Shown here: positions 1-64,000 of the stretch, in pieces
Layout: each line of letters begins with the position of its first letter
Numbering within the stretch: the stretch's first letter is position 1
NCBI GenBank assembly: GCA_001600695.1
Contig: BCKQ01000004.1
Span: 947,513 to 1,011,512, forward strand
Direction of reading: 5' to 3'
From: Ascoidea asiatica JCM 7603
Taxonomy: Eukaryota; Fungi; Ascomycota
DNA length: 64,000 bases
Position numbers and translations under genes: made by a program
Notes under the pieces: generated by a model
The model's database searches: none
What the model was told of the DNA's origin: nothing
What the model saw: the letters and a program-made list of their open reading frames with translations, nothing else

Positions 1-1200
1 ATGTTTTTTTTCAATCTTGGCTGTGCTTTATCTCAAAATACAACTCAATTAATTGTTTGTAGATTTTTTGCAGGTGTTGGAGGTGCTGCTCCATTGTCTG
101 TTGGTGCTGGTGTTTTAGGTGATTTATTTAATGCGAAAGAAAGAAATTTTTGGGGTTCAATTTATGCCTTAGGCCCAACATTAGGTCCAACTCTTGGGCC
201 TGTTATTGCAGGGTTTATTGTTGAAAATACTAGTTGGAGATGGGTATTTTGGGTTCAATTAATGATGAATGGTGTGATTGGAGTTCTTGGTTCTATGTTC
301 TATGAAGAATCTTATACCCCAACTTTGTTAAGAAAAAAGGCTGCAAAATTGAGAAAAGAAACTGGAAATCCAAATTTAATGACAATTTATGATATTGCAG
401 ATGGAGAAACTTTAGCAGGTAAATTTTATTTGAATATTTCAAGGCCAATAAAATTATTGCTTACGCATCCAATGGTTTTTGGTTTAGGTATTTATATGGC
501 TTTACTCTATGGTTTGATGTATATTTTAGTTACAACTTTTCCTACTGTTTTTGAAACTTATTATGGTTTTAGTACTGGTGTTGCAGGTTTAATGTATATT
601 GCCTTAGGTATTGGTTATTTCTCAGGTATATATATTTGGACAAGAGCTATTAATAAGAGTTATAATAAAAGTTGTGAATTAAATAATGGAGTTGGTAAAC
701 CTGAATTTAGATTACAATATCTTTATTGGTCTGGATTAATAACTCCAAGTGCTTTATTAGCATTTGGTTGGGTTGCAGATAAAAAACTTCATTGGATTGC
801 TCCTGCAATTTTTGCTGCTTGTTTCGCATTTGGTGTTGTTTGTATGTTTCAATGTATTCAAAATTATTTGATTGATATGAATCCAAGATTTGCAGCATCC
901 TCTGTTGCAGCTTGTACTGTTTTTAGATCTTTATTCGGTTTTGCTTTTCCATTATTTGCACCTAAAATGATTAGTAGTATTTCAATTGGTTGGACTTGTA
1001 CAACATTTGCTCTACTTGGTTTCTTATTAGGTGTTCCATTCCCATTATATGTTTATAAAAATGGTGAAAAATTAAGAAACTGGGCTAATAGAAGAATGGA
1101 TAAAGAAAAAGCTAAAAGAGATGCTAAAAATTTAGCAAGATTAGAAAAACAAAATGAAGCAAAACAAAGTAAATTAAAAATGAATGAAAAAAATGAATGA
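1..1200 (+). CDS. MFS drug:H+ antiporter (DHA1 family); 5' part lies before the window
   Basis: Multiple hydrophobic helices and DHA1 motifs (LIVCRFFAGVGG, GPTLGPVIAGF, WRWVFW, ESYTPTLL, KPEFRL). Aligns to the 2817..4583 protein from about residue 200, so the Met at base 1 is internal. Confidence 0.9.
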   Translation: MFFFNLGCALSQNTTQLIVCRFFAGVGGAAPLSVGAGVLGDLFNAKERNFWGSIYALGPTLGPTLGPVIAGFIVENTSWRWVFWVQLMMNGVIGVLGSMFYEESYTPTLLRKKAAKLRKETGNPNLMTIYDIADGETLAGKFYLNISRPIKLLLTHPMVFGLGIYMALLYGLMYILVTTFPTVFETYYGFSTGVAGLMYIALGIGYFSGIYIWTRAINKSYNKSCELNNGVGKPEFRLQYLYWSGLITPSALLAFGWVADKKLHWIAPAIFAACFAFGVVCMFQCIQNYLIDMNPRFAASSVAACTVFRSLFGFAFPLFAPKMISSISIGWTCTTFALLGFLLGVPFPLYVYKNGEKLRNWANRRMDKEKAKRDAKNLARLEKQNEAKQSKLKMNEKNE

Positions 1201-2816
1201 AAATAAAATTTTAATCAAAAATATTTCATTATTTATCAATATCCTTATTCTACAATTCTCCATATTACCTTATTAAACAATATTTATACATCTTTTTTTT
1301 TTATAATATATTTTTTCTGAATTTCAATTTTATAGCATATTTTTTTATTTTTCAACTATTTCAATTTCTCTACTTCTATTGTTTTTTTTTTCAACCATTC
1401 TCTTTTTAGAGGGATCTATACATATATATATTTAAAAATATTCACAAATGTAATAAATAATTTATTTGGTAATTAACTATTTTTAGTGCAATTGATTTAG
1501 ATTATTTTGATGTCTCATCTTTCACTTATTTCTAAAACTGTTTTAGAAGCTTTTTTTTATGTCAATTTTTGAAAAAAAAACTAAAAGTGTGTTAAGAATT
1601 TACCTGCAAAGCCAAAAATCTGAATGATTCATTTTTTTTGTTATTTTTGATTTTTTATTGATTTCTTATTAAATTTTATAGAAGATATTGCTGAATCAAT
1701 ACATGAATATAATATTAAATGAAAAAATTATGAATTTAATGAAATAGATACTAATGTGGTTGATATTTTCAATAAATTCATGAGAATTGTTTCTTTTATA
1801 AATTTTTAAAAAAACAGAAAAAGAGCATTGAAAGAACTACTATGAGCTTAACTTGTCTAATATTCAACAAATGAATAAAACTAAAAGTGACTGGAAATCT
1901 CAAAGTTATCCAAGTTATAAGTCATGAAATAATTATTGACGCAAAATAACAAGCTAAAAAACTAGAGAATGATACTTTACTCAAATATTAAGTAAAAAAA
2001 AGGTGGTTTTTGTATTTATTGTCTATTAAAATATTTGTATACAGGCATTTCATATTTAGAGACTATTTTCATTTAACCGGGCTTGCATGAACGAGACCTA
2101 GGGAAAGGATACCCACAGTTTTGGCGCTGAAAGATTAAATATACCGCTAGACTTTTCACACGCAGAACCAAGCATAGAAATCCAGAAAATTGGTAACCCG
2201 TAGAACCATCCAGAGAGTAAGAGACCAAAAGCCTATCTCCGACAAAAGTGATCTGATTTATAGGGGATTCAAATATGATTAGTATACGGGAAAGCAAAAC
2301 TTATCTCAATTCAGTGGGGGACTCCTGTGCTTTCAAAGATATTCCGAAAGGCCGATTTGTTGTGAACAAATCTTCCAGTTTTGCGTGTCCAGAAGCGCAA
2401 AAGAAACTGTTCATCACATTGTGGATTCTCGTGGATTGGTGAGACAGAGAATCGCCAAATGAGGCAGTCTTCCGATCTCTCTGTACTCACAGTTCGATTA
2501 GATAGATTCATGAAAATAAATTTATGGAAAAATAGAATGTCTTCTTTGAGCTTATAAGAATAAATTATCTCAAATCAATGTGTACATTTGTATATAAACA
2601 AATCAGTTTACTTCATATTCTTTAAAATGATTTATTTAGTTTATTCAATTAAATTCATTTTGCTTTGTAGTAAATCAAAAGTTATTTAAAGGTTAACTTC
2701 AATTTCAATTTCAATTACAATTTTATCCTTTACATTGACTTTTAATTTGACTTAAATTTTATCAAATTTGTATAAGATACTAAATTTCTCGAATATATAA
2801 AATAGAAATATTACAA

Positions 2817-4583
2817 ATGAATTCAAAAGATACAATAAAAACTACTTTACCTTCATCAGATGAAAATAATTTAGATAAATCTTCAACAATATCCTTTAAT
2901 GATGCTTCGGACATTGAATCAAATAATAACCCGAATTTCATACCTCAAGATATCATCAATGATGCGGAAATTGAAAGACAGTTGACATTAACAAGAGAAA
3001 AAACAATAAGATCAATATTATCTGAAAGAGTAGGAAATGAAAGTGAAGATGATATATATGAAGGTGCTGGTGCAATTTTACCAACAAGAAAAGATGGTAT
3101 AGAATTCAAAGCAATTGATCCTGATTTAGTAACTTGGGAAAATGAAAATGATCCAGAAAATCCAAAAAATTGGGCACATTTGAGAAAAGTTAGAGCTGTT
3201 TCTTTAGCTTCTATTTATGCTTTTGTCTCTCCAATGTGCTCTTCAATGATTTCTCCAGCTGTAACTGACATTGCTGAAGATTTCAATTTGACCAACAAAG
3301 CTGTAAAAGCAATGATAGTCTCAATTTTTTTATTAGCGTGGGCGATTACTCCATTATTTGTTTCTCCATTATCTGAAATGTATGGTAGAAAAATTGTATT
3401 GAATGTATCTATATGGTTTATGCTTTTTTTTAATCTTGGCTGTGCTTTATCCCAAAATACAACTCAATTAATAGTGTGTAGATTTTTTGCAGGGGTTGGA
3501 GGTGCTGCTCCATTATCTGTTGGTCCCGGTGTTTTAAGTGATTTATTTAATGCTTCTGAAATTAATTTTTGGAATTCAATTTTTAGTATTGGCCCAACTG
3601 CCTCTCCTTGTTTAGCTCCAGTTATTTCTGGTTGGGTTACTCAATGTCTTGGTTGGAGATGGGTTTTATGGATTCAATTTATTGTTAATGCTTCTGTGGC
3701 TGTAGCTGGTGCAATATTTTATGAAGAAACATATACTCCTACTTTATTAAAAAAAAAAGCTTTGAAATTAAGAAAAGAAACTGGTGATAATAATTTAAAA
3801 ACAATTTATGAAATTTCTGATGGTGAAACTGTTCTTGGTAGATTTTATATTAATGTTACAAGACCTTTAACACTTTTAATAACGAATCCAATGGTTTTTG
3901 GTCTTGGCTCTTTTATGGCTTTATTATATGGTTTATTATATCTTTTAGTATGCTCTTTTCCAACAGTTTGGCGTGTTAGATATGGTTTTAGTTCAGGAAT
4001 AACTGGTTTAATGTATCTAGCATTTGGTGTTGGTTATTTATTTGGTTTTCCATTTTGGACAATATTAATTGGAAAGGGTTTTAGAAAATTAACAGCCGAA
4101 AATGGTGGGGTTTCAAAACCTGAATTTAGATTACAATATCTTTATTGGTGTGGAATAATAAGTCCTTCTGCAGTTTTATTATATGGATGGACCGTTGAAT
4201 ATAAAGTACATTGGATTGTTCCATGCATTGGTGCAGCTTTTTTTGCAACTTGTTTCATTAATGTCTTTCAATGTGTTCAACCGTATTTAATTGATATGAA
4301 TCCAAGATTTGCAGCTTCTTCTGTAGGTGCCTCAGCTGTTTTTAGATCTTTCTTCGGCTTTGCAATGCCAATGTTTTCTCCATTTATGTTTAGTGGAATT
4401 GGTTATGGTTGGGGTTGCACAATTTTTGCATTTGTTGGTTTTGCTTTAGGTGTACCTTTCCCATTGTTTGTTTATAAAAAAGGTGAAAATTTAAGAAATT
4501 GGGCCAATAAAAATATGGAAAAATCTCAGGCTAAAAGAGATGCTAAGAATTTAGCAAGATTAGAAAAACAAAGAATAAATTAG
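2817..4583 (+). CDS. MFS drug:H+ antiporter (DHA1 family, Tpo/Flr/Mdr1-like), tandem paralogue
   Basis: VTWENENDPENPKNW, PLSEMYGRK (motif A), WRWVLW, ETYTPTLL and PEFRL motifs; about 12 TM segments; 588 aa. Confidence 0.93.
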   Translation: MNSKDTIKTTLPSSDENNLDKSSTISFNDASDIESNNNPNFIPQDIINDAEIERQLTLTREKTIRSILSERVGNESEDDIYEGAGAILPTRKDGIEFKAIDPDLVTWENENDPENPKNWAHLRKVRAVSLASIYAFVSPMCSSMISPAVTDIAEDFNLTNKAVKAMIVSIFLLAWAITPLFVSPLSEMYGRKIVLNVSIWFMLFFNLGCALSQNTTQLIVCRFFAGVGGAAPLSVGPGVLSDLFNASEINFWNSIFSIGPTASPCLAPVISGWVTQCLGWRWVLWIQFIVNASVAVAGAIFYEETYTPTLLKKKALKLRKETGDNNLKTIYEISDGETVLGRFYINVTRPLTLLITNPMVFGLGSFMALLYGLLYLLVCSFPTVWRVRYGFSSGITGLMYLAFGVGYLFGFPFWTILIGKGFRKLTAENGGVSKPEFRLQYLYWCGIISPSAVLLYGWTVEYKVHWIVPCIGAAFFATCFINVFQCVQPYLIDMNPRFAASSVGASAVFRSFFGFAMPMFSPFMFSGIGYGWGCTIFAFVGFALGVPFPLFVYKKGENLRNWANKNMEKSQAKRDAKNLARLEKQRIN

Positions 4584-5070
4584 TTTAAATTCATTCAACA
4601 TTCTTTTTTCTCTTTTAATTTTTATCAGAAACTTCAATTTTCAATTTTTCAATTTTTTCTCATTTTCAATTTTTTTTTGAATTTCACTTATCTTTCTACT
4701 TATTTTTTTCAAGGTCATTTATTTTTTTAGTTAATTCAACAAAAAAAAAAAGTTTCCATCAAAAAGTTTTGTATTTTAGCTTTGCTCAGCATTTTAATCT
4801 TTTCATTATATTATCTATTATTTATTAAACATTATTCATCTTCATTATAGATTTTTGTATTTACAAAATAAACACTTTTAATATGTAAGCTTCAAATCAA
4901 AAAGGCTTCGTAAAAATATAAGATAGTTAAAAAAACAACAGATATATTGGTATTTATGAGAGAAAATTTTAACAAAATTGATTTGAAATTAAACTTGATA
5001 ATGTAATGTATATTCTAATAAAAATTACAAAATTTTTTAAAATATTAAATGATCTTCTCATTTTGTTCAT

Positions 5071-5844
5071 TTAAGCAGCTTCTTCAAGCCCAGTCTCATT
5101 GTCACTTTCACCATTGATATACTCAATATTATCTTCTTTGATTTCTTGCACTATTTGATCATTTTTTTCATTACTTTCTAAAGAATCCTCTTCAGGATCT
5201 ACATTCAACATCTCATTTCTTAAAGTCTTTTGTGATTTCAAAAGATTCAATCTACCTTCTAATAACAAAAATGATGATAAAGCTTTCTTTTTTTTGGTTA
5301 TTAAATTTTTAACACCCTGAATATTCTTTATTATATTATCAAAAAGAATTTTACTTTCTTCATCTTCATTTTGTTTTGAAAGTATATACCCCCCTTTGAC
5401 TAGTAATAAGTTTTTAATCCAAAAGCATAAAATATTGTATGAGCTGTTGACTTTAGAAGTGGAATCATAATTTTCTTGGAGATAAGTAGATATAATTAAA
5501 AAAAGATTACTCAATCTTGAAGTTGAGTTCAAACTTTTCACTATTCTGAAAATAGTCAGATCTATTGGATATTTTAGAAAATTTTCATTTTTATTTTTGA
5601 ATTTGTTACTTTTATTAGAAACACCCTGAAGATAATCAATATTGAGTAAATAATTGATTATCGGTATTTCAGTGATAGAATGTTCTTCAAGATTATTGAG
5701 ATACTGAGATGTTGATTCAATCAATTCTTCAGTTTGCAGTTCACCATTGTTTTCTTTTTTATTATTGTAAAGATTCTTTTTTAGTTTTTCTTTAGCCTCA
5801 AGGTTTGAACTAACCTTAGAAATAGGGGTTGCTTCTACTTCCAT
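5071..5844 (-). CDS. UTP9: UTP9-like SSU-processome (UTP-A) protein, C-terminal Utp12-type domain only
   Basis: LLLEGRLNLLKSQKTLRNEM...IEYINGESD resembles the Utp9 C-terminus as I recall it (LQGRLEML...IVYANGESD). RRPE and Reb1 motifs upstream fit a ribosome-biogenesis gene. UTP5 is the alternative call. Confidence 0.65.
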   Translation of the reverse strand: MEVEATPISKVSSNLEAKEKLKKNLYNNKKENNGELQTEELIESTSQYLNNLEEHSITEIPIINYLLNIDYLQGVSNKSNKFKNKNENFLKYPIDLTIFRIVKSLNSTSRLSNLFLIISTYLQENYDSTSKVNSSYNILCFWIKNLLLVKGGYILSKQNEDEESKILFDNIIKNIQGVKNLITKKKKALSSFLLLEGRLNLLKSQKTLRNEMLNVDPEEDSLESNEKNDQIVQEIKEDNIEYINGESDNETGLEEAA

Positions 5845-5990
5845 ATTTTCAAGTTTCTGATTAAATTTGAGAAATTCTAGATCAATAAGTATATTACTGA
5901 AATTTTTATACCAAATGATTTATTATTGTCTTATTTCAATTTACAAATTTGTTACTTCAAAAAAAAACTCAAAAATAAATTTATTTTTCG

Positions 5991-6021
5991 AAATTTTTCA
6001 ATTTTTCAAAACATTACCCGG
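5991..6021 (-). promoter_or_regulatory. RRPE element plus Reb1-type site upstream of the UTP9-like gene
   Basis: AAATTTTTCA at 5991-6000 (TGAAAAATTT on the minus strand) and TTACCCGG at 6014-6021. Confidence 0.7.
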
Positions 6022-6288
6022 ATGTTCCAAACATCTGTAAGAAAAGGTTTGGAATGCAGTGAGTAACATTATTTGGCAGGATAGTGCATAAATTTAAATT
6101 CACTGTAAAATTCATAAAATTATAATTCACAATCTACCCTTAGTTGATTATTAGCAAAATATTGATATTATTAAGGCCATATTTCTATATATTCTTATTT
6201 AAATTAAAATCAAAAGACCATGCTAAAAACTATTATACACAAAAAGCAAAAGAAGCAGCATCCAATAAGCTGTTTATAAATAAAAGCA

Positions 6289-9200
6289 TCATATTGATTT
6301 CGAAAAACCAAAAGGAAGAGAAGAAGTTGAAAAAGAGGTTGAATTTGAGTTAGAGGCAATAGAATCATTCTCCGTTTTATCAGATAATATATCATGTAGA
6401 AAACTATTCTTTGAACGCTTTATCACGTCTGGTGTTTCTAAAGGATTCCTCAAATTAGTCAAGCTTCTTTTTCTTTTTTTCTGATGAGTAGGCTCCACGA
6501 TTTCTATATCCGACTTGCTTTCTTCGGTACTATCCACAAGATCAATTATATTCTCATCATTGAAGCCATTGAGCAAACTTTCATTGGATAATGCACTAAG
6601 CTTTTTGAATGAAACCTGATTTAATCTTTCCTTAGAGGGAGTATATTTTTTTTCCACCGAGAAACATTGAACAATTTTTTCATCCTTTGGCAAAATCTTA
6701 GGTGTAGGACTACGAGTTATAGTATTAGTATCAATATTGAATCTATCAAATTTATCAAATCTAGCAGAGCTATCAGATATATCAGAGCTTTCAGAGATAT
6801 CAGAGCTTTCATTGATCTCATCTAGTGAAATTATATTTGGATCACTTTTGCTATAATCATCTTCTGACTCAGAAAATAAAGATTTAAGGCTAACTATATT
6901 TTGTCTATCAGACATCGGAGAAGGAATTAAAGTTCTATTTTGTTTAGTTTGCTTCTTCATAATTTCCTTCCTAATGTTACTATTCTGTTTCCTATTCTTT
7001 TCCAATGAAAAACTTTCTGGAAGATTAATTGTTCGATCTTTCCTCATTCTAAAATTGCATTGTAATTTATTAGTCAAAATTGTGAGTTGTTTCAGTTTTT
7101 CCTGAATTTTTTTGAATTTTTCATTATTTTTAAAGGAAGAGCAACTTTGAATCATATTTCTAAAATTGTCTATTTTGGGAACGATAGCTCCTAATAGTCC
7201 ATCAAATTCCTCTAAATTTAACAAAACAAGTTTTTTTAGCAAATTCATGAATGGACCCAATGAATCTTCAAGTGTTTGAAGAAAACAAGAAAGATCTAAA
7301 TCATCTGAATAAATTAACTCGACTAAAAATTTAGATAATCTCATCACCTGTCTATCAACCTCGATAAATAAATGCCTAGCTTCTTGTGAAGCTGAAAATC
7401 TTTCATTGTATTTTGAAGAGCTACTTTTTAAATCTAATACATCTTCGTCGACTAGAACTTCTTCAACAAATTCAATTTCACTGCCAGTACTACTTTCGCT
7501 ACTTTCGATATTTTTTTCATTAACCGTTGTTGACGCATTTTCATTATCAAAATCCTTATTTTTTTGGGTGATGCCAATCTCACTGCCTAATTTGATATTA
7601 TCTAGAAAATGCCTTCCATACCTAAAACTATTTTTAAGGTCATTTTTCTCAACTGGGCTTTTCAAAGGTGATTTATTCTGAGATTTATCTTTGTTTTGAG
7701 TGCTATACCTTTGAGATTTCAAACTTTCTTTGTGGATTTCATTTTTAGCCTCCGTTATGATTTCTTGATCTTTTTTATTCTGAGTTTTATTTTCACATTT
7801 AGGCAATAAATTCTTATCAAGAGGTTTTTGGGCTTCTGGGATCTTCTTAACAATCTTAGTGCCAAAAAAAGAATCACTAGCGAGCCTCTTTTCAATTGAA
7901 GATATATAGTCATCGATTTTACACTTATATGAATTAACAACAAAATCTAGTGCTCTTGAAGTTTTCTTTTTCTCAGTTGAAGAAGACTTTTGCTCTTTGG
8001 AGGTAGACTCATTTATACTTTTTTTGTAACTTTCCGGTGAAGAAATTCCTGCTGAAGTAGCACAAAAACTTGTCAATGGTGTATCACTTTTAAAGTCGGA
8101 AGAATCATAATCAAATATTTCTTTTTTCCCACTCTTAGGATCTGAATAAATATCACTATTTATAGCACTACATTCACTTGAATTTCTCGTATAGTCTATA
8201 AAAGAATCCGTTGATGGTATATCGGATGTTATTTCACTTACTATTTTTTTGCTTTCCACTTTTTCGCTTCCACTTGAAATCTCTTTAGCCATTTCAGAGG
8301 AAAAAATATTTGAACTCATAGAGTGAGAAACTGTTGATTTTTCAATTTCTTTGTTTTTATCTGTCTGTGCTGTATCATCTTCTTCATCATCAGAAAGGGA
8401 AAAAATATCAACTTTTGAAAGATCTTGAACTTTATATTGTCTTTTCCATTCTTCTGAATCATTACTTTTTAGAGGGAGCTTATTTGAATCAATTTTCATG
8501 TTAGAATTTGAATTATTAGGTATATTTTTTTCGTCTGCAGATTCAGAGTCTCTAGGAAGAAGTTCAAAATCATCATCCTCGGAAGAGCTATCGAAATCAG
8601 AAAAGTCATCTATTGGAAATCTTGAATCATTATCACCTAGTAAATTCACTAAACCATGATCATCATCGAAATGAAAATCCTTTATTAATTCTCTTGCATC
8701 TTTTACCGAACACCATTTTCCATTAATAATTTTACTTTTGTTTTTTTCTAAAGTCGCAATTTCAATGTCTTCTTTAGACTTGCTATTTGAATATTTTGAG
8801 TCGGTTCTAGAATAATTCTCATAAGAGTTGGACAAACTATAACCGATATAAATAGTTCGAAATTCTACTGAATTCAATTTATCAAGGTAATATAAAACAT
8901 TTTCAAGACGTAAATCATCATCGAAGTCCTTTTTGGAGCCAACGGAATTTAAATTTATTTCTAGAATGCTAATTGTCACAGCGCAATAAATCAATGCTTG
9001 GATATTAACATAGCCATCACTGAATCTTCTTGGAACATAAAAGGTTTGAGAAATTTTTCTTTGATCGACTTTGAAAGTATAAATATCACAAATATCTTTT
9101 ATATTTATCGGTTTTCTCAAAATTGAATTTGACAGACTATCTGTTTTATTTCTTTGTAAAATTTCTCTTCTTGAACTTCTTTGGGAATAATTTGGGTTAA

Positions 9201-10695
9201 CTAAACCTCTTATTTTATTCAATTTTTCCGGAGTTAGTGAAAATTGATAAGGATATCCATGAAATTTTTTATAATCCCTTGATTTGATATCCCAATGTTT
9301 TAAAAATTTTAATTCATATTTTGAAACGAATAAATCATTATTTTGATAAAATTTCAGATCTTGAAAAAATAAGATTGGATTTAAAACTTTTGATAACCCA
9401 TATATTACAGAAAATTTTCTCGCAATAACTAAAGGTATCCAAATTCCTCCACACAAAGTTTTATCATTACTTTCATATAATATACCATTCTGTTCTTTAT
9501 AATTGTTCAAAAATAATCTTCTTAAATTTTTTCTTGCGGACTCACCTTTAAGATTCTCATAAACATCAAACAAATGATTTAAGTTTATATAATTATCAGA
9601 TACTTTTCTCAATATTCTTATTTGTTTATCATAATTCATATATACAAAATATTCAAAGAATTCAATACCACAATAACTTGTTTTTGAGACTCTATTAAAG
9701 GATAATAGAGGTTTTAAGAGTTTAAAGATTTTAAATTTTTTTGATAAATTTCTTGCTATTGGTAATGGTAACCAAATACCTTGAAAAAAAAATTGTAAAT
9801 TTTTATCAAAATTTGAGTAAAATTGATATTTATTATTAATTAAATTTAAACATTCAATTTTTATTTGTTTTGAAAATTTTTTTGATTCATTATGAGATAA
9901 TAAAGATTTAAATCTAGATACATTAACCCAACTGCCAATTTTTTTCCTTGGATATAAATTTTTTAAACCATTGATTTGTAATAAATAACATTCATCATTT
10001 TCGAAAAGTATTGACTTTAATGGTACAGAATAATCACTCAAAGTTGGTTCTATTGAAAAATTAATTGGATAATCTTTCAAAATTGTTAAATTTTTTGTTT
10101 TAAATAAATTTGATTCATATAAAATCTGATGATTTTCTTTTCTTTTTGATTTATGATCTTTTTTAAAGCCTTCTCTATAAAGACTTGAAGGAGAGAGAAT
10201 ATTGAAATCTTTCATGGTTTTATCATTTTCTAGATTACTATTTTTATATATATCATTTTCGTTAGTATAATCCGAAGATTTAATTTCAAATTCTTCAAAA
10301 CCTTTATTTTTTTGCGTACTTTGTATATTTTTAATACTTTGAATATTTTGATTGTTTTGATTATTTTGTTGTTTGTTTTCAGTATTTCGAAAGTTTTTAT
10401 TCTTTTTATTCTTTTCAAAATCTTTAGTATTTATCATCATATCTTTTCTTTTTGAAATTTTATTTTCTTTAACTGATTTAAGATATCGACTAGGATTGTA
10501 CTTTATAGTGATTTTGTGACTAATTTCATTTTTGCTGTTATTGCTATTACTATTGTTTTCATTATGATTAAAAGTTTGCTTATCCTTATTCTTATAATCT
10601 TTATTTCGATTAGCCTTCTTATTGCTGATGCTATCCTTTATCTTATCGTTATCATTTATAATTTCAAAAAAGTGATCACAAGAAAACTGGACCAT
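6289..10695 (-). CDS. Large nuclear protein with three tandem APSES/KilA-N DNA-binding domains
   Basis: Domain 1: RKKIGSWVNVS...FQGIWLPLPIARNLSKKFKIFKLLKPLLSF. Domain 2: SKTSYCGIEFFEY...ILRKVSDNYINLNHL...GGIWIPLVIARKFSVIYGLSKVLNPILFF. Domain 3: VPRRFSDGYVNIQAL...INGKWCSVKDARELIKDF. Compare Mbp1 (SARYSGVDVYEF...KRKKDDWVNATHIL...QGTWVPLNIAKQLAEKFSVYDQLKPLFDF). C-terminal KKRKR NLS-like motif. Confidence 0.85.
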   Translation of the reverse strand: MVQFSCDHFFEIINDNDKIKDSISNKKANRNKDYKNKDKQTFNHNENNSNSNNSKNEISHKITIKYNPSRYLKSVKENKISKRKDMMINTKDFEKNKKNKNFRNTENKQQNNQNNQNIQSIKNIQSTQKNKGFEEFEIKSSDYTNENDIYKNSNLENDKTMKDFNILSPSSLYREGFKKDHKSKRKENHQILYESNLFKTKNLTILKDYPINFSIEPTLSDYSVPLKSILFENDECYLLQINGLKNLYPRKKIGSWVNVSRFKSLLSHNESKKFSKQIKIECLNLINNKYQFYSNFDKNLQFFFQGIWLPLPIARNLSKKFKIFKLLKPLLSFNRVSKTSYCGIEFFEYFVYMNYDKQIRILRKVSDNYINLNHLFDVYENLKGESARKNLRRLFLNNYKEQNGILYESNDKTLCGGIWIPLVIARKFSVIYGLSKVLNPILFFQDLKFYQNNDLFVSKYELKFLKHWDIKSRDYKKFHGYPYQFSLTPEKLNKIRGLVNPNYSQRSSRREILQRNKTDSLSNSILRKPINIKDICDIYTFKVDQRKISQTFYVPRRFSDGYVNIQALIYCAVTISILEINLNSVGSKKDFDDDLRLENVLYYLDKLNSVEFRTIYIGYSLSNSYENYSRTDSKYSNSKSKEDIEIATLEKNKSKIINGKWCSVKDARELIKDFHFDDDHGLVNLLGDNDSRFPIDDFSDFDSSSEDDDFELLPRDSESADEKNIPNNSNSNMKIDSNKLPLKSNDSEEWKRQYKVQDLSKVDIFSLSDDEEDDTAQTDKNKEIEKSTVSHSMSSNIFSSEMAKEISSGSEKVESKKIVSEITSDIPSTDSFIDYTRNSSECSAINSDIYSDPKSGKKEIFDYDSSDFKSDTPLTSFCATSAGISSPESYKKSINESTSKEQKSSSTEKKKTSRALDFVVNSYKCKIDDYISSIEKRLASDSFFGTKIVKKIPEAQKPLDKNLLPKCENKTQNKKDQEIITEAKNEIHKESLKSQRYSTQNKDKSQNKSPLKSPVEKNDLKNSFRYGRHFLDNIKLGSEIGITQKNKDFDNENASTTVNEKNIESSESSTGSEIEFVEEVLVDEDVLDLKSSSSKYNERFSASQEARHLFIEVDRQVMRLSKFLVELIYSDDLDLSCFLQTLEDSLGPFMNLLKKLVLLNLEEFDGLLGAIVPKIDNFRNMIQSCSSFKNNEKFKKIQEKLKQLTILTNKLQCNFRMRKDRTINLPESFSLEKNRKQNSNIRKEIMKKQTKQNRTLIPSPMSDRQNIVSLKSLFSESEDDYSKSDPNIISLDEINESSDISESSDISDSSARFDKFDRFNIDTNTITRSPTPKILPKDEKIVQCFSVEKKYTPSKERLNQVSFKKLSALSNESLLNGFNDENIIDLVDSTEESKSDIEIVEPTHQKKRKRSLTNLRNPLETPDVIKRSKNSFLHDILSDKTENDSIASNSNSTSFSTSSLPFGFSKSI

Positions 10696-11521
10696 ATTAC
10701 ACTATCTTTTAGAATAAAAATGTAACTTATTAGATAAATTATGAAGAAAAACTAGGCAATTGACTAGCCTTGAAATAACTTTTAGTATGTTTAATTTACT
10801 TTATTGTATTGATATTCTTTTATTATTATTGTATTATTTTATCTTTGTTGATTTATGCTCAAAACAGTAATCATGAATTTCAAATATATTTTTCCAGATA
10901 ATCTGAATTTGTTAGTTTCCTTATTTCCAAAGTTTGTTTCCATTTAATCTATGCCACTGTTAACGCTACTTACTTTTTCTTTCGCGTTTCTCCTATGTTT
11001 TTGGTGTTTAGGGTAAAATCCGCAGGAATCCGGATAGGCATCATACCCAACGCTATTGCGTGCAGTACACTAACGCGAATTATTTAGCGTGCGTTTTTTT
11101 AGCCTTCGTTGCGTACAATTACTAAAAACAATATTAGCAACGCAATCTGCGTTAGCGCAGCACACGTTGCACCAAAAAGTAGTCGTGCAATGCAATAGTG
11201 CGAACGCATCGCACAACGCTTTCCTGTTCCAGAATAAATGCGCAGTGTCCCGTTATCAAGAGTATTGCGGCTAGTTTGAAAACTAGCCTCTGGTAACTAA
11301 AAATTCCAGCCGCAAGCGTGATATCCCTGCAAGAGCCAGCATTCTCACCAGCCATTGAATCTCGATTTGAAGTTTTTGGGTAAAATAAGCCATTTCACCG
11401 CCTTTGTAGCCACATTGAATCCAAAAAGGGACGCAAGGCGCATAAGTGTTGTTGTTTGTTGATGTTTTGTTTGTGGTTGCTTTCCTATTTGGGCCTTTTT
11501 CAGTTTGTGTAAACAGAGAAA

Positions 11522-11546
11522 TACCAAATGCGGGAAAATGTAAACA
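11522..11546 (+). promoter_or_regulatory. Mcm1-Fkh composite element (CLB2-cluster type) upstream of CDC5
   Basis: TACCAAATGCGGGAAAATGTAAACA has CC-N6-GG followed by GTAAACA at the spacing of the Mcm1-Fkh2 consensus. A second GTAAACA lies at 11509-11515. Confidence 0.7.
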
Positions 11547-12510
11547 CGTCTTGCTTACTTTCTTCTGAATTTGTTCATTTCTATTCAAAATTTCATTTAC
11601 TTTTATTAAAAGCAGAAAAATTCCATTTTCTCACAGTCAATTTCTGTCTTTTTGCAACTCTTTTAATCGATTTATTCGCCATTTCATCTTCAATTCTTGT
11701 TCATTTTCAGTGAAGTTTGATTAAATGCAATTCAATTTCATTCAATTCTGGTTTTCTTTTTTTTCAATTAACAGCAAATCACTGTCTTCAAGCTTTAATA
11801 TTTTATTTCAAGTTAATATACTTTTTTTATCAAAACTATCACTTCAAAAGGGATTTATTTCACTTACTCATCTTTGATTTTTATTCTACAATTCAAATAA
11901 ATATTAGCTTTATTCTCTTTTTTTTTTTTGATTTTAACTCAAGTTACAATAACTGATCACTAATATCTAATAATTAACAATTATCTCTATAATAATATCA
12001 TCTATATTCACTTCAATGATAGTTATATAAGACTTAAGACTTTATCAAAACTTTTCTTATCATCTTCTTTTCTTATCATATCTTTTATTTAATTATTTAT
12101 TTATATCTTATACCAAAATTTTATTCTTAATACCAATTTATATCCAATTATATACCAGATTATTTTATATCCAATCTTATATCCAACTTTATATCTAATT
12201 TAATATCCAATATACTTTTTCTATATTATAAACTGTATCTTTATCTTCATCTGTACCTTACATAAATATCTATCTCTATTAAAATTAATATCATTTTGCT
12301 TTATCAAAAACTTCAATATTATTTTCATATTATTTATCTTTATTCATCAATCATTATCATTCAAAATCTTATTTCCCTAAAATTTCATACTTCAATCACT
12401 TTATTAGACTTTTCAGATATAATTCTCCATATTACCTAAATAATATTCAAGTTATATTTAATTTATATCCCAAACCTAAACCTAAATTTAATATTAAAAC
12501 TTTTTCAACA

Positions 12511-14535
12511 ATGGGTCAGCCTTTACAAGTTATTGCTTCTCAAGATCTTAATGCAAGAACAAATTTAAGATCAAATATGATTAACCCAAATTTGAATAAT
12601 AATATAAATCAAAATCTAAATTTACAACCTCAAGTTCAACAAAAACAACAAAAAAAGAAAAGAGAAAAATTATCTGCTTTATGTAAAACTCCTCCTTCTG
12701 TCATTAGAACAAGAGGTGGTAGAGATTATCAAAGAGGTTTATTTTTAGGTGAAGGTGGTTTTGCAAGATGTTTTCAAATTAAGGATGATAGTGGAAAAAT
12801 TTATGCTGCAAAAACTGTTGCTAAAGTTTCAATCAAAAATGAAAAAACTAAAACAAAATTATTATCCGAAATTAAAATTCATAAAAGTATGAATCATCCA
12901 AATGTTGTTCAATTCATAGACTGTTTTGAAGATAATGCTAATGTTTATATACTTTTGGAAATTTGTGCAAATGGTTCTTTGATGGATTTATTAAAAAAAC
13001 GTAAAAGTTTAACTGAACCTGAAGTTAGATTTATGATTGTTCAAATTATTGGTGCAATTAAATATATGCATAGTAGAAGAGTTATTCATAGAGATATTAA
13101 GTTAGGTAATATATTCTTTGATTCTGAAATGAATTTAAAAATTGGTGATTTTGGTTTAGCTGCAGTTTTACCTCCAGGAAAATCAAGAAAATATACAATC
13201 TGTGGTACCCCAAATTATATTGCTCCAGAAGTTTTAACCGGTAAAGTTAAAGGTCATAGTTTTGAAGTTGATATTTGGTCAATTGGTATAATGATGTATG
13301 CTTTATTATTTGGTAAACCTCCTTTTCAATCAAAAGAAGTAGATAAAATTTATAAAAGAATTCAGAATACTGATTATTCTTTTCCTTCAAATAAAATTGT
13401 CTCTGATGATGCTAAACAATTAATCTCAGATATTTTATCTTTAGATCCATTGAATAGACCTTCTTTAAATGATATTTTACATTATAAATGGTTTAAAGGA
13501 CCATTCCCTAAAAAACTCGATCCTGAAATTTTGAATTCAATTCCATTTAGTTATTCAAACTTAAGTGCTGTGGATTCTGAGGCAAATTTTTATGGAGCTC
13601 AAGTTGCTTCTGGCCTACTAAATATTGCTCCAAAAAATCCAATAGAAATTTTAAAATCAGATTTAGAATCAGAACAGCCAAAGGCTATTTTACCACAATC
13701 TTTATCTCCAGGTGGTACTAGTAATAAATATAAAGAAATGGTTGTTGTAAATCCAACTGTTTCAAAAAGATTTACTGAAGAAAATCTAATGAATAACATG
13801 ATGAAATCTCCAGCTAAAAAAATAAATTATAATTCAAAATATGATAAAAAATCAGATCAAATTTTAGCAAATGAATGTTTTGAAACTCTTAATGGTATAA
13901 ATATTGCTGAAAGACAAGTAAGAATGAGATCTAGTGTTCAAGAAAAAATAGTTATAAATTCCAAACCAATTTTAATCAGTAAATGGGTAGATTACTCAAA
14001 TAAGCATGGATTTTCTTATCAATTATCAACTAATGATATCGGAGTTTTATTCAACAATGGAAACTCAATTTTAAAATTAGCTAATAATCAAGATTTTTGG
14101 TACATAATTGAAGATAGAATAAAAGGTTGGCTGGCTGATAGTTTCAAAAATGGTCAAGGTCCAGCTGAATTAAAAAGAGAACTAGAAATTGTTGATTTTT
14201 TTGCCAAATATATGAAAGCAAACCTTTGCAAAGTTTCAAATGAAGATAGTGTTAGAGATGAGGATGTTTGGTTAAGAAGATATAGTAGATATGAACCATA
14301 TGTGATGTTCGAACTAAGTAATGGATCTTATCAATTTAACTTCAGAGATCATCATAAAATTTGTATATCTCATAAAGGTAAAATATTTACTTATATTTCC
14401 CCTGATAGAGTTGCCAATACTTTCCCATTAGTTGATTTATTAAAATATGGTGGAATACCGGGTCATAAAGACATTAATTTTGAAGAAAAATATTTGTTAA
14501 TGAAGCAAGCCTTAAAACAAAAAGCTGATATTTAA
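12511..14535 (+). CDS. CDC5: Polo-like kinase
   Basis: LSALCKTPPS, GEGGFARC, HRDIKLGN, DFGLAA, ICGTPNYIAPEV and the polo-box motif SKWVDYSNKHGFSYQL. Confidence 0.98.
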   Translation: MGQPLQVIASQDLNARTNLRSNMINPNLNNNINQNLNLQPQVQQKQQKKKREKLSALCKTPPSVIRTRGGRDYQRGLFLGEGGFARCFQIKDDSGKIYAAKTVAKVSIKNEKTKTKLLSEIKIHKSMNHPNVVQFIDCFEDNANVYILLEICANGSLMDLLKKRKSLTEPEVRFMIVQIIGAIKYMHSRRVIHRDIKLGNIFFDSEMNLKIGDFGLAAVLPPGKSRKYTICGTPNYIAPEVLTGKVKGHSFEVDIWSIGIMMYALLFGKPPFQSKEVDKIYKRIQNTDYSFPSNKIVSDDAKQLISDILSLDPLNRPSLNDILHYKWFKGPFPKKLDPEILNSIPFSYSNLSAVDSEANFYGAQVASGLLNIAPKNPIEILKSDLESEQPKAILPQSLSPGGTSNKYKEMVVVNPTVSKRFTEENLMNNMMKSPAKKINYNSKYDKKSDQILANECFETLNGINIAERQVRMRSSVQEKIVINSKPILISKWVDYSNKHGFSYQLSTNDIGVLFNNGNSILKLANNQDFWYIIEDRIKGWLADSFKNGQGPAELKRELEIVDFFAKYMKANLCKVSNEDSVRDEDVWLRRYSRYEPYVMFELSNGSYQFNFRDHHKICISHKGKIFTYISPDRVANTFPLVDLLKYGGIPGHKDINFEEKYLLMKQALKQKADI

Positions 14536-14851
14536 GCAATGCAAATTAACTTGATATTTTTTTTTAATTTATGATTCTTTCGTTCTTTTAATGTTTTATA
14601 TACTTCAATTCATTTCTTTTTTTTATTATCAATGCTCATAAAGTTTAATTTTGGGACGTTAATTTGAATTAGTTTTTTTTGTTTTGATTTTTAGATTTCA
14701 GTTTTTTTTTCATTTTTTTTCTTAATTTTTTTTTTTAATATTTTTCTCAATCGTTTTTATTTAATCTATATATTTTTTTCTTACTTTTAACATTTGAAAA
14801 ATTCATATGTCAACAAAAATAAATTACATGCATTTATACTGTCACTACTCT

Positions 14852-16030
14852 TTACTTTGTTTTCTTTATTCTTCCAGCTCTTTCTAAATTATCATCTGTT
14901 AAATAATACGCAGGATAGTAATCATTATCAATATTCAAATCTTTTGAGTTTGAAGAGTCTGTATCAAATTTTGAACTTAATTTTAAGTGATTCAAATATT
15001 TTACCAAATGGTTATTATCATTATTAATATTATTATTACTTTTTGATAAATATGGATTTTTAATTGTAGTATTATAACCACCTAAAGAGGTATAGCCAAT
15101 ATCATATAAATTACAATAATTTATATTAAATTTTAATAAAAACCACCAAATTTGCGGTAAATTCCAATTTAAAATTGGATTAATTCTTAAAAAAGAAGGC
15201 CAATCATTATTTGTTAATTGAAATTTTTTTAAATCATTTGCATATGGATCAGTTTTTCTAATGCCAATAAATATTGATTTTTTCAAATTTTTTTTTAAAT
15301 CAAGATAAATTTTAAAACCTTTTTTTAATTCGATATTTTTAAAAGAATCTAAGTTTAATTTAAGTTTTAAATTTAAATTCAAATTATTTTCATTTTCATT
15401 TTTATTATTATAATAATTATATTTATAAATTGAGTTGTTTATAAATTGGTCCATTTCTTTGAAATTATCTTCATAATTTATGTAAACAATATCTATTTCT
15501 AAAGGTTTTTGATTATTATTTTGTTTATTATTATCATTTAAATAGATTAAAATTAAAATTAACATTACCAAGCAATCTTTACCACCATTATAGGATATTG
15601 AAATTTGATCTAAATTATATTTTTCAAAAGTTTCGTCAATTATATTTAAAGTTTCATTGATTTTCATTCTTATGTTTTTCTCAAATTGTTTTACTTCCTC
15701 ATTATATATTTCTTGATCTTCTTTATCTTCTTTATTTTCATTATTTATACTGTTTTCATTGAGATTTTGTATTTTTTGTTGATCTTCCTCAGTTAAGAAA
15801 TCTTTTAGTTCTTTTGACAATCTTGGTATACTATACAGCTCACTCATATCTTGATTTTGTATGGCATTTTGTATATCATTTTTTAAATTATTTTCATTGT
15901 TGACTTCTGTATTATTTTCAGTATAAATTTGATTGATTTTTTCTTTAGTCATATTAAGGTAATAAAAACAAAAAATTGAAAGAATTGAAGTGAATAAAAA
16001 AAATTTGAATAAGTTTCTATTAATTATCAT
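14852..16030 (-). CDS. FAD1: FAD synthetase (PAPS-reductase fold) with a hydrophobic N-terminal extension
   Basis: ISYNGGKDCLV, IGIRKTDPY, WPSFLRINPILNW, YCNLYDIGYTSLGG and ERAGR motifs. True start uncertain. Confidence 0.93.
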   Translation of the reverse strand: MIINRNLFKFFLFTSILSIFCFYYLNMTKEKINQIYTENNTEVNNENNLKNDIQNAIQNQDMSELYSIPRLSKELKDFLTEEDQQKIQNLNENSINNENKEDKEDQEIYNEEVKQFEKNIRMKINETLNIIDETFEKYNLDQISISYNGGKDCLVMLILILIYLNDNNKQNNNQKPLEIDIVYINYEDNFKEMDQFINNSIYKYNYYNNKNENENNLNLNLKLKLNLDSFKNIELKKGFKIYLDLKKNLKKSIFIGIRKTDPYANDLKKFQLTNNDWPSFLRINPILNWNLPQIWWFLLKFNINYCNLYDIGYTSLGGYNTTIKNPYLSKSNNNINNDNNHLVKYLNHLKLSSKFDTDSSNSKDLNIDNDYYPAYYLTDDNLERAGRIKKTK

Positions 16031-16590
16031 TACCCTTGTAATATTTTGGCTAATAATTCTACTGTTTTAACTATTTTGTACCTGATTTCTTTCACTGCTT
16101 TGTCTGTTGGTGATTGTTCTTTTATAAGTGATTATAGATTCTCTTCTCTTCTTTAGGTGATGTGATTAAATAGTTGATCTTCTTTTTCACTCGACTCTGC
16201 AACGCTTCAGCTGCGAAAGAAAAGGCGGGAAGGACCCGAAACCCCCGGGAAACTGCGAGAGGGGAGTTCGGGTCACATAAAAATTTGCGGGGCGGTAATA
16301 TTTTGAAAAAAGAGACCGGGTTTGTGGATCTTCTTTATATATATATATGGAAAGAAAACCCGGAAAAGTGGTCTCTACTGGTTTTTGTGTAAGGTTAAAA
16401 GGCCAAGGCTATAACCGAAACTAAAAGATGGTGGTTTTATTCTTTATTGTTTTTTATTATTGTTTATTTTTTATTCCACTTTTTATTGTCTTTTGTTTGA
16501 GCGTCAAGTTTAATAAGTAATTAATTTAAATAGAACAATTCACTTTTAGAAGTCAATTCAATTCAACTAAGTCAATTCAAGCTCAATTCA

Positions 16591-17175
16591 ATGAAGGCAG
16601 TTGATATCAATCTTTATTCTAAAACAAAAGGTAATGCCGCTGATAATGGCAATAACAACAATGATTATGAAGGGAATAATACATCTATTAAAGATCCAAT
16701 AGAAAAATTTATAACTGTTTATATGAAGAAATATTTACCAAATCTTATATATTTAATTACTTTGTTATATTACAGGAGCATTAAAAAAGAATTCAGGTTA
16801 AATTTGAAGGTTAATTATTATTACTCAATCATAGATGAATTCATGAACAAAAATAAACTATTCACAATTTTCAATCTGATTATTTATTCGATTATTTTGA
16901 TTCCACTTAATTTATATTCAATCAATTTAATCTTGGGCGCTTTAACTTATTCATTGAGTAACTTAAATCTTTTACTAAATGGATTTACATTTGTTTCTTC
17001 AATTCAATTATTTAATTGTTTTTGGTCTCAGATTTTAATTTTACCGTTGGATTTAATTGGAATTATTTATGGTGTTTTAGCTAGGTTTTTTCAAATTTTT
17101 GAAAATTATTATTATTTTGCTGTATTAACTTCATATTTACCTGGTTTCCATTATTATGCAAATTCAAAAAAATAA
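16591..17175 (+). CDS. Small membrane protein, probable divergent promethin/LDAF1-like
   Basis: Long hydrophobic stretch. YSIIDEFMNKNKLFTIFNLIIYSIILIP keeps the F...F...S..L.P spacing of the neighbouring gene (DSIIQFITLHPIFNSLVILNLSVFLFP). Confidence 0.5.
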   Translation: MKAVDINLYSKTKGNAADNGNNNNDYEGNNTSIKDPIEKFITVYMKKYLPNLIYLITLLYYRSIKKEFRLNLKVNYYYSIIDEFMNKNKLFTIFNLIIYSIILIPLNLYSINLILGALTYSLSNLNLLLNGFTFVSSIQLFNCFWSQILILPLDLIGIIYGVLARFFQIFENYYYFAVLTSYLPGFHYYANSKK

Positions 17176-17384
17176 TGTATAAGATAATATATACTATATA
17201 ATATAATATGATATATGATATATTTGAAGAAAAAGCAAAATGTGAAATGCATTATAAATAATATGTAATAAAATAAATGTAAAGAGTAAAGTAGACTATA
17301 AAGTAGAAAGTATAATTAAAAATAAATAGCAATACAATAGGTGATTGAAGGGAGAAAAAAAATGCTAAAAAATGAAAGAAAAAT

Positions 17385-18221
17385 TCAAATTTTTGAAGCT
17401 TTATCTCTTTCATCAGTGAATAATGCTTCTAATGGGTTTCTCAATGACTTTCTCCAAGTTCTGTATCCATTATCATTGATTTTTTTTTCTTTATTCTTAA
17501 CACCAGCCTGTGTAATATTAGCGCCCGTACCTTTATTAACATTATTAATAATATTTCCATGATTTTGATCTTCAGTGCCATCATTACCATCAAGGTCACC
17601 ATCATTATCAGTATTATTATCATCTTGTGGATAAAAGACTCTCAAAACAAAAGCATAAGTTGTAATAGTTAAGGAAGTTAAACAAGTAATAGAAAGAAAA
17701 ATAAAAGGACCAAATAAACCAACACCAATTATTGAAAAATTAATAAAAACAAAATGAACAAAAAAAAGCAAACTACCAATTGTAGAATTTAATAAAAATG
17801 ATAAAATTATGAAAAAAAGTATGAAAATTGGAAATAAAAATACTGATAAATTTAATATCACTAAACTATTGAAAATTGGATGTAAAGTAATAAATTGAAT
17901 TATTGAATCTAAATATGGTATTTTTTTAAAAAATTCTTTGATATTTTTATGAAAGTTTTTGATTGATTGATCAATTAAAATTTGTAGTAGTTTTGTTAAT
18001 ATTGATTCTTCCTGAAAATCATCAGTTCCATTTGCATTTACATTATCTTTTCCATTGTTATTATTTGTATTATTATTATTATTTCCATTAATATTTCCAA
18101 TTCCATTGTCACCTCTATCTTTGGGAATGTAATTATTAGTTGTATTATATCCAGCTTGAACAGGAACATTCTGATTTCTTGAAGTTGGATTCCTAATTGA
18201 GTTTCTATTTCTATTACTCAT
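17385..18221 (-). CDS. Promethin/LDAF1 (Ldo45-like) lipid-droplet membrane protein
   Basis: F-x3-HP followed by a hydrophobic tract of about 85 aa with almost no charged residues and internal prolines, typical of promethin-family hairpins. Confidence 0.65.
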   Translation of the reverse strand: MSNRNRNSIRNPTSRNQNVPVQAGYNTTNNYIPKDRGDNGIGNINGNNNNNTNNNNGKDNVNANGTDDFQEESILTKLLQILIDQSIKNFHKNIKEFFKKIPYLDSIIQFITLHPIFNSLVILNLSVFLFPIFILFFIILSFLLNSTIGSLLFFVHFVFINFSIIGVGLFGPFIFLSITCLTSLTITTYAFVLRVFYPQDDNNTDNDGDLDGNDGTEDQNHGNIINNVNKGTGANITQAGVKNKEKKINDNGYRTWRKSLRNPLEALFTDERDKASKI

Positions 18222-18734
18222 TTTCAGTTCAAAATTGTTGTGAAGTATCTTTTTAAAGGAGAATGGAAATTGGTGGTCGAGCTGTATCAGCGCTTAGAAA
18301 TCAATATATTTTTCACTTATTTATTGAATTTGGGAACTTTTAAGAGCACTTCAAAGTAAACAAAAAAGAAAATTATCAAAAAGAGTATAAGAAGAAAGAA
18401 GAAAAAACAAAAGAAACAAGAAGAAAAGAAGAAGAAAAGACGCCAAAGTACAGAGCCAGAGTCGTTCCACAAATATGGCGTCAAATACGCATAGAATCTT
18501 TGATGCTCCGAGAAGCGGGTTTGAAGCGGCATACGAGCCTCGACGATTGAGAAAATATAAAAAAAAGGGTCCTCACCAAACTTAAAAACAAAAACTAGGA
18601 ATAAGAATAGGAATAGAATAAAAAATAGAGTAAATATAAACTATGTAAGGCGACTGATTAACGTATAATCCGAATTTCAAAAAAGAGAACTAAATAAACT
18701 TTTTTGGCTTTAGACTTGAAAAGTTGGAAGAGAT

Positions 18735-21700
18735 CTATCCTCTTAAATACGTTAAATGCTCTTTATAATTTCTATTGCTCCAGTCGTTGAAACCTTCACC
18801 ATCTACAACACTGTTCAAATCATATAAATAACTCAAATAATTTCCCCATATCTTCGAACTTTCACTTAATACCTTTGAGTTACCAACCATTAAAATACCA
18901 TTACAACCTCTAGTGATCAACGAATTAAATCTATTTTCGTCATTTATGAATTTCATTTGATCTAAGTTGTTATCTTTGGTTAAAATTTCAGATTTCACCG
19001 TTGAAATAATAATAAATTCCTTATAATGATCTTGAAATGATTCCAATGTACCAATTTCAATTCCTTTGACTTTGTTTATTATAGAGTTTTCAAATTCATT
19101 CACATTATTATCTTCAAATAATACAACTCTTTGCTTTGATGATAATTGCTTGAACTCAGTACCTGTTAAATCTTCTTCATTCTTATTAGTGTCATCTTCT
19201 TTGTTGTTTTCCATAATTGAATATCTTCTATTATAAAACTCCTCATATAACTGTTTGGCAAGCTGCATTCTTTGTCCAGTATATAATGTGATTATTCCAA
19301 TTTTTTCATTACTTATATTACAAACCTCATTAAGGAATTTAATTAAAATAGCAATTTTCTTTACTTCTTCTTTATTCTCATATGTTATTTGATTAATAAA
19401 AAAATTATCAACATTGTTAAATTTCTTTTTATAGTAAAATTCTCTTTCTTTATAATATTTATTATTTATTTGATCCCAAAATAAAACTGGAATTGAAATC
19501 TTAGGTATTAATCTTTTATTCAAATTAACTTTTTTAATAATTATATCATTATCTTCTTTAACAAATCCATGAATTAAATTTCCTTTGTAGAAAAAATTAG
19601 AAGGAAATTTAACTAATTTTGAATTCATTCTATATTGTTCATTCAATAACATTGAAGTACAATTTTTATTGATTAATACTCGATTAAATAATGAATCACT
19701 TAAATTAACATAATCTTCAACATTATTATTATTGTTGACATATGGTCTTAATTGTTTGATATCTCCAACTAAAATCAATTTATTGCAATTTCTACTAATT
19801 GGCAATAATGATAATCCGTTTGATGTTTGATTTGCATCATCAATAATAATTGAATCAAATTTAATATCTTCCAATCTAGAGTCTAATGAAGAAAAACATG
19901 TTGTAAAAATAACATCAAATGAATTAAAAAATTCATCAATAAATTTTTTCAAAACTTTATTATTTCTTTCTTTGACAACTTCATCTTTTTCAAATTTATC
20001 ATTCAAATAAATTTCAATTAAATCTTTCTCATTGGAATTTAAAATTAAATTATGAAAACTAAATTCTCCAATCTTTCTATTGATATTATATTCTTCTTCT
20101 TTTAAAATTGGAACTAATCTACAGATTTTTAAATCTCCATTTAACTCATTCAAATCTAAACAAGCTTTATCAACAGATGAACTTACTCCAGAACAATATA
20201 GTATTGGTTTAGAGTTTTTCTTAACTAAATTAGATATTATCGAAGAAATTGTAATCGTTTTACCGGTACCTGTATATCCATTAATTATTGAAAATTTATT
20301 CTGATAAACAAAATCAATTACTTTCTTTTGTAAAAAATTACAGTTTTCTGGATATAGAATTTCATTCAATGTTTGATCATTTGGTGTTATGGTTAGGGGA
20401 TTGAATTCAAAATTTTCAAATTTTTTACCTAAAATCAAATTCATTAAATATTCTTTTAATTCAATTTCTTTTGTTGAAATTCTGAAAAGTGTAATAATAA
20501 TTCTTGAAAATACTAAATTAAAAGGTAAAATATTGAAAGATTTGTTATTAGAAACATTAATAGGTAACTCAAAATCTTTTTTTTTATTATCATTTGAACT
20601 TTTCTTTTCCTCATTTTTACGAATGTTGTCTTTATCAAGAAAATGTAAATCATCATCATCATAATAATCATCATCTTCTTCATTTTTGCCTAACATTTTC
20701 AATGCTTCACTAACTAAAGCATAATCATCATCATCTTTACCATATGGATCAATTAAAAAAGTATTATAAATATTTCCATCTGAAGATTCATAACTATATT
20801 GTAAAATTGATAATTTTAATTCTGGGTTATAATCATTATTTGGTAAATCTTCAATAAAACAAAACATCAATTTATATAAATCTGGTTTCCCATTATCATA
20901 GGAATATTTTAATGCAATGATTTGATCATTACTCAAATATGGCAAATTATAATTCGTATTCAATCTGACAACTGCAGTCAAATCATTTAAGTTGAATTTG
21001 ATTGATTTATATGGAATAAAAGCTAAATTTTTAGAAAATTTATGATTTTTATTATTTGAAGGCATCATTAATTGATAGACTTGTTCATTGTAGATTAAAT
21101 TTGTATTATGAAATAAAAATTCATTGAAAGTATCATAATATGAATCGATTTCTGGGGCTACTAAATTCACATCTAAGTCAAAATTTGGGGCAGAAGGTGA
21201 CAATAATTTTTGATTTCTACTCTTAATTTTATCCATATTATCATTTTTAGATACAGCATTTGAGGAAGCGCTTTCGGATGAATATAAATATTGATTAAAA
21301 TGATCATCATCATTATGCCAAAAGACATAGTCATCATTTAAATTTTCATTATTTATATCAGAACTCTCATTATTCAAAGAATTGTTAATTAAATGATGAT
21401 TATGAGACTTGGAACTATTATTTTTAAAATTACTTTCATAAAGAAAAATATCAGCCAAATTAATATTGTTTAGTTTATTTAGAATTTTGAAATTGTTTTT
21501 TTTCAAAATAAAACTATTGATATAATTTTTGTTTAAAACAAGAGAAATAAACTGATCACTCTCAATTTCTTGATTATTGAAATATTTTGATTTAATATTA
21601 TGTAAACAAGAATCGTTTTGTTCATTATTACAAAAAAAGATTAATTTTTTATTATCATTAGTTAAATTTGCATCATTGGTTAAAGTAAAATCAACTAATT

Positions 21701-22910
21701 CATTTGAGATTTTATTAATTAGAATGAAATTTAAATCATTTAAGTTTGAATTTGAACAAGATTCACATTTTATTAGTAATAAATTGATATTTGAATAATT
21801 TATCAAACTAAAAGAATTATGATTATTGAATTTCATATGAAGAAAAAAATGGGAAGAATTATTTAATGAATTACCTGAATTACAAAAGATTTTTTTACAA
21901 TCATTACAATGAATCAAATAGTTTGAATTAAAATCATTACAATAAGAGCAATGAGAATTTAATAATTTTGTATTTGAAATTGTATTATTCAATTTACTTG
22001 AATCTAATTTTGAATCTGAATTAGAGTTTAAATTATTTGAATTGATTGAGAATTTATTCAATTTTTCTAAAATTGAAGAATTTTTGTTTTTTTTGAAAAA
22101 ACTATTTCTTTTAGAAGAATTTGACCTTGATAATGAGTTTCTTTTCGCGTGATTTGAGTGATTTGAATTTGAGTTATTTGAATTATTTGTATTATTATTT
22201 GCAAAAGAAGAAGGATTATAATTATTGAAATTATTACTTATAATTGGAGAACTTATTGGTACATTATTATTGGTATTTTGAATGGCAGTATGGGTAATAT
22301 TGTTATTATTTTGGGTATTATTTGGAATATTGTTTTGATAAGAAGAATTTCTATTATTATTTATTGAATTTCTTTTATTGAAAGAAGCAGAAGTGTTTCT
22401 CTTATGGTATATACTACTTCTTCTACTTGAAGAGGAATCATTTGAATTATTATTATAAGAATTATTGTTATTATAACTGTTGTTAGAAATGTTGTTGTTG
22501 TAGTTGTTATAGTTATTGTTATTATTATAGTTGTTATTGTTGTTGTTATTGTTATAGTTGTTGTAGCTATTGTTATTGTTATTGTTATTGTTATTATAGT
22601 TATTATTGTTATTATTATAGTTATTGTTATTGTTATTGTTATTGTTATTGTTATTGTTATTGTTATTGTTATTGTTATTATTATTATAATTGTTGTTATT
22701 ATTGAAGGTATAATTAGACATTAATGGACTATTAACTCTTGAATTATTCATTAAATTGGTATTGATATTAGCATTGTTGTTTATATTATTATTTATATTA
22801 TTATTCAAATCTAATTGAAGATTCAAATTAGTATAATCCAATTTTGAAAAACGTTTTGAATGACGTTTTTGATGAGTTGGTTTATTTGAAACATTAACTT
22901 CAGTTACCAT
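18735..22910 (-). CDS. UPF1-like SF1 helicase paralogue (Upf1/Ecm32 family) with degenerate ATPase motifs and Asn-rich N-terminus
   Basis: CH zinc domain HCSYC..CNDCKKIFCN..SSH..H...H..CESC; GYTGTGKT, IIIDDANQ, LVGDIKQL, QYRM, GIITLYTGQ, ESFQDHYKE and NRFNSLITRG. Confidence 0.88.
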   Translation of the reverse strand: MVTEVNVSNKPTHQKRHSKRFSKLDYTNLNLQLDLNNNINNNINNNANINTNLMNNSRVNSPLMSNYTFNNNNNYNNNNNNNNNNNNNNNNNNNNNNYNNNNNNYNNNNNNNNNSYNNYNNNNNNNNYNNNNNYNNYNNNISNNSYNNNNSYNNNSNDSSSSRRSSIYHKRNTSASFNKRNSINNNRNSSYQNNIPNNTQNNNNITHTAIQNTNNNVPISSPIISNNFNNYNPSSFANNNTNNSNNSNSNHSNHAKRNSLSRSNSSKRNSFFKKNKNSSILEKLNKFSINSNNLNSNSDSKLDSSKLNNTISNTKLLNSHCSYCNDFNSNYLIHCNDCKKIFCNSGNSLNNSSHFFLHMKFNNHNSFSLINYSNINLLLIKCESCSNSNLNDLNFILINKISNELVDFTLTNDANLTNDNKKLIFFCNNEQNDSCLHNIKSKYFNNQEIESDQFISLVLNKNYINSFILKKNNFKILNKLNNINLADIFLYESNFKNNSSKSHNHHLINNSLNNESSDINNENLNDDYVFWHNDDDHFNQYLYSSESASSNAVSKNDNMDKIKSRNQKLLSPSAPNFDLDVNLVAPEIDSYYDTFNEFLFHNTNLIYNEQVYQLMMPSNNKNHKFSKNLAFIPYKSIKFNLNDLTAVVRLNTNYNLPYLSNDQIIALKYSYDNGKPDLYKLMFCFIEDLPNNDYNPELKLSILQYSYESSDGNIYNTFLIDPYGKDDDDYALVSEALKMLGKNEEDDDYYDDDDLHFLDKDNIRKNEEKKSSNDNKKKDFELPINVSNNKSFNILPFNLVFSRIIITLFRISTKEIELKEYLMNLILGKKFENFEFNPLTITPNDQTLNEILYPENCNFLQKKVIDFVYQNKFSIINGYTGTGKTITISSIISNLVKKNSKPILYCSGVSSSVDKACLDLNELNGDLKICRLVPILKEEEYNINRKIGEFSFHNLILNSNEKDLIEIYLNDKFEKDEVVKERNNKVLKKFIDEFFNSFDVIFTTCFSSLDSRLEDIKFDSIIIDDANQTSNGLSLLPISRNCNKLILVGDIKQLRPYVNNNNNVEDYVNLSDSLFNRVLINKNCTSMLLNEQYRMNSKLVKFPSNFFYKGNLIHGFVKEDNDIIIKKVNLNKRLIPKISIPVLFWDQINNKYYKEREFYYKKKFNNVDNFFINQITYENKEEVKKIAILIKFLNEVCNISNEKIGIITLYTGQRMQLAKQLYEEFYNRRYSIMENNKEDDTNKNEEDLTGTEFKQLSSKQRVVLFEDNNVNEFENSIINKVKGIEIGTLESFQDHYKEFIIISTVKSEILTKDNNLDQMKFINDENRFNSLITRGCNGILMVGNSKVLSESSKIWGNYLSYLYDLNSVVDGEGFNDWSNRNYKEHLTYLRG
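22445..22702 (-). repeat. AAT/AAC trinucleotide array encoding the poly-Asn/Tyr tract
   Basis: (TTATTG)n and (TTA)n runs on the plus strand, in frame with the NNNN(Y) tract. Confidence 0.9.
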
Positions 22911-23603
22911 TTTGAAGTGATATTGGAATACTATTATATTATCAATATATAAACATATGATTATATTATTATTATTAATATAATTGTAATTTTACTGGTA
23001 ATGATCTAGAAAGATAACGAAGTGATATTCTATGATATAATACAATATAATAGATAATGAAGAAAAAGAGCTAATGTTAAAGAGCTTTTGGCTTAAATAA
23101 TGAAGAACAATTAGGTCCATTAATTCGAGGTATGAATGAAGAAAAAAAATAAAAGAATGAATAGATGAAGTTAGTGGAAAAATAATTGGAAATAGAGAAA
23201 AAGAGCAAATAGAACAGCGCGACAGTTTATCAGCGGTCGAAGCAAAGTTAAGATTCAATTAACCGTAAACTTTACCAGTGAAAACGGCGAGTGGAAACGC
23301 GGCACCGTGCGTTACGCATCTCTGGTAAGTTTCAACCGCGCAACTTAATTTCAGGACACAATTACTGCAGGGGAAAAAGTGTTCTTGCATACTTTGGACA
23401 CGTACCTGAGGGGCTTTGTCCGGAACATTTGTCCTGAAAACGCGGTATAGTCACGGGAAATAATCCGTCTTTAAAACAGAATGCGTTGACGTGCTGTTCA
23501 AACGCGGAAAATTAATCCGGAAGGGGTGCCCTAATAAAAACCAGTGGTGTGGATGCTACTTTTACTTGGCTCGGCTGTCTCCTAGCAAAAGCAAGACCAA
23601 GAA

Positions 23604-23613
23604 ATCACGTGAT
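23604..23613. promoter_or_regulatory. Cbf1/Tye7-type E-box palindrome
   Basis: ATCACGTGAT in the GC-rich divergent promoter between the UPF1-like gene and ceramide synthase 1. Confidence 0.6.
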
Positions 23614-24243
23614 ATTTATACAGCATTTCGGAATTATCGGGCTGACTAAGCTGCTAGCTAAACTTTTTTAATATCCGCTATCATAATCCGGCTTTAGCGG
23701 CGGAAATAGCTGCTTGCGGCGCGTGTGTGCGGTGTGTGGCTGCAGCTTGGTTGGACCAGTGTCATGGGGCTTTGGAATTCTTTGTCACTTTTCACTTGGC
23801 TTTTCATGCTTTTGCTTTTTGCTTTTTCAGATTCTCGTCACTTTGATTGATTTCATATCATTCAATTTTATTTATTTTAATACAAGAATATATTTGAAAA
23901 TATAAGAATATATTTAAGCATACATATGAAAATATATAAAAATAAAGAGAAAATATATAAAAATAAAGAGAAAATATAAGTTTGGCTTGTATATTTCTTC
24001 CGTAATTTCCATTAGTCTTTATCATTTTCTACTAAGTTCCATCACTTCTCAGTCCTTTTCTTTAAGAAATATAAATATATCAAAGATACAATCAAGAAAA
24101 TCAAAAAAAAATAGGAAAAAAACATATTCACTCATTAGTAACATTAACATTAGCATCAGCATATCAACATTGACGCATTATTGAAATATTTATCTATTTA
24201 GATATTGAGTATCCGTTTTTATTAAATTTTCAATAAAAACAAA

Positions 24244-25566
24244 ATGACAACCTCAAATCAAGAATCTGATATAAATTCATTTGAAGAATCAAAAGAAGCT
24301 AAAGAAGTTAAAAAATTAAGTGATTTAAAAAATATTAAAAATTCAAATTTAAGTTCAAAATCTACATCAAATTTAATTCTTGAAATAATTACAAATTTTA
24401 TTGAATTAAATTATAGAAATACTTGGTTAACTCCAGGTTTATTATATTTTTCAACTTTATCAATATATTTATTAAGTAATAATTATAATGATTCAAATCC
24501 CTTACATAAATTCATTTGTTTATCATATAATACACATGTTTATGATTTAAAAACAAATGGTATATTATATGATAAAGGTTATAAAGATTTATGTTTTATA
24601 TTATTTTATATGATTTTTTTTACCTTTTTAAGACAATTTATTATGGAATTTGTTTTATATCCTTTAACTCTTTTAAATTATTTTAAAAAACATATTGATG
24701 GTAAAAATGATAAAAAAAGATTAAGATTTATTGAACAATCATATTCTGTTTTTTATTATGCAATATCTTCTCCATTTGGTTTATATACAATGTATAATAT
24801 GCCAATTTGGTATTTTAATACAACTGAATTTTATAAAACTTATCCACATTATACAAATCCATTTTATTTAAAATTATTTTACCTTTTACAAGCTTCATTT
24901 TGGTCTCAACAAGCAACAATGCTTTTATTACAAGTTGAAAAACCAAGAAAAGATTTTAAAGAATTAGTATTTCATCATATTGTAACAATGTTATTAATTT
25001 ATTGTTCTTATACTTTTCATTTTACTTGGATTGGTGTTGCAATATATATCACCATGGATGTTTCTGATTTATTCTTAGCAACATCAAAAATTTTAAGTTA
25101 TTTAGATTCAATTTTTGTTGGACCTTTTTTTGCAATATTTGCATCAGTTTGGATTTATACAAGACATTATTTAAATTTAAAAATTTTATATAGTGTATTA
25201 ACAGAATTTAGAACTGTTGGTCCATATGTTTTAAATTTTAAAACTGGTCAATATAAATGTATTATAAGTCAACCGATTGTATTTTTTTTATTATCTTGTT
25301 TACAATTAGTTAATCTTTATTGGTGTTTTTTAATTTTAAGAATTGCTGTAAGATTCGTTTATAATGGTGAAGCAAAAGATGATAGAAGTGATGATGAAAT
25401 AGAAAATGAAGAAATCAATAATAAAATTGAAGAAATTAATAATAAAAATGAAGATAATAATGATGATGGAAATTCAATTAAAAAACTAAAAAGTAAAATA
25501 AATATTATTGATGGTAATACTAATGGTAATATTGTCAACTCACATGAACCAAAAAAAAATAAATAA
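24244..25566 (+). CDS. LAG1: Ceramide synthase (Lag1/Lac1 family), copy 1
   Basis: RFIEQSY, Lag1p motif RKDFKELVFHHIVT...MDVSDLFLATSK, WIYTRHYLN and the acidic tail DDRSDDE. Confidence 0.92.
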   Translation: MTTSNQESDINSFEESKEAKEVKKLSDLKNIKNSNLSSKSTSNLILEIITNFIELNYRNTWLTPGLLYFSTLSIYLLSNNYNDSNPLHKFICLSYNTHVYDLKTNGILYDKGYKDLCFILFYMIFFTFLRQFIMEFVLYPLTLLNYFKKHIDGKNDKKRLRFIEQSYSVFYYAISSPFGLYTMYNMPIWYFNTTEFYKTYPHYTNPFYLKLFYLLQASFWSQQATMLLLQVEKPRKDFKELVFHHIVTMLLIYCSYTFHFTWIGVAIYITMDVSDLFLATSKILSYLDSIFVGPFFAIFASVWIYTRHYLNLKILYSVLTEFRTVGPYVLNFKTGQYKCIISQPIVFFLLSCLQLVNLYWCFLILRIAVRFVYNGEAKDDRSDDEIENEEINNKIEEINNKNEDNNDDGNSIKKLKSKINIIDGNTNGNIVNSHEPKKNK

Positions 25567-25872
25567 ATAATGAATGAGAAAATTAAATAAATAATTTATA
25601 AAAAAATTTACAAAATTTTCAAAAAGAGTTCACTAATCTTATTTAATTTATATAAACTATATTTTTGTTAAATCATTTAGCTCTTACTTTTTAATATATA
25701 ATAAACGAAATGAAGTATTTTGCTAATTATAATATCATTTATGTTTATTCCAGTAGTAATATTAGAATTTTCAATATAATTAGTGAAATCAATCAATCTC
25801 ATAATATTTTTTGAATAAGTTAATCTTTTTGATCAATTATTTGAAATTGATATTGTGACTTACTTTGAAATG

Positions 25873-26169
25873 TTACTGACTTTTTAAATTATCTTTATCA
25901 TTATCTATGGTTATTGATATTTGATCTACTGTAGTAGAAGATGAATTTGGAACTGCGATCGAGGAAGAGTCTAAATTGGAATTGAAGTTAGTATCATATT
26001 CATCATTCATTGCTTATTCTATTCTCTGATGCATTTCATCACAATTGTTCTTCATATTTCTCCTTTATGATTCATTCATTGCCTTTCAAACATCATCATC
26101 ATCTTCTTTTAAAGCTTCTTTTGATTCATTGTTGAATGTTTTATATTTGTCAGTCTCAAAAAGGTAATA
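25873..26169 (-). pseudogene. Possible decayed coding fragment with a UIM-like motif
   Basis: One frame reads YYLFETDKYKTFNNESKEALKEDDDDV*KAMNES*RRNMKNNCDEMHQRIE*AMNDEY...KSQ*, with three internal stops. Confidence 0.3.
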
Positions 26170-27279
26170 TTAAGGTCAAGTTACCCGTAACAGTTTAATT
26201 TCGACCACATACCTTTTAGGGTAGCTGTTGTTAAATGTGTTCATTGCATCTTAAGACATTGAGGTGCATATATTCTATGTCCTAAAATGTAAATATAGTG
26301 CATGTTCTTTGTACATCGTGGACAAAGTCACGGCATAGAAGAAACCGAATAGCCATGCGTCCGGCACCGGATGCACTGCCGTTTCCTGAGACACTGTCAC
26401 CCTTCGCGGTTGTACGGGTAGCCACTCCGTGTGGAGTGTGGCTCGGTGAGGCCCTGAAGTTTAGCCACACCTGCCTTTTTTCTAAATTTATGTTCAAGCT
26501 TTTTCCTCTTTTGCAACATTCAGCAGCTTTCCAAACTGCCTTCAGGTCAAAAAATGATTGTAATCAAATTTATTTTTGTTGCTTTTTATTATTTTTATCA
26601 ACTTATGGGCTTTTTTTTTGAACTAATAAGCTTAATTATTATTTTACAGTAGTTATTATTATTATTATTATTGTGACAAGCTCAAAAAGACTCTCTTTTA
26701 CCAAAAGACAGATAAAATGATAAGATGACCTTAAACCCAAAAAATGTACCTGGCTAATCCAACAATTTTATCACAGGTGTTCACACTTCTCAGGGTTTTT
26801 CAAATGTAGGCAAATTAATGATTAGTTTTTAAGTACTGGATGTAAAAATTATAGTCACTTTCACAAGCTTGACTTAATATTTAATATTACCACTAATATT
26901 TATAAATGAATATCCTATTCTGATTCCTTTACTGATTATTTTTTTACATTTCTATGTTTCGTTTGATATAAATAAAGAGAAACTATTCTCACTAATTACA
27001 TATTCTTTTTATATGTATAACTTATACTCCATTCTTTTATCAATTTTCTTTTTTCATTAATTATTAACTATTAATTATTTATTATTTATCACTTATCATT
27101 TAATCATCATTTTTATTTATTTATTTTCACTTTATTATTTTCTCACTCTGGACATCACAAATATAATCAAATCACAGCCAAATTAAATCAAATCAAATTA
27201 AATTAAATCAAATTAAATTTAATCAAATCAAATCAAACACTTTTCACTCAATAACCTCTAATACTAATTAGTTTTTAAA

Positions 27280-28566
27280 ATGACAACACTAATAACTTCA
27301 ATGACTTCAGTAATTTCAACAACTGCAACAACTTCATCAACACCGACGACTCCAAAGACTTCATCAACTTCATATTTAAAATTAAAAGAAATAAAAAAAC
27401 TGAAACAAAATGAATTAAGTTCTAAATCCACTTTTCAATTATCTCATCAAATTTTTTTAAATTTAATTGAATTAAATTATAGAAATACTTGGCTAGCACC
27501 AGGTATAATATATTTCTCAACTTTATTCACTTACATTTTAAGTAATAATTATAATGAATCAAATCCTTTACATAAATTCCTTTTTTTATCTTATAATACA
27601 AATATTTATGATTCAAAAACTAAAAGTATATTATATGCTAAAGGTTATAAAGATTTGATTTTTATTTTTTTTCAACTTATCCTTTTCACATTCTTAAGAC
27701 AATTTCTTATGGAATTGTTTTTTGATCCATTAACTAATTTAAAATATTTAAAAAATCATGTTGGTGGAAAAAATAATAAAAAAAAAATAAGATTTATCGA
27801 ACAATCATATTCAATTTTTTATTATGGTTTATCTTCAATGTTTGGTTTATATACAATGTATAATATGCCAACTTGGTATTTTAATACAATTGAATTTTAT
27901 AAAACTTATCCACATATTTTAAATCCATCTTATTTAAAATTATTTTACCTTTTACAAGCTTCATTTTGGTCTCATCAAGCACTTATATTAATCTTAGGTC
28001 TTGAAAAACCAAGAAAAGATTTTAATGAATTAGTTTTTCATCATATTGTTACTTTATCTTTAATTTATTTCTCATATACCTTTCATTTCACTTGGGTTGG
28101 TGTTGCCATATTTATAACTATGGATACTTCTGATTTTTGTTTTTCAATTTCAAAAGTTTTAAGTTATTTAGATTCAATTTTTGTTGGTCCATTTTTTGCA
28201 TTTTTTGCTTTTACTTGGATTTATACAAGACATTATTTAAATTTAAAAATTATATATGGTGTATTAACAACATTTAAAACTGTTGGTCCATATGTATTAA
28301 ATTTTAAAACTGGTCAATATAAATGTTTTATAAGTCAAGTTTTTTTCTTCTTCTTATTATCTTGTTTACAAGCAGTTAATCTTTATTGGTTATACTTAAT
28401 TTATGGTGTTGCTGTTAAATTTGTATATGTAGGCCATGCAAAAGATGTTAGAAGTGATGAAGAAGATGAAGATGAGAATATAAATGAAAATGAAATTCAA
28501 ATTAAACTTCAAGATAAACAAAAAAATGACCATAAAGAACAAATCATAAAGCCTAAAATGCAATAA
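27280..28566 (+). CDS. Ceramide synthase (Lag1/Lac1 family), copy 2 (tandem paralogue)
   Basis: RKDFNELVFHHIVT...MDTSDFCFSISK; long near-identical blocks shared with copy 1. Confidence 0.92.
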   Translation: MTTLITSMTSVISTTATTSSTPTTPKTSSTSYLKLKEIKKLKQNELSSKSTFQLSHQIFLNLIELNYRNTWLAPGIIYFSTLFTYILSNNYNESNPLHKFLFLSYNTNIYDSKTKSILYAKGYKDLIFIFFQLILFTFLRQFLMELFFDPLTNLKYLKNHVGGKNNKKKIRFIEQSYSIFYYGLSSMFGLYTMYNMPTWYFNTIEFYKTYPHILNPSYLKLFYLLQASFWSHQALILILGLEKPRKDFNELVFHHIVTLSLIYFSYTFHFTWVGVAIFITMDTSDFCFSISKVLSYLDSIFVGPFFAFFAFTWIYTRHYLNLKIIYGVLTTFKTVGPYVLNFKTGQYKCFISQVFFFFLLSCLQAVNLYWLYLIYGVAVKFVYVGHAKDVRSDEEDEDENINENEIQIKLQDKQKNDHKEQIIKPKMQ

Positions 28567-28846
28567 TAATGATAATAATAATAATTATAATTTATCTCAA
28601 CAACACCAATTTATGAACTTAAACTTAATCTAAATGATCCCTAACTAAAAATAATATCCACTTATCTGAACTTATCTTTGAATTTTATTTCTTCCCTTTT
28701 CTTTTTTCTTTGTTCTTCGAACAGCTTTAATAAGTTATTAGTCTTTACTTTTTAATAATTATAAACATAATGAAGTAAATTACTAGTCAATTTTATAATA
28801 TATAAGGTATATATGATATAATAAAACTTTGATAGAAAAATCGCGA

Positions 28847-30499
28847 TTATTTTAGTAAATTTTTGAATAAAGTATCATTATCTAAAATTTTTAATTGTTC
28901 TTTTGCATTTATAATCATTTCATCACTTATTTCAGGCAATGATTCAAATTGAGAATAAACTTGAATTAAAGGTAATTTGATAATTTCATCATTCTTTGGA
29001 ATATTTTCATTCGAATTTAAATAACTATAATAATATAAATTATTTGGTAAAAAATCGCCATTATCTCTTAAGAAATTATCTCTAATCAAATTATCATTCT
29101 TTTCAATTGAATTAATTTTATCTAAAAATTCATTTATAATTAAATTTAGATTTTTTTGATTTTCAATTCTTCTCTTGATTTCTAAAATTAATAAAAAATA
29201 AGATTTTTTAAAATTTCTAAAAAAATTTATAATTTGTAAATGTGATGTAATTAAAGAATTTGATTTACTTAAAATTAAATTTTTTTCAAAATTTTCAAAA
29301 CTTAGTTGAAACTTCTTTAAATTAAATTCAAGTTTATCCTTTAAAGTTATATTTATTAAGCTTTTTTTGATTTTTATTTCTAATAGTTCAATTAATGCTA
29401 GATTTTTTTCATTTATTTTTGAAAAATTTATAATATTCATAATTTTATTATTTATTTCATTTAATTCAATTAAAACATTAGGAACTTCAATTGAATCATT
29501 TTTGATAATAACATATAATTCCATTAATTCAAAATCACTTATAATTTCATCTTTTACACGAAGAGTTTGAGCATTATCATTTATTTCTTGAAATAAGTCA
29601 TTAAGGATTATTTTTGATTTTCTATTTGAATTTAAATTTAAATTTGAATTTTTAAATTTTAGTTGAATGAATTTGAAACATTCTTTGGATTTATCATAAT
29701 GATCTGTCAAAGATTCTAATAAATTTGCCATTTGATTTTCTAAATCAAAACAATCATTTAATAAATTATCTTCATTAATTTCTTGATGAATTTCTTGATT
29801 TATAATATTGAATTCATTTTCTAAAATTAATAAACTATTTGAAAATTCTTTAAAGTTTAAATTAATTTGATTGATTAGATAATATATATTGTCATCTTTG
29901 TTATCATTATTAAGATTTGTAAAATCATTAGAACTTATATCATTGAATAATTTTTCAAATTCTTTATAATTTGTTTCTAAATCGCTCAAGGCATTATCAA
30001 ATGATAGAAAATTGAACAATGTTTCATAATTTGTATCATTTGCTTTTTTTATTTGAGTTTCTTTCCGGTATTTATTTTCTTTATTTTGTGAATCATTACT
30101 ATTCATTAAGTGAACAGATTTAATTAAGTTCTTTGATACTTTTACTGATTTTAAATCAGTTATCAAATCTTCGAGAGAATTCTTTAAGAACTGAATAACT
30201 TTGAAATTTTCAGTCACTTTAAGTTTTACTTTTTTGTTGAATCTTAGATTAATTAGACTCATAATGATTCCTTCAAAGAATTCTTTCTGTTGTTTTAAGA
30301 AATTTATGAAAAAAACAATTTTCAGTATCTTTAGATTATTTGAATTAATCATATCTTTCAATGAATTTATTTGTTCATTTGAATTCGAACATATTATCTT
30401 CGCAGTTGATAAATCTCTTCTTGAATCGATCAAAATTTGTAGTATTTCATCTTTTATGGATTCATTGGATAGATTAATTGAGGTTGTATTCATGTCCAT
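28847..30499 (-). CDS. ATG17: Autophagy scaffold Atg17
   Basis: Coiled-coil protein with LSTAKIIC, TLFNFLS, LENQMANLLESLTDHYD, LILEIKRR and GDFLPNNL motifs. Confidence 0.88.
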   Translation of the reverse strand: MDMNTTSINLSNESIKDEILQILIDSRRDLSTAKIICSNSNEQINSLKDMINSNNLKILKIVFFINFLKQQKEFFEGIIMSLINLRFNKKVKLKVTENFKVIQFLKNSLEDLITDLKSVKVSKNLIKSVHLMNSNDSQNKENKYRKETQIKKANDTNYETLFNFLSFDNALSDLETNYKEFEKLFNDISSNDFTNLNNDNKDDNIYYLINQINLNFKEFSNSLLILENEFNIINQEIHQEINEDNLLNDCFDLENQMANLLESLTDHYDKSKECFKFIQLKFKNSNLNLNSNRKSKIILNDLFQEINDNAQTLRVKDEIISDFELMELYVIIKNDSIEVPNVLIELNEINNKIMNIINFSKINEKNLALIELLEIKIKKSLINITLKDKLEFNLKKFQLSFENFEKNLILSKSNSLITSHLQIINFFRNFKKSYFLLILEIKRRIENQKNLNLIINEFLDKINSIEKNDNLIRDNFLRDNGDFLPNNLYYYSYLNSNENIPKNDEIIKLPLIQVYSQFESLPEISDEMIINAKEQLKILDNDTLFKNLLK

Positions 30500-30624
30500 A
30501 TTCTTTATTCTTTTATCTAATATTATTATATTTCATTCTTTTGATGTTCTGATAGTCTCCTGGATATTGAATAGGATTAAATAAAACCAAATAATTTCAA
30601 TTTCAATTTAAAGTCCTTTGTTTC

Positions 30625-30740
30625 GATAAGCAAGCGATAAGAAATCGAAAACAAAGAAAGAAAAGAAGACCCATGAAAGTGGCGTCGTTATTGGATATTT
30701 AACACCACCCGCAGTTGTGGACTCGAAGTGGTTGGATAAG
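30625..30740. promoter_or_regulatory. GATAAG cluster (Gln3/Gat1-type) in the ATG17/TOP3 divergent promoter
   Basis: GATAAG at 30625, 30636 and 30735. Confidence 0.5.
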
Positions 30741-30921
30741 CGAAAAAAGTTCGAGCTCAAAAGAAAACAAATCAAATTTACAGAGTTTCAGGAAGTGATT
30801 AAAGAATTGAAATAGAACAATAAGTAAAATGAATCAAAAGAATTGAAGAAAACAGGAAAAAGAAATAGTTGATATTCTGTTGGTGAACTGTATCTTTGAA
30901 GTGTTGGAGGGTTTTTAAGAA

Positions 30922-32820
30922 ATGATGAAGGTTCTTTGCGTAGCGGAAAAGAATACAATTTCAAAAGCAGTTGCAGGAATTCTTTCTGGAGGTCGAAGCA
31001 GAATGAGAAACACTAGTGTTAACACTGTGAAGAATTACGATTTTTCTTTTGATTTCAAAGATGGTAATGGGTCTGTAGATGTTACAATGACTGCTGTGAG
31101 TGGTCATTTATATCAAAATGATTTCTCTCCAAGATATTCCAATTGGCGAGAGGTGAATCCATCTGAGTTATTTGAAGCTCCAGTGATTGAGAAAGCTGGT
31201 GACACTAGAAGTAAAAACATTATAAAGAATCTAATGCAAGAGAGTCAAAGAGCTAATAAATTAATAATATGGACAGATTGTGATAGGGAGGGTGAATATA
31301 TTGGTTTTGAGATTCTAAAAGCAATTAAAACGAGTAATAATTATTTCAATTTAGATAATGTTGAACGAGCTCAATTTTCTCATCTTGAAAGAAATCATAT
31401 TGTTAGAGCTGCAACAAATTTAATAAAATTAGATAAAAATGCAATTGATGCTGTAAGAACAAGAATGGAACTTGATTTAAGAACAGGAGCTGCTTTTACA
31501 AGATTTTTATCAATGGGATTCCAAGATAAATTTAATGATATTAAACAAAGTAAAAAAATTATATCTTATGGTTCTTGTCAATTTCCAACTTTAGGTTTTG
31601 TTGTAAATAGATATAAAAGAGTTCAATCTTTTATTAAAGAAAAATTTTGGTTTTTAGATTTAACAATAAAAAATGGTACAAATTTACATTCTTTTACTTG
31701 GTCAAGAGGTCATATATTCGATAAATTATTTGTAACTCTAATTTTAGAAAATTGTATAAATGCAAAACAAGATGGGAAAATTACTAATGTAATCAAAAAA
31801 CCAACTTTAAATAGAAAACCGTTACCTTTAACAACTGTTGAATTACAAAAAAAATGTGCAAAGCTTTTTAAATATGGTGCAAAAGAAACTTTACAAGCTG
31901 CAGAAAGTTTATATACAAAAGGTTTTATTTCATATCCAAGAACAGAAACTGATTCATTTCCAAAAAAAATGGATTTGAAAGAATTTATTAAAAAACAATA
32001 TGAAAGTGATCAATGGGGTAATTATGCAAGAGAGTTACTTGAAAATAATAAATTTAATCAACCAAGACAAGGTAGACATAATGATGAAGCGCATCCTCCA
32101 ATTCATCCTGCAAATTTTGTTAATATTAATGCAACTAATACAGTTTTAAATGCTAAAGAACAAAAAATTTATGAATATGTTGTAAGACATTTTTTAGCAT
32201 GCTGTTCAAATGATGCAATTGGAGATTTAACAACAATTGAATTAAAATGGGTAACAGAAACTTTCACTGCGAATGCATTAGTTGTTAAAGAATTAAATTA
32301 TTTAGAAATTTATACATATTCAAATTGGAGTTCAAGTGCTAACATTTTGCCAGATTATAAAATTGGTGATAATATACCAATTTATAAATGTAATATTAAA
32401 GAAGGTATAACATCACCACCAAATTATCTAACAGAATCTGAATTAATTTCATTAATGGATCTTAATGGAATTGGCACAGATGCAACAATTGCAGAACATA
32501 TAGAAACTATATTAAAGAGAGAATATATAAGTAAAAAAAAAAAAAAAAATCAAACAATTTTATTACCAGAAGAAATTGGAATGGCTTTAGTACAAGGATT
32601 TGAAAAAATAAATTTTAGTAATAATATGTGCTTATCAAAACCATTTTTAAGAAAAAATTTAGAAATTGAATTGAAAGAAATTTGTGAAGGTAAAAAAACA
32701 AAAGAAGAAGTTTTAGGTGAAATGATAAATTTATACAGGGAAGCATATCTTTTAAGTAATAGGAATAAAAATACATTATTTCAAGCATATAAAGATGTTC
32801 AAGAAGAAAATAGAGCATGA
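30922..32820 (+). CDS. TOP3: DNA topoisomerase III
   Basis: VLCVAEK, WTDCDREGE, ISYGSCQFPTLGFVV, catalytic ISYPRTET, AHPPIHP and GIGTDAT. Confidence 0.98.
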   Translation: MMKVLCVAEKNTISKAVAGILSGGRSRMRNTSVNTVKNYDFSFDFKDGNGSVDVTMTAVSGHLYQNDFSPRYSNWREVNPSELFEAPVIEKAGDTRSKNIIKNLMQESQRANKLIIWTDCDREGEYIGFEILKAIKTSNNYFNLDNVERAQFSHLERNHIVRAATNLIKLDKNAIDAVRTRMELDLRTGAAFTRFLSMGFQDKFNDIKQSKKIISYGSCQFPTLGFVVNRYKRVQSFIKEKFWFLDLTIKNGTNLHSFTWSRGHIFDKLFVTLILENCINAKQDGKITNVIKKPTLNRKPLPLTTVELQKKCAKLFKYGAKETLQAAESLYTKGFISYPRTETDSFPKKMDLKEFIKKQYESDQWGNYARELLENNKFNQPRQGRHNDEAHPPIHPANFVNINATNTVLNAKEQKIYEYVVRHFLACCSNDAIGDLTTIELKWVTETFTANALVVKELNYLEIYTYSNWSSSANILPDYKIGDNIPIYKCNIKEGITSPPNYLTESELISLMDLNGIGTDATIAEHIETILKREYISKKKKKNQTILLPEEIGMALVQGFEKINFSNNMCLSKPFLRKNLEIELKEICEGKKTKEEVLGEMINLYREAYLLSNRNKNTLFQAYKDVQEENRA

Positions 32821-32834
32821 AAGTAATAAAGTCA

Positions 32835-34265
32835 TTAAGCTATTAGATCTAAAAGATCTTCATAAACTTTTGAAACTTCATATTTATAATCAGTTATATT
32901 ATATTTATCTCTTAAATTAAAAATTATTGGTCTTGTAGTTTCTGCAATTGATCTTAATCTAATTTTTTCAGTATTTGAAAAACAATTAAATTTATCAATT
33001 AAAATTGTAAATTTATTATTTAAAGAATTTAATAATTTCAAAATTATTAATAAAGTTTCTTTATTAAAATTAAATCTATCATTAAAATTTAAATAATCAA
33101 TTAATTCACCAGAAGCTTTTAATAAATATTGAGGTTGATTTAATTTTTTACTATCTTTAAGAATATTAAAATTTTTATCAATAGATAACTCAATTGAATT
33201 GAAAATAAAATTAATTAATGAATTAAAATCTATTAATAAATCATTTAATGAATTATATGGTTCTATTGGTTTTTCATATAGTTTTATAGTTTTATCCTCG
33301 TTTTTGCTCGTTTTATCATTATTATTGATTATATTTTCATTTGAAGTTAATTTTTTAGAAATTGGTGAAGATATTGAAGATTCAGTTTTAAAAGATTGAA
33401 AATATTTTCTTTGAATTATTGAGAATTTTTTATCAAATATATTTATTAATTTAATTTCTTGATCTCTAGTCAATTTTTTATTGCTTTTGTTTTCATTTTT
33501 GTTGTTATTATTGGTAGCATTGTCAGATATTTTTTTTTTAAATTTCAATAAAATTTCATCATATGAATTATTTTTATTTTGAAACAGAAGATTAGTATCT
33601 ATATTCAAAAAAGAATCACAAGGTTTGAATTCTTCTATTTCTTCAGGGTCAATATTTATTGGTTCGTTTTCTTTTTCTTGTTCTTGTTGTCCATTTGATA
33701 TCTGAGGATTGATATTTTTATTTATTTTTGAATAATCTATGGAGATTTCTGAATCCATATCAATATCTGAATCTAAATCTGATTCTAATGCTACTTGATT
33801 ATCATCTTTTATGAAACTACCATATGTATCATTGAATTTCTTTAGATTATTGATACTATTATCTTTACTATCTTTTAAAAGATCTTCAAAGTCATCATCA
33901 TCTTCATCGTCATCTTCATCATCATCATATTCGTTTTTGTCATTGTTAATGTGATCAGTACCATTAACAATATAATCGCCGGAATCATCTAATTGAAATA
34001 TTGTCTTCTTTTGAGAAGTGGGTCGATAATCATTATCAGATTTTTTATCATATTGACTTTCATCATCAGATAAATCTGGATTTAGATCTAAATTGAAATG
34101 TAAGTTGATCTTATCTTGAGTTGAATTATTTATAAAGAATCCCGAAGAAAGTTCTTCATTTGCCTTTGGGTGTAATGGAGTTCCTGGAGTTGGAGGTATT
34201 TCTCTGGTGAGGATAATATTACTATTGTTGTTACTATTGCTATTATTGTTGTTATTGGGAATCAT
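32835..34265 (-). CDS. TFB6: Tfb6-like protein (TFIIH/Ssl2-associated factor)
   Basis: Acidic low-complexity N-terminal half; C-terminal TEKIRLRSIAETTR...YEVSKVYEDLL matches my recollection of the TFB6 family signature. Confidence 0.7.
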   Translation of the reverse strand: MIPNNNNNSNSNNNSNIILTREIPPTPGTPLHPKANEELSSGFFINNSTQDKINLHFNLDLNPDLSDDESQYDKKSDNDYRPTSQKKTIFQLDDSGDYIVNGTDHINNDKNEYDDDEDDDEDDDDFEDLLKDSKDNSINNLKKFNDTYGSFIKDDNQVALESDLDSDIDMDSEISIDYSKINKNINPQISNGQQEQEKENEPINIDPEEIEEFKPCDSFLNIDTNLLFQNKNNSYDEILLKFKKKISDNATNNNNKNENKSNKKLTRDQEIKLINIFDKKFSIIQRKYFQSFKTESSISSPISKKLTSNENIINNNDKTSKNEDKTIKLYEKPIEPYNSLNDLLIDFNSLINFIFNSIELSIDKNFNILKDSKKLNQPQYLLKASGELIDYLNFNDRFNFNKETLLIILKLLNSLNNKFTILIDKFNCFSNTEKIRLRSIAETTRPIIFNLRDKYNITDYKYEVSKVYEDLLDLIA

Positions 34266-34698
34266 TGTCAGTTATTGTTGATGAATGTTTGTTATTATTA
34301 AGGGGTTGGTTTTTAGTGTTTTATTTACTCGTATGAATAATAATTTCGAGAATGATTGTTTTGTTTACTCCATACCCATGAAAAGAAGCAAAAGAAGCAA
34401 AATAAGCAAAGCAAGAACCAAAACAACCCCAGGCACTTCCGCTGCAATGACCCCAGATCTTGATTCCGGTCATAAATTGCCTTTTACAGCCTATTACGGA
34501 AAAGCAGTTCACTCATAAAGCTAATTACGGTCAGCTGACTGCCTGATTTGTCAGCCGCTGAGCAGAAAAGAGCAATTGAATACAATCAGATCAAATAAAT
34601 ATAATCAATCTTTCATTATTCTTGAGATAATCATTTTGTTTTGATTTTATTTGTTTGTTTTCAATCATATTCCATGTAACTTATTGGAATTATTAGTT

Positions 34699-37212
34699 AT
34701 GTCAATAGCAACTCCTCATAATCCTTTCAAAGACATAGATGATAAAATAGATGATCCTGAATTAGAGGATGCTTTCACCGAGGGAAGTAGTTCAGATTCA
34801 GATTATGATGACACTAATATAGGAAATTTAAATAATTCAAATCAAAGTCATTTAACTCCAATAACTACAATAGATTCAGATTTAAGTAAAGATCAAATTT
34901 TAAATCAAAATGAAGATCAAGATTTTGATAAATATAAAAATGATGGTTTACATTCAATTTTTAAAGAAAATGATTTTTCAAAATTAAATTTAAAAAAAGA
35001 TCATTATTCACGTCCATTATGGATTGCAGGTAAACAAATCATTTTAGAAAGTTTTAGTCCATTAGCAGAACAAGCTCAAGATTTTTTAATAACAATTGCA
35101 GAACCTGTAAGTAGACCTGCTCATATTCATGAATATAGAATTACAACATATTCCTTATATGCCGCAGTTTCTGTTGGTTTAGAAACTTCAGATATATTAT
35201 CTGTATTAGAAAGATTATCAAAAGTTCCATTATCCGAATCAACAATAAATTTTATTAAAATTTCAACAATTTCATATGGTAAAATTAAATTAGTTCTTAA
35301 AGAAAATAGATATTATCTTGAAAGTTCTCAACCTGATATTATTCAAATGTTATTAAAAGATGCTGTAATTGGTACAACTAGAATTCAAAATTCTGGTATT
35401 ATTAATAAAACAAGTGATGGTATAATAAAAGATACAAAAAATACTTCTGATATTACTAATATTAATGATAAAGATAAAAATAAACAAGAAAATATTGATA
35501 TTGAAAAAGAAAAAGAAATTGAAGAGGATACAGATGATTTATTTACTGCAATTGATGAAGATAAAGATGATGAAGATTTAGATGCTGTACATTCCTTTGA
35601 AATTGAAAGAGAATCTGTTGAAAAAGTTAAAGAAAGATGTCAAGCTTTAAATTATCCTTTATTAGAAGAATATGATTTCAAATTTGATACAAATAATCCT
35701 GATTTAGATATGGATTTACGTCCTTCAACAAAAGTTAGACCATATCAAGAAAAATCTTTAAGTAAAATGTTTGGTAATGGTAGAGCAAGATCTGGAATTA
35801 TAGTTTTACCATGTGGTGCAGGTAAAACTTTAGTTGGTATAACTGCCGCTTGTACTATAAGAAAATCAACAATTGTTTTATGTACATCTTCAGTTTCTGT
35901 AATGCAATGGAAAAATGAGTTTTTAAAATGGAGTACTATAAGTCCAGAATCTGTTGCAGTTTTTACATCAGATAATAAAGAAATGTTCACAACAGAATCT
36001 GGGTTAATTGTTTCAACATATTCGATGATTTCAAAAACTAATAGTAGGTCTCATGATTCTCAAAAAGTTATTGATTTTTTAAAAGGTAGAGAATGGGGTT
36101 TTTTAATTTTAGATGAAGTTCATGTTGTACCTGCAATGATGTTCAGAAGAGTTATTACAACAATTTCTGCTCATGCAAAATTAGGTTTAACAGCAACTTT
36201 AGTTAGAGAAGATGATAAAATTAGTGATTTAAATTTTTTAATTGGACCAAAATTATATGAAGCAAATTGGATGGAATTAGCTCAAAAAGGTCATATTGCT
36301 AAAGTTCAATGTGCAGAAGTTTGGTGTCCAATGACAGCAGAATTTTATTCAGAATATATTAATTCACCTGCGAGAAAAAAAATGTTATTATATATTATGA
36401 ATCCAACAAAATTTCAAGCTGCACAATTTTTAATAAGTTATCATGAACAAAGAGGTGATAAAATTATTGTATTTTCTGATAATGTTTATGCATTAGTTGA
36501 ATATGCTTTAAAATTAAATAGACCATTTATTTGTGGAGAAACTCCACAGCAAGAAAGAATGAAAATTCTAAAAAATTTTCAATATAATGATCAAGTTAAT
36601 ACAATTTTTTTATCAAAAGTTGGTGATACATCAATTGATTTACCTGAAGCAACATGTTTGATTCAAATTTCATCACATTATGGATCAAGAAGACAAGAAG
36701 CTCAAAGATTAGGTCGTATTTTAAGAGCCAAAAGAAGAAATGATGAAGGTTTTAATGCATTTTTTTATTCATTAGTTTCAAAAGATACACAAGAAATGTA
36801 TTATTCATCAAAAAGACAAGCATTTTTAGTAGATCAAGGTTATGCTTTCAAAGTTATTACACATTTAAATGGATTAGAAAATTTTCCAAGTTTAGCATAT
36901 ACATTACCTTCAGAAAGAAGAGAATTATTACAAAAAGTTTTATTAAAAGAAGAAAATGCAGCAAGTATTGAAGCAGGGGATGATGCAGATAATTTTGTTG
37001 GAAGAGGTACTAAGATGGCACCTGGTAAAAAAAGAAAATTTCAAGGTTCAAATTTTGGTAGAACTAAAGTTCAAAGAGCTACAGGTTCAATTGCAGGTTT
37101 TGCAGGTGGTGAAGATATGGCATATGTTGAATATTCTGGTAATAAAAATAAAGAATTAAGGGAACATAATCCACTTATACAGAAATTGTATTATTCTAAA
37201 AAGAAGAAATAA
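34699..37212 (+). CDS. SSL2: TFIIH translocase XPB; start moved to the first ATG (34699)
   Basis: [39 protein letters not shown] and [21 protein letters not shown]. Confidence 0.98.
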
Positions 37213-38235
37213 ATGGTTTTGTATTACATTGGGCAATTTTTAAAAATACGGGGTTGTCATTATCAATATCTTGGTTGTATTTTTTTAGTTTTATCTCAGG
37301 TACAAGCCTCTTTTAAAAACTCTCGACATATATAAATTTTCAAGGGACAGAATGAAATAACTGATAATATAAGTTTCATATATTTTATATTCTCTTCTTA
37401 TTTTTTATACACTTTATACACACTTTATACTATAATAATAATAATAATATTAACACTAACACAAAATGAAACTAACGTTACTGTAGAGCAAAAACCGAGG
37501 TGAGATTTCCGGGCCCTCTTTAAATCGCAAAAATATGTTCCAAGAAACTGGCTTCGTTGGCTTAAATAGCTGAATAATCAAAAAATTGATCAAAAAATTT
37601 AAATAAAAGAAGAAGAAACCAAAAAAAAAAAAAAGCAAGTAACCATAATTCAAATAATTTGCACCTCACCATTAAAGAAAAATTTAATTTGCACTGTTTT
37701 TGTAACTCCAATTCTCTGTTTTCAAGTTCTTATTCGCAATACTTTCATGATTTGTTCAATTATTGATGGTATTCTGGAGTGCCTTATTCGGATTATCTCC
37801 GCAACTCGTTTAGCGTCAAGCCGGTATTAACTCCGCATTCCGTTTCTGAAAAAAAAAGTCGAAATTTTCAGAAATTTTTGAATTTTACAAAAAGTTTTAT
37901 AAAATTTACTGTGTTTTTTAGAAGAAACATGCTAAAACTTTTGGTGAGTTACAAGTCGAAATTGCTCGAATAAGAGCTGGAAAACAATCTCTGTTCATTC
38001 TTTTTTTTTCTGGTTTCTTCATTTTCTTATAAATTTTTCTTTGTTAATTGTTATCGTTATCTCCACCAAGCGGATTTAATCAAAATTCAAGACTTCTTTT
38101 TTTATTGCTAAATTTATATTAGAAATATAAAATAAATAAAAGATTTAATTTATATAAAGCATGAGAAATAGCTCTTTAATTTTTTAATCAAATCATGATT
38201 TTTTGATTATTATTAAAGATACAAAGTTTTTCAAA

Positions 38236-39798
38236 ATGAATCAAGAAGAAATTGTAATGAAAAAGGAAGATTTTTCAAATAATTTAACAATTGAAAATAA
38301 TTATTCAAGTAATGAACAAAATCTGATTGAAAGAAATCAAGAAACTAATTTACAAGATGTTTATTTGCCAATTGATTTAGAAAAAAATCTAGAAAATGAT
38401 AATGATGATAATAATAATAATAATATTGTAAATAGTAGAGATTTAAAAAATGAGAAAATGAATGAATTTGAAGTACCTGATGGAGGTTATGGTTGGTTTA
38501 TAGTTTTAGCTTTTCATTTGATATCATTTTGTACTTGGGGTTGTAATAGTGGATTTGCAATTTTTTTAGCTTATTATTTGAATAATGATATTTTCAAAAA
38601 TTCTTCAAAATTAGATTTTGCTGCAATTGGTGGTTTAGCTTTTGGAGCAGGAGTAATTTTAGCACCTTTTATAACATATCTTTCAACTAGATATGGTTTT
38701 AAAATTATTATTACAATTGGTTGTATAATTGAATTTATTGCAATGATGTTAGCTAGTTTTGCAAGTCATAATCATATTTGGCAATTATATTTAACTCAAG
38801 GTCTTTTACAAGGTTATGGTTTAGCTTTTACTTATGTTCCTGCAAGTGTTATAATACCACAATGGTTTAAAAAAAGAAGAACTCTAGCAAATGGTCTTGC
38901 TGCAAGTGGTTCTGGTACTGGTGGTATATATTTTGCATTAACTGGTGGTAAAATTTTAGATACTTTAGGTGTTAGATGGGCTCAAAGAATTCAAGCTATA
39001 GTTTGTTTTGCTTTAACTTTAATTGCAATTCTTTTGTTAAAAGATAGATCAAAAAAAATTAAACCTGAGATTAAAATTATTGATAAACAAGTTTTATTCT
39101 CAAAATCTTTTTGGTTATCTATTTTTTGGGTATCTTCAACAATTCTTTCATATGTTGTTGTTCAATATAGTATTAGTGATTTTACTGAAATTTTAGGTTA
39201 TTCAAATTATCAAGGTTCAATTTCTTCAACAATGATTGGTGTTGGAGCTTTATTTTTTAGACCATTCTTAGGTCATCTTGGTGATATTTTTGGTTCAATT
39301 ACAACTGGAATTTTTGTTTATTTAATATGTTCAATTTTATGTTTTACTTTATGGATTTTAGGTAAAAATTATGCAAGTGCTTTAATGCTTGGATTATTTG
39401 TTGGTGGTTTAATGGGATTTATATGGCCTGCTTTAGGTTCAATAATTCCTAGAGTTGTGGGTTTAAAAAAATTAAATGTTGTATTTGGTATGGTTTGGTT
39501 ATTTATTGGTGGTATTGGAATAATTTCACCTGTAATTGGAGTTGAATTAAAAGGTGCAGTCAATCAATCAAATAATTTCATTAATCACAATGCTTATTTA
39601 CATCCTGCAATTTTTGCTGGATCATTTTTTCTTGCAGCTTCTTTTTCTTTATTTGTTTTAAGAGCTTATGTAATTGCAAGAGAAACTTTAGCTGAAAAAG
39701 TTGTTGATTCAGATTTAGGTAATGAAGCATTTATCAAAGTTCCTTGGATTTTGATATTTAAAAATCTATTTACTATCAAAACTTCATCATTAATTTAA
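38236..39798 (+). CDS. MFS monocarboxylate-transporter family protein (Mch/Esbp6-like); start moved to the first ATG (38236)
   Basis: PDGGYGWFIV, WQLYLTQG, IPQWFKKRRTLANG and about 12 TM segments. Confidence 0.9.
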   Translation: MNQEEIVMKKEDFSNNLTIENNYSSNEQNLIERNQETNLQDVYLPIDLEKNLENDNDDNNNNNIVNSRDLKNEKMNEFEVPDGGYGWFIVLAFHLISFCTWGCNSGFAIFLAYYLNNDIFKNSSKLDFAAIGGLAFGAGVILAPFITYLSTRYGFKIIITIGCIIEFIAMMLASFASHNHIWQLYLTQGLLQGYGLAFTYVPASVIIPQWFKKRRTLANGLAASGSGTGGIYFALTGGKILDTLGVRWAQRIQAIVCFALTLIAILLLKDRSKKIKPEIKIIDKQVLFSKSFWLSIFWVSSTILSYVVVQYSISDFTEILGYSNYQGSISSTMIGVGALFFRPFLGHLGDIFGSITTGIFVYLICSILCFTLWILGKNYASALMLGLFVGGLMGFIWPALGSIIPRVVGLKKLNVVFGMVWLFIGGIGIISPVIGVELKGAVNQSNNFINHNAYLHPAIFAGSFFLAASFSLFVLRAYVIARETLAEKVVDSDLGNEAFIKVPWILIFKNLFTIKTSSLI

Positions 39799-42109
39799 TT
39801 CAAACATTTATATTCTTTAACATTCTTTGAAATGTTCTGTTTTTGGAGGTATTTTTCATACATAATATTTATATTCTTGAAATGGCTTTTAAACTCCTAC
39901 CACTTTTATTACTAGTCACCTGACTGATATTTTTTATATGCCGAATTGTATGAAAATAATCTATTATTTGCCGAAATTCGAAAATAAACAAACCCCCAAA
40001 CTGCAGTGCTTTAGTAATAAATTCGTAGTAATTCATAACTATATCAAAGATTATAAGCAATTTACACTTATTTCTTCAGATCTGATTGAAAATCATACTT
40101 CTATAGAATAGGCATGTTTAAAAAAACAAACCAAAAATTTCAAAGCAATGAAAAAGAGCATTCAATGAAGAAAATTTCTAAAAAAATCAATGAAGAAAGA
40201 GTTCAATAATAAACAAAAAATAGTATAATAGATTAAATAATTTTATTTTGTTTAAAAATTTGCAATTTGTGAAATTTCAAAATAATTCGTAGAATCGCTA
40301 ACAGTATCAACAGGTACTAATTTTAGTATCCCAAAACTTATTGGAAAAACATAAAATAATATAATTATTTTTGAGTCTTTTTAAAAGCATTAGTAGTTAA
40401 TTGTCTAAAATTTTCAAAAATGTGAAGGTAGTAAGCCTAAAAGGTTGTTCTTTTTCTTTTCAATTTCTTAATCATAAACACAACGGAAGTATTGCTGTGG
40501 AATGAAAAATGTTCAAAATTGTTTTTCTACTTCAAAAAAAAAGGAAATTTTAATTAAATGAATCCATATTTTAAAATTTTTTTTTCCTACTACTGATTTT
40601 AATCACTATTCAAGACCATCAGATATAATTTCAATCACAATTGAATCTTTCAGTTTCCATACCCATTGAGTGTTTTCCGATTTCATTGATTTTCATGAAA
40701 AAGAATTGAAAAAAAAATTAGATAAAAATCAATCGGTAAATATTTCAAAAAAAAACACAAATGAGTAACCAAAAATTCAGTTAGAGTAAAGAAAAGTAAA
40801 TTCACTGATATTTGTAATTCCCTTCAATGATATCGGATCTTTTGAAAGAGCCACTTATACACGCTGACATTTTCTTCTATAAATTCAAATATTTACATCT
40901 GTTGCAGAAATAACAAAAGGATGTTTTGTTGGGGACAATGAAAATATATCTGGAGAAGCCTTGAAAAAAAGAACCTTTTCTTATAATATCTGAGCTCATT
41001 TGAAGGAACTGACATGCTGATTTATCTCCTTTAATAAATAACTAGGATTATTTGTTAAAATTTTGTTAGTTTGATATTTTGCTTAATTTCCACCCAATTA
41101 ATTCCTTATTGACAATTTTCATTCCACAATAAGTTTTCTGAAAATCCAATTATTTCATATTTACTTAAAAACAGTATATAGAAAAAAATAATAAAAAAAG
41201 ATTAATCACATTTTACTTACTCTACTATAAAACATGTAAACAAAAATTTTTTCTCCAGTAATTTCACTGAGTGATTGATTCATTTGTAATAAACATTGTC
41301 TAATAATAATATTGAAATGCTGATAAGAGGAAGATTTAATGGAAAGAAATAGTGGTTCTGCGCGCTTTTTCTAGTCGAGTGTATTTTGAAATTGTGTGTA
41401 TTTACGATTCCATGTCTATTGTTTTGTTTGTTTACAGTATTCCTGATTTGGCGGTTCTGAAGACGAGCAAATCCGGTTAGTGTTGACGCGTACGGAGACT
41501 GAGTTAATTGAATCCTGGTTTAGGAGTCATGGTTTGAAATTCATGGGTTGTTGAAGAAAGAAGATGAATTTTGGGTCTCTGGAACTAAAGAAGGTTTAAA
41601 ATTATTAAAAATTATTAACTTAACCTGGTAAATTACTTTCAAAAAATATACAAATTTCATTTAAGCATTAAGTCAAATTAAGCTAATTTCAATAATATTG
41701 TCAATTTATAAAAATTGGGAACAAGGAATAGAAATAATTAAAAAGAATCCAAAGAAATCAAAGGAATTAAAAGAATTGGTTACTTTAGGATAATTGAAAT
41801 TTCAAATAATAAATATTATTATTCAGACTGGTAACGTAATATTTTATTCAATAGATTCTCTATTAAATATTTAAACAATACTTGTGATAATTAATTATCA
41901 ATTGGTTATTTTTAAAGCTGACCTTGTTCTTTTATTCATTTACTTTAGTATATCTGTAACAAAATTTCACTTTAAATTTTTAGTTTCTCAAAAAGATACA
42001 ATTTTATTTTATTTCATAAATTATTATATTTTAAAAAATTACTCAATTTTTCAATCATTTAATAATCAGTTAATTTTAAATTTTCAAATAAATCAAATTT
42101 AAATTCAAG

Positions 42110-43900
42110 ATGAATTCTCAATTGAAAACTCCTCCTTCATCAAGTAAAAATATCTCATCAAAAAAAAATGAAGTTAATGAAAGTGTTAAGGAATTAACCA
42201 TCAATGATAATTATGATGATAATTATGATGAAAATGAAGTTTATTCTTCTTCAACTTCAATTTTATCTACAAAAGAACAATCAAATCAAAATGATACTAG
42301 AAATAAATCATCAAATGATTATAATTACGATTATAAAAATGAAAATTATCAATCTCAATTAACTTCATTATCATTTAATGATTTCAAACAATACATTTTA
42401 TTAAAGCTAAAATCTGGTAAAAGTAATTCAAAATATTATTCCTCAAAGTTTCTATCGTAAGTTTGAATTAATTTTTTTAACCATATTTAATTATTTTCCA
42501 ATTCAATCACTAACTCTTTTAATTATTATTCCATTTCCAAATAGAATTGCATTCATTTTGGCTAAGAAATTCAAAATCAATTATGTTGATACTGCAATTG
42601 CCTTTGCATACAACCATCCAATTATTGTCGTAAGTAATTATTATTTTTCTCTGTTCCCTCCTTAATTGTCTTGTTTGAAAAATACACTCAATTTACTTTT
42701 AGATTTCATGCTTGAAGGTTTTTATTTTATTTTTTCTTTTATTTTTTATGTTTTTTCATAGTTTTCTGATTCCTGGTTCGATTCTCACCTCAGCGCTTAA
42801 TTTGATTATCTTCTTTTCTTTTTTTCTTCTTTTGTTTATTTATTTCTCTTGCATTACTACCCATTTCCCTTCTCTTCCTTTCTCTTATTTTCTTTCTTTT
42901 CCTTTATTTTATCTGAATTACTTATTTCTTGATTATTTTAGTACTTTTGTGCTTGTATCTCAATTTGAATGTTCGAATCTATTAAAAATCAATCAATCAA
43001 TCAATCAATTCATCCTTTTATTTATTTATTCATATATTAATTCATCAAATAGAAAATTTGTTATTCAACTCAACTGGTTTATCATTTTGTTTTTTTTTCA
43101 ATTCAATTCAATTCAAATTCCAGTTTTTACTCTAGAATAAATCAATTGAAGAATCATTTACTAACATAAACATATTTCAAATTTATTAATAAATTAAATT
43201 AAAGACTTTCATTTTATCAACTTTATTCATAACTTCTCCAATTTTAATTCCTTTATCAATAATGGTTTTTATCAGCGCTTTTATCTCATTTGTTGTTTTC
43301 ATGACTTCTTTATCTTTTTGGATTATTGCTGTATTCATTTTAATGCCTTTAATTTTATCTGTTACTGCTTTTTTAGTTTTATCATTTTTAGCTTTATCTA
43401 CAGCTTATTCATTTTATATAACTTATTCTGATCCAGAATCAAAAGGTAGATCTTTTTTAAGAGATTTAGCTGATAGAATTCCTCCTTCTGTTGGTATTAG
43501 TCAAGTTTCCTCAAAACCAAAACCAAATCCAAAAGAAAATTCAAATCCTAATCCAAATCCAAATCTAAATCCAAATCCAAATCCAAATCCAAATCCAAAT
43601 CCAAATCCAAATCCAAATCCAAATCCAATTTCTGTTCCTACTCAAACTCAAAATCCAATTTCTTCTGAATCTAATTCTAAAAATCAATCACAATCACAAC
43701 CTCAAACTCAACCTCAACCGATAATTTCTGATTCAGTTCCAACTGAAACTAAAAATCAACCTTCAACTACATCTTTAAATTCTTCAATTTCAAAGCCTGT
43801 AGTAGTTTTAACCAATACTTCTGAAAAACTTGCCACTGATTCTTTAAGTGAATTAAAAGCTGGTTTAAAACCTACTACTGCTAATAAATCCAAAGTTTAA
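42110..43900 (+). CDS. Spliced promethin/Ldo45-like protein, join(42110..42456,42545..42629,43205..43900), 375 aa; possible Ldo16-like short form from ATG 43262
   Basis: Two canonical introns join the 116-aa and 212-aa ORFs in frame without stops, giving ...KFLS-IAFILAKKFKINYVDTAIAFAYNHPIIV-TFILSTLFITSPILIPLSI-MVFISAF..., which restores the promethin F-x3-HP motif. Confidence 0.85.
42457..42544 (+). other. Spliceosomal intron 1 (88 nt)
   Basis: GTAAGT at 42457, branch point CACTAAC at 42508-42514, 3' TAG ending at 42544; phase 2. Confidence 0.88.
42630..43204 (+). other. Spliceosomal intron 2 (575 nt)
   Basis: GTAAGT at 42630, TACTAAC at 43159-43165, first downstream AG (AAG) ending at 43204; phase 0. 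Confidence 0.88.
43544..43627 (+). repeat. (AATCCA)n hexamer repeat encoding an (Asn-Pro)n tract
   Basis: About 14 units, in frame in the last exon. Confidence 0.9.
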
Positions 43901-44361
43901 TTAATGTTTTCTTAGGGTTCTTCTAAAGTTTTTTTAAACTTTAATACAAAAAATTCAAATTTCATATTTGCTATAACAATAAAGATACAATCTCATGTTT
44001 TTAAAAAAATAATGAGAAACAAAAAAAAACACCTGCTTTTTGATGTTTTTATCAACTTAAACCTTTTTTTATTTAATTTTTTTTCATCTTTATATGTTTA
44101 TATTTTTGGTGTTTAGGTGCTTTTTATTTTTGCTTATGATACTTTTTGGCTATTTAATAAAAAAAAAATGTGGTTTGGTTATCCTAATTTTGTTTATTGA
44201 TTATTCTTATTTATTTCTATTCATTTTCATTTTTATTTCCTTACCTTTCTTTTTATGATTCTTATTATATTCGAAAAATATTTTCTATTTTAATAAATAC
44301 ATATACTCTACAAATATAATAATTAATTATCATAATCGAATCTTTAAATTAAATATTTAAA

Positions 44362-47300
44362 TTACATATCAAATAGATCATTATATATATCTTGTTCACA
44401 TGCTTCAATATCCGGTATTGATAATGCATAAATTTTTTCAAAATTAATTAAACTTAATGAATCAAAAAATGGTTTTAATGAACTTACATTTTCAATTTTT
44501 TTATATCCAAATAATGAGGGTTTTCTTAATTTATCAATCTCATCTTTTTCATTTATATCCGTTTCCATATTAATTTTTCTTATATCTTGTGTTGATAATC
44601 CAATTTTGAAAAAACTTAAATTTGAAATTCTATCAATTAATCCAAACATTGAATTATCACTTGTACTATAATCCGCTCCAATTATATCAGAAATAAAAAT
44701 CCATTCATTAAGATTAAAATCTTCATAATTTAAACATAATAAAAGATCTAATAATTTACATGAACTTAATAAATTATTCAAGTTAATTGAATTAAACTCT
44801 TCTTCTGTACAATCTAAAACACTTTGAAATGATTTATGTAATGATGTTATTATGAATGTCCAATATGATGTTAAATGCGTTTCTGAAAATTTTAATAATA
44901 TTGCTCTTAAACATAAAAAAATTTCTGCTTGTAATGTATCTGAAACAGAAGAAATATCTTGTAATTTACTCATTAAATCTTTTAGAATTAAAATATAACT
45001 ATCTTTTGGTGATATTATTATTAGATAAATAACTCTTTGAATTTTTAAAATTTTAGAATAAATTTCTGTTTCATTCCAACTAAATAAAGCTGTTGAACTT
45101 GCTCCATGTGATTGAATTTTTGAAACCAACTCTAACATTTTGTCTTTATCTGAAGATATCCAGTTTCTTATTATTTGATTCCATGAAATCGTTGAATTAA
45201 CACTTATACTAAAAAAATTTGGATCAGAAAATATGTCATATATTGTTAATTTCCAGGTCTTGACACTTTGAGCAACACTACTTAAATCTACAATCAAATC
45301 AATCATATAAGAAGGTAAATTAGGAAAAGCCTTAGACTTAAGAGCAGGAGTAACTATATTTAAAATTATTGATGTTAAAGCAGTAGTAATCTTATCATTC
45401 TCTTGAATAATAATATATAGATGAGGTAAAATAGTTTGAATGGCTTTACAAACATCATCCTGTAATAATTCAGAGTTGGCTTTTGGGCTTCCAATCTTTT
45501 CGGTTATTGCCGAGGAAACACCTGAACTCAATGAAAAAGAACTGTTTTTATATGAGGTTGTAGTTGTTCCATTTGTTTTAATACTTTGAGGGGATAAAGG
45601 AGAAGTTGACATAGCTTCTTGAATAGCATTTGGTGAAATAGTTATTCTTGAAGACACATTTAATGAAAGAAGTTTTAAAAATAGATCAGATATTTCTCTT
45701 CTAACTCTTCTTTGCTCACCAAACTTAGATCTTGATAGCTTTTCTCCTAAAACCCCGTTAAACAGAAGTGCAAAGGGTAAAATATTCACATATAGAGTTG
45801 AACTATTATATATTTCTTTCAAAAAAGATATACTTTCCAACCAAATATCTTCAACTGCAGAATTTTCAAGTGATTTTAAATATTCAACCAAAAACTGGCA
45901 AAGGGTCTTTTCATTTAAGCTATCATTAACAGCTAATTGGATTGTCATTTTATATTTCGAAGGAACAATATCTGGGTTCAATTTTATATTAATTAAGTTG
46001 AAAATATTTGGAATTGTAAGCTGAGGTCTACCGCCATCTAAAACATGCAATATTTTAAATACTGATGATGCAAATATATTATCTCTTACCATTAGGGTTT
46101 GAAGAATTTCCAAAGGTTGAAGCAGATATAGTTTTTCCAAAAGCTTTTTTGATCTGAATTTGATTTTGGAGACATGATAGTTCATAGATTTGATTAGATT
46201 AATATCATTCTTAGAATTGTATTTATTTGAATAAGAATTCAAAGTTTTAGAATTAAAAAGCTGCCAGTGAGTCTTTTTTTCAGACCATGACCAAATCTCC
46301 ATACATATCTTGGAAGCTTCTTGAAAACAATAAATAATCACTAACTTTTTATTTTCTTCAGCAGTCCTTGCCATTGGAGTTTCAACTGCAAAAACTCCTG
46401 ATATAACGGTCCCGAAGAAGCCTGGATCATTACTTTGAGGTTTTGCAGTAACCATCTTCGCTTCACTTGAAGAAATGTATATATGGGCAAAGGATAAGAT
46501 GTCTTCTAGTGCATTCATCAATAAGGCTACAGAATCATCGAAATCATATCTTAATGAGGTTTTAGTTTTGTCGATTTTCGCTTTCTCATCTTCCTCACCA
46601 AAGCATTGTACCATTCCTTCAAATAGTTCTCTAATTTTGGCACAAATACACTCGGTTAATGGCGTTATAACTTGAGCAATTGAATCTCCAAAATAAGCTG
46701 TACTATCTGAAAGTAAACTAGACCAATGTTTAATAAGAATAGCATTATTTGTATACTTTAAACTGTAAATTAAATAAGGTAAAAAATTGATACTATCTGA
46801 GTTTTCAATTTCTTCCTGATTTCTCAGCAAAAGATATGAACTTGCATCTTCAACAGAAAACATATCGAGCCTTATTTTTTGGGTATAGGCAATTTTCAAG
46901 GAATAGGAAATAAGATTTAGAAAACTGACAAGAATATAATCAAAAACTGGACAACTTGAAGAAGAATTTAGTTTTTTGAAGTATTTGAATGATATTTTAA
47001 GCAAGAGAGGAGGTATCATATTAAAACTTTTTTCTTTTCCGTTTAACAAAATTTCCAATAATTTTAATGAGCATCTCAGTGCTTTGGTAAAAGAATCTGA
47101 AGTTGAATTGACTGTTAAAATATTTTTGTCAAGTTCTGTGGATAAAAAAGATATCAAAGTTGCAATAACTAAGTTTTTGTATGTTGAAATATCAAGTTTT
47201 TCACTTAGATTATCATCTAATATTTGAGATTGAAGTTCTTCATCTAAGACAGTTAATTCATTGCTAAATGTCGGAATCATTAAAGAAGTGTTCACATTTA

Positions 47301-50300
47301 GCACATTAATAATTGTTTCTACTTGATAACAATATAAATCAATATCATCAATAAGAGTTAATTCTTTATCCACATATTTTAAAAATTCGGTTTTTGCAAG
47401 TGGAACTGTAATCATTTTGTAAAATCTATTAGCTGATCCAGAATTGACAATTGAAAGAATTGCGTTAGAAGCTATCAAATAATCTGGGGAACCGCAATCT
47501 GTTAGATCATCTAAGACTAATTGTAAGGGTCTGGCTAAAATTATATCAGTAGTCACACTATTTCCAGTAAGGTTGGCAGTATGATTCCATAATACCGAAA
47601 AGGCAGTCAATCTATCTTGTCTATTGGATTTTATAAATAACAGAGAGAGGACAGACTCTATAGCATGAGCATCTACACCCAATTCCAAATTAAGAATATG
47701 TTTCACAGATTCTACTTGATATCTTCCAGAGCAATCAAGCATACAATTCCAAAGAAGTGAGATTAAAATTACTAAAAGCTCATTTTTTAACTTTAAAGAA
47801 ATATTTTTTACAACTTCATTGAAAATATTTGCAAATCCAAAGGAAATAGAAACATAATTTAAATCTAAAATTGACTTTTTCTCTAATTTTGAAGGTTCTT
47901 TTGTTGAACTGATCGATAATCCGTATATCATTTCGCTTATGGAATTAATGTCAATCTCAGTTGACATTTCAAAATCATCAATGGAATCATTTAAGACCTC
48001 TTCGATCGGATTACTTTCAATTAAACTATTTTCAGAAGATTTAGTGAGATTATCTAACCCTATTAATTCTTGTAATAGTATATCATTAGTCCAAGCAGAA
48101 GAGTCAGAAGCTGTCATTGGAATTTTTTCTAATATGTCCGATAACAAGTCGCAATAATAATAACAAACATCCTTTCTAGCCCTTAAGCATTTCCAAACTA
48201 GAAGTGTTGATGCATTTGAAATCATTAGAGATAAATCAGAAGATGGTAATGGAGGAGAAATATCATCATTATCATTATAGTTATAATTGTATTGGAATCC
48301 TAAAATTTCTGGATTGAACATTTCTAATTTAGATTCGTCATCATTCATTTTAGAATAGTAATGAGAAATTATGTTAAAAGATTCAATGGAAAATTGTTCA
48401 AATATTTCATCACTTGCTTTTATTAAATCTTTTTCAGTAAGGTTAGATTTTTGATTATTGAATAATTTATATAAAGATTTATTATGAGCATGCTCAGCTG
48501 GTAAAAATGCTCTTTGTGGAATTAGACTTATTATTGTTTTAACTAAATTATACCATTCATAAATATCAAATGATTTATTATCAGATAAAGAAACATTTTT
48601 GCTATTACAAACAATAGAAGTTGAAGGCTGATAAAGTTGCTTTTTTGTACTATTATTTTCTTTTTGAGATGAATTATTTGCATCAGATATTAAAATATAA
48701 TCATCATTATAAATCCTTTTCAATAATAATAAAAATAATGTTAAAGGTAAATGATGAATAATCATTTCTTCATCAGAAACATTAAAATGATTTAAACAAA
48801 ATTGAACAGACTTAAGTCTATTAGTATTTATAAGTTTAAATAAATCTGACCATATATTAATTGGTTCGACATTATCAAAAAGAGCAGAAGCACTTTTCAA
48901 TACTTCATTAAATTGTAAATCTTGAGTTGTATTTTCATTATTTATATCACCAATTGGAGAATTTAATTGTTCGTAAGTTTTTTCAACTGATATTAAACAT
49001 GGTATAAAAATTTTTGGAATTATCAATGAACCAATTTCCCATTTATCCATAATTGCCAAACAAATTTTATAAGCTTGAATTTTTTGTTTATATAGAGGAA
49101 TTGCAAATCTTTGATTATTTTCATTACCTTTAATCAATTTTAATAAACCGGAAATTAAATAATTCATACCAAATTTTTTAAAATAGTCAATTCTATTTTT
49201 TGTTTTTGCAGTGCCTGTTGGAGTTATTGGAGTTTGTAAATCATTTGATCCAGATTGTAAATTATTTTGTAATTTTGATAATGGTAATGAACTTCTCCTT
49301 GCCAGAAGAGAAGTATCTAAAGCTTCAGGGCCTAATAACCAATTCCATAATCTTCTATTTAGTGACATATCTTTTCTTAAAACAGTTGAAGAAGCAGCCA
49401 TAATTAATTTCTCAACATCAGTTTTTAAAGCTAAATGTTGTAAAATATCAGACCTTAATTCTAATCTAGATACTAAAAGATCAAAAAAACCTCTTTGAAC
49501 TAAAATATTTTCATCTCTTAGACCCTTAGAAAAAATTCTAATTAATAAACCAGTTTCTGGATTTATACATGCTCTAGCTTCTGCAGATAATGAATTTAAA
49601 ATTTTATCTTTCATTATTTTATTTGAAGAAATATTAGATGAGTCTAGTTTCAACTTATCTTCTTTTATTGCCATTAATGTTGGTGTCAGTATAGTCTTGA
49701 TATCACTCGTATCTTTAGAATCTTTTGTATCTTTGGTGGTTGTTAATGGTGGATCATTAGATATTTTCATACTATTGAAATAAGGTAATCTTTTATTACA
49801 CCATACTAGAGCACCTAATCTTCTATCTGGATTTGTTATAATTATTAGATAAATTGATTGCCAAAAGCAACAGTCATCATTTAAATTTTTTTTTAAAGAA
49901 TCAATTAAACCTAAAGCTTCATTAAAACATTCACTTGATTCATCATCAATTGCAGGTAATAAACTTGATAATAAAGCTTTTATCATAATTTTTAAATAAT
50001 AAGGTTGAATTGTAATTATATAATTTTCAAATAATTCAATTATTGAAGGTTTAACAGAAATTGAAGCAAAAGAAATTAAAGGTAGTAAACCTGGAATCCA
50101 TATTGAAACTTGTTGAGAAAGTTTTTCAATACCAATTAAATTGAATATATAACTATAAAGTTCAATTGATTTTCTATGAACACCACTTGGTAAATTTGGA
50201 GATAAACATTGAGCTAATTTTCTTGAAATTTCAAAAGAATATGAATTTGGAATCCATTTTTCTCTTGAATGAGCTTGTAAAGATTTTAATAATTTTCCTA

Positions 50301-50493
50301 AAAATGAAATATAATCTGCCCATTCAGTTGCAGAATCAAATATAGAAAGTGATTTATCTAAAGAAGCTAAATATTTTCTATCTTTTGAATCTAAATGAGC
50401 TTTATCCAATTCATCATCAGTTAATTTCACATGAGATCTAAAAGGAATTGATTTTAATATACTCTTTGATTTTTCATTAGTAGAAGGCATCAT
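44362..50493 (-). CDS. DOP1: Dopey family Golgi/endosome trafficking protein
   Basis: EWADYISFLGKLLKSLQ, LAQCLSPNLPSGVHRK, LVQRGFFDLL and VLRKDMSLNRRLWNWLLG. Confidence 0.97.
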   Translation of the reverse strand: MMPSTNEKSKSILKSIPFRSHVKLTDDELDKAHLDSKDRKYLASLDKSLSIFDSATEWADYISFLGKLLKSLQAHSREKWIPNSYSFEISRKLAQCLSPNLPSGVHRKSIELYSYIFNLIGIEKLSQQVSIWIPGLLPLISFASISVKPSIIELFENYIITIQPYYLKIMIKALLSSLLPAIDDESSECFNEALGLIDSLKKNLNDDCCFWQSIYLIIITNPDRRLGALVWCNKRLPYFNSMKISNDPPLTTTKDTKDSKDTSDIKTILTPTLMAIKEDKLKLDSSNISSNKIMKDKILNSLSAEARACINPETGLLIRIFSKGLRDENILVQRGFFDLLVSRLELRSDILQHLALKTDVEKLIMAASSTVLRKDMSLNRRLWNWLLGPEALDTSLLARRSSLPLSKLQNNLQSGSNDLQTPITPTGTAKTKNRIDYFKKFGMNYLISGLLKLIKGNENNQRFAIPLYKQKIQAYKICLAIMDKWEIGSLIIPKIFIPCLISVEKTYEQLNSPIGDINNENTTQDLQFNEVLKSASALFDNVEPINIWSDLFKLINTNRLKSVQFCLNHFNVSDEEMIIHHLPLTLFLLLLKRIYNDDYILISDANNSSQKENNSTKKQLYQPSTSIVCNSKNVSLSDNKSFDIYEWYNLVKTIISLIPQRAFLPAEHAHNKSLYKLFNNQKSNLTEKDLIKASDEIFEQFSIESFNIISHYYSKMNDDESKLEMFNPEILGFQYNYNYNDNDDISPPLPSSDLSLMISNASTLLVWKCLRARKDVCYYYCDLLSDILEKIPMTASDSSAWTNDILLQELIGLDNLTKSSENSLIESNPIEEVLNDSIDDFEMSTEIDINSISEMIYGLSISSTKEPSKLEKKSILDLNYVSISFGFANIFNEVVKNISLKLKNELLVILISLLWNCMLDCSGRYQVESVKHILNLELGVDAHAIESVLSLLFIKSNRQDRLTAFSVLWNHTANLTGNSVTTDIILARPLQLVLDDLTDCGSPDYLIASNAILSIVNSGSANRFYKMITVPLAKTEFLKYVDKELTLIDDIDLYCYQVETIINVLNVNTSLMIPTFSNELTVLDEELQSQILDDNLSEKLDISTYKNLVIATLISFLSTELDKNILTVNSTSDSFTKALRCSLKLLEILLNGKEKSFNMIPPLLLKISFKYFKKLNSSSSCPVFDYILVSFLNLISYSLKIAYTQKIRLDMFSVEDASSYLLLRNQEEIENSDSINFLPYLIYSLKYTNNAILIKHWSSLLSDSTAYFGDSIAQVITPLTECICAKIRELFEGMVQCFGEEDEKAKIDKTKTSLRYDFDDSVALLMNALEDILSFAHIYISSSEAKMVTAKPQSNDPGFFGTVISGVFAVETPMARTAEENKKLVIIYCFQEASKICMEIWSWSEKKTHWQLFNSKTLNSYSNKYNSKNDINLIKSMNYHVSKIKFRSKKLLEKLYLLQPLEILQTLMVRDNIFASSVFKILHVLDGGRPQLTIPNIFNLINIKLNPDIVPSKYKMTIQLAVNDSLNEKTLCQFLVEYLKSLENSAVEDIWLESISFLKEIYNSSTLYVNILPFALLFNGVLGEKLSRSKFGEQRRVRREISDLFLKLLSLNVSSRITISPNAIQEAMSTSPLSPQSIKTNGTTTTSYKNSSFSLSSGVSSAITEKIGSPKANSELLQDDVCKAIQTILPHLYIIIQENDKITTALTSIILNIVTPALKSKAFPNLPSYMIDLIVDLSSVAQSVKTWKLTIYDIFSDPNFFSISVNSTISWNQIIRNWISSDKDKMLELVSKIQSHGASSTALFSWNETEIYSKILKIQRVIYLIIISPKDSYILILKDLMSKLQDISSVSDTLQAEIFLCLRAILLKFSETHLTSYWTFIITSLHKSFQSVLDCTEEEFNSINLNNLLSSCKLLDLLLCLNYEDFNLNEWIFISDIIGADYSTSDNSMFGLIDRISNLSFFKIGLSTQDIRKINMETDINEKDEIDKLRKPSLFGYKKIENVSSLKPFFDSLSLINFEKIYALSIPDIEACEQDIYNDLFDM

Positions 50494-50988
50494 CTACAAG
50501 AAGTCATCTACAATATTCAATTCTTTAAACTAGTAATGATTCTTTAATTATGTATCTATCTATCAATTATATACCAATTGTTTCTTCACCACTTCTTGAC
50601 TTGATTCTATCTTTATTACTCGAATATCTTATCTTAAATCTATATATTTATCTATCTATCTATCTAACCTATGTAGATCATCAACTATCATTATCAATTA
50701 TCACTATCAATTACCATCACCATTAATAAACACCATGTCAAACAGTTCTCTTAACAATCACTCGACTGTTGGCTGTGAATAAAGTTCGCATTTTCGTTCT
50801 TTTTGCAGGACTCCAAATCCCGGATGTGGCTTATTCAGGCAAGCCTCTCAGATAGTGTAAACATACCAGCCACTATATTCCCAATTCGGATTTGATCTCA
50901 GTTTATACCCTTTTTATTGATATCTATTGAAATTTATTGACATTTATTGATATTTATACACTGAAATAATACAAAATTACCATGATTA

Positions 50989-51948
50989 TTATGAATTTTC
51001 ATAACAGATTTTATCAATGGTCTTGAAAATTTTCTTTAGATCATCTCTTGGTAATAAGAACCATTCAGTATGTAGTTTATATTCTTTACTATTAAGATCT
51101 TTTTTCAATCCACAATTTTCACAATATAAATTAACTCTACCATATTTCTCTCTTAAATTTTCATGAATTAAAACTTCTATTTTACTTAAATTCTTGGAGC
51201 AATAATAACCTTTAACTTGAGAATTATAATTTTTAAATTTCATTACATTTAAAAAATTTATATAATTTTTAGTATCTGAATCTTTCAGATTATTTGAATT
51301 ATTTGAGTCATTAAAATTTAATAATTTGAAACTTTTATTTAAGAATTTCAAAGAAGTTTCAAATGATAAAGGTTCAACAATTTTTAAATCTGTCTTACAT
51401 TGATTTTCCCATTGTTTAATTCTTTTTTGTATAGTTTGAGTTGTTAAGCCAATTTTTAAAAGTATATGAAATTTTGGATTAAAACTTTCCCAATTTAAAG
51501 ATTTTTTATTTTGAATTTGAATCCAATTTTCTTTATTTGGTTTTGAAGAAAGTAAATGTTTTAATGTATAGATATAAATGAATCCTTCTTGATTTGTATT
51601 TGTATTATCAGGTATAAAATTATTTGGTTTATGAGAAAGTTTTATATTATATTCTTGTTTTGTATATGTTGTGCTAGTAGTAGTACTCGTACTAGTATTT
51701 GTTCCGGTAGTTGAATTAATTTGAGAAAATTCTAATTTTTGAAGCTTTTGAGCAGCAGAATTCATTAATGAATTCTTCGAGAATTTTATCTTATTATCCA
51801 CATTACTTATATTATTATTTAATTTCATTTTTGTTGATTGATTAAAATTTATATTTTGAGAATTATGATATCGACAATAATTTCCATCTTGAACAGTTAT
51901 TTTACATCGTTCATTTTTCTTAGTTATTCCATGACATTGAACAGACAT
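50989..51948 (-). CDS. T5orf172/MUG113-domain (GIY-YIG-like) protein with an N-terminal C3H motif
   Basis: QCHGITKKNERCK...YCRYH, GFIYIY, LLKIGLT...KRIKQWENQC, IEVLIHENL, CENCG and HTEWF. Confidence 0.85.
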   Translation of the reverse strand: MSVQCHGITKKNERCKITVQDGNYCRYHNSQNINFNQSTKMKLNNNISNVDNKIKFSKNSLMNSAAQKLQKLEFSQINSTTGTNTSTSTTTSTTYTKQEYNIKLSHKPNNFIPDNTNTNQEGFIYIYTLKHLLSSKPNKENWIQIQNKKSLNWESFNPKFHILLKIGLTTQTIQKRIKQWENQCKTDLKIVEPLSFETSLKFLNKSFKLLNFNDSNNSNNLKDSDTKNYINFLNVMKFKNYNSQVKGYYCSKNLSKIEVLIHENLREKYGRVNLYCENCGLKKDLNSKEYKLHTEWFLLPRDDLKKIFKTIDKICYENS

Positions 51949-52340
51949 TATTTATTTCAAAGATATTTCAATATAAATCTTGATTCAAGGACAAAGTAAA
52001 ATATAATGGAATATGAAAATCTAAATCTTATATATTTCTTGAAATATGAACATTTTCAAAAAGAATTATTTTTGAATGTTTTTGAATTAATTAATATTTA
52101 AACTGGGTCGAGTCTTTTTTAGATTTCTACCGCTTTTAGCCTTATTTCATTTCATTTCATTTGTTTACCTTTTAATAAAGAAATTAGAATAAGTTTATTA
52201 GAAAATTGGAAAGAATTAGCTACTGTAAACTGTAAAATATTGTCATGAGTCTTGAATATATTATATATTATATATTATATATTATATGTTATATAAAGTT
52301 CTATGTACAAATATTTCAAAATTTCAAAAAATTGCTTTGA

Positions 52341-53153
52341 TTATTTTCGATTTGGTAATTTCTTTTGTTGATAACCTTTTGGAGGTTGAAATTCCCAAAT
52401 ATCCTTTTTTGAATCTAAATTTTTTGAATCTAAATCTGATTCAGGTGGTGGTGGTATATTTAATTTTGAATGAGCAATAGTTGGTAAAGTTTTTGTGAAT
52501 AAATTTTTCATTGGAAGTATAAAAATTCTTGTGAACCAAGGCATTAATAAAATTGAACAAAATGCTCTAATTGGAGCTAAAAAATTCATAATTGCAAAAG
52601 CTTTTGCACCTTCATTAATTATAATAATTTTTTCATCATTTGTAAAAGAATCTGAAATTGAACTTGAATTTATTGATTTATTTATAATTTCATTACCTTT
52701 TTCAATCATTGATTCAGGTAATTGAAAATCTGGTAAATAATTATATTTATGAAATATATACCATAACCCAAATAATGGTATAATTGCCGAGAGTTCATGT
52801 AATATTAAAAATCCAGTTATATGAGAAAATGGAGCTTGAATAAATCTATGAATATATTTTCTTAAGAATTTTGGAAATTTTAAAAGAAATGGATCTTTTG
52901 GATTAAATTCTTTTGAAGTTGTTGTTGGTGATTTTGAATTCAATGTTGAATTTAATAATTTTGAATCAATTTTTGATTTTGATAATTTATCAATACTTGA
53001 AGTTGAATAAAATCTTGGTGGAGTTTTTATTATTCCATGCGAAGTAATATCTCGATAGACATTTCCAGATCTGAAATGAATCCCTATGGAATTTCTTATA
53101 TTTATGCTTTTATTTACAAATCCAGTTCTCTTAAACAATGTTCTAAGTAACAT
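52341..53153 (-). CDS. MRX11: Mitochondrial FLILHELTA-family protein
   Basis: GFLILHELSAIIPLFGLW signature and an Arg/Ser-rich presequence-like N-terminus. Confidence 0.85.
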   Translation of the reverse strand: MLLRTLFKRTGFVNKSINIRNSIGIHFRSGNVYRDITSHGIIKTPPRFYSTSSIDKLSKSKIDSKLLNSTLNSKSPTTTSKEFNPKDPFLLKFPKFLRKYIHRFIQAPFSHITGFLILHELSAIIPLFGLWYIFHKYNYLPDFQLPESMIEKGNEIINKSINSSSISDSFTNDEKIIIINEGAKAFAIMNFLAPIRAFCSILLMPWFTRIFILPMKNLFTKTLPTIAHSKLNIPPPPESDLDSKNLDSKKDIWEFQPPKGYQQKKLPNRK

Positions 53154-53502
53154 CTTTTCTTGATAATATATTCTATTCTTCTATTGATCATTTGAATATT
53201 GATTATTTAATTACTTATTCAATTACTTAATAATCCTTTAACCACCTTTCATTCATTCATTCATTCATTTAATGATCAATTGCAAATTAAAATCAAACTC
53301 GATTCAAAACCAGCACGGCGGATCTGATATTTTGTTTGTGTTTGCCGAGAAAAAAATCAAATTTTTCAAAAAGAATCTGCGAATTTTGGGAATTGAAATA
53401 TTTTGGCGTTGAAGCTGAAATTGAAGTTGAAGAGTGAAAGAAGAATCAGAAGTAGAAACTATTTGGAAAGAGATTATAAAGTCAGAGCAAAGTTTATAGT
53501 AG

Positions 53503-54435
<933 letters not shown>

Positions 54436-54645
54436 CACAATAAATGCAATATTCTCTACAATTACCTTCTTTTTTGTAAGCACTTCCTGAGCGCGGCTTC
54501 TCATTGGCCAAAACTGCGCTCAGCTCCGAATATTTTTTATCGCTAGGAAAAAGATTGAAAATTTTGTAGAAATATTGATGAAAAGAATCCATTAATTAGA
54601 ATATAGAAGAAATACATATATTATATTATATCATATAAAGCAATT

Positions 54646-55791
54646 ATGAGAATAGTGAGAACCATGTCAACAAAAATAATGAAAGAAATAAACTTAGGAA
54701 AAACTGCAGATATGCATGTTCATCTAAGAGATGGAGAAATGATGAAATTAATTACTCCAACTATTAAACAAGGTGGAATATCAATAGCTTATATTATGCC
54801 AAATTTAGTACCTCCAATAACAACAATTGAAAAAGTAATTGAATATAAAAAAAATTTAGAACAAATTTCTCCAGAAACAACATTTTTAATGACTTTTTAT
54901 TTATCAAAAGATTTAACTCCAGAATTAATTCAAAAAGCTGCAGATTTAAAAGTAATTAAAGGTATAAAATGTTATCCAGCTGGTGTAACTACAAATTCAA
55001 GTAAAGGTGTTGATCCAAATGATTTTACTGCTTTCTATCCAATTTTTAAAGTTATGGAAAAAAATAATTTAATTTTAAACTTACATGGTGAAAAACCTTC
55101 AATTGAAAGTGAATTTAATAATAATAATAATGAAAATGAAAATGAAAATAATGATGATGAAATTCATGTATTGAATGCAGAACCTAAATTTTTACCAGCT
55201 TTATTCAAATTACATAAAGATTTTCCAAATTTAAAAATTGTTTTAGAACATTGTACAACAAAAGCTGCAATTGATGCAATTTTAAAAATTAATAGTGATA
55301 ATATTGCAGGTTCAATAACTGCTCATCATTTATATCTTACAATTGATAATTGGGCAGGAAATCCAATAAATTTTTGTAAACCAGTTGCAAAATTACCAAT
55401 TGATAAAAGATCTTTAATTAAAGCTGCAATTTCTGGTAATTCTCATTTTTTTTTCGGTTCTGATTCTGCTCCACATCCAATTTCAAATAAATCAAAACTT
55501 ATGAATGTTTGTGCTGGAGTTTATACTCAATCTCATTCAATTAGTTATTTAGCAGAAATTTTTGATAAACAAAATTCTTTAGATAAATTAAAAGGTTTTG
55601 TTTCTGATTTTGGTAAAAAATTTTATAATATTAATGATAATGATATTATTTCAAAAAAAAATGTTATTTTATATAAACAAGAAACTAAAATTCCAGAATT
55701 GATTAAAAATGATTTAATTGGTAATAAAGATTTAGTTGTAGCTCCATTTAAAGCAGGTGAAACATTAAATTGGTCTGTTAAATGGGAATAA
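54646..55791 (+). CDS. URA4: Dihydroorotase
   Basis: DMHVHLRDG, MPNLVPP, KCYPAGVTTNS, LHGE, LEHCTT, FCKPVAK and FFGSDSAPHP. Confidence 0.97.
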   Translation: MRIVRTMSTKIMKEINLGKTADMHVHLRDGEMMKLITPTIKQGGISIAYIMPNLVPPITTIEKVIEYKKNLEQISPETTFLMTFYLSKDLTPELIQKAADLKVIKGIKCYPAGVTTNSSKGVDPNDFTAFYPIFKVMEKNNLILNLHGEKPSIESEFNNNNNENENENNDDEIHVLNAEPKFLPALFKLHKDFPNLKIVLEHCTTKAAIDAILKINSDNIAGSITAHHLYLTIDNWAGNPINFCKPVAKLPIDKRSLIKAAISGNSHFFFGSDSAPHPISNKSKLMNVCAGVYTQSHSISYLAEIFDKQNSLDKLKGFVSDFGKKFYNINDNDIISKKNVILYKQETKIPELIKNDLIGNKDLVVAPFKAGETLNWSVKWE

Positions 55792-56698
55792 GTTAAAATT
55801 AATAAATTTATTTGTTTATTCAAGTATTCAAAAGTTATATAAATTCAAACGAAAGACAAAACCGAAAGTAGAAATCTAACACTTTTTTTTTTATATATTC
55901 AGCCGGATATCATTTATATAGTTTTTAAATATCTTATAGATCTTATTTACATGCTTTTAGTTTTTTTTTATTTTTATTTTTTTCAAAAATTCAAATTTCA
56001 TATTCAAACTTATATTCTTTTAGCTTCTTATTTTTCACATTTTTTAGATAATTTAATTAAATATATTCCTAATATTCATTTACCATATGCCAACACCCCG
56101 AAAAGAATCAAAAAATATTTGAGAAATTATTAATGAAAATAGAAGGATTTATTAGTAAAGTTCAAATGAGAAGAAAAAAAATTAATTAACTTTAACTAGA
56201 ATATATTAAATTACAAAATAAGAATAAAATAATATAAGAACATAGGAATATAATAATATAATAATATAGTAATATAATGATAATAATATAAGAATATAAG
56301 CATATAAGAAAATAAGCAAAAAAAAAGTAAACAACATTGAAAAAAATGAAATTATATATAAGTAAATAAAAAAGTAAAAATAATAATGCAAGTGAAATTA
56401 TTATTAAATTGTACAATCATTTAATCATTTAATCATTTAGTCATTTAATCATTTAAAGATAAGAATAATAAAAACATAAGCATACATGAAACAAAAATAT
56501 AAAAGTTAATATAATGAGAAATAAAAGAAAGGTAACTATTTTAAGTTAAGTTAATTATAGTAGAGAAAAAAAAATGAAAATTAAAAACATTTTAAGCTGA
56601 ATAACTGAATATATTGTAACACAGGTCAAAATAAAAATTAAAAGTAATAGACCAAAGATTAACTTATGTAATTAAATGAATTGATTAAATATAAAGTT

Positions 56699-58858
56699 TT
56701 AGTTAAAGTTATTTGAGTTAACCATATTTGTAGTTTCTAGAACATCGTTCATATTATTTAAATTAAAATCAAGGTTTGAGAAAGGCCCTAAAAAGGGATT
56801 AGGATTATTATTATTATTTAAGTTATTATTACCATCGACATCATTAATATCATTATTGTTCTTATTATCATTATTGATAGTATTGTCAGTATTATTATTT
56901 AATTGACCTTTTTCTTTAACAGGGATATTATCAGGAATATATAAATTTGGAGAATTCAATTCAGGTGAAGAATCATTACTATTTAATAATAAATTACCTA
57001 AATTAAGTCTTATATTAGTTGTAGGATTATTAAAGTTATTATTAAAATTATTACTGATATTAGTATTTGAAGAAGATGAAAGTTTTTTCAAAGCAGAAGA
57101 AATACTAGAACTATGATTATGAGAGAAATGATTATTGTTAGAATGAGAATGAGAATGAGAGTGATTATGATTATTATGATTATTGTGATTGTTGTGACTG
57201 AAATTATGAGATTTTTTAGTTATATGACCATTTGATAAAGTTCTAATTAATTTTGGACCACTTGAATTATTATTTAAAAATAAGGAATTATTATTTAAAT
57301 TTAAAGAAGATGGAGAAGAAGATAAAATTGGATAAGCTAAAGAATTTGTTGGAGAATTTATTTGATCAAAAGAAGAATTTAAAGGAGATAAAACTTTATT
57401 TAAAGAAATATTTGATTGAGGAATTGTATTTATACTTGAAATACTATTAGCTTTTTTCATTTCATTAATATTGGTGGAGGTAGAGTTATTATTGTTATTA
57501 TTATTGTTATTATTTTCAGATAATAATTGAAAATCATTTATAAATGGATTATTAAAACCATTTTCAATATCAGATAAAGAGAAATTACCATTTAAAGCTG
57601 CAGAAACTAATTCTGCACCAGTTGTATAAGGACCTTTAATATTAAATTCATTATCATTTATATAGTTATTGTTATTGTTATTGTTATTAATATTATTATT
57701 CAAGAACTCATTATTGTTTATATTATTTATATTATTTATATTATTCATATTATTCATATTATTCATATTATTAATGGGGTCTAAATTATTAAAGAAATTA
57801 TTTGCGGATAAAGTATTAGTAAAATCTACTAAGTTCATATTATTCAAGTTGTTTAATTTGTTTAAATTATTAATGTTATTTAGGTTATTATTATTATTAT
57901 TATTATTATTATATTGATTGATGATATTATTATCTTGATTAATTTGATTATTTATTGGTATATTTGGTATATTTGAAATATTTTGTAAATTTGAGATATT
58001 TGAAATATTTGAAATATTTGAAGAATTAGTTGAAGTTGAAGATTCTGGAGAAACAGTTGAAATTGGAATATTATTAAAATTTGTTGATTCAGATTTAATT
58101 ATATCATTATTATTATTATTAGAAATATTACCATTTTCAGAAATTTTTTGTAAATGATTTGAGAATAAATTTGAAGAATTTTTAATTGAATTTATATCAT
58201 TATTTATAAAATTAGTTGCAATTTTTATACCATTATCCCATTCAATTGGTAAATCTTTTAATAAATTTTTTTCATTAATAAGATATTGAATAATATTATT
58301 TATTGAATTTTTATTTTTTTTAAAAAAAATTAAATCATTATTTAAATCATTATTTATAATATTATTATTATTATTATTATTACTATTGGTAATTGTATTT
58401 GAAGTTGATAATTTTGAAATAAAATTAATTAAATTTGATAAAGATTTAGTTAAAAGATCTAATCTTGTTTCTAATAATTCTACATAACCTTGAGGATAAT
58501 TTTTATCTTTTGATCTTTTTTTTTGAGTAAAAGTACAAATTTTATTATCAATTTTACATTTATTACAAGGTTTTTTACCATCACATTTTGTTTTTTTAAT
58601 TCTACATGAATCACAAGCTTTTCCAACTCTTTTCTTTTTTATATTTAAATTTAATATATTATTATTTTCTTTCATTTCTTTATTGTCTTTATTGTCTTTA
58701 TTGTCTTTATTGTCTTGGATGTCATTGGTATCTTGAATATTTTTTATATCATTAATATTTTTATCATCATTTTCATCTTTTATAATTATATTATCTTTAT
58801 CTTTAATATTCTGATTCTGGATATCATTATTATTATTATCTTGTATATTATCAATCAT
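56699..58858 (-). CDS. FCR1: Zn(II)2Cys6 transcription factor, Fcr1-like, with Asn-rich remainder
   Basis: RVGKACDSCRIKKTKCDGKKPCNKC...C...GYVELLETRLDLL, closely resembling Candida Fcr1 as I recall it. Confidence 0.8.
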   Translation of the reverse strand: MIDNIQDNNNNDIQNQNIKDKDNIIIKDENDDKNINDIKNIQDTNDIQDNKDNKDNKDNKEMKENNNILNLNIKKKRVGKACDSCRIKKTKCDGKKPCNKCKIDNKICTFTQKKRSKDKNYPQGYVELLETRLDLLTKSLSNLINFISKLSTSNTITNSNNNNNNNIINNDLNNDLIFFKKNKNSINNIIQYLINEKNLLKDLPIEWDNGIKIATNFINNDINSIKNSSNLFSNHLQKISENGNISNNNNNDIIKSESTNFNNIPISTVSPESSTSTNSSNISNISNISNLQNISNIPNIPINNQINQDNNIINQYNNNNNNNNNLNNINNLNKLNNLNNMNLVDFTNTLSANNFFNNLDPINNMNNMNNMNNINNINNINNNEFLNNNINNNNNNNNYINDNEFNIKGPYTTGAELVSAALNGNFSLSDIENGFNNPFINDFQLLSENNNNNNNNNNSTSTNINEMKKANSISSINTIPQSNISLNKVLSPLNSSFDQINSPTNSLAYPILSSSPSSLNLNNNSLFLNNNSSGPKLIRTLSNGHITKKSHNFSHNNHNNHNNHNHSHSHSHSNNNHFSHNHSSSISSALKKLSSSSNTNISNNFNNNFNNPTTNIRLNLGNLLLNSNDSSPELNSPNLYIPDNIPVKEKGQLNNNTDNTINNDNKNNNDINDVDGNNNLNNNNNPNPFLGPFSNLDFNLNNMNDVLETTNMVNSNNFN

Positions 58859-61800
58859 TTTATTATTGTATTATAATAGAATATATTATTATATTAGAGG
58901 GAGATATTTAAATGAGAGTGAAAAATAGCGCTTCGGATCGGATAAAAGTATCGGGAATTAAAATATATTAAGAATAAGGAATATATTATATTATATATAT
59001 TATATATATTTGATATGAATTAGAGTAAAGATGATGATGGATTAAATGAAATGAAGGATAATTATAAATATTTATATAATCCTAAAAATTGGATAAATTT
59101 ATAATACTTGAGAGTTATTGAAGATATTTATATTTATATTTATATTTATATAATATTAATTGACGCGGTTTAATAATCTTTAATCAATAATGAATAACTT
59201 TGAATAACTTTGAATAATATTGAATAATAATGAATAAATGAGAAATAAAGGAAAATGGAATATGTGAAATAAGTAAAAAAAGTAAAATAAGTTAAAAAGA
59301 GAAATGAAATAATTTAGATATTTAGAGATATTGAAGTATTTTATATAATTTGTAATCTTTTTAGTAATCAGTGAATAATTAGAGTATATAGGAAAAAGTA
59401 ATATTAGTATTACTATTACTATTAGTATTAGTAAGATTTTAGCGGATATAAATGAATAAGGTTATTACAATATTATAAGATTGTTTATATACTTTTTGTA
59501 ATAGCAATAAATTAATAATATTTAGCTATTAAGTATTAAGAGATTGAAAGAGATTGAAATTCATTTATTGATAAATGAATGGAAATATCAAAGGAATAAA
59601 GTACAGTTTATATATTATATTATACTGGTTAATTGAATGTAGTTGAAGTATTTCAATATTTCATTAAATTTCAATTGTCAAAGTATGAAAGTATGAAAGT
59701 GATTAATTTAAAGTAATCGTAACAAAAGCAGTAATTGGTTTATTAAGCTTAAGTTTAAACATAAGTTTATGAAGCAAATAAATAGTTTATAACAAGTTTA
59801 TTCCACTACGAAAGCATTCTCTTTTTCTCTTTCTTTTCTTTTCTTTTCTTTTCTCTCTCTTTTCTGTTTCTGGTTCTGTTTCTGTTTCGATCATTTTTTA
59901 TTTGTTAAGTTACTTATTTGTAGCCTTCTTTATTTCTTTGTATTTCTTCTTCTTCTTCTTCTTGTTCTTGTTCTTGTTCTTGTCTGCGGTGATAAATGAG
60001 ATAGATCTATTCAGTACAGTCTTGAATGGTGAGTGTTGTAAAGAGCACAAAGACAGAGAAATGTGGCGTGTAAGCGTATATTGAAGCAGTGGGCCTCTTG
60101 AGGAACCTTTGGAACCAGAACGTGTGACTTACTCTTTCCTAAATCTCGCCGCGAGGAGCACGTCTTCAACCCGCAGGAACTAGTTACTCTATTGCGGTGG
60201 TCGGAATCGGTTTTTTTCATTTTCATTTTCCTTTTCATTTTCCATTTTCATTTTTTCAATTTTTCATTTTATTTTCGTTGCTTTCACAAACTTCATCGGT
60301 TCTTCGACGGTTCTGTTCTTTTCCGTGGAGTGCATTGCTGCTTTCAGGGCGGTCCCCAGGATGCCCTTCTGAACCACGGAGCTATTTAGCACTTCCCGCT
60401 CGTGGGGTCTGCATGCAAACGCAGACCAGTTACGTAAGCACAGCGTCGAGCGCATTTTTTTTTCGGGAAAAGGTGTCTATTTTATACTTCCGGCACCACC
60501 TTCACCCTACAACACTCTCTATGTTTTAGTAACCGCTTGAGACAATTATACTCCATTTGTTTTATCTCCGCACCGCACCATTGCCAGACTTACTTTTTTA
60601 GGAGTTTATCTAAATAGATAAATAGAAATTTCTCTTAAATGTTGAACATTTTTAAAATTTTGTAAAACAGTTTTAAATTTATAAAATATTCTTTTAAAAG
60701 ATATTGGTTAAATTTCTGGTCCCTTGTCTTGGCACATCTGTACTTCATTTGGGTTTTTTGTCTTTTGTCTTTTGGTCAGCTGGCCCATGTCGGATCACGG
60801 AAGACGGCCTTCCCAGTGATTGTAGTTCGAACGAAAAAAAAATATCTAATTATTACTAAGAAGATATCTAAATCAAATTATAAACAATTGTTAATTAAAA
60901 TATAAAATATATAAAAATTATATAAAAAATATGGGAAGTAAGTGCCCTATTAATAATAGTGGAAACTAGGAGCGGGTAACCCATCTTAAGAATAAATTTG
61001 TAAATTTAGTATGTGCAAGTTCACTTCCCATACTTAAGAAAAGAAATAAAATTAAGTATTGTTCTACAAGACACTACGTCATTCTAGGAAGAAACACGAA
61101 GATTCCAGTACATTCGAGATGTACACAGAACTTGGAAGAAAGAATAAAAGGATTAACAATCACCAGGGAAATCTTTTGCACTCCCCACCACAAGTTGTTC
61201 CGCTATTCTTATTTTACGTTACTAATTTTACGTTGGTAATTTTACGGTGCTTCAGCTGTAGAGCATAGCAGAGCATACATTTTTCCACCGCTATTCACTC
61301 CCAACCGTTCAATTTAATTCTTTGTCAACGGTGCCTTCCGCATCGGACCTTCTTTCGGATCCAGCTTCAATATTTTTTTTTATTTCTATTATCTCCGCCC
61401 GCTGGTTGAAAGCGGTCCGCTCTTTTTGACCGCCTTTGACCACCTTTGATCTTGAGGTGTGACTCGAGATCCAAGAAACTGGCTTTGCTTTTTTCCTCTT
61501 ACTGACCACATCAAGCAAACGAATCCAACACATGACTGAAAACTATTCAAAAAAATTAACGTTACTTGCTTATCTTTCTTTCAATAACTGAAAATAAATT
61601 AAAATAAATTAAAATAAAATAAAAGAACTCAAATGAGCATATTCGAATAATTATCAAAATAAAGTCATTAAATTAGTTCAAAAATTACATTTAAAACTAA
61701 AGTAAGACAAGTAAAACATAAACGTAAACAAAAAATAACTCTTAAATTATTAATTTCAAGTCATGGATATAATCATGGATAATGTAAGTGTTTCTGATCA

Positions 61801-62395
61801 AGATAATTTATAGAAAAATAAAATAATCTCAACCTAATGATCTAAAACAATTTAAAAATTTATTCTAATTGGGTCTCTAGTGACATTATTATGAATAACT
61901 TTAAATAAAATCAGCTTTAACCCATTATAAAATGATTAGTATCTTGTAAGATGAAGAAAAAAAAAGGAAAAGAATTTAAAAAAAAAAAATAAAAAAAATA
62001 ATTTAATTTCATCTCTCTTTTATATTGATCTAATTCTTTCATCTTTCATCTCAGGGTAACTTCTTCTTTATATTTTTATTTAGGTAAACTTACCTTGTAA
62101 AGCAACAAATTAAAACAGGAATTGAAACCACGTTTATGGTTCTTGTTTTATGATTACGTAATTTATTACTTTCAATTAATATTGTTATTATTGATATTAT
62201 TGATATTATTGATATTATTGACATATTTGAAATATAATTAATTTATTTTATTTCATTAAACAACTATAATTATTAACATATTATTATCTTAAACATAATA
62301 CAAATAATGTAATATATATAAACATACTCATATCATAATCATAATCATAATCATAATCATAATCATACATATCATACTCATACAAATAATATATA

Positions 62396-63745
62396 ATGAA
62401 CTTATCTTTATTAGATCCATTTGCAGTTGCAAAAGAATATCCAGAAAATTTAACATCAACATTACAATTTGGTAATTCAATTTTTTTAAAATTTAATTAT
62501 AATGGAAATTATTTAGCTTCTGGTTTAAATGATGGTCAAATAATTATATTTGATTTAGATACTTTAAAACCAATTTTAAATTTAAAAAAACATACTAAAT
62601 TAATTCAATCAATTAATTGGTCTAAAAATAATAATTTTATTTTATCTTCTTCAATTGATAATAATTTAATACTTTGGAATTTAAATTTAAATTCAATTTT
62701 AAGATCTATAATTATAGATTCTTTCATTTGGGAATCTCAATTAAGTTCAATAAATCATTTTCATTTAATTGTTTCTAGTTTTGAAAATGATCCTTTATTT
62801 ATAGATATTTCAAATAATTTAAATTTTAAAAAAATTAAATTTAATACTTTACCTTTATTATCTAATAATAATAATAATTCAAGTAGTATATCTAATGAAA
62901 ATAATAAACATTATACAATTGCTTTAACTTTTGCTTTTGATTCAAATATTATATTCTCTGGTACTTCAAAAGGTTATTTAAATGTATTTCATATAATATA
63001 TGATAATAATAATAAAAATCAAGTAAAAGAAATTAAACAAATATTTTCTCAAAAAATTACAAATTCAAATATTAAAAAAATTATAATTTCTTCAAATAAT
63101 CAAAAATTATTTATAAATTCTTCTGATAGAATTTTAAGACAAATTAATTTAAATTATAAAAATAATTTAAAATTTTTTTTAAATGATTTAAATTTAATAA
63201 ATTTTAAATTTATTATCATTCATAAATTTCAAGATATGGTAAATAAATTACAATGGAATTCAATTTCAATAAATTTTAATGGTGATTATTTAATTGCAAC
63301 AACTCTTGGTTCAAATCATCATATATTCTTATGGGAAACTTTTAATGGTTCATTAATTAAAATCCTTGAAGGTCCAAAAGAAGAATTAAATATTGTTGAT
63401 TTTAATTCTCTTAAAAATTTAGTTATTGCAAATGGTACAGATTCTGGTGTAATTTATATTTGGTCAATTTTAATACCACAAAAATGGTCATCATTAGCAC
63501 CAGATTTTATAGAAATTGATGAAAATATAATTTATGATGAAAAAGAAAATGAATTTGATATAATTCCAAATGAAGAATTTCTTTTAAAAAGAGAAAATGA
63601 TGAAGATGAATTTATTGATATTATTAATAAAGAAATTTATAATCCAAGAGGTTTCAAAAATGATACATATAATTCTTCATTTATAATTCCAATAAATTAT
63701 GAAAAATCAATTAATCCTCCAAACTTTGATGATGATGATTCATAA
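62396..63745 (+). CDS. SWD1: COMPASS WD40 subunit
   Basis: MNLSLLDPFAVAKEYPE, WD40 repeats, HKFQDMVNKLQW, LIKILEGPKEEL and WSSLAPDFIEIDENIIYDEKENEFD. Confidence 0.96.
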   Translation: MNLSLLDPFAVAKEYPENLTSTLQFGNSIFLKFNYNGNYLASGLNDGQIIIFDLDTLKPILNLKKHTKLIQSINWSKNNNFILSSSIDNNLILWNLNLNSILRSIIIDSFIWESQLSSINHFHLIVSSFENDPLFIDISNNLNFKKIKFNTLPLLSNNNNNSSSISNENNKHYTIALTFAFDSNIIFSGTSKGYLNVFHIIYDNNNKNQVKEIKQIFSQKITNSNIKKIIISSNNQKLFINSSDRILRQINLNYKNNLKFFLNDLNLINFKFIIIHKFQDMVNKLQWNSISINFNGDYLIATTLGSNHHIFLWETFNGSLIKILEGPKEELNIVDFNSLKNLVIANGTDSGVIYIWSILIPQKWSSLAPDFIEIDENIIYDEKENEFDIIPNEEFLLKRENDEDEFIDIINKEIYNPRGFKNDTYNSSFIIPINYEKSINPPNFDDDDS

Positions 63746-63940
63746 TTGTATTCTTCATTCTTTCATTCTTTCATTCTGCAATTCACTCACCATTTACTCA
63801 AACCATTTACTCAAATCATTTACTCAAACCATTTACTTTGTATAATATAATCTAATATAATAATATAACATAAATATAACTTAAATATAATATAATACTT
63901 TAATAATCAATCAATAAATAAACAAATACTGCAAAGTGGC

Positions 63941-63955
63941 CACGTGTCCGGGTAA
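63941..63955. promoter_or_regulatory. E-box plus Reb1-type site, probably the promoter of a gene beyond the window
   Basis: CACGTG at 63941-63946 and CCGGGTAA at 63948-63955. Confidence 0.55.
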
Positions 63956-64000
63956 CAGAACTGGCCTTATCTTAAGCCTTTGGCGGTTCTGTTTTTATTC

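What the first reader, a model, noticed from the sequence alone, without database searches (positions are those of the whole stretch)
6289..10695. Fungal protein with three tandem APSES/KilA-N domains and no ankyrin repeats
Seen: three APSES/KilA-N signatures at about 10026-9696, 9693-9364 (back to back) and 9123-8668 (more diverged, with an insertion). They are followed by a long acidic/Ser-rich region, a helical block and a KKRKR motif. Established: characterised fungal APSES proteins (Mbp1, Swi4, Phd1/Sok2/Efg1, Xbp1, Bqt4) carry one such domain, Mbp1/Swi4 add ankyrin repeats, and KilA-N is thought to be of viral origin. Inference: this is a lineage-specific multivalent DNA-binding regulator that could read arrays of CGCG/ACGC-like sites as one polypeptide without Swi6. 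The recognition-helix and wing residues are diverged, so specificity may be new.
Basis: partly seen in the sequence, partly recalled or inferred. Interest (0 to 1): 0.9.

Follow-up and report, generated by a model that had tools for sequence, protein, structure and literature searches.

The report
Triple-APSES yeast protein family beside MBP1
This gene encodes three copies of the DNA-binding fold of the yeast cell-cycle regulator Mbp1 and belongs to an apparently undescribed family, also present in the workhorse yeast Pichia pastoris, whose gene usually sits head-to-head with MBP1 but has lost the residues Mbp1 uses to read its DNA site.

Summary
Observation confirmed. The 1468-aa ORF holds three APSES/KilA-N domains (profile-profile E 4.5e-19, 2.8e-13, 9e-10), no ankyrins; AlphaFold gives a confident three-unit module (pLDDT 84, pTM 0.84; Z 13.6 to Mbp1 for domain 2). 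It is not a lineage-specific oddity: this genome (an Ascoidea, probably A. asiatica) has four paralogues besides intact Mbp1, Swi4 and Swi6, and about 15 further homologues occur in A. rubescens, Komagataella, Cyberlindnera, Wickerhamomyces and unnamed yeasts. In seven of those genomes the gene lies head-to-head with MBP1 (about 0.1-1.5 kb apart); the link is lost in Ascoidea. Each domain forms its own clade, so the triplication is old. Most members add a TFIIS-N-like (TND) bundle and a C-terminal motif, degenerate or absent in this copy. Best reading: an MBP1-derived, Swi6-independent chromatin regulator with new specificity. DNA binding, expression and function are untested. No paper found. 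The scan noted the same architecture at three other places in this genome.

The parts
6289..10695 (-). ORF, 1468 aa, triple-APSES protein (single uninterrupted frame)
   Evidence: A. rubescens orthologue 59% identical over aa 200-700; dN/dS about 0.16 over the module
9694..10026 (-). APSES/KilA-N domain 1 (aa 224-334), basic (net +13), closest to Mbp1/Swi4
   Evidence: phmmer to Mbp1 1mb1 E 1.4e-5; hhalign E 4.5e-19; model residues 16-121
9364..9693 (-). APSES/KilA-N domain 2 (aa 335-444), directly abutting domain 1; keeps the Y-x-G 20-loop; wing replaced by D-x-T-L-C-G-G-x-W
   Evidence: hhalign E 2.8e-13; Z 13.6 to Mbp1 1bm8, Z 12.9 to PCG2 4ux5; column counts
9091..9363 (-). Linker between domains 2 and 3 (aa 445-535) with a family-conserved W...F-x-G-(F/Y)-P-x-x-F motif at aa 468-485 (9241-9264 for the motif core), predicted ordered and packed on the module
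   Evidence: P482 and F485 invariant in 20 members; pLDDT about 87-90 there, under 50 for aa 499-523
8638..9090 (-). APSES/KilA-N domain 3 (aa 536-686), with family signature R-R-x-S-D-G-x-V-N, D-P-D-M-x-x-E-N-E-L-Y-Y-R-D (helix B) and L-N-G-K-W; Ascoidea-type insertion at 8731-8859
   Evidence: hhalign E 9e-10; same secondary-structure order in the model; conservation
7411..8628 (-). Acidic, Ser-rich low-complexity region (aa 690-1095)
   Evidence: net charge -20, 18% Ser
7036..7398 (-). Helical block (aa 1100-1220), alignable with A. rubescens; at the position where other members have a TND-like bundle, at best a degenerate version
   Evidence: 10.8 bits on the family bundle HMM, above 60 of 60 shuffles but weak; hhalign not significant
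6466..6480 (-). KKRKR, candidate nuclear localisation signal
   Evidence: sequence; function inferred
10975..11225 (.). ACGC/GCGT-rich patch in the upstream region (11 in 250 bp; two CGCG cores at 10983 and 11074)
   Evidence: densest of the 23 intergenic regions of the window, next best 6; not shared by the A. rubescens upstream region
12511..14535 (+). CDC5-like polo kinase, divergent neighbour (not the conserved neighbour of the family)
   Evidence: Pkinase + POLO_box

Best explanation
An old offshoot of MBP1. In a common ancestor of Ascoidea and the Phaffomycetales yeasts, an SBF/MBF-type gene next to MBP1 (most simply an inverted tandem duplicate) ended up with three copies of the APSES domain and without the ankyrin/Swi6-binding half (shown: domain homology, three separate domain clades, head-to-head linkage in 7 genomes; inferred: that MBP1 itself was the parent). 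The three domains and the conserved linker fold as one unit (predicted). That unit most likely binds DNA or chromatin through basic, backbone-type contacts and a new, family-specific recognition surface, not through the CGCG-reading wing (inferred). The disordered acidic tail and, in most members, a TND-like helical bundle recruit co-regulators of Pol II transcription (inferred from what TNDs do). Sharing a short divergent promoter would tie its expression to MBP1 in Phaffomycetales (inferred). In Ascoidea the gene left MBP1 and expanded to four fast-diverging paralogues; this copy is the slowest-evolving one in the DNA-binding module and the orthologue of A. rubescens ASCRUDRAFT_9142, but has a degenerate bundle and lacks the C-terminal motif.
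For: Three APSES domains, each scoring higher on Mbp1/Swi4 than on Efg1-type proteins. pTM 0.84 for the whole 488-aa module. Head-to-head with an MBP1 gene (identified by 65-70% domain identity to this genome's Mbp1 versus about 50% to Swi4 for those tabulated; Mbp1 signature read directly for the last two) in K. pastoris, C. jadinii, C. fabianii, W. ciferrii, two JGI yeasts and one Logan yeast. D1, D2, D3 each one clade across species (support 98/95, 100/99, 100/100). Domains 1 and 2 are mostly basic like canonical domains. The helix-A S/T equivalent to a phosphate-contacting Thr is kept in domain 1 (19 of 20) and domain 3 (17 of 20); the 20-loop Y-x-G is kept in domain 2 (Y 19, G 17 of 20); R393 in helix B of domain 2 is K/R in 16 of 20 (contacts from PMC4333399; position mapping by eye). 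Mid-protein bundle profile hits MED26 TND (E 0.009) and Elongin-A TND (E 0.23) in the PDB and Med26/LEDGF clusters in the Atlas (0.87-0.88). One paralogue carries AT-hook-like GRP motifs. Purifying selection, dN/dS about 0.16. No membrane anchor.
Against: No binding, localisation or expression data; no RNA run was listed. The base-reading motif is gone and domain 1's helix B and wing are not conserved within the family, as in Swi6-N, which does not bind DNA. Domain 3 is not basic. Trees do not resolve Mbp1 versus Swi4 or Swi6 as parent (AU p 0.28 for a clade with Mbp1: neither rejected nor shown). TND assignment rests on weak scores (Atlas under 0.9; hhalign to this genome's own TNDs E 0.014, probability 3%) and is not established for this copy.
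Confidence: 0.5

Rival explanations
1. The three domains are retired DNA-binding folds used as a protein-binding scaffold, like the Swi6 N-terminal domain or the peptide-binding Bqt4 domain; the protein is an adaptor in a nuclear complex, possibly modulating MBF.
For: Wing motif lost in all three domains. The most conserved positions are hydrophobic core and likely inter-domain contacts (F333, E348, F350, P482, F485). Domain 3's conserved helix is acidic (D-P-D...E-N-E). Bqt4 structures with Rap1, Lem2 and Sad1 peptides are the next best folds (Z 10.6-10.7). Domain 2 aligns end to end with this genome's Swi6 N-terminus (17.8 bits).
Against: Mbp1 and PCG2 score higher than Bqt4 and much higher than Swi6-N (Z 13.6 versus 10.7 and 7.2). 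Domains 1-2 stay basic and keep backbone-contact positions.
Confidence: 0.25
2. It binds nucleic acid without sequence specificity, or a structure or repeat (centromeric, telomeric or silenced chromatin, RNA), as an architectural or elongation-coupled factor rather than a promoter-specific regulator.
For: Backbone contacts kept while base contacts are lost; TND-like bundle typical of elongation and chromatin factors (PMC9987994); SIM-like motifs are modestly enriched in several tails; rapid paralogue expansion in Ascoidea and assembly JXWR01.
Against: Long-kept linkage to a cell-cycle factor fits a regulatory tie better; domain 2 and 3 have family-specific conserved wing/helix motifs that could read bases.
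Confidence: 0.15
3. One reading: a one-chain multivalent reader of CGCG/ACGC arrays that replaces or competes with MBF/SBF.
For: Mbp1-like ancestry; an ACGC-dense patch upstream of this gene.
Against: QxGxGxxQ absent in 60 of 60 domains; the second Gln survives only in domain 1 of 5 of 20 members, and Q89 changes abolish binding in PCG2. ACGCG is not enriched upstream of family genes (5 of 13, P 0.13). Mbp1, Swi4 and Swi6 are intact here.
Confidence: 0.1

Closest known systems
Mbp1 / Swi4 / PCG2 (SBF-MBF DNA-binding subunits)
   Same: APSES fold (Z 13.6 to 1bm8); highest sequence scores; gene head-to-head with MBP1 in 7 genomes
   Different: Three domains, not one; no QxGxGxxQ wing; no ankyrins or C-terminal Swi6-binding helix; TND-like bundle instead
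Swi6 N-terminal domain
   Same: Degenerate KilA-N fold without the Gln wing
   Different: Swi6 has one such domain plus ankyrins; lower structural score (Z 6-7); Swi6 is a separate intact gene in this genome
Bqt4 / MtgA
   Same: APSES fold without ankyrins (Z 10.6-10.7)
   Different: Single domain and a C-terminal membrane anchor; no member of this family has one
Efg1/Phd1/Sok2/StuA and Xbp1
   Same: APSES domain in a disordered protein without ankyrins
   Different: Single domain; Efg1-type proteins score clearly lower on all three domain profiles; Xbp1 was not compared directly
Unstudied multi-KilA-N proteins of Phlyctochytrium planicorne (KAJ3102828, 7 copies) and Serendipita vermifera (KIM30050, 5 copies)
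   Same: Several APSES domains in one chain, no ankyrins reported
   Different: Copies are spaced beads, the chytrid's close to canonical (35% to Mbp1); none carries the D2/D3 signatures or linker; apparently independent expansions
TND proteins (TFIIS, Spn1/IWS1, MED26, Elongin A, LEDGF)
   Same: Family's mid-protein bundle ends in the L...L...W pattern and hits MED26/Elongin-A/LEDGF
   Different: Weak scores, below Pfam detection; no TND fused to APSES domains is known to me; degenerate in this copy

Membership tests
APSES/KilA-N superfamily | Sequence-profile homology to the KilA-N/APSES domain | tested here: met
   hhalign E 4.5e-19, 2.8e-13, 9e-10; relatives P0004 and P0058 pass the Pfam cut-off
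APSES/KilA-N superfamily | Winged helix-turn-helix fold of Mbp1 | tested here: met
   Domain 2 Z 13.6; domains 1 and 3 by matching secondary-structure order only
APSES/KilA-N superfamily | Binds DNA | not testable with these tools
   needs EMSA/SELEX/ChIP
Mbp1/Swi4 (SBF-MBF subunit) | QxGxGxxQ wing motif reading CGCG | tested here: not met
   absent in all three domains of 20 members (motif from PMC4333399)
Mbp1/Swi4 (SBF-MBF subunit) | Ankyrin repeats | tested here: not met
   no Pfam ankyrin hit in this ORF, its three paralogues or four relatives
Mbp1/Swi4 (SBF-MBF subunit) | Domains nest inside the Mbp1 clade | tested here: inconclusive
   unresolved polytomy; AU p 0.28
Swi6 | One degenerate N-terminal KilA-N domain plus ankyrins | tested here: not met
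   no ankyrins; true Swi6 is on contig C14
Efg1/Phd1/Sok2/StuA | Single highly conserved APSES domain of that clade | tested here: not met
   17-20% identity, lowest HMM scores, separate clade with 100/100 support
Bqt4/MtgA | C-terminal transmembrane helix | tested here: not met
   highest 19-residue hydropathy in the last 80 aa is 0.13 here and under 1 in all 21 sequences
Xbp1 | Xbp1-type APSES domain | not tested
   no Xbp1 sequence was fetched; an unchecked scan note reports an Xbp1-type gene elsewhere in this genome
TND (TFIIS N-terminal domain) | Five-helix bundle with TND profile | tested here: inconclusive
   family: MED26 E 0.009, Atlas Med26/LEDGF 0.87-0.88; this ORF: 10.8 bits, hhalign not significant; not folded

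The most novel reading that the evidence does not exclude
A fifth fungal KilA-N subfamily: three fused APSES domains form one rigid reader of a new, long DNA element and are wired through a TND to Pol II co-factors. Co-expressed with MBP1 from a shared promoter, it runs a Swi6/Whi5-independent branch of cell-cycle or developmental transcription that budding yeast lost.
Probability: 0.3. Interest if true: 0.82.

Novelty: new variant of a known kind. Interest (0 to 1): 0.62.

Why it matters
Fungal KilA-N factors are catalogued as four sub-families: SBF/MBF, APSES, Xbp1 and Bqt4 (PMC4862756). This is a further, conserved one that Pfam mostly misses and databases label as hypothetical or 'HTH APSES-type domain-containing'. 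It shows a virus-derived fold being triplicated, re-specified and kept beside MBP1 across distant yeasts, a natural experiment on how G1/S factor specificity evolves. Because Komagataella phaffii has a single clear orthologue (PP7435_Chr2-0786), the function can be tested at once in a tractable, industrially used yeast; anyone deleting MBP1 or its promoter there may also disturb this gene.

Tried and rejected
Single-sequence AlphaFold failed (pLDDT 35). Word-index homologue searches found almost nothing; only the index-free HMM search found the family. Ace2/Swi5-like site ACCAGC: in 9 of 13 upstream regions (12 sites versus 2.4 expected; as good in 1 of 200 shuffled sets; 8 of 80 control regions), but in 0 of 2 held-out loci, so only a weak lead. 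MCB enrichment upstream of family genes: not significant. SIM-like motifs: 3 versus 1.1 expected in this ORF (p 0.09), enriched in some relatives: inconclusive. Fresh viral origin: no viral match under E 0.001, best 0.027, weaker than fungal Mbp1. Swi6 ancestry: one long-branch join, not supported; the Pfam Swi6_N scan was blank and uninformative. The linker's FxGF resembles the optional part of TND-interacting motifs but is predicted buried/ordered, so not pursued. Linkage to CDC5 is not conserved. Expression: no RNA run was listed. Literature: nothing on the locus tags, 'Ascoidea APSES', tandem APSES or Komagataella APSES; the library lacks most subscription papers, and Iyer 2002 and Cermakova 2021 could not be opened.
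Full report
Setting. The window is contig C4:947513-1011512 of a 20.3-Mb, 71-contig, very AT-rich yeast genome. The closest homologue of the ORF is Ascoidea rubescens ASCRUDRAFT_9142 (59% over aa 200-700). From that and the genome size I infer Ascoidea asiatica (own knowledge, not shown by a tool). Ascoidea decodes CUG unusually (own knowledge); the three CTG codons (447, 521, 1201) lie outside the domain cores.

Observation. The ORF at 6289-10695 (-) is one frame of 1468 aa. Standard scans barely see it: no Pfam hit on the full protein, one sub-threshold KilA-N hit, and a match of domain 1 to Mbp1 structures at E 1.4e-5. With family alignments all three regions match canonical APSES domains by hhalign at E 4.5e-19, 2.8e-13 and 9e-10, match each other at E 1e-14 to 1e-7, and the linker control does not match. 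AlphaFold with 23 sequences gives pLDDT 84.2 and pTM 0.84 for aa 211-698, with the same strand-strand-strand-helix-helix-wing-helix-helix order three times; only part of the linker and the domain 3 insertion are uncertain. Structure search returns Mbp1 (Z 13.6, rmsd 2.2 A, 97 residues, on domain 2), PCG2 (12.9), Bqt4 (10.7) and Swi6-N (6-7), well above unrelated folds. Domain 3 was not aligned on its own. The high pTM suggests a fixed arrangement of the domains; that is a prediction.

The family. The same genome encodes three paralogues with all three domains: C2 (1110 aa), C1 (802 aa), C7 (1421 aa). They come on top of intact Mbp1, Swi4, Swi6 and four Efg1-type genes. An index-free HMM search of 1.84 billion representatives found 15 proteins matching the whole module at E under 1e-44 plus one fragment, then a gap to 1e-22. 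Named ones are from A. rubescens, Komagataella pastoris, Cyberlindnera jadinii, C. fabianii and Wickerhamomyces ciferrii; three paralogues come from assembly JXWR01, whose organism I could not determine; K. phaffii has PP7435_Chr2-0786. No named hit came from Saccharomycetaceae or Candida apart from a canonical single-domain protein, which suggests loss or absence there; several hits are unnamed, so the range is not fixed. In a domain tree D1, D2 and D3 are each one clade across all species: the triplication predates the split of Ascoidea from Komagataella and Wickerhamomyces. This copy and its A. rubescens orthologue are under purifying selection (dN 0.28, dS 1.7, near saturation); the other three paralogues sit on long branches.

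Synteny. In all seven loci examined from the Komagataella/Cyberlindnera/Wickerhamomyces side of the tree, the gene is divergently transcribed from a KilA-N + ankyrin gene, 161 bp (K. pastoris), 615, 813, about 100-190, 1453, 659 and about 784 bp away. These neighbours are MBP1. A PSA1-like mannose-1-phosphate guanylyltransferase gene follows in four of them; from memory PSA1 is also MBP1's neighbour in S. cerevisiae, which would fit loss of this gene from that block. The link is absent in this genome, in A. rubescens and in the three JXWR01-type paralogues; for P0007 the upstream side is cut off. An inverted tandem duplicate of MBP1 is the simplest origin. Sequence supports the SBF/MBF side but cannot pick Mbp1 over Swi4 (AU p 0.28).

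What the domains can do. [quoted passage not shown] No domain of any of 20 members has the motif. The wing is variable in domain 1, D-x-T-L-C-G-G in domain 2 and L-N-G-K-W in domain 3. Backbone-type positions are partly kept (helix-A S/T in domains 1 and 3, Y-x-G 20-loop and a basic helix-B residue in domain 2), and domains 1 and 2 are mostly basic, domain 3 not. So canonical MCB reading is unlikely, DNA binding of another kind is plausible, and a pure scaffold is not excluded.

Rest of the protein. Thirteen members, including paralogues C2 and C7, share an 88-residue helical bundle ending in an invariant Trp. Its profile hits MED26 and Elongin-A TNDs in the PDB (E 0.009, 0.23, among other weak hits) and Med26/LEDGF clusters in the Atlas: two weak but agreeing leads. 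TNDs bind disordered motifs of transcription factors and elongation proteins (PMC9987994). Thirteen members share a C-terminal motif of about 60 aa with no known match tested. This ORF and its A. rubescens orthologue do not score for the C-terminal motif and have only a questionable bundle. No member has a membrane anchor.

Upstream region. An ACGC-dense patch at 10975-11225 is the densest in the window's intergenic DNA but is not shared with A. rubescens; it may serve this gene or CDC5. An Ace2/Swi5-like site was enriched in the first 13 upstream regions but failed on two held-out loci.

Comparison and novelty. PMC4862756 lists four fungal sub-families (SBF/MBF, APSES, Xbp1, Bqt4). This family fails the defining tests for Mbp1/Swi4, Swi6, Efg1-type and Bqt4; Xbp1 was not compared. 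Repeated KilA-N domains are not unique: a chytrid protein has seven and a Serendipita protein five, apparently independently. What is new is a conserved, fused three-domain module with its own signatures, a TND-like bundle and long-kept linkage to MBP1. I found no paper on it, within a library that lacks most subscription journals. The scan's first readers noted the architecture at three other places in this genome, which I take to be the paralogues found here independently.

Verdict. Real, a new variant of a known kind, function unproven. Best reading: MBP1-derived, Swi6-independent DNA/chromatin regulator with changed specificity (0.5); scaffold 0.25; non-specific or structural binder 0.15; CGCG-array reader 0.1. 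Interest 0.62.

Noticed in passing
P0017 (KAJ3102828, Phlyctochytrium planicorne) and P0018 (KIM30050, Serendipita vermifera): Independent multi-KilA-N proteins with 7 and 5 copies; the chytrid one is mis-named 'swi6' and has an AT-hook-like motif.
   Followed up: partly
L023:2108-6370 (-) (G000 contig C7): Paralogue with two AT-hook-like GRP motifs (aa 699, 721) and the clearest TND-like bundle in this genome.
   Followed up: partly
window 18735-22910 (-): UPF1-like helicase (UPF1 Zn-binding, AAA_11/12) with a very long Asn-rich N-terminus.
   Followed up: partly
window 5071-5844 (-): 257-aa ORF with only a weak Utp12/Dip2-family domain (E 0.001); looks like a shortened Utp5.
   Followed up: no
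window 11481-11546: TTTCC-TATTT-GGG followed by two GTAAACA sites, resembling an Mcm1-forkhead G2/M element, between this gene and CDC5.
   Followed up: no
window 11339-11352: Two CCAGC (Ace2/Swi5-like) sites; the hexamer ACCAGC recurs upstream of 9 of 15 family genes but failed the held-out test.
   Followed up: yes
window 12137-12210: Short imperfect 12-bp tandem repeat (TTTATATCCAA-like, about 4-5 units) upstream of CDC5.
   Followed up: no
L012:2323-3585 and L013:1910-3145: Two Efg1-type genes on contigs C8 and C18 with nearly identical N-termini: a recent duplicate; the genome has four Efg1-type genes.
   Followed up: no
window 1-4583: Two tandem, closely related MFS (DHA1-type) transporter genes.
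   Followed up: no
L043 and L044: The called start of the family gene may be wrong or follow an intron: P0042 does not translate directly from its locus and P0015 lacks the start of domain 1, which is encoded upstream in frame.
   Followed up: partly
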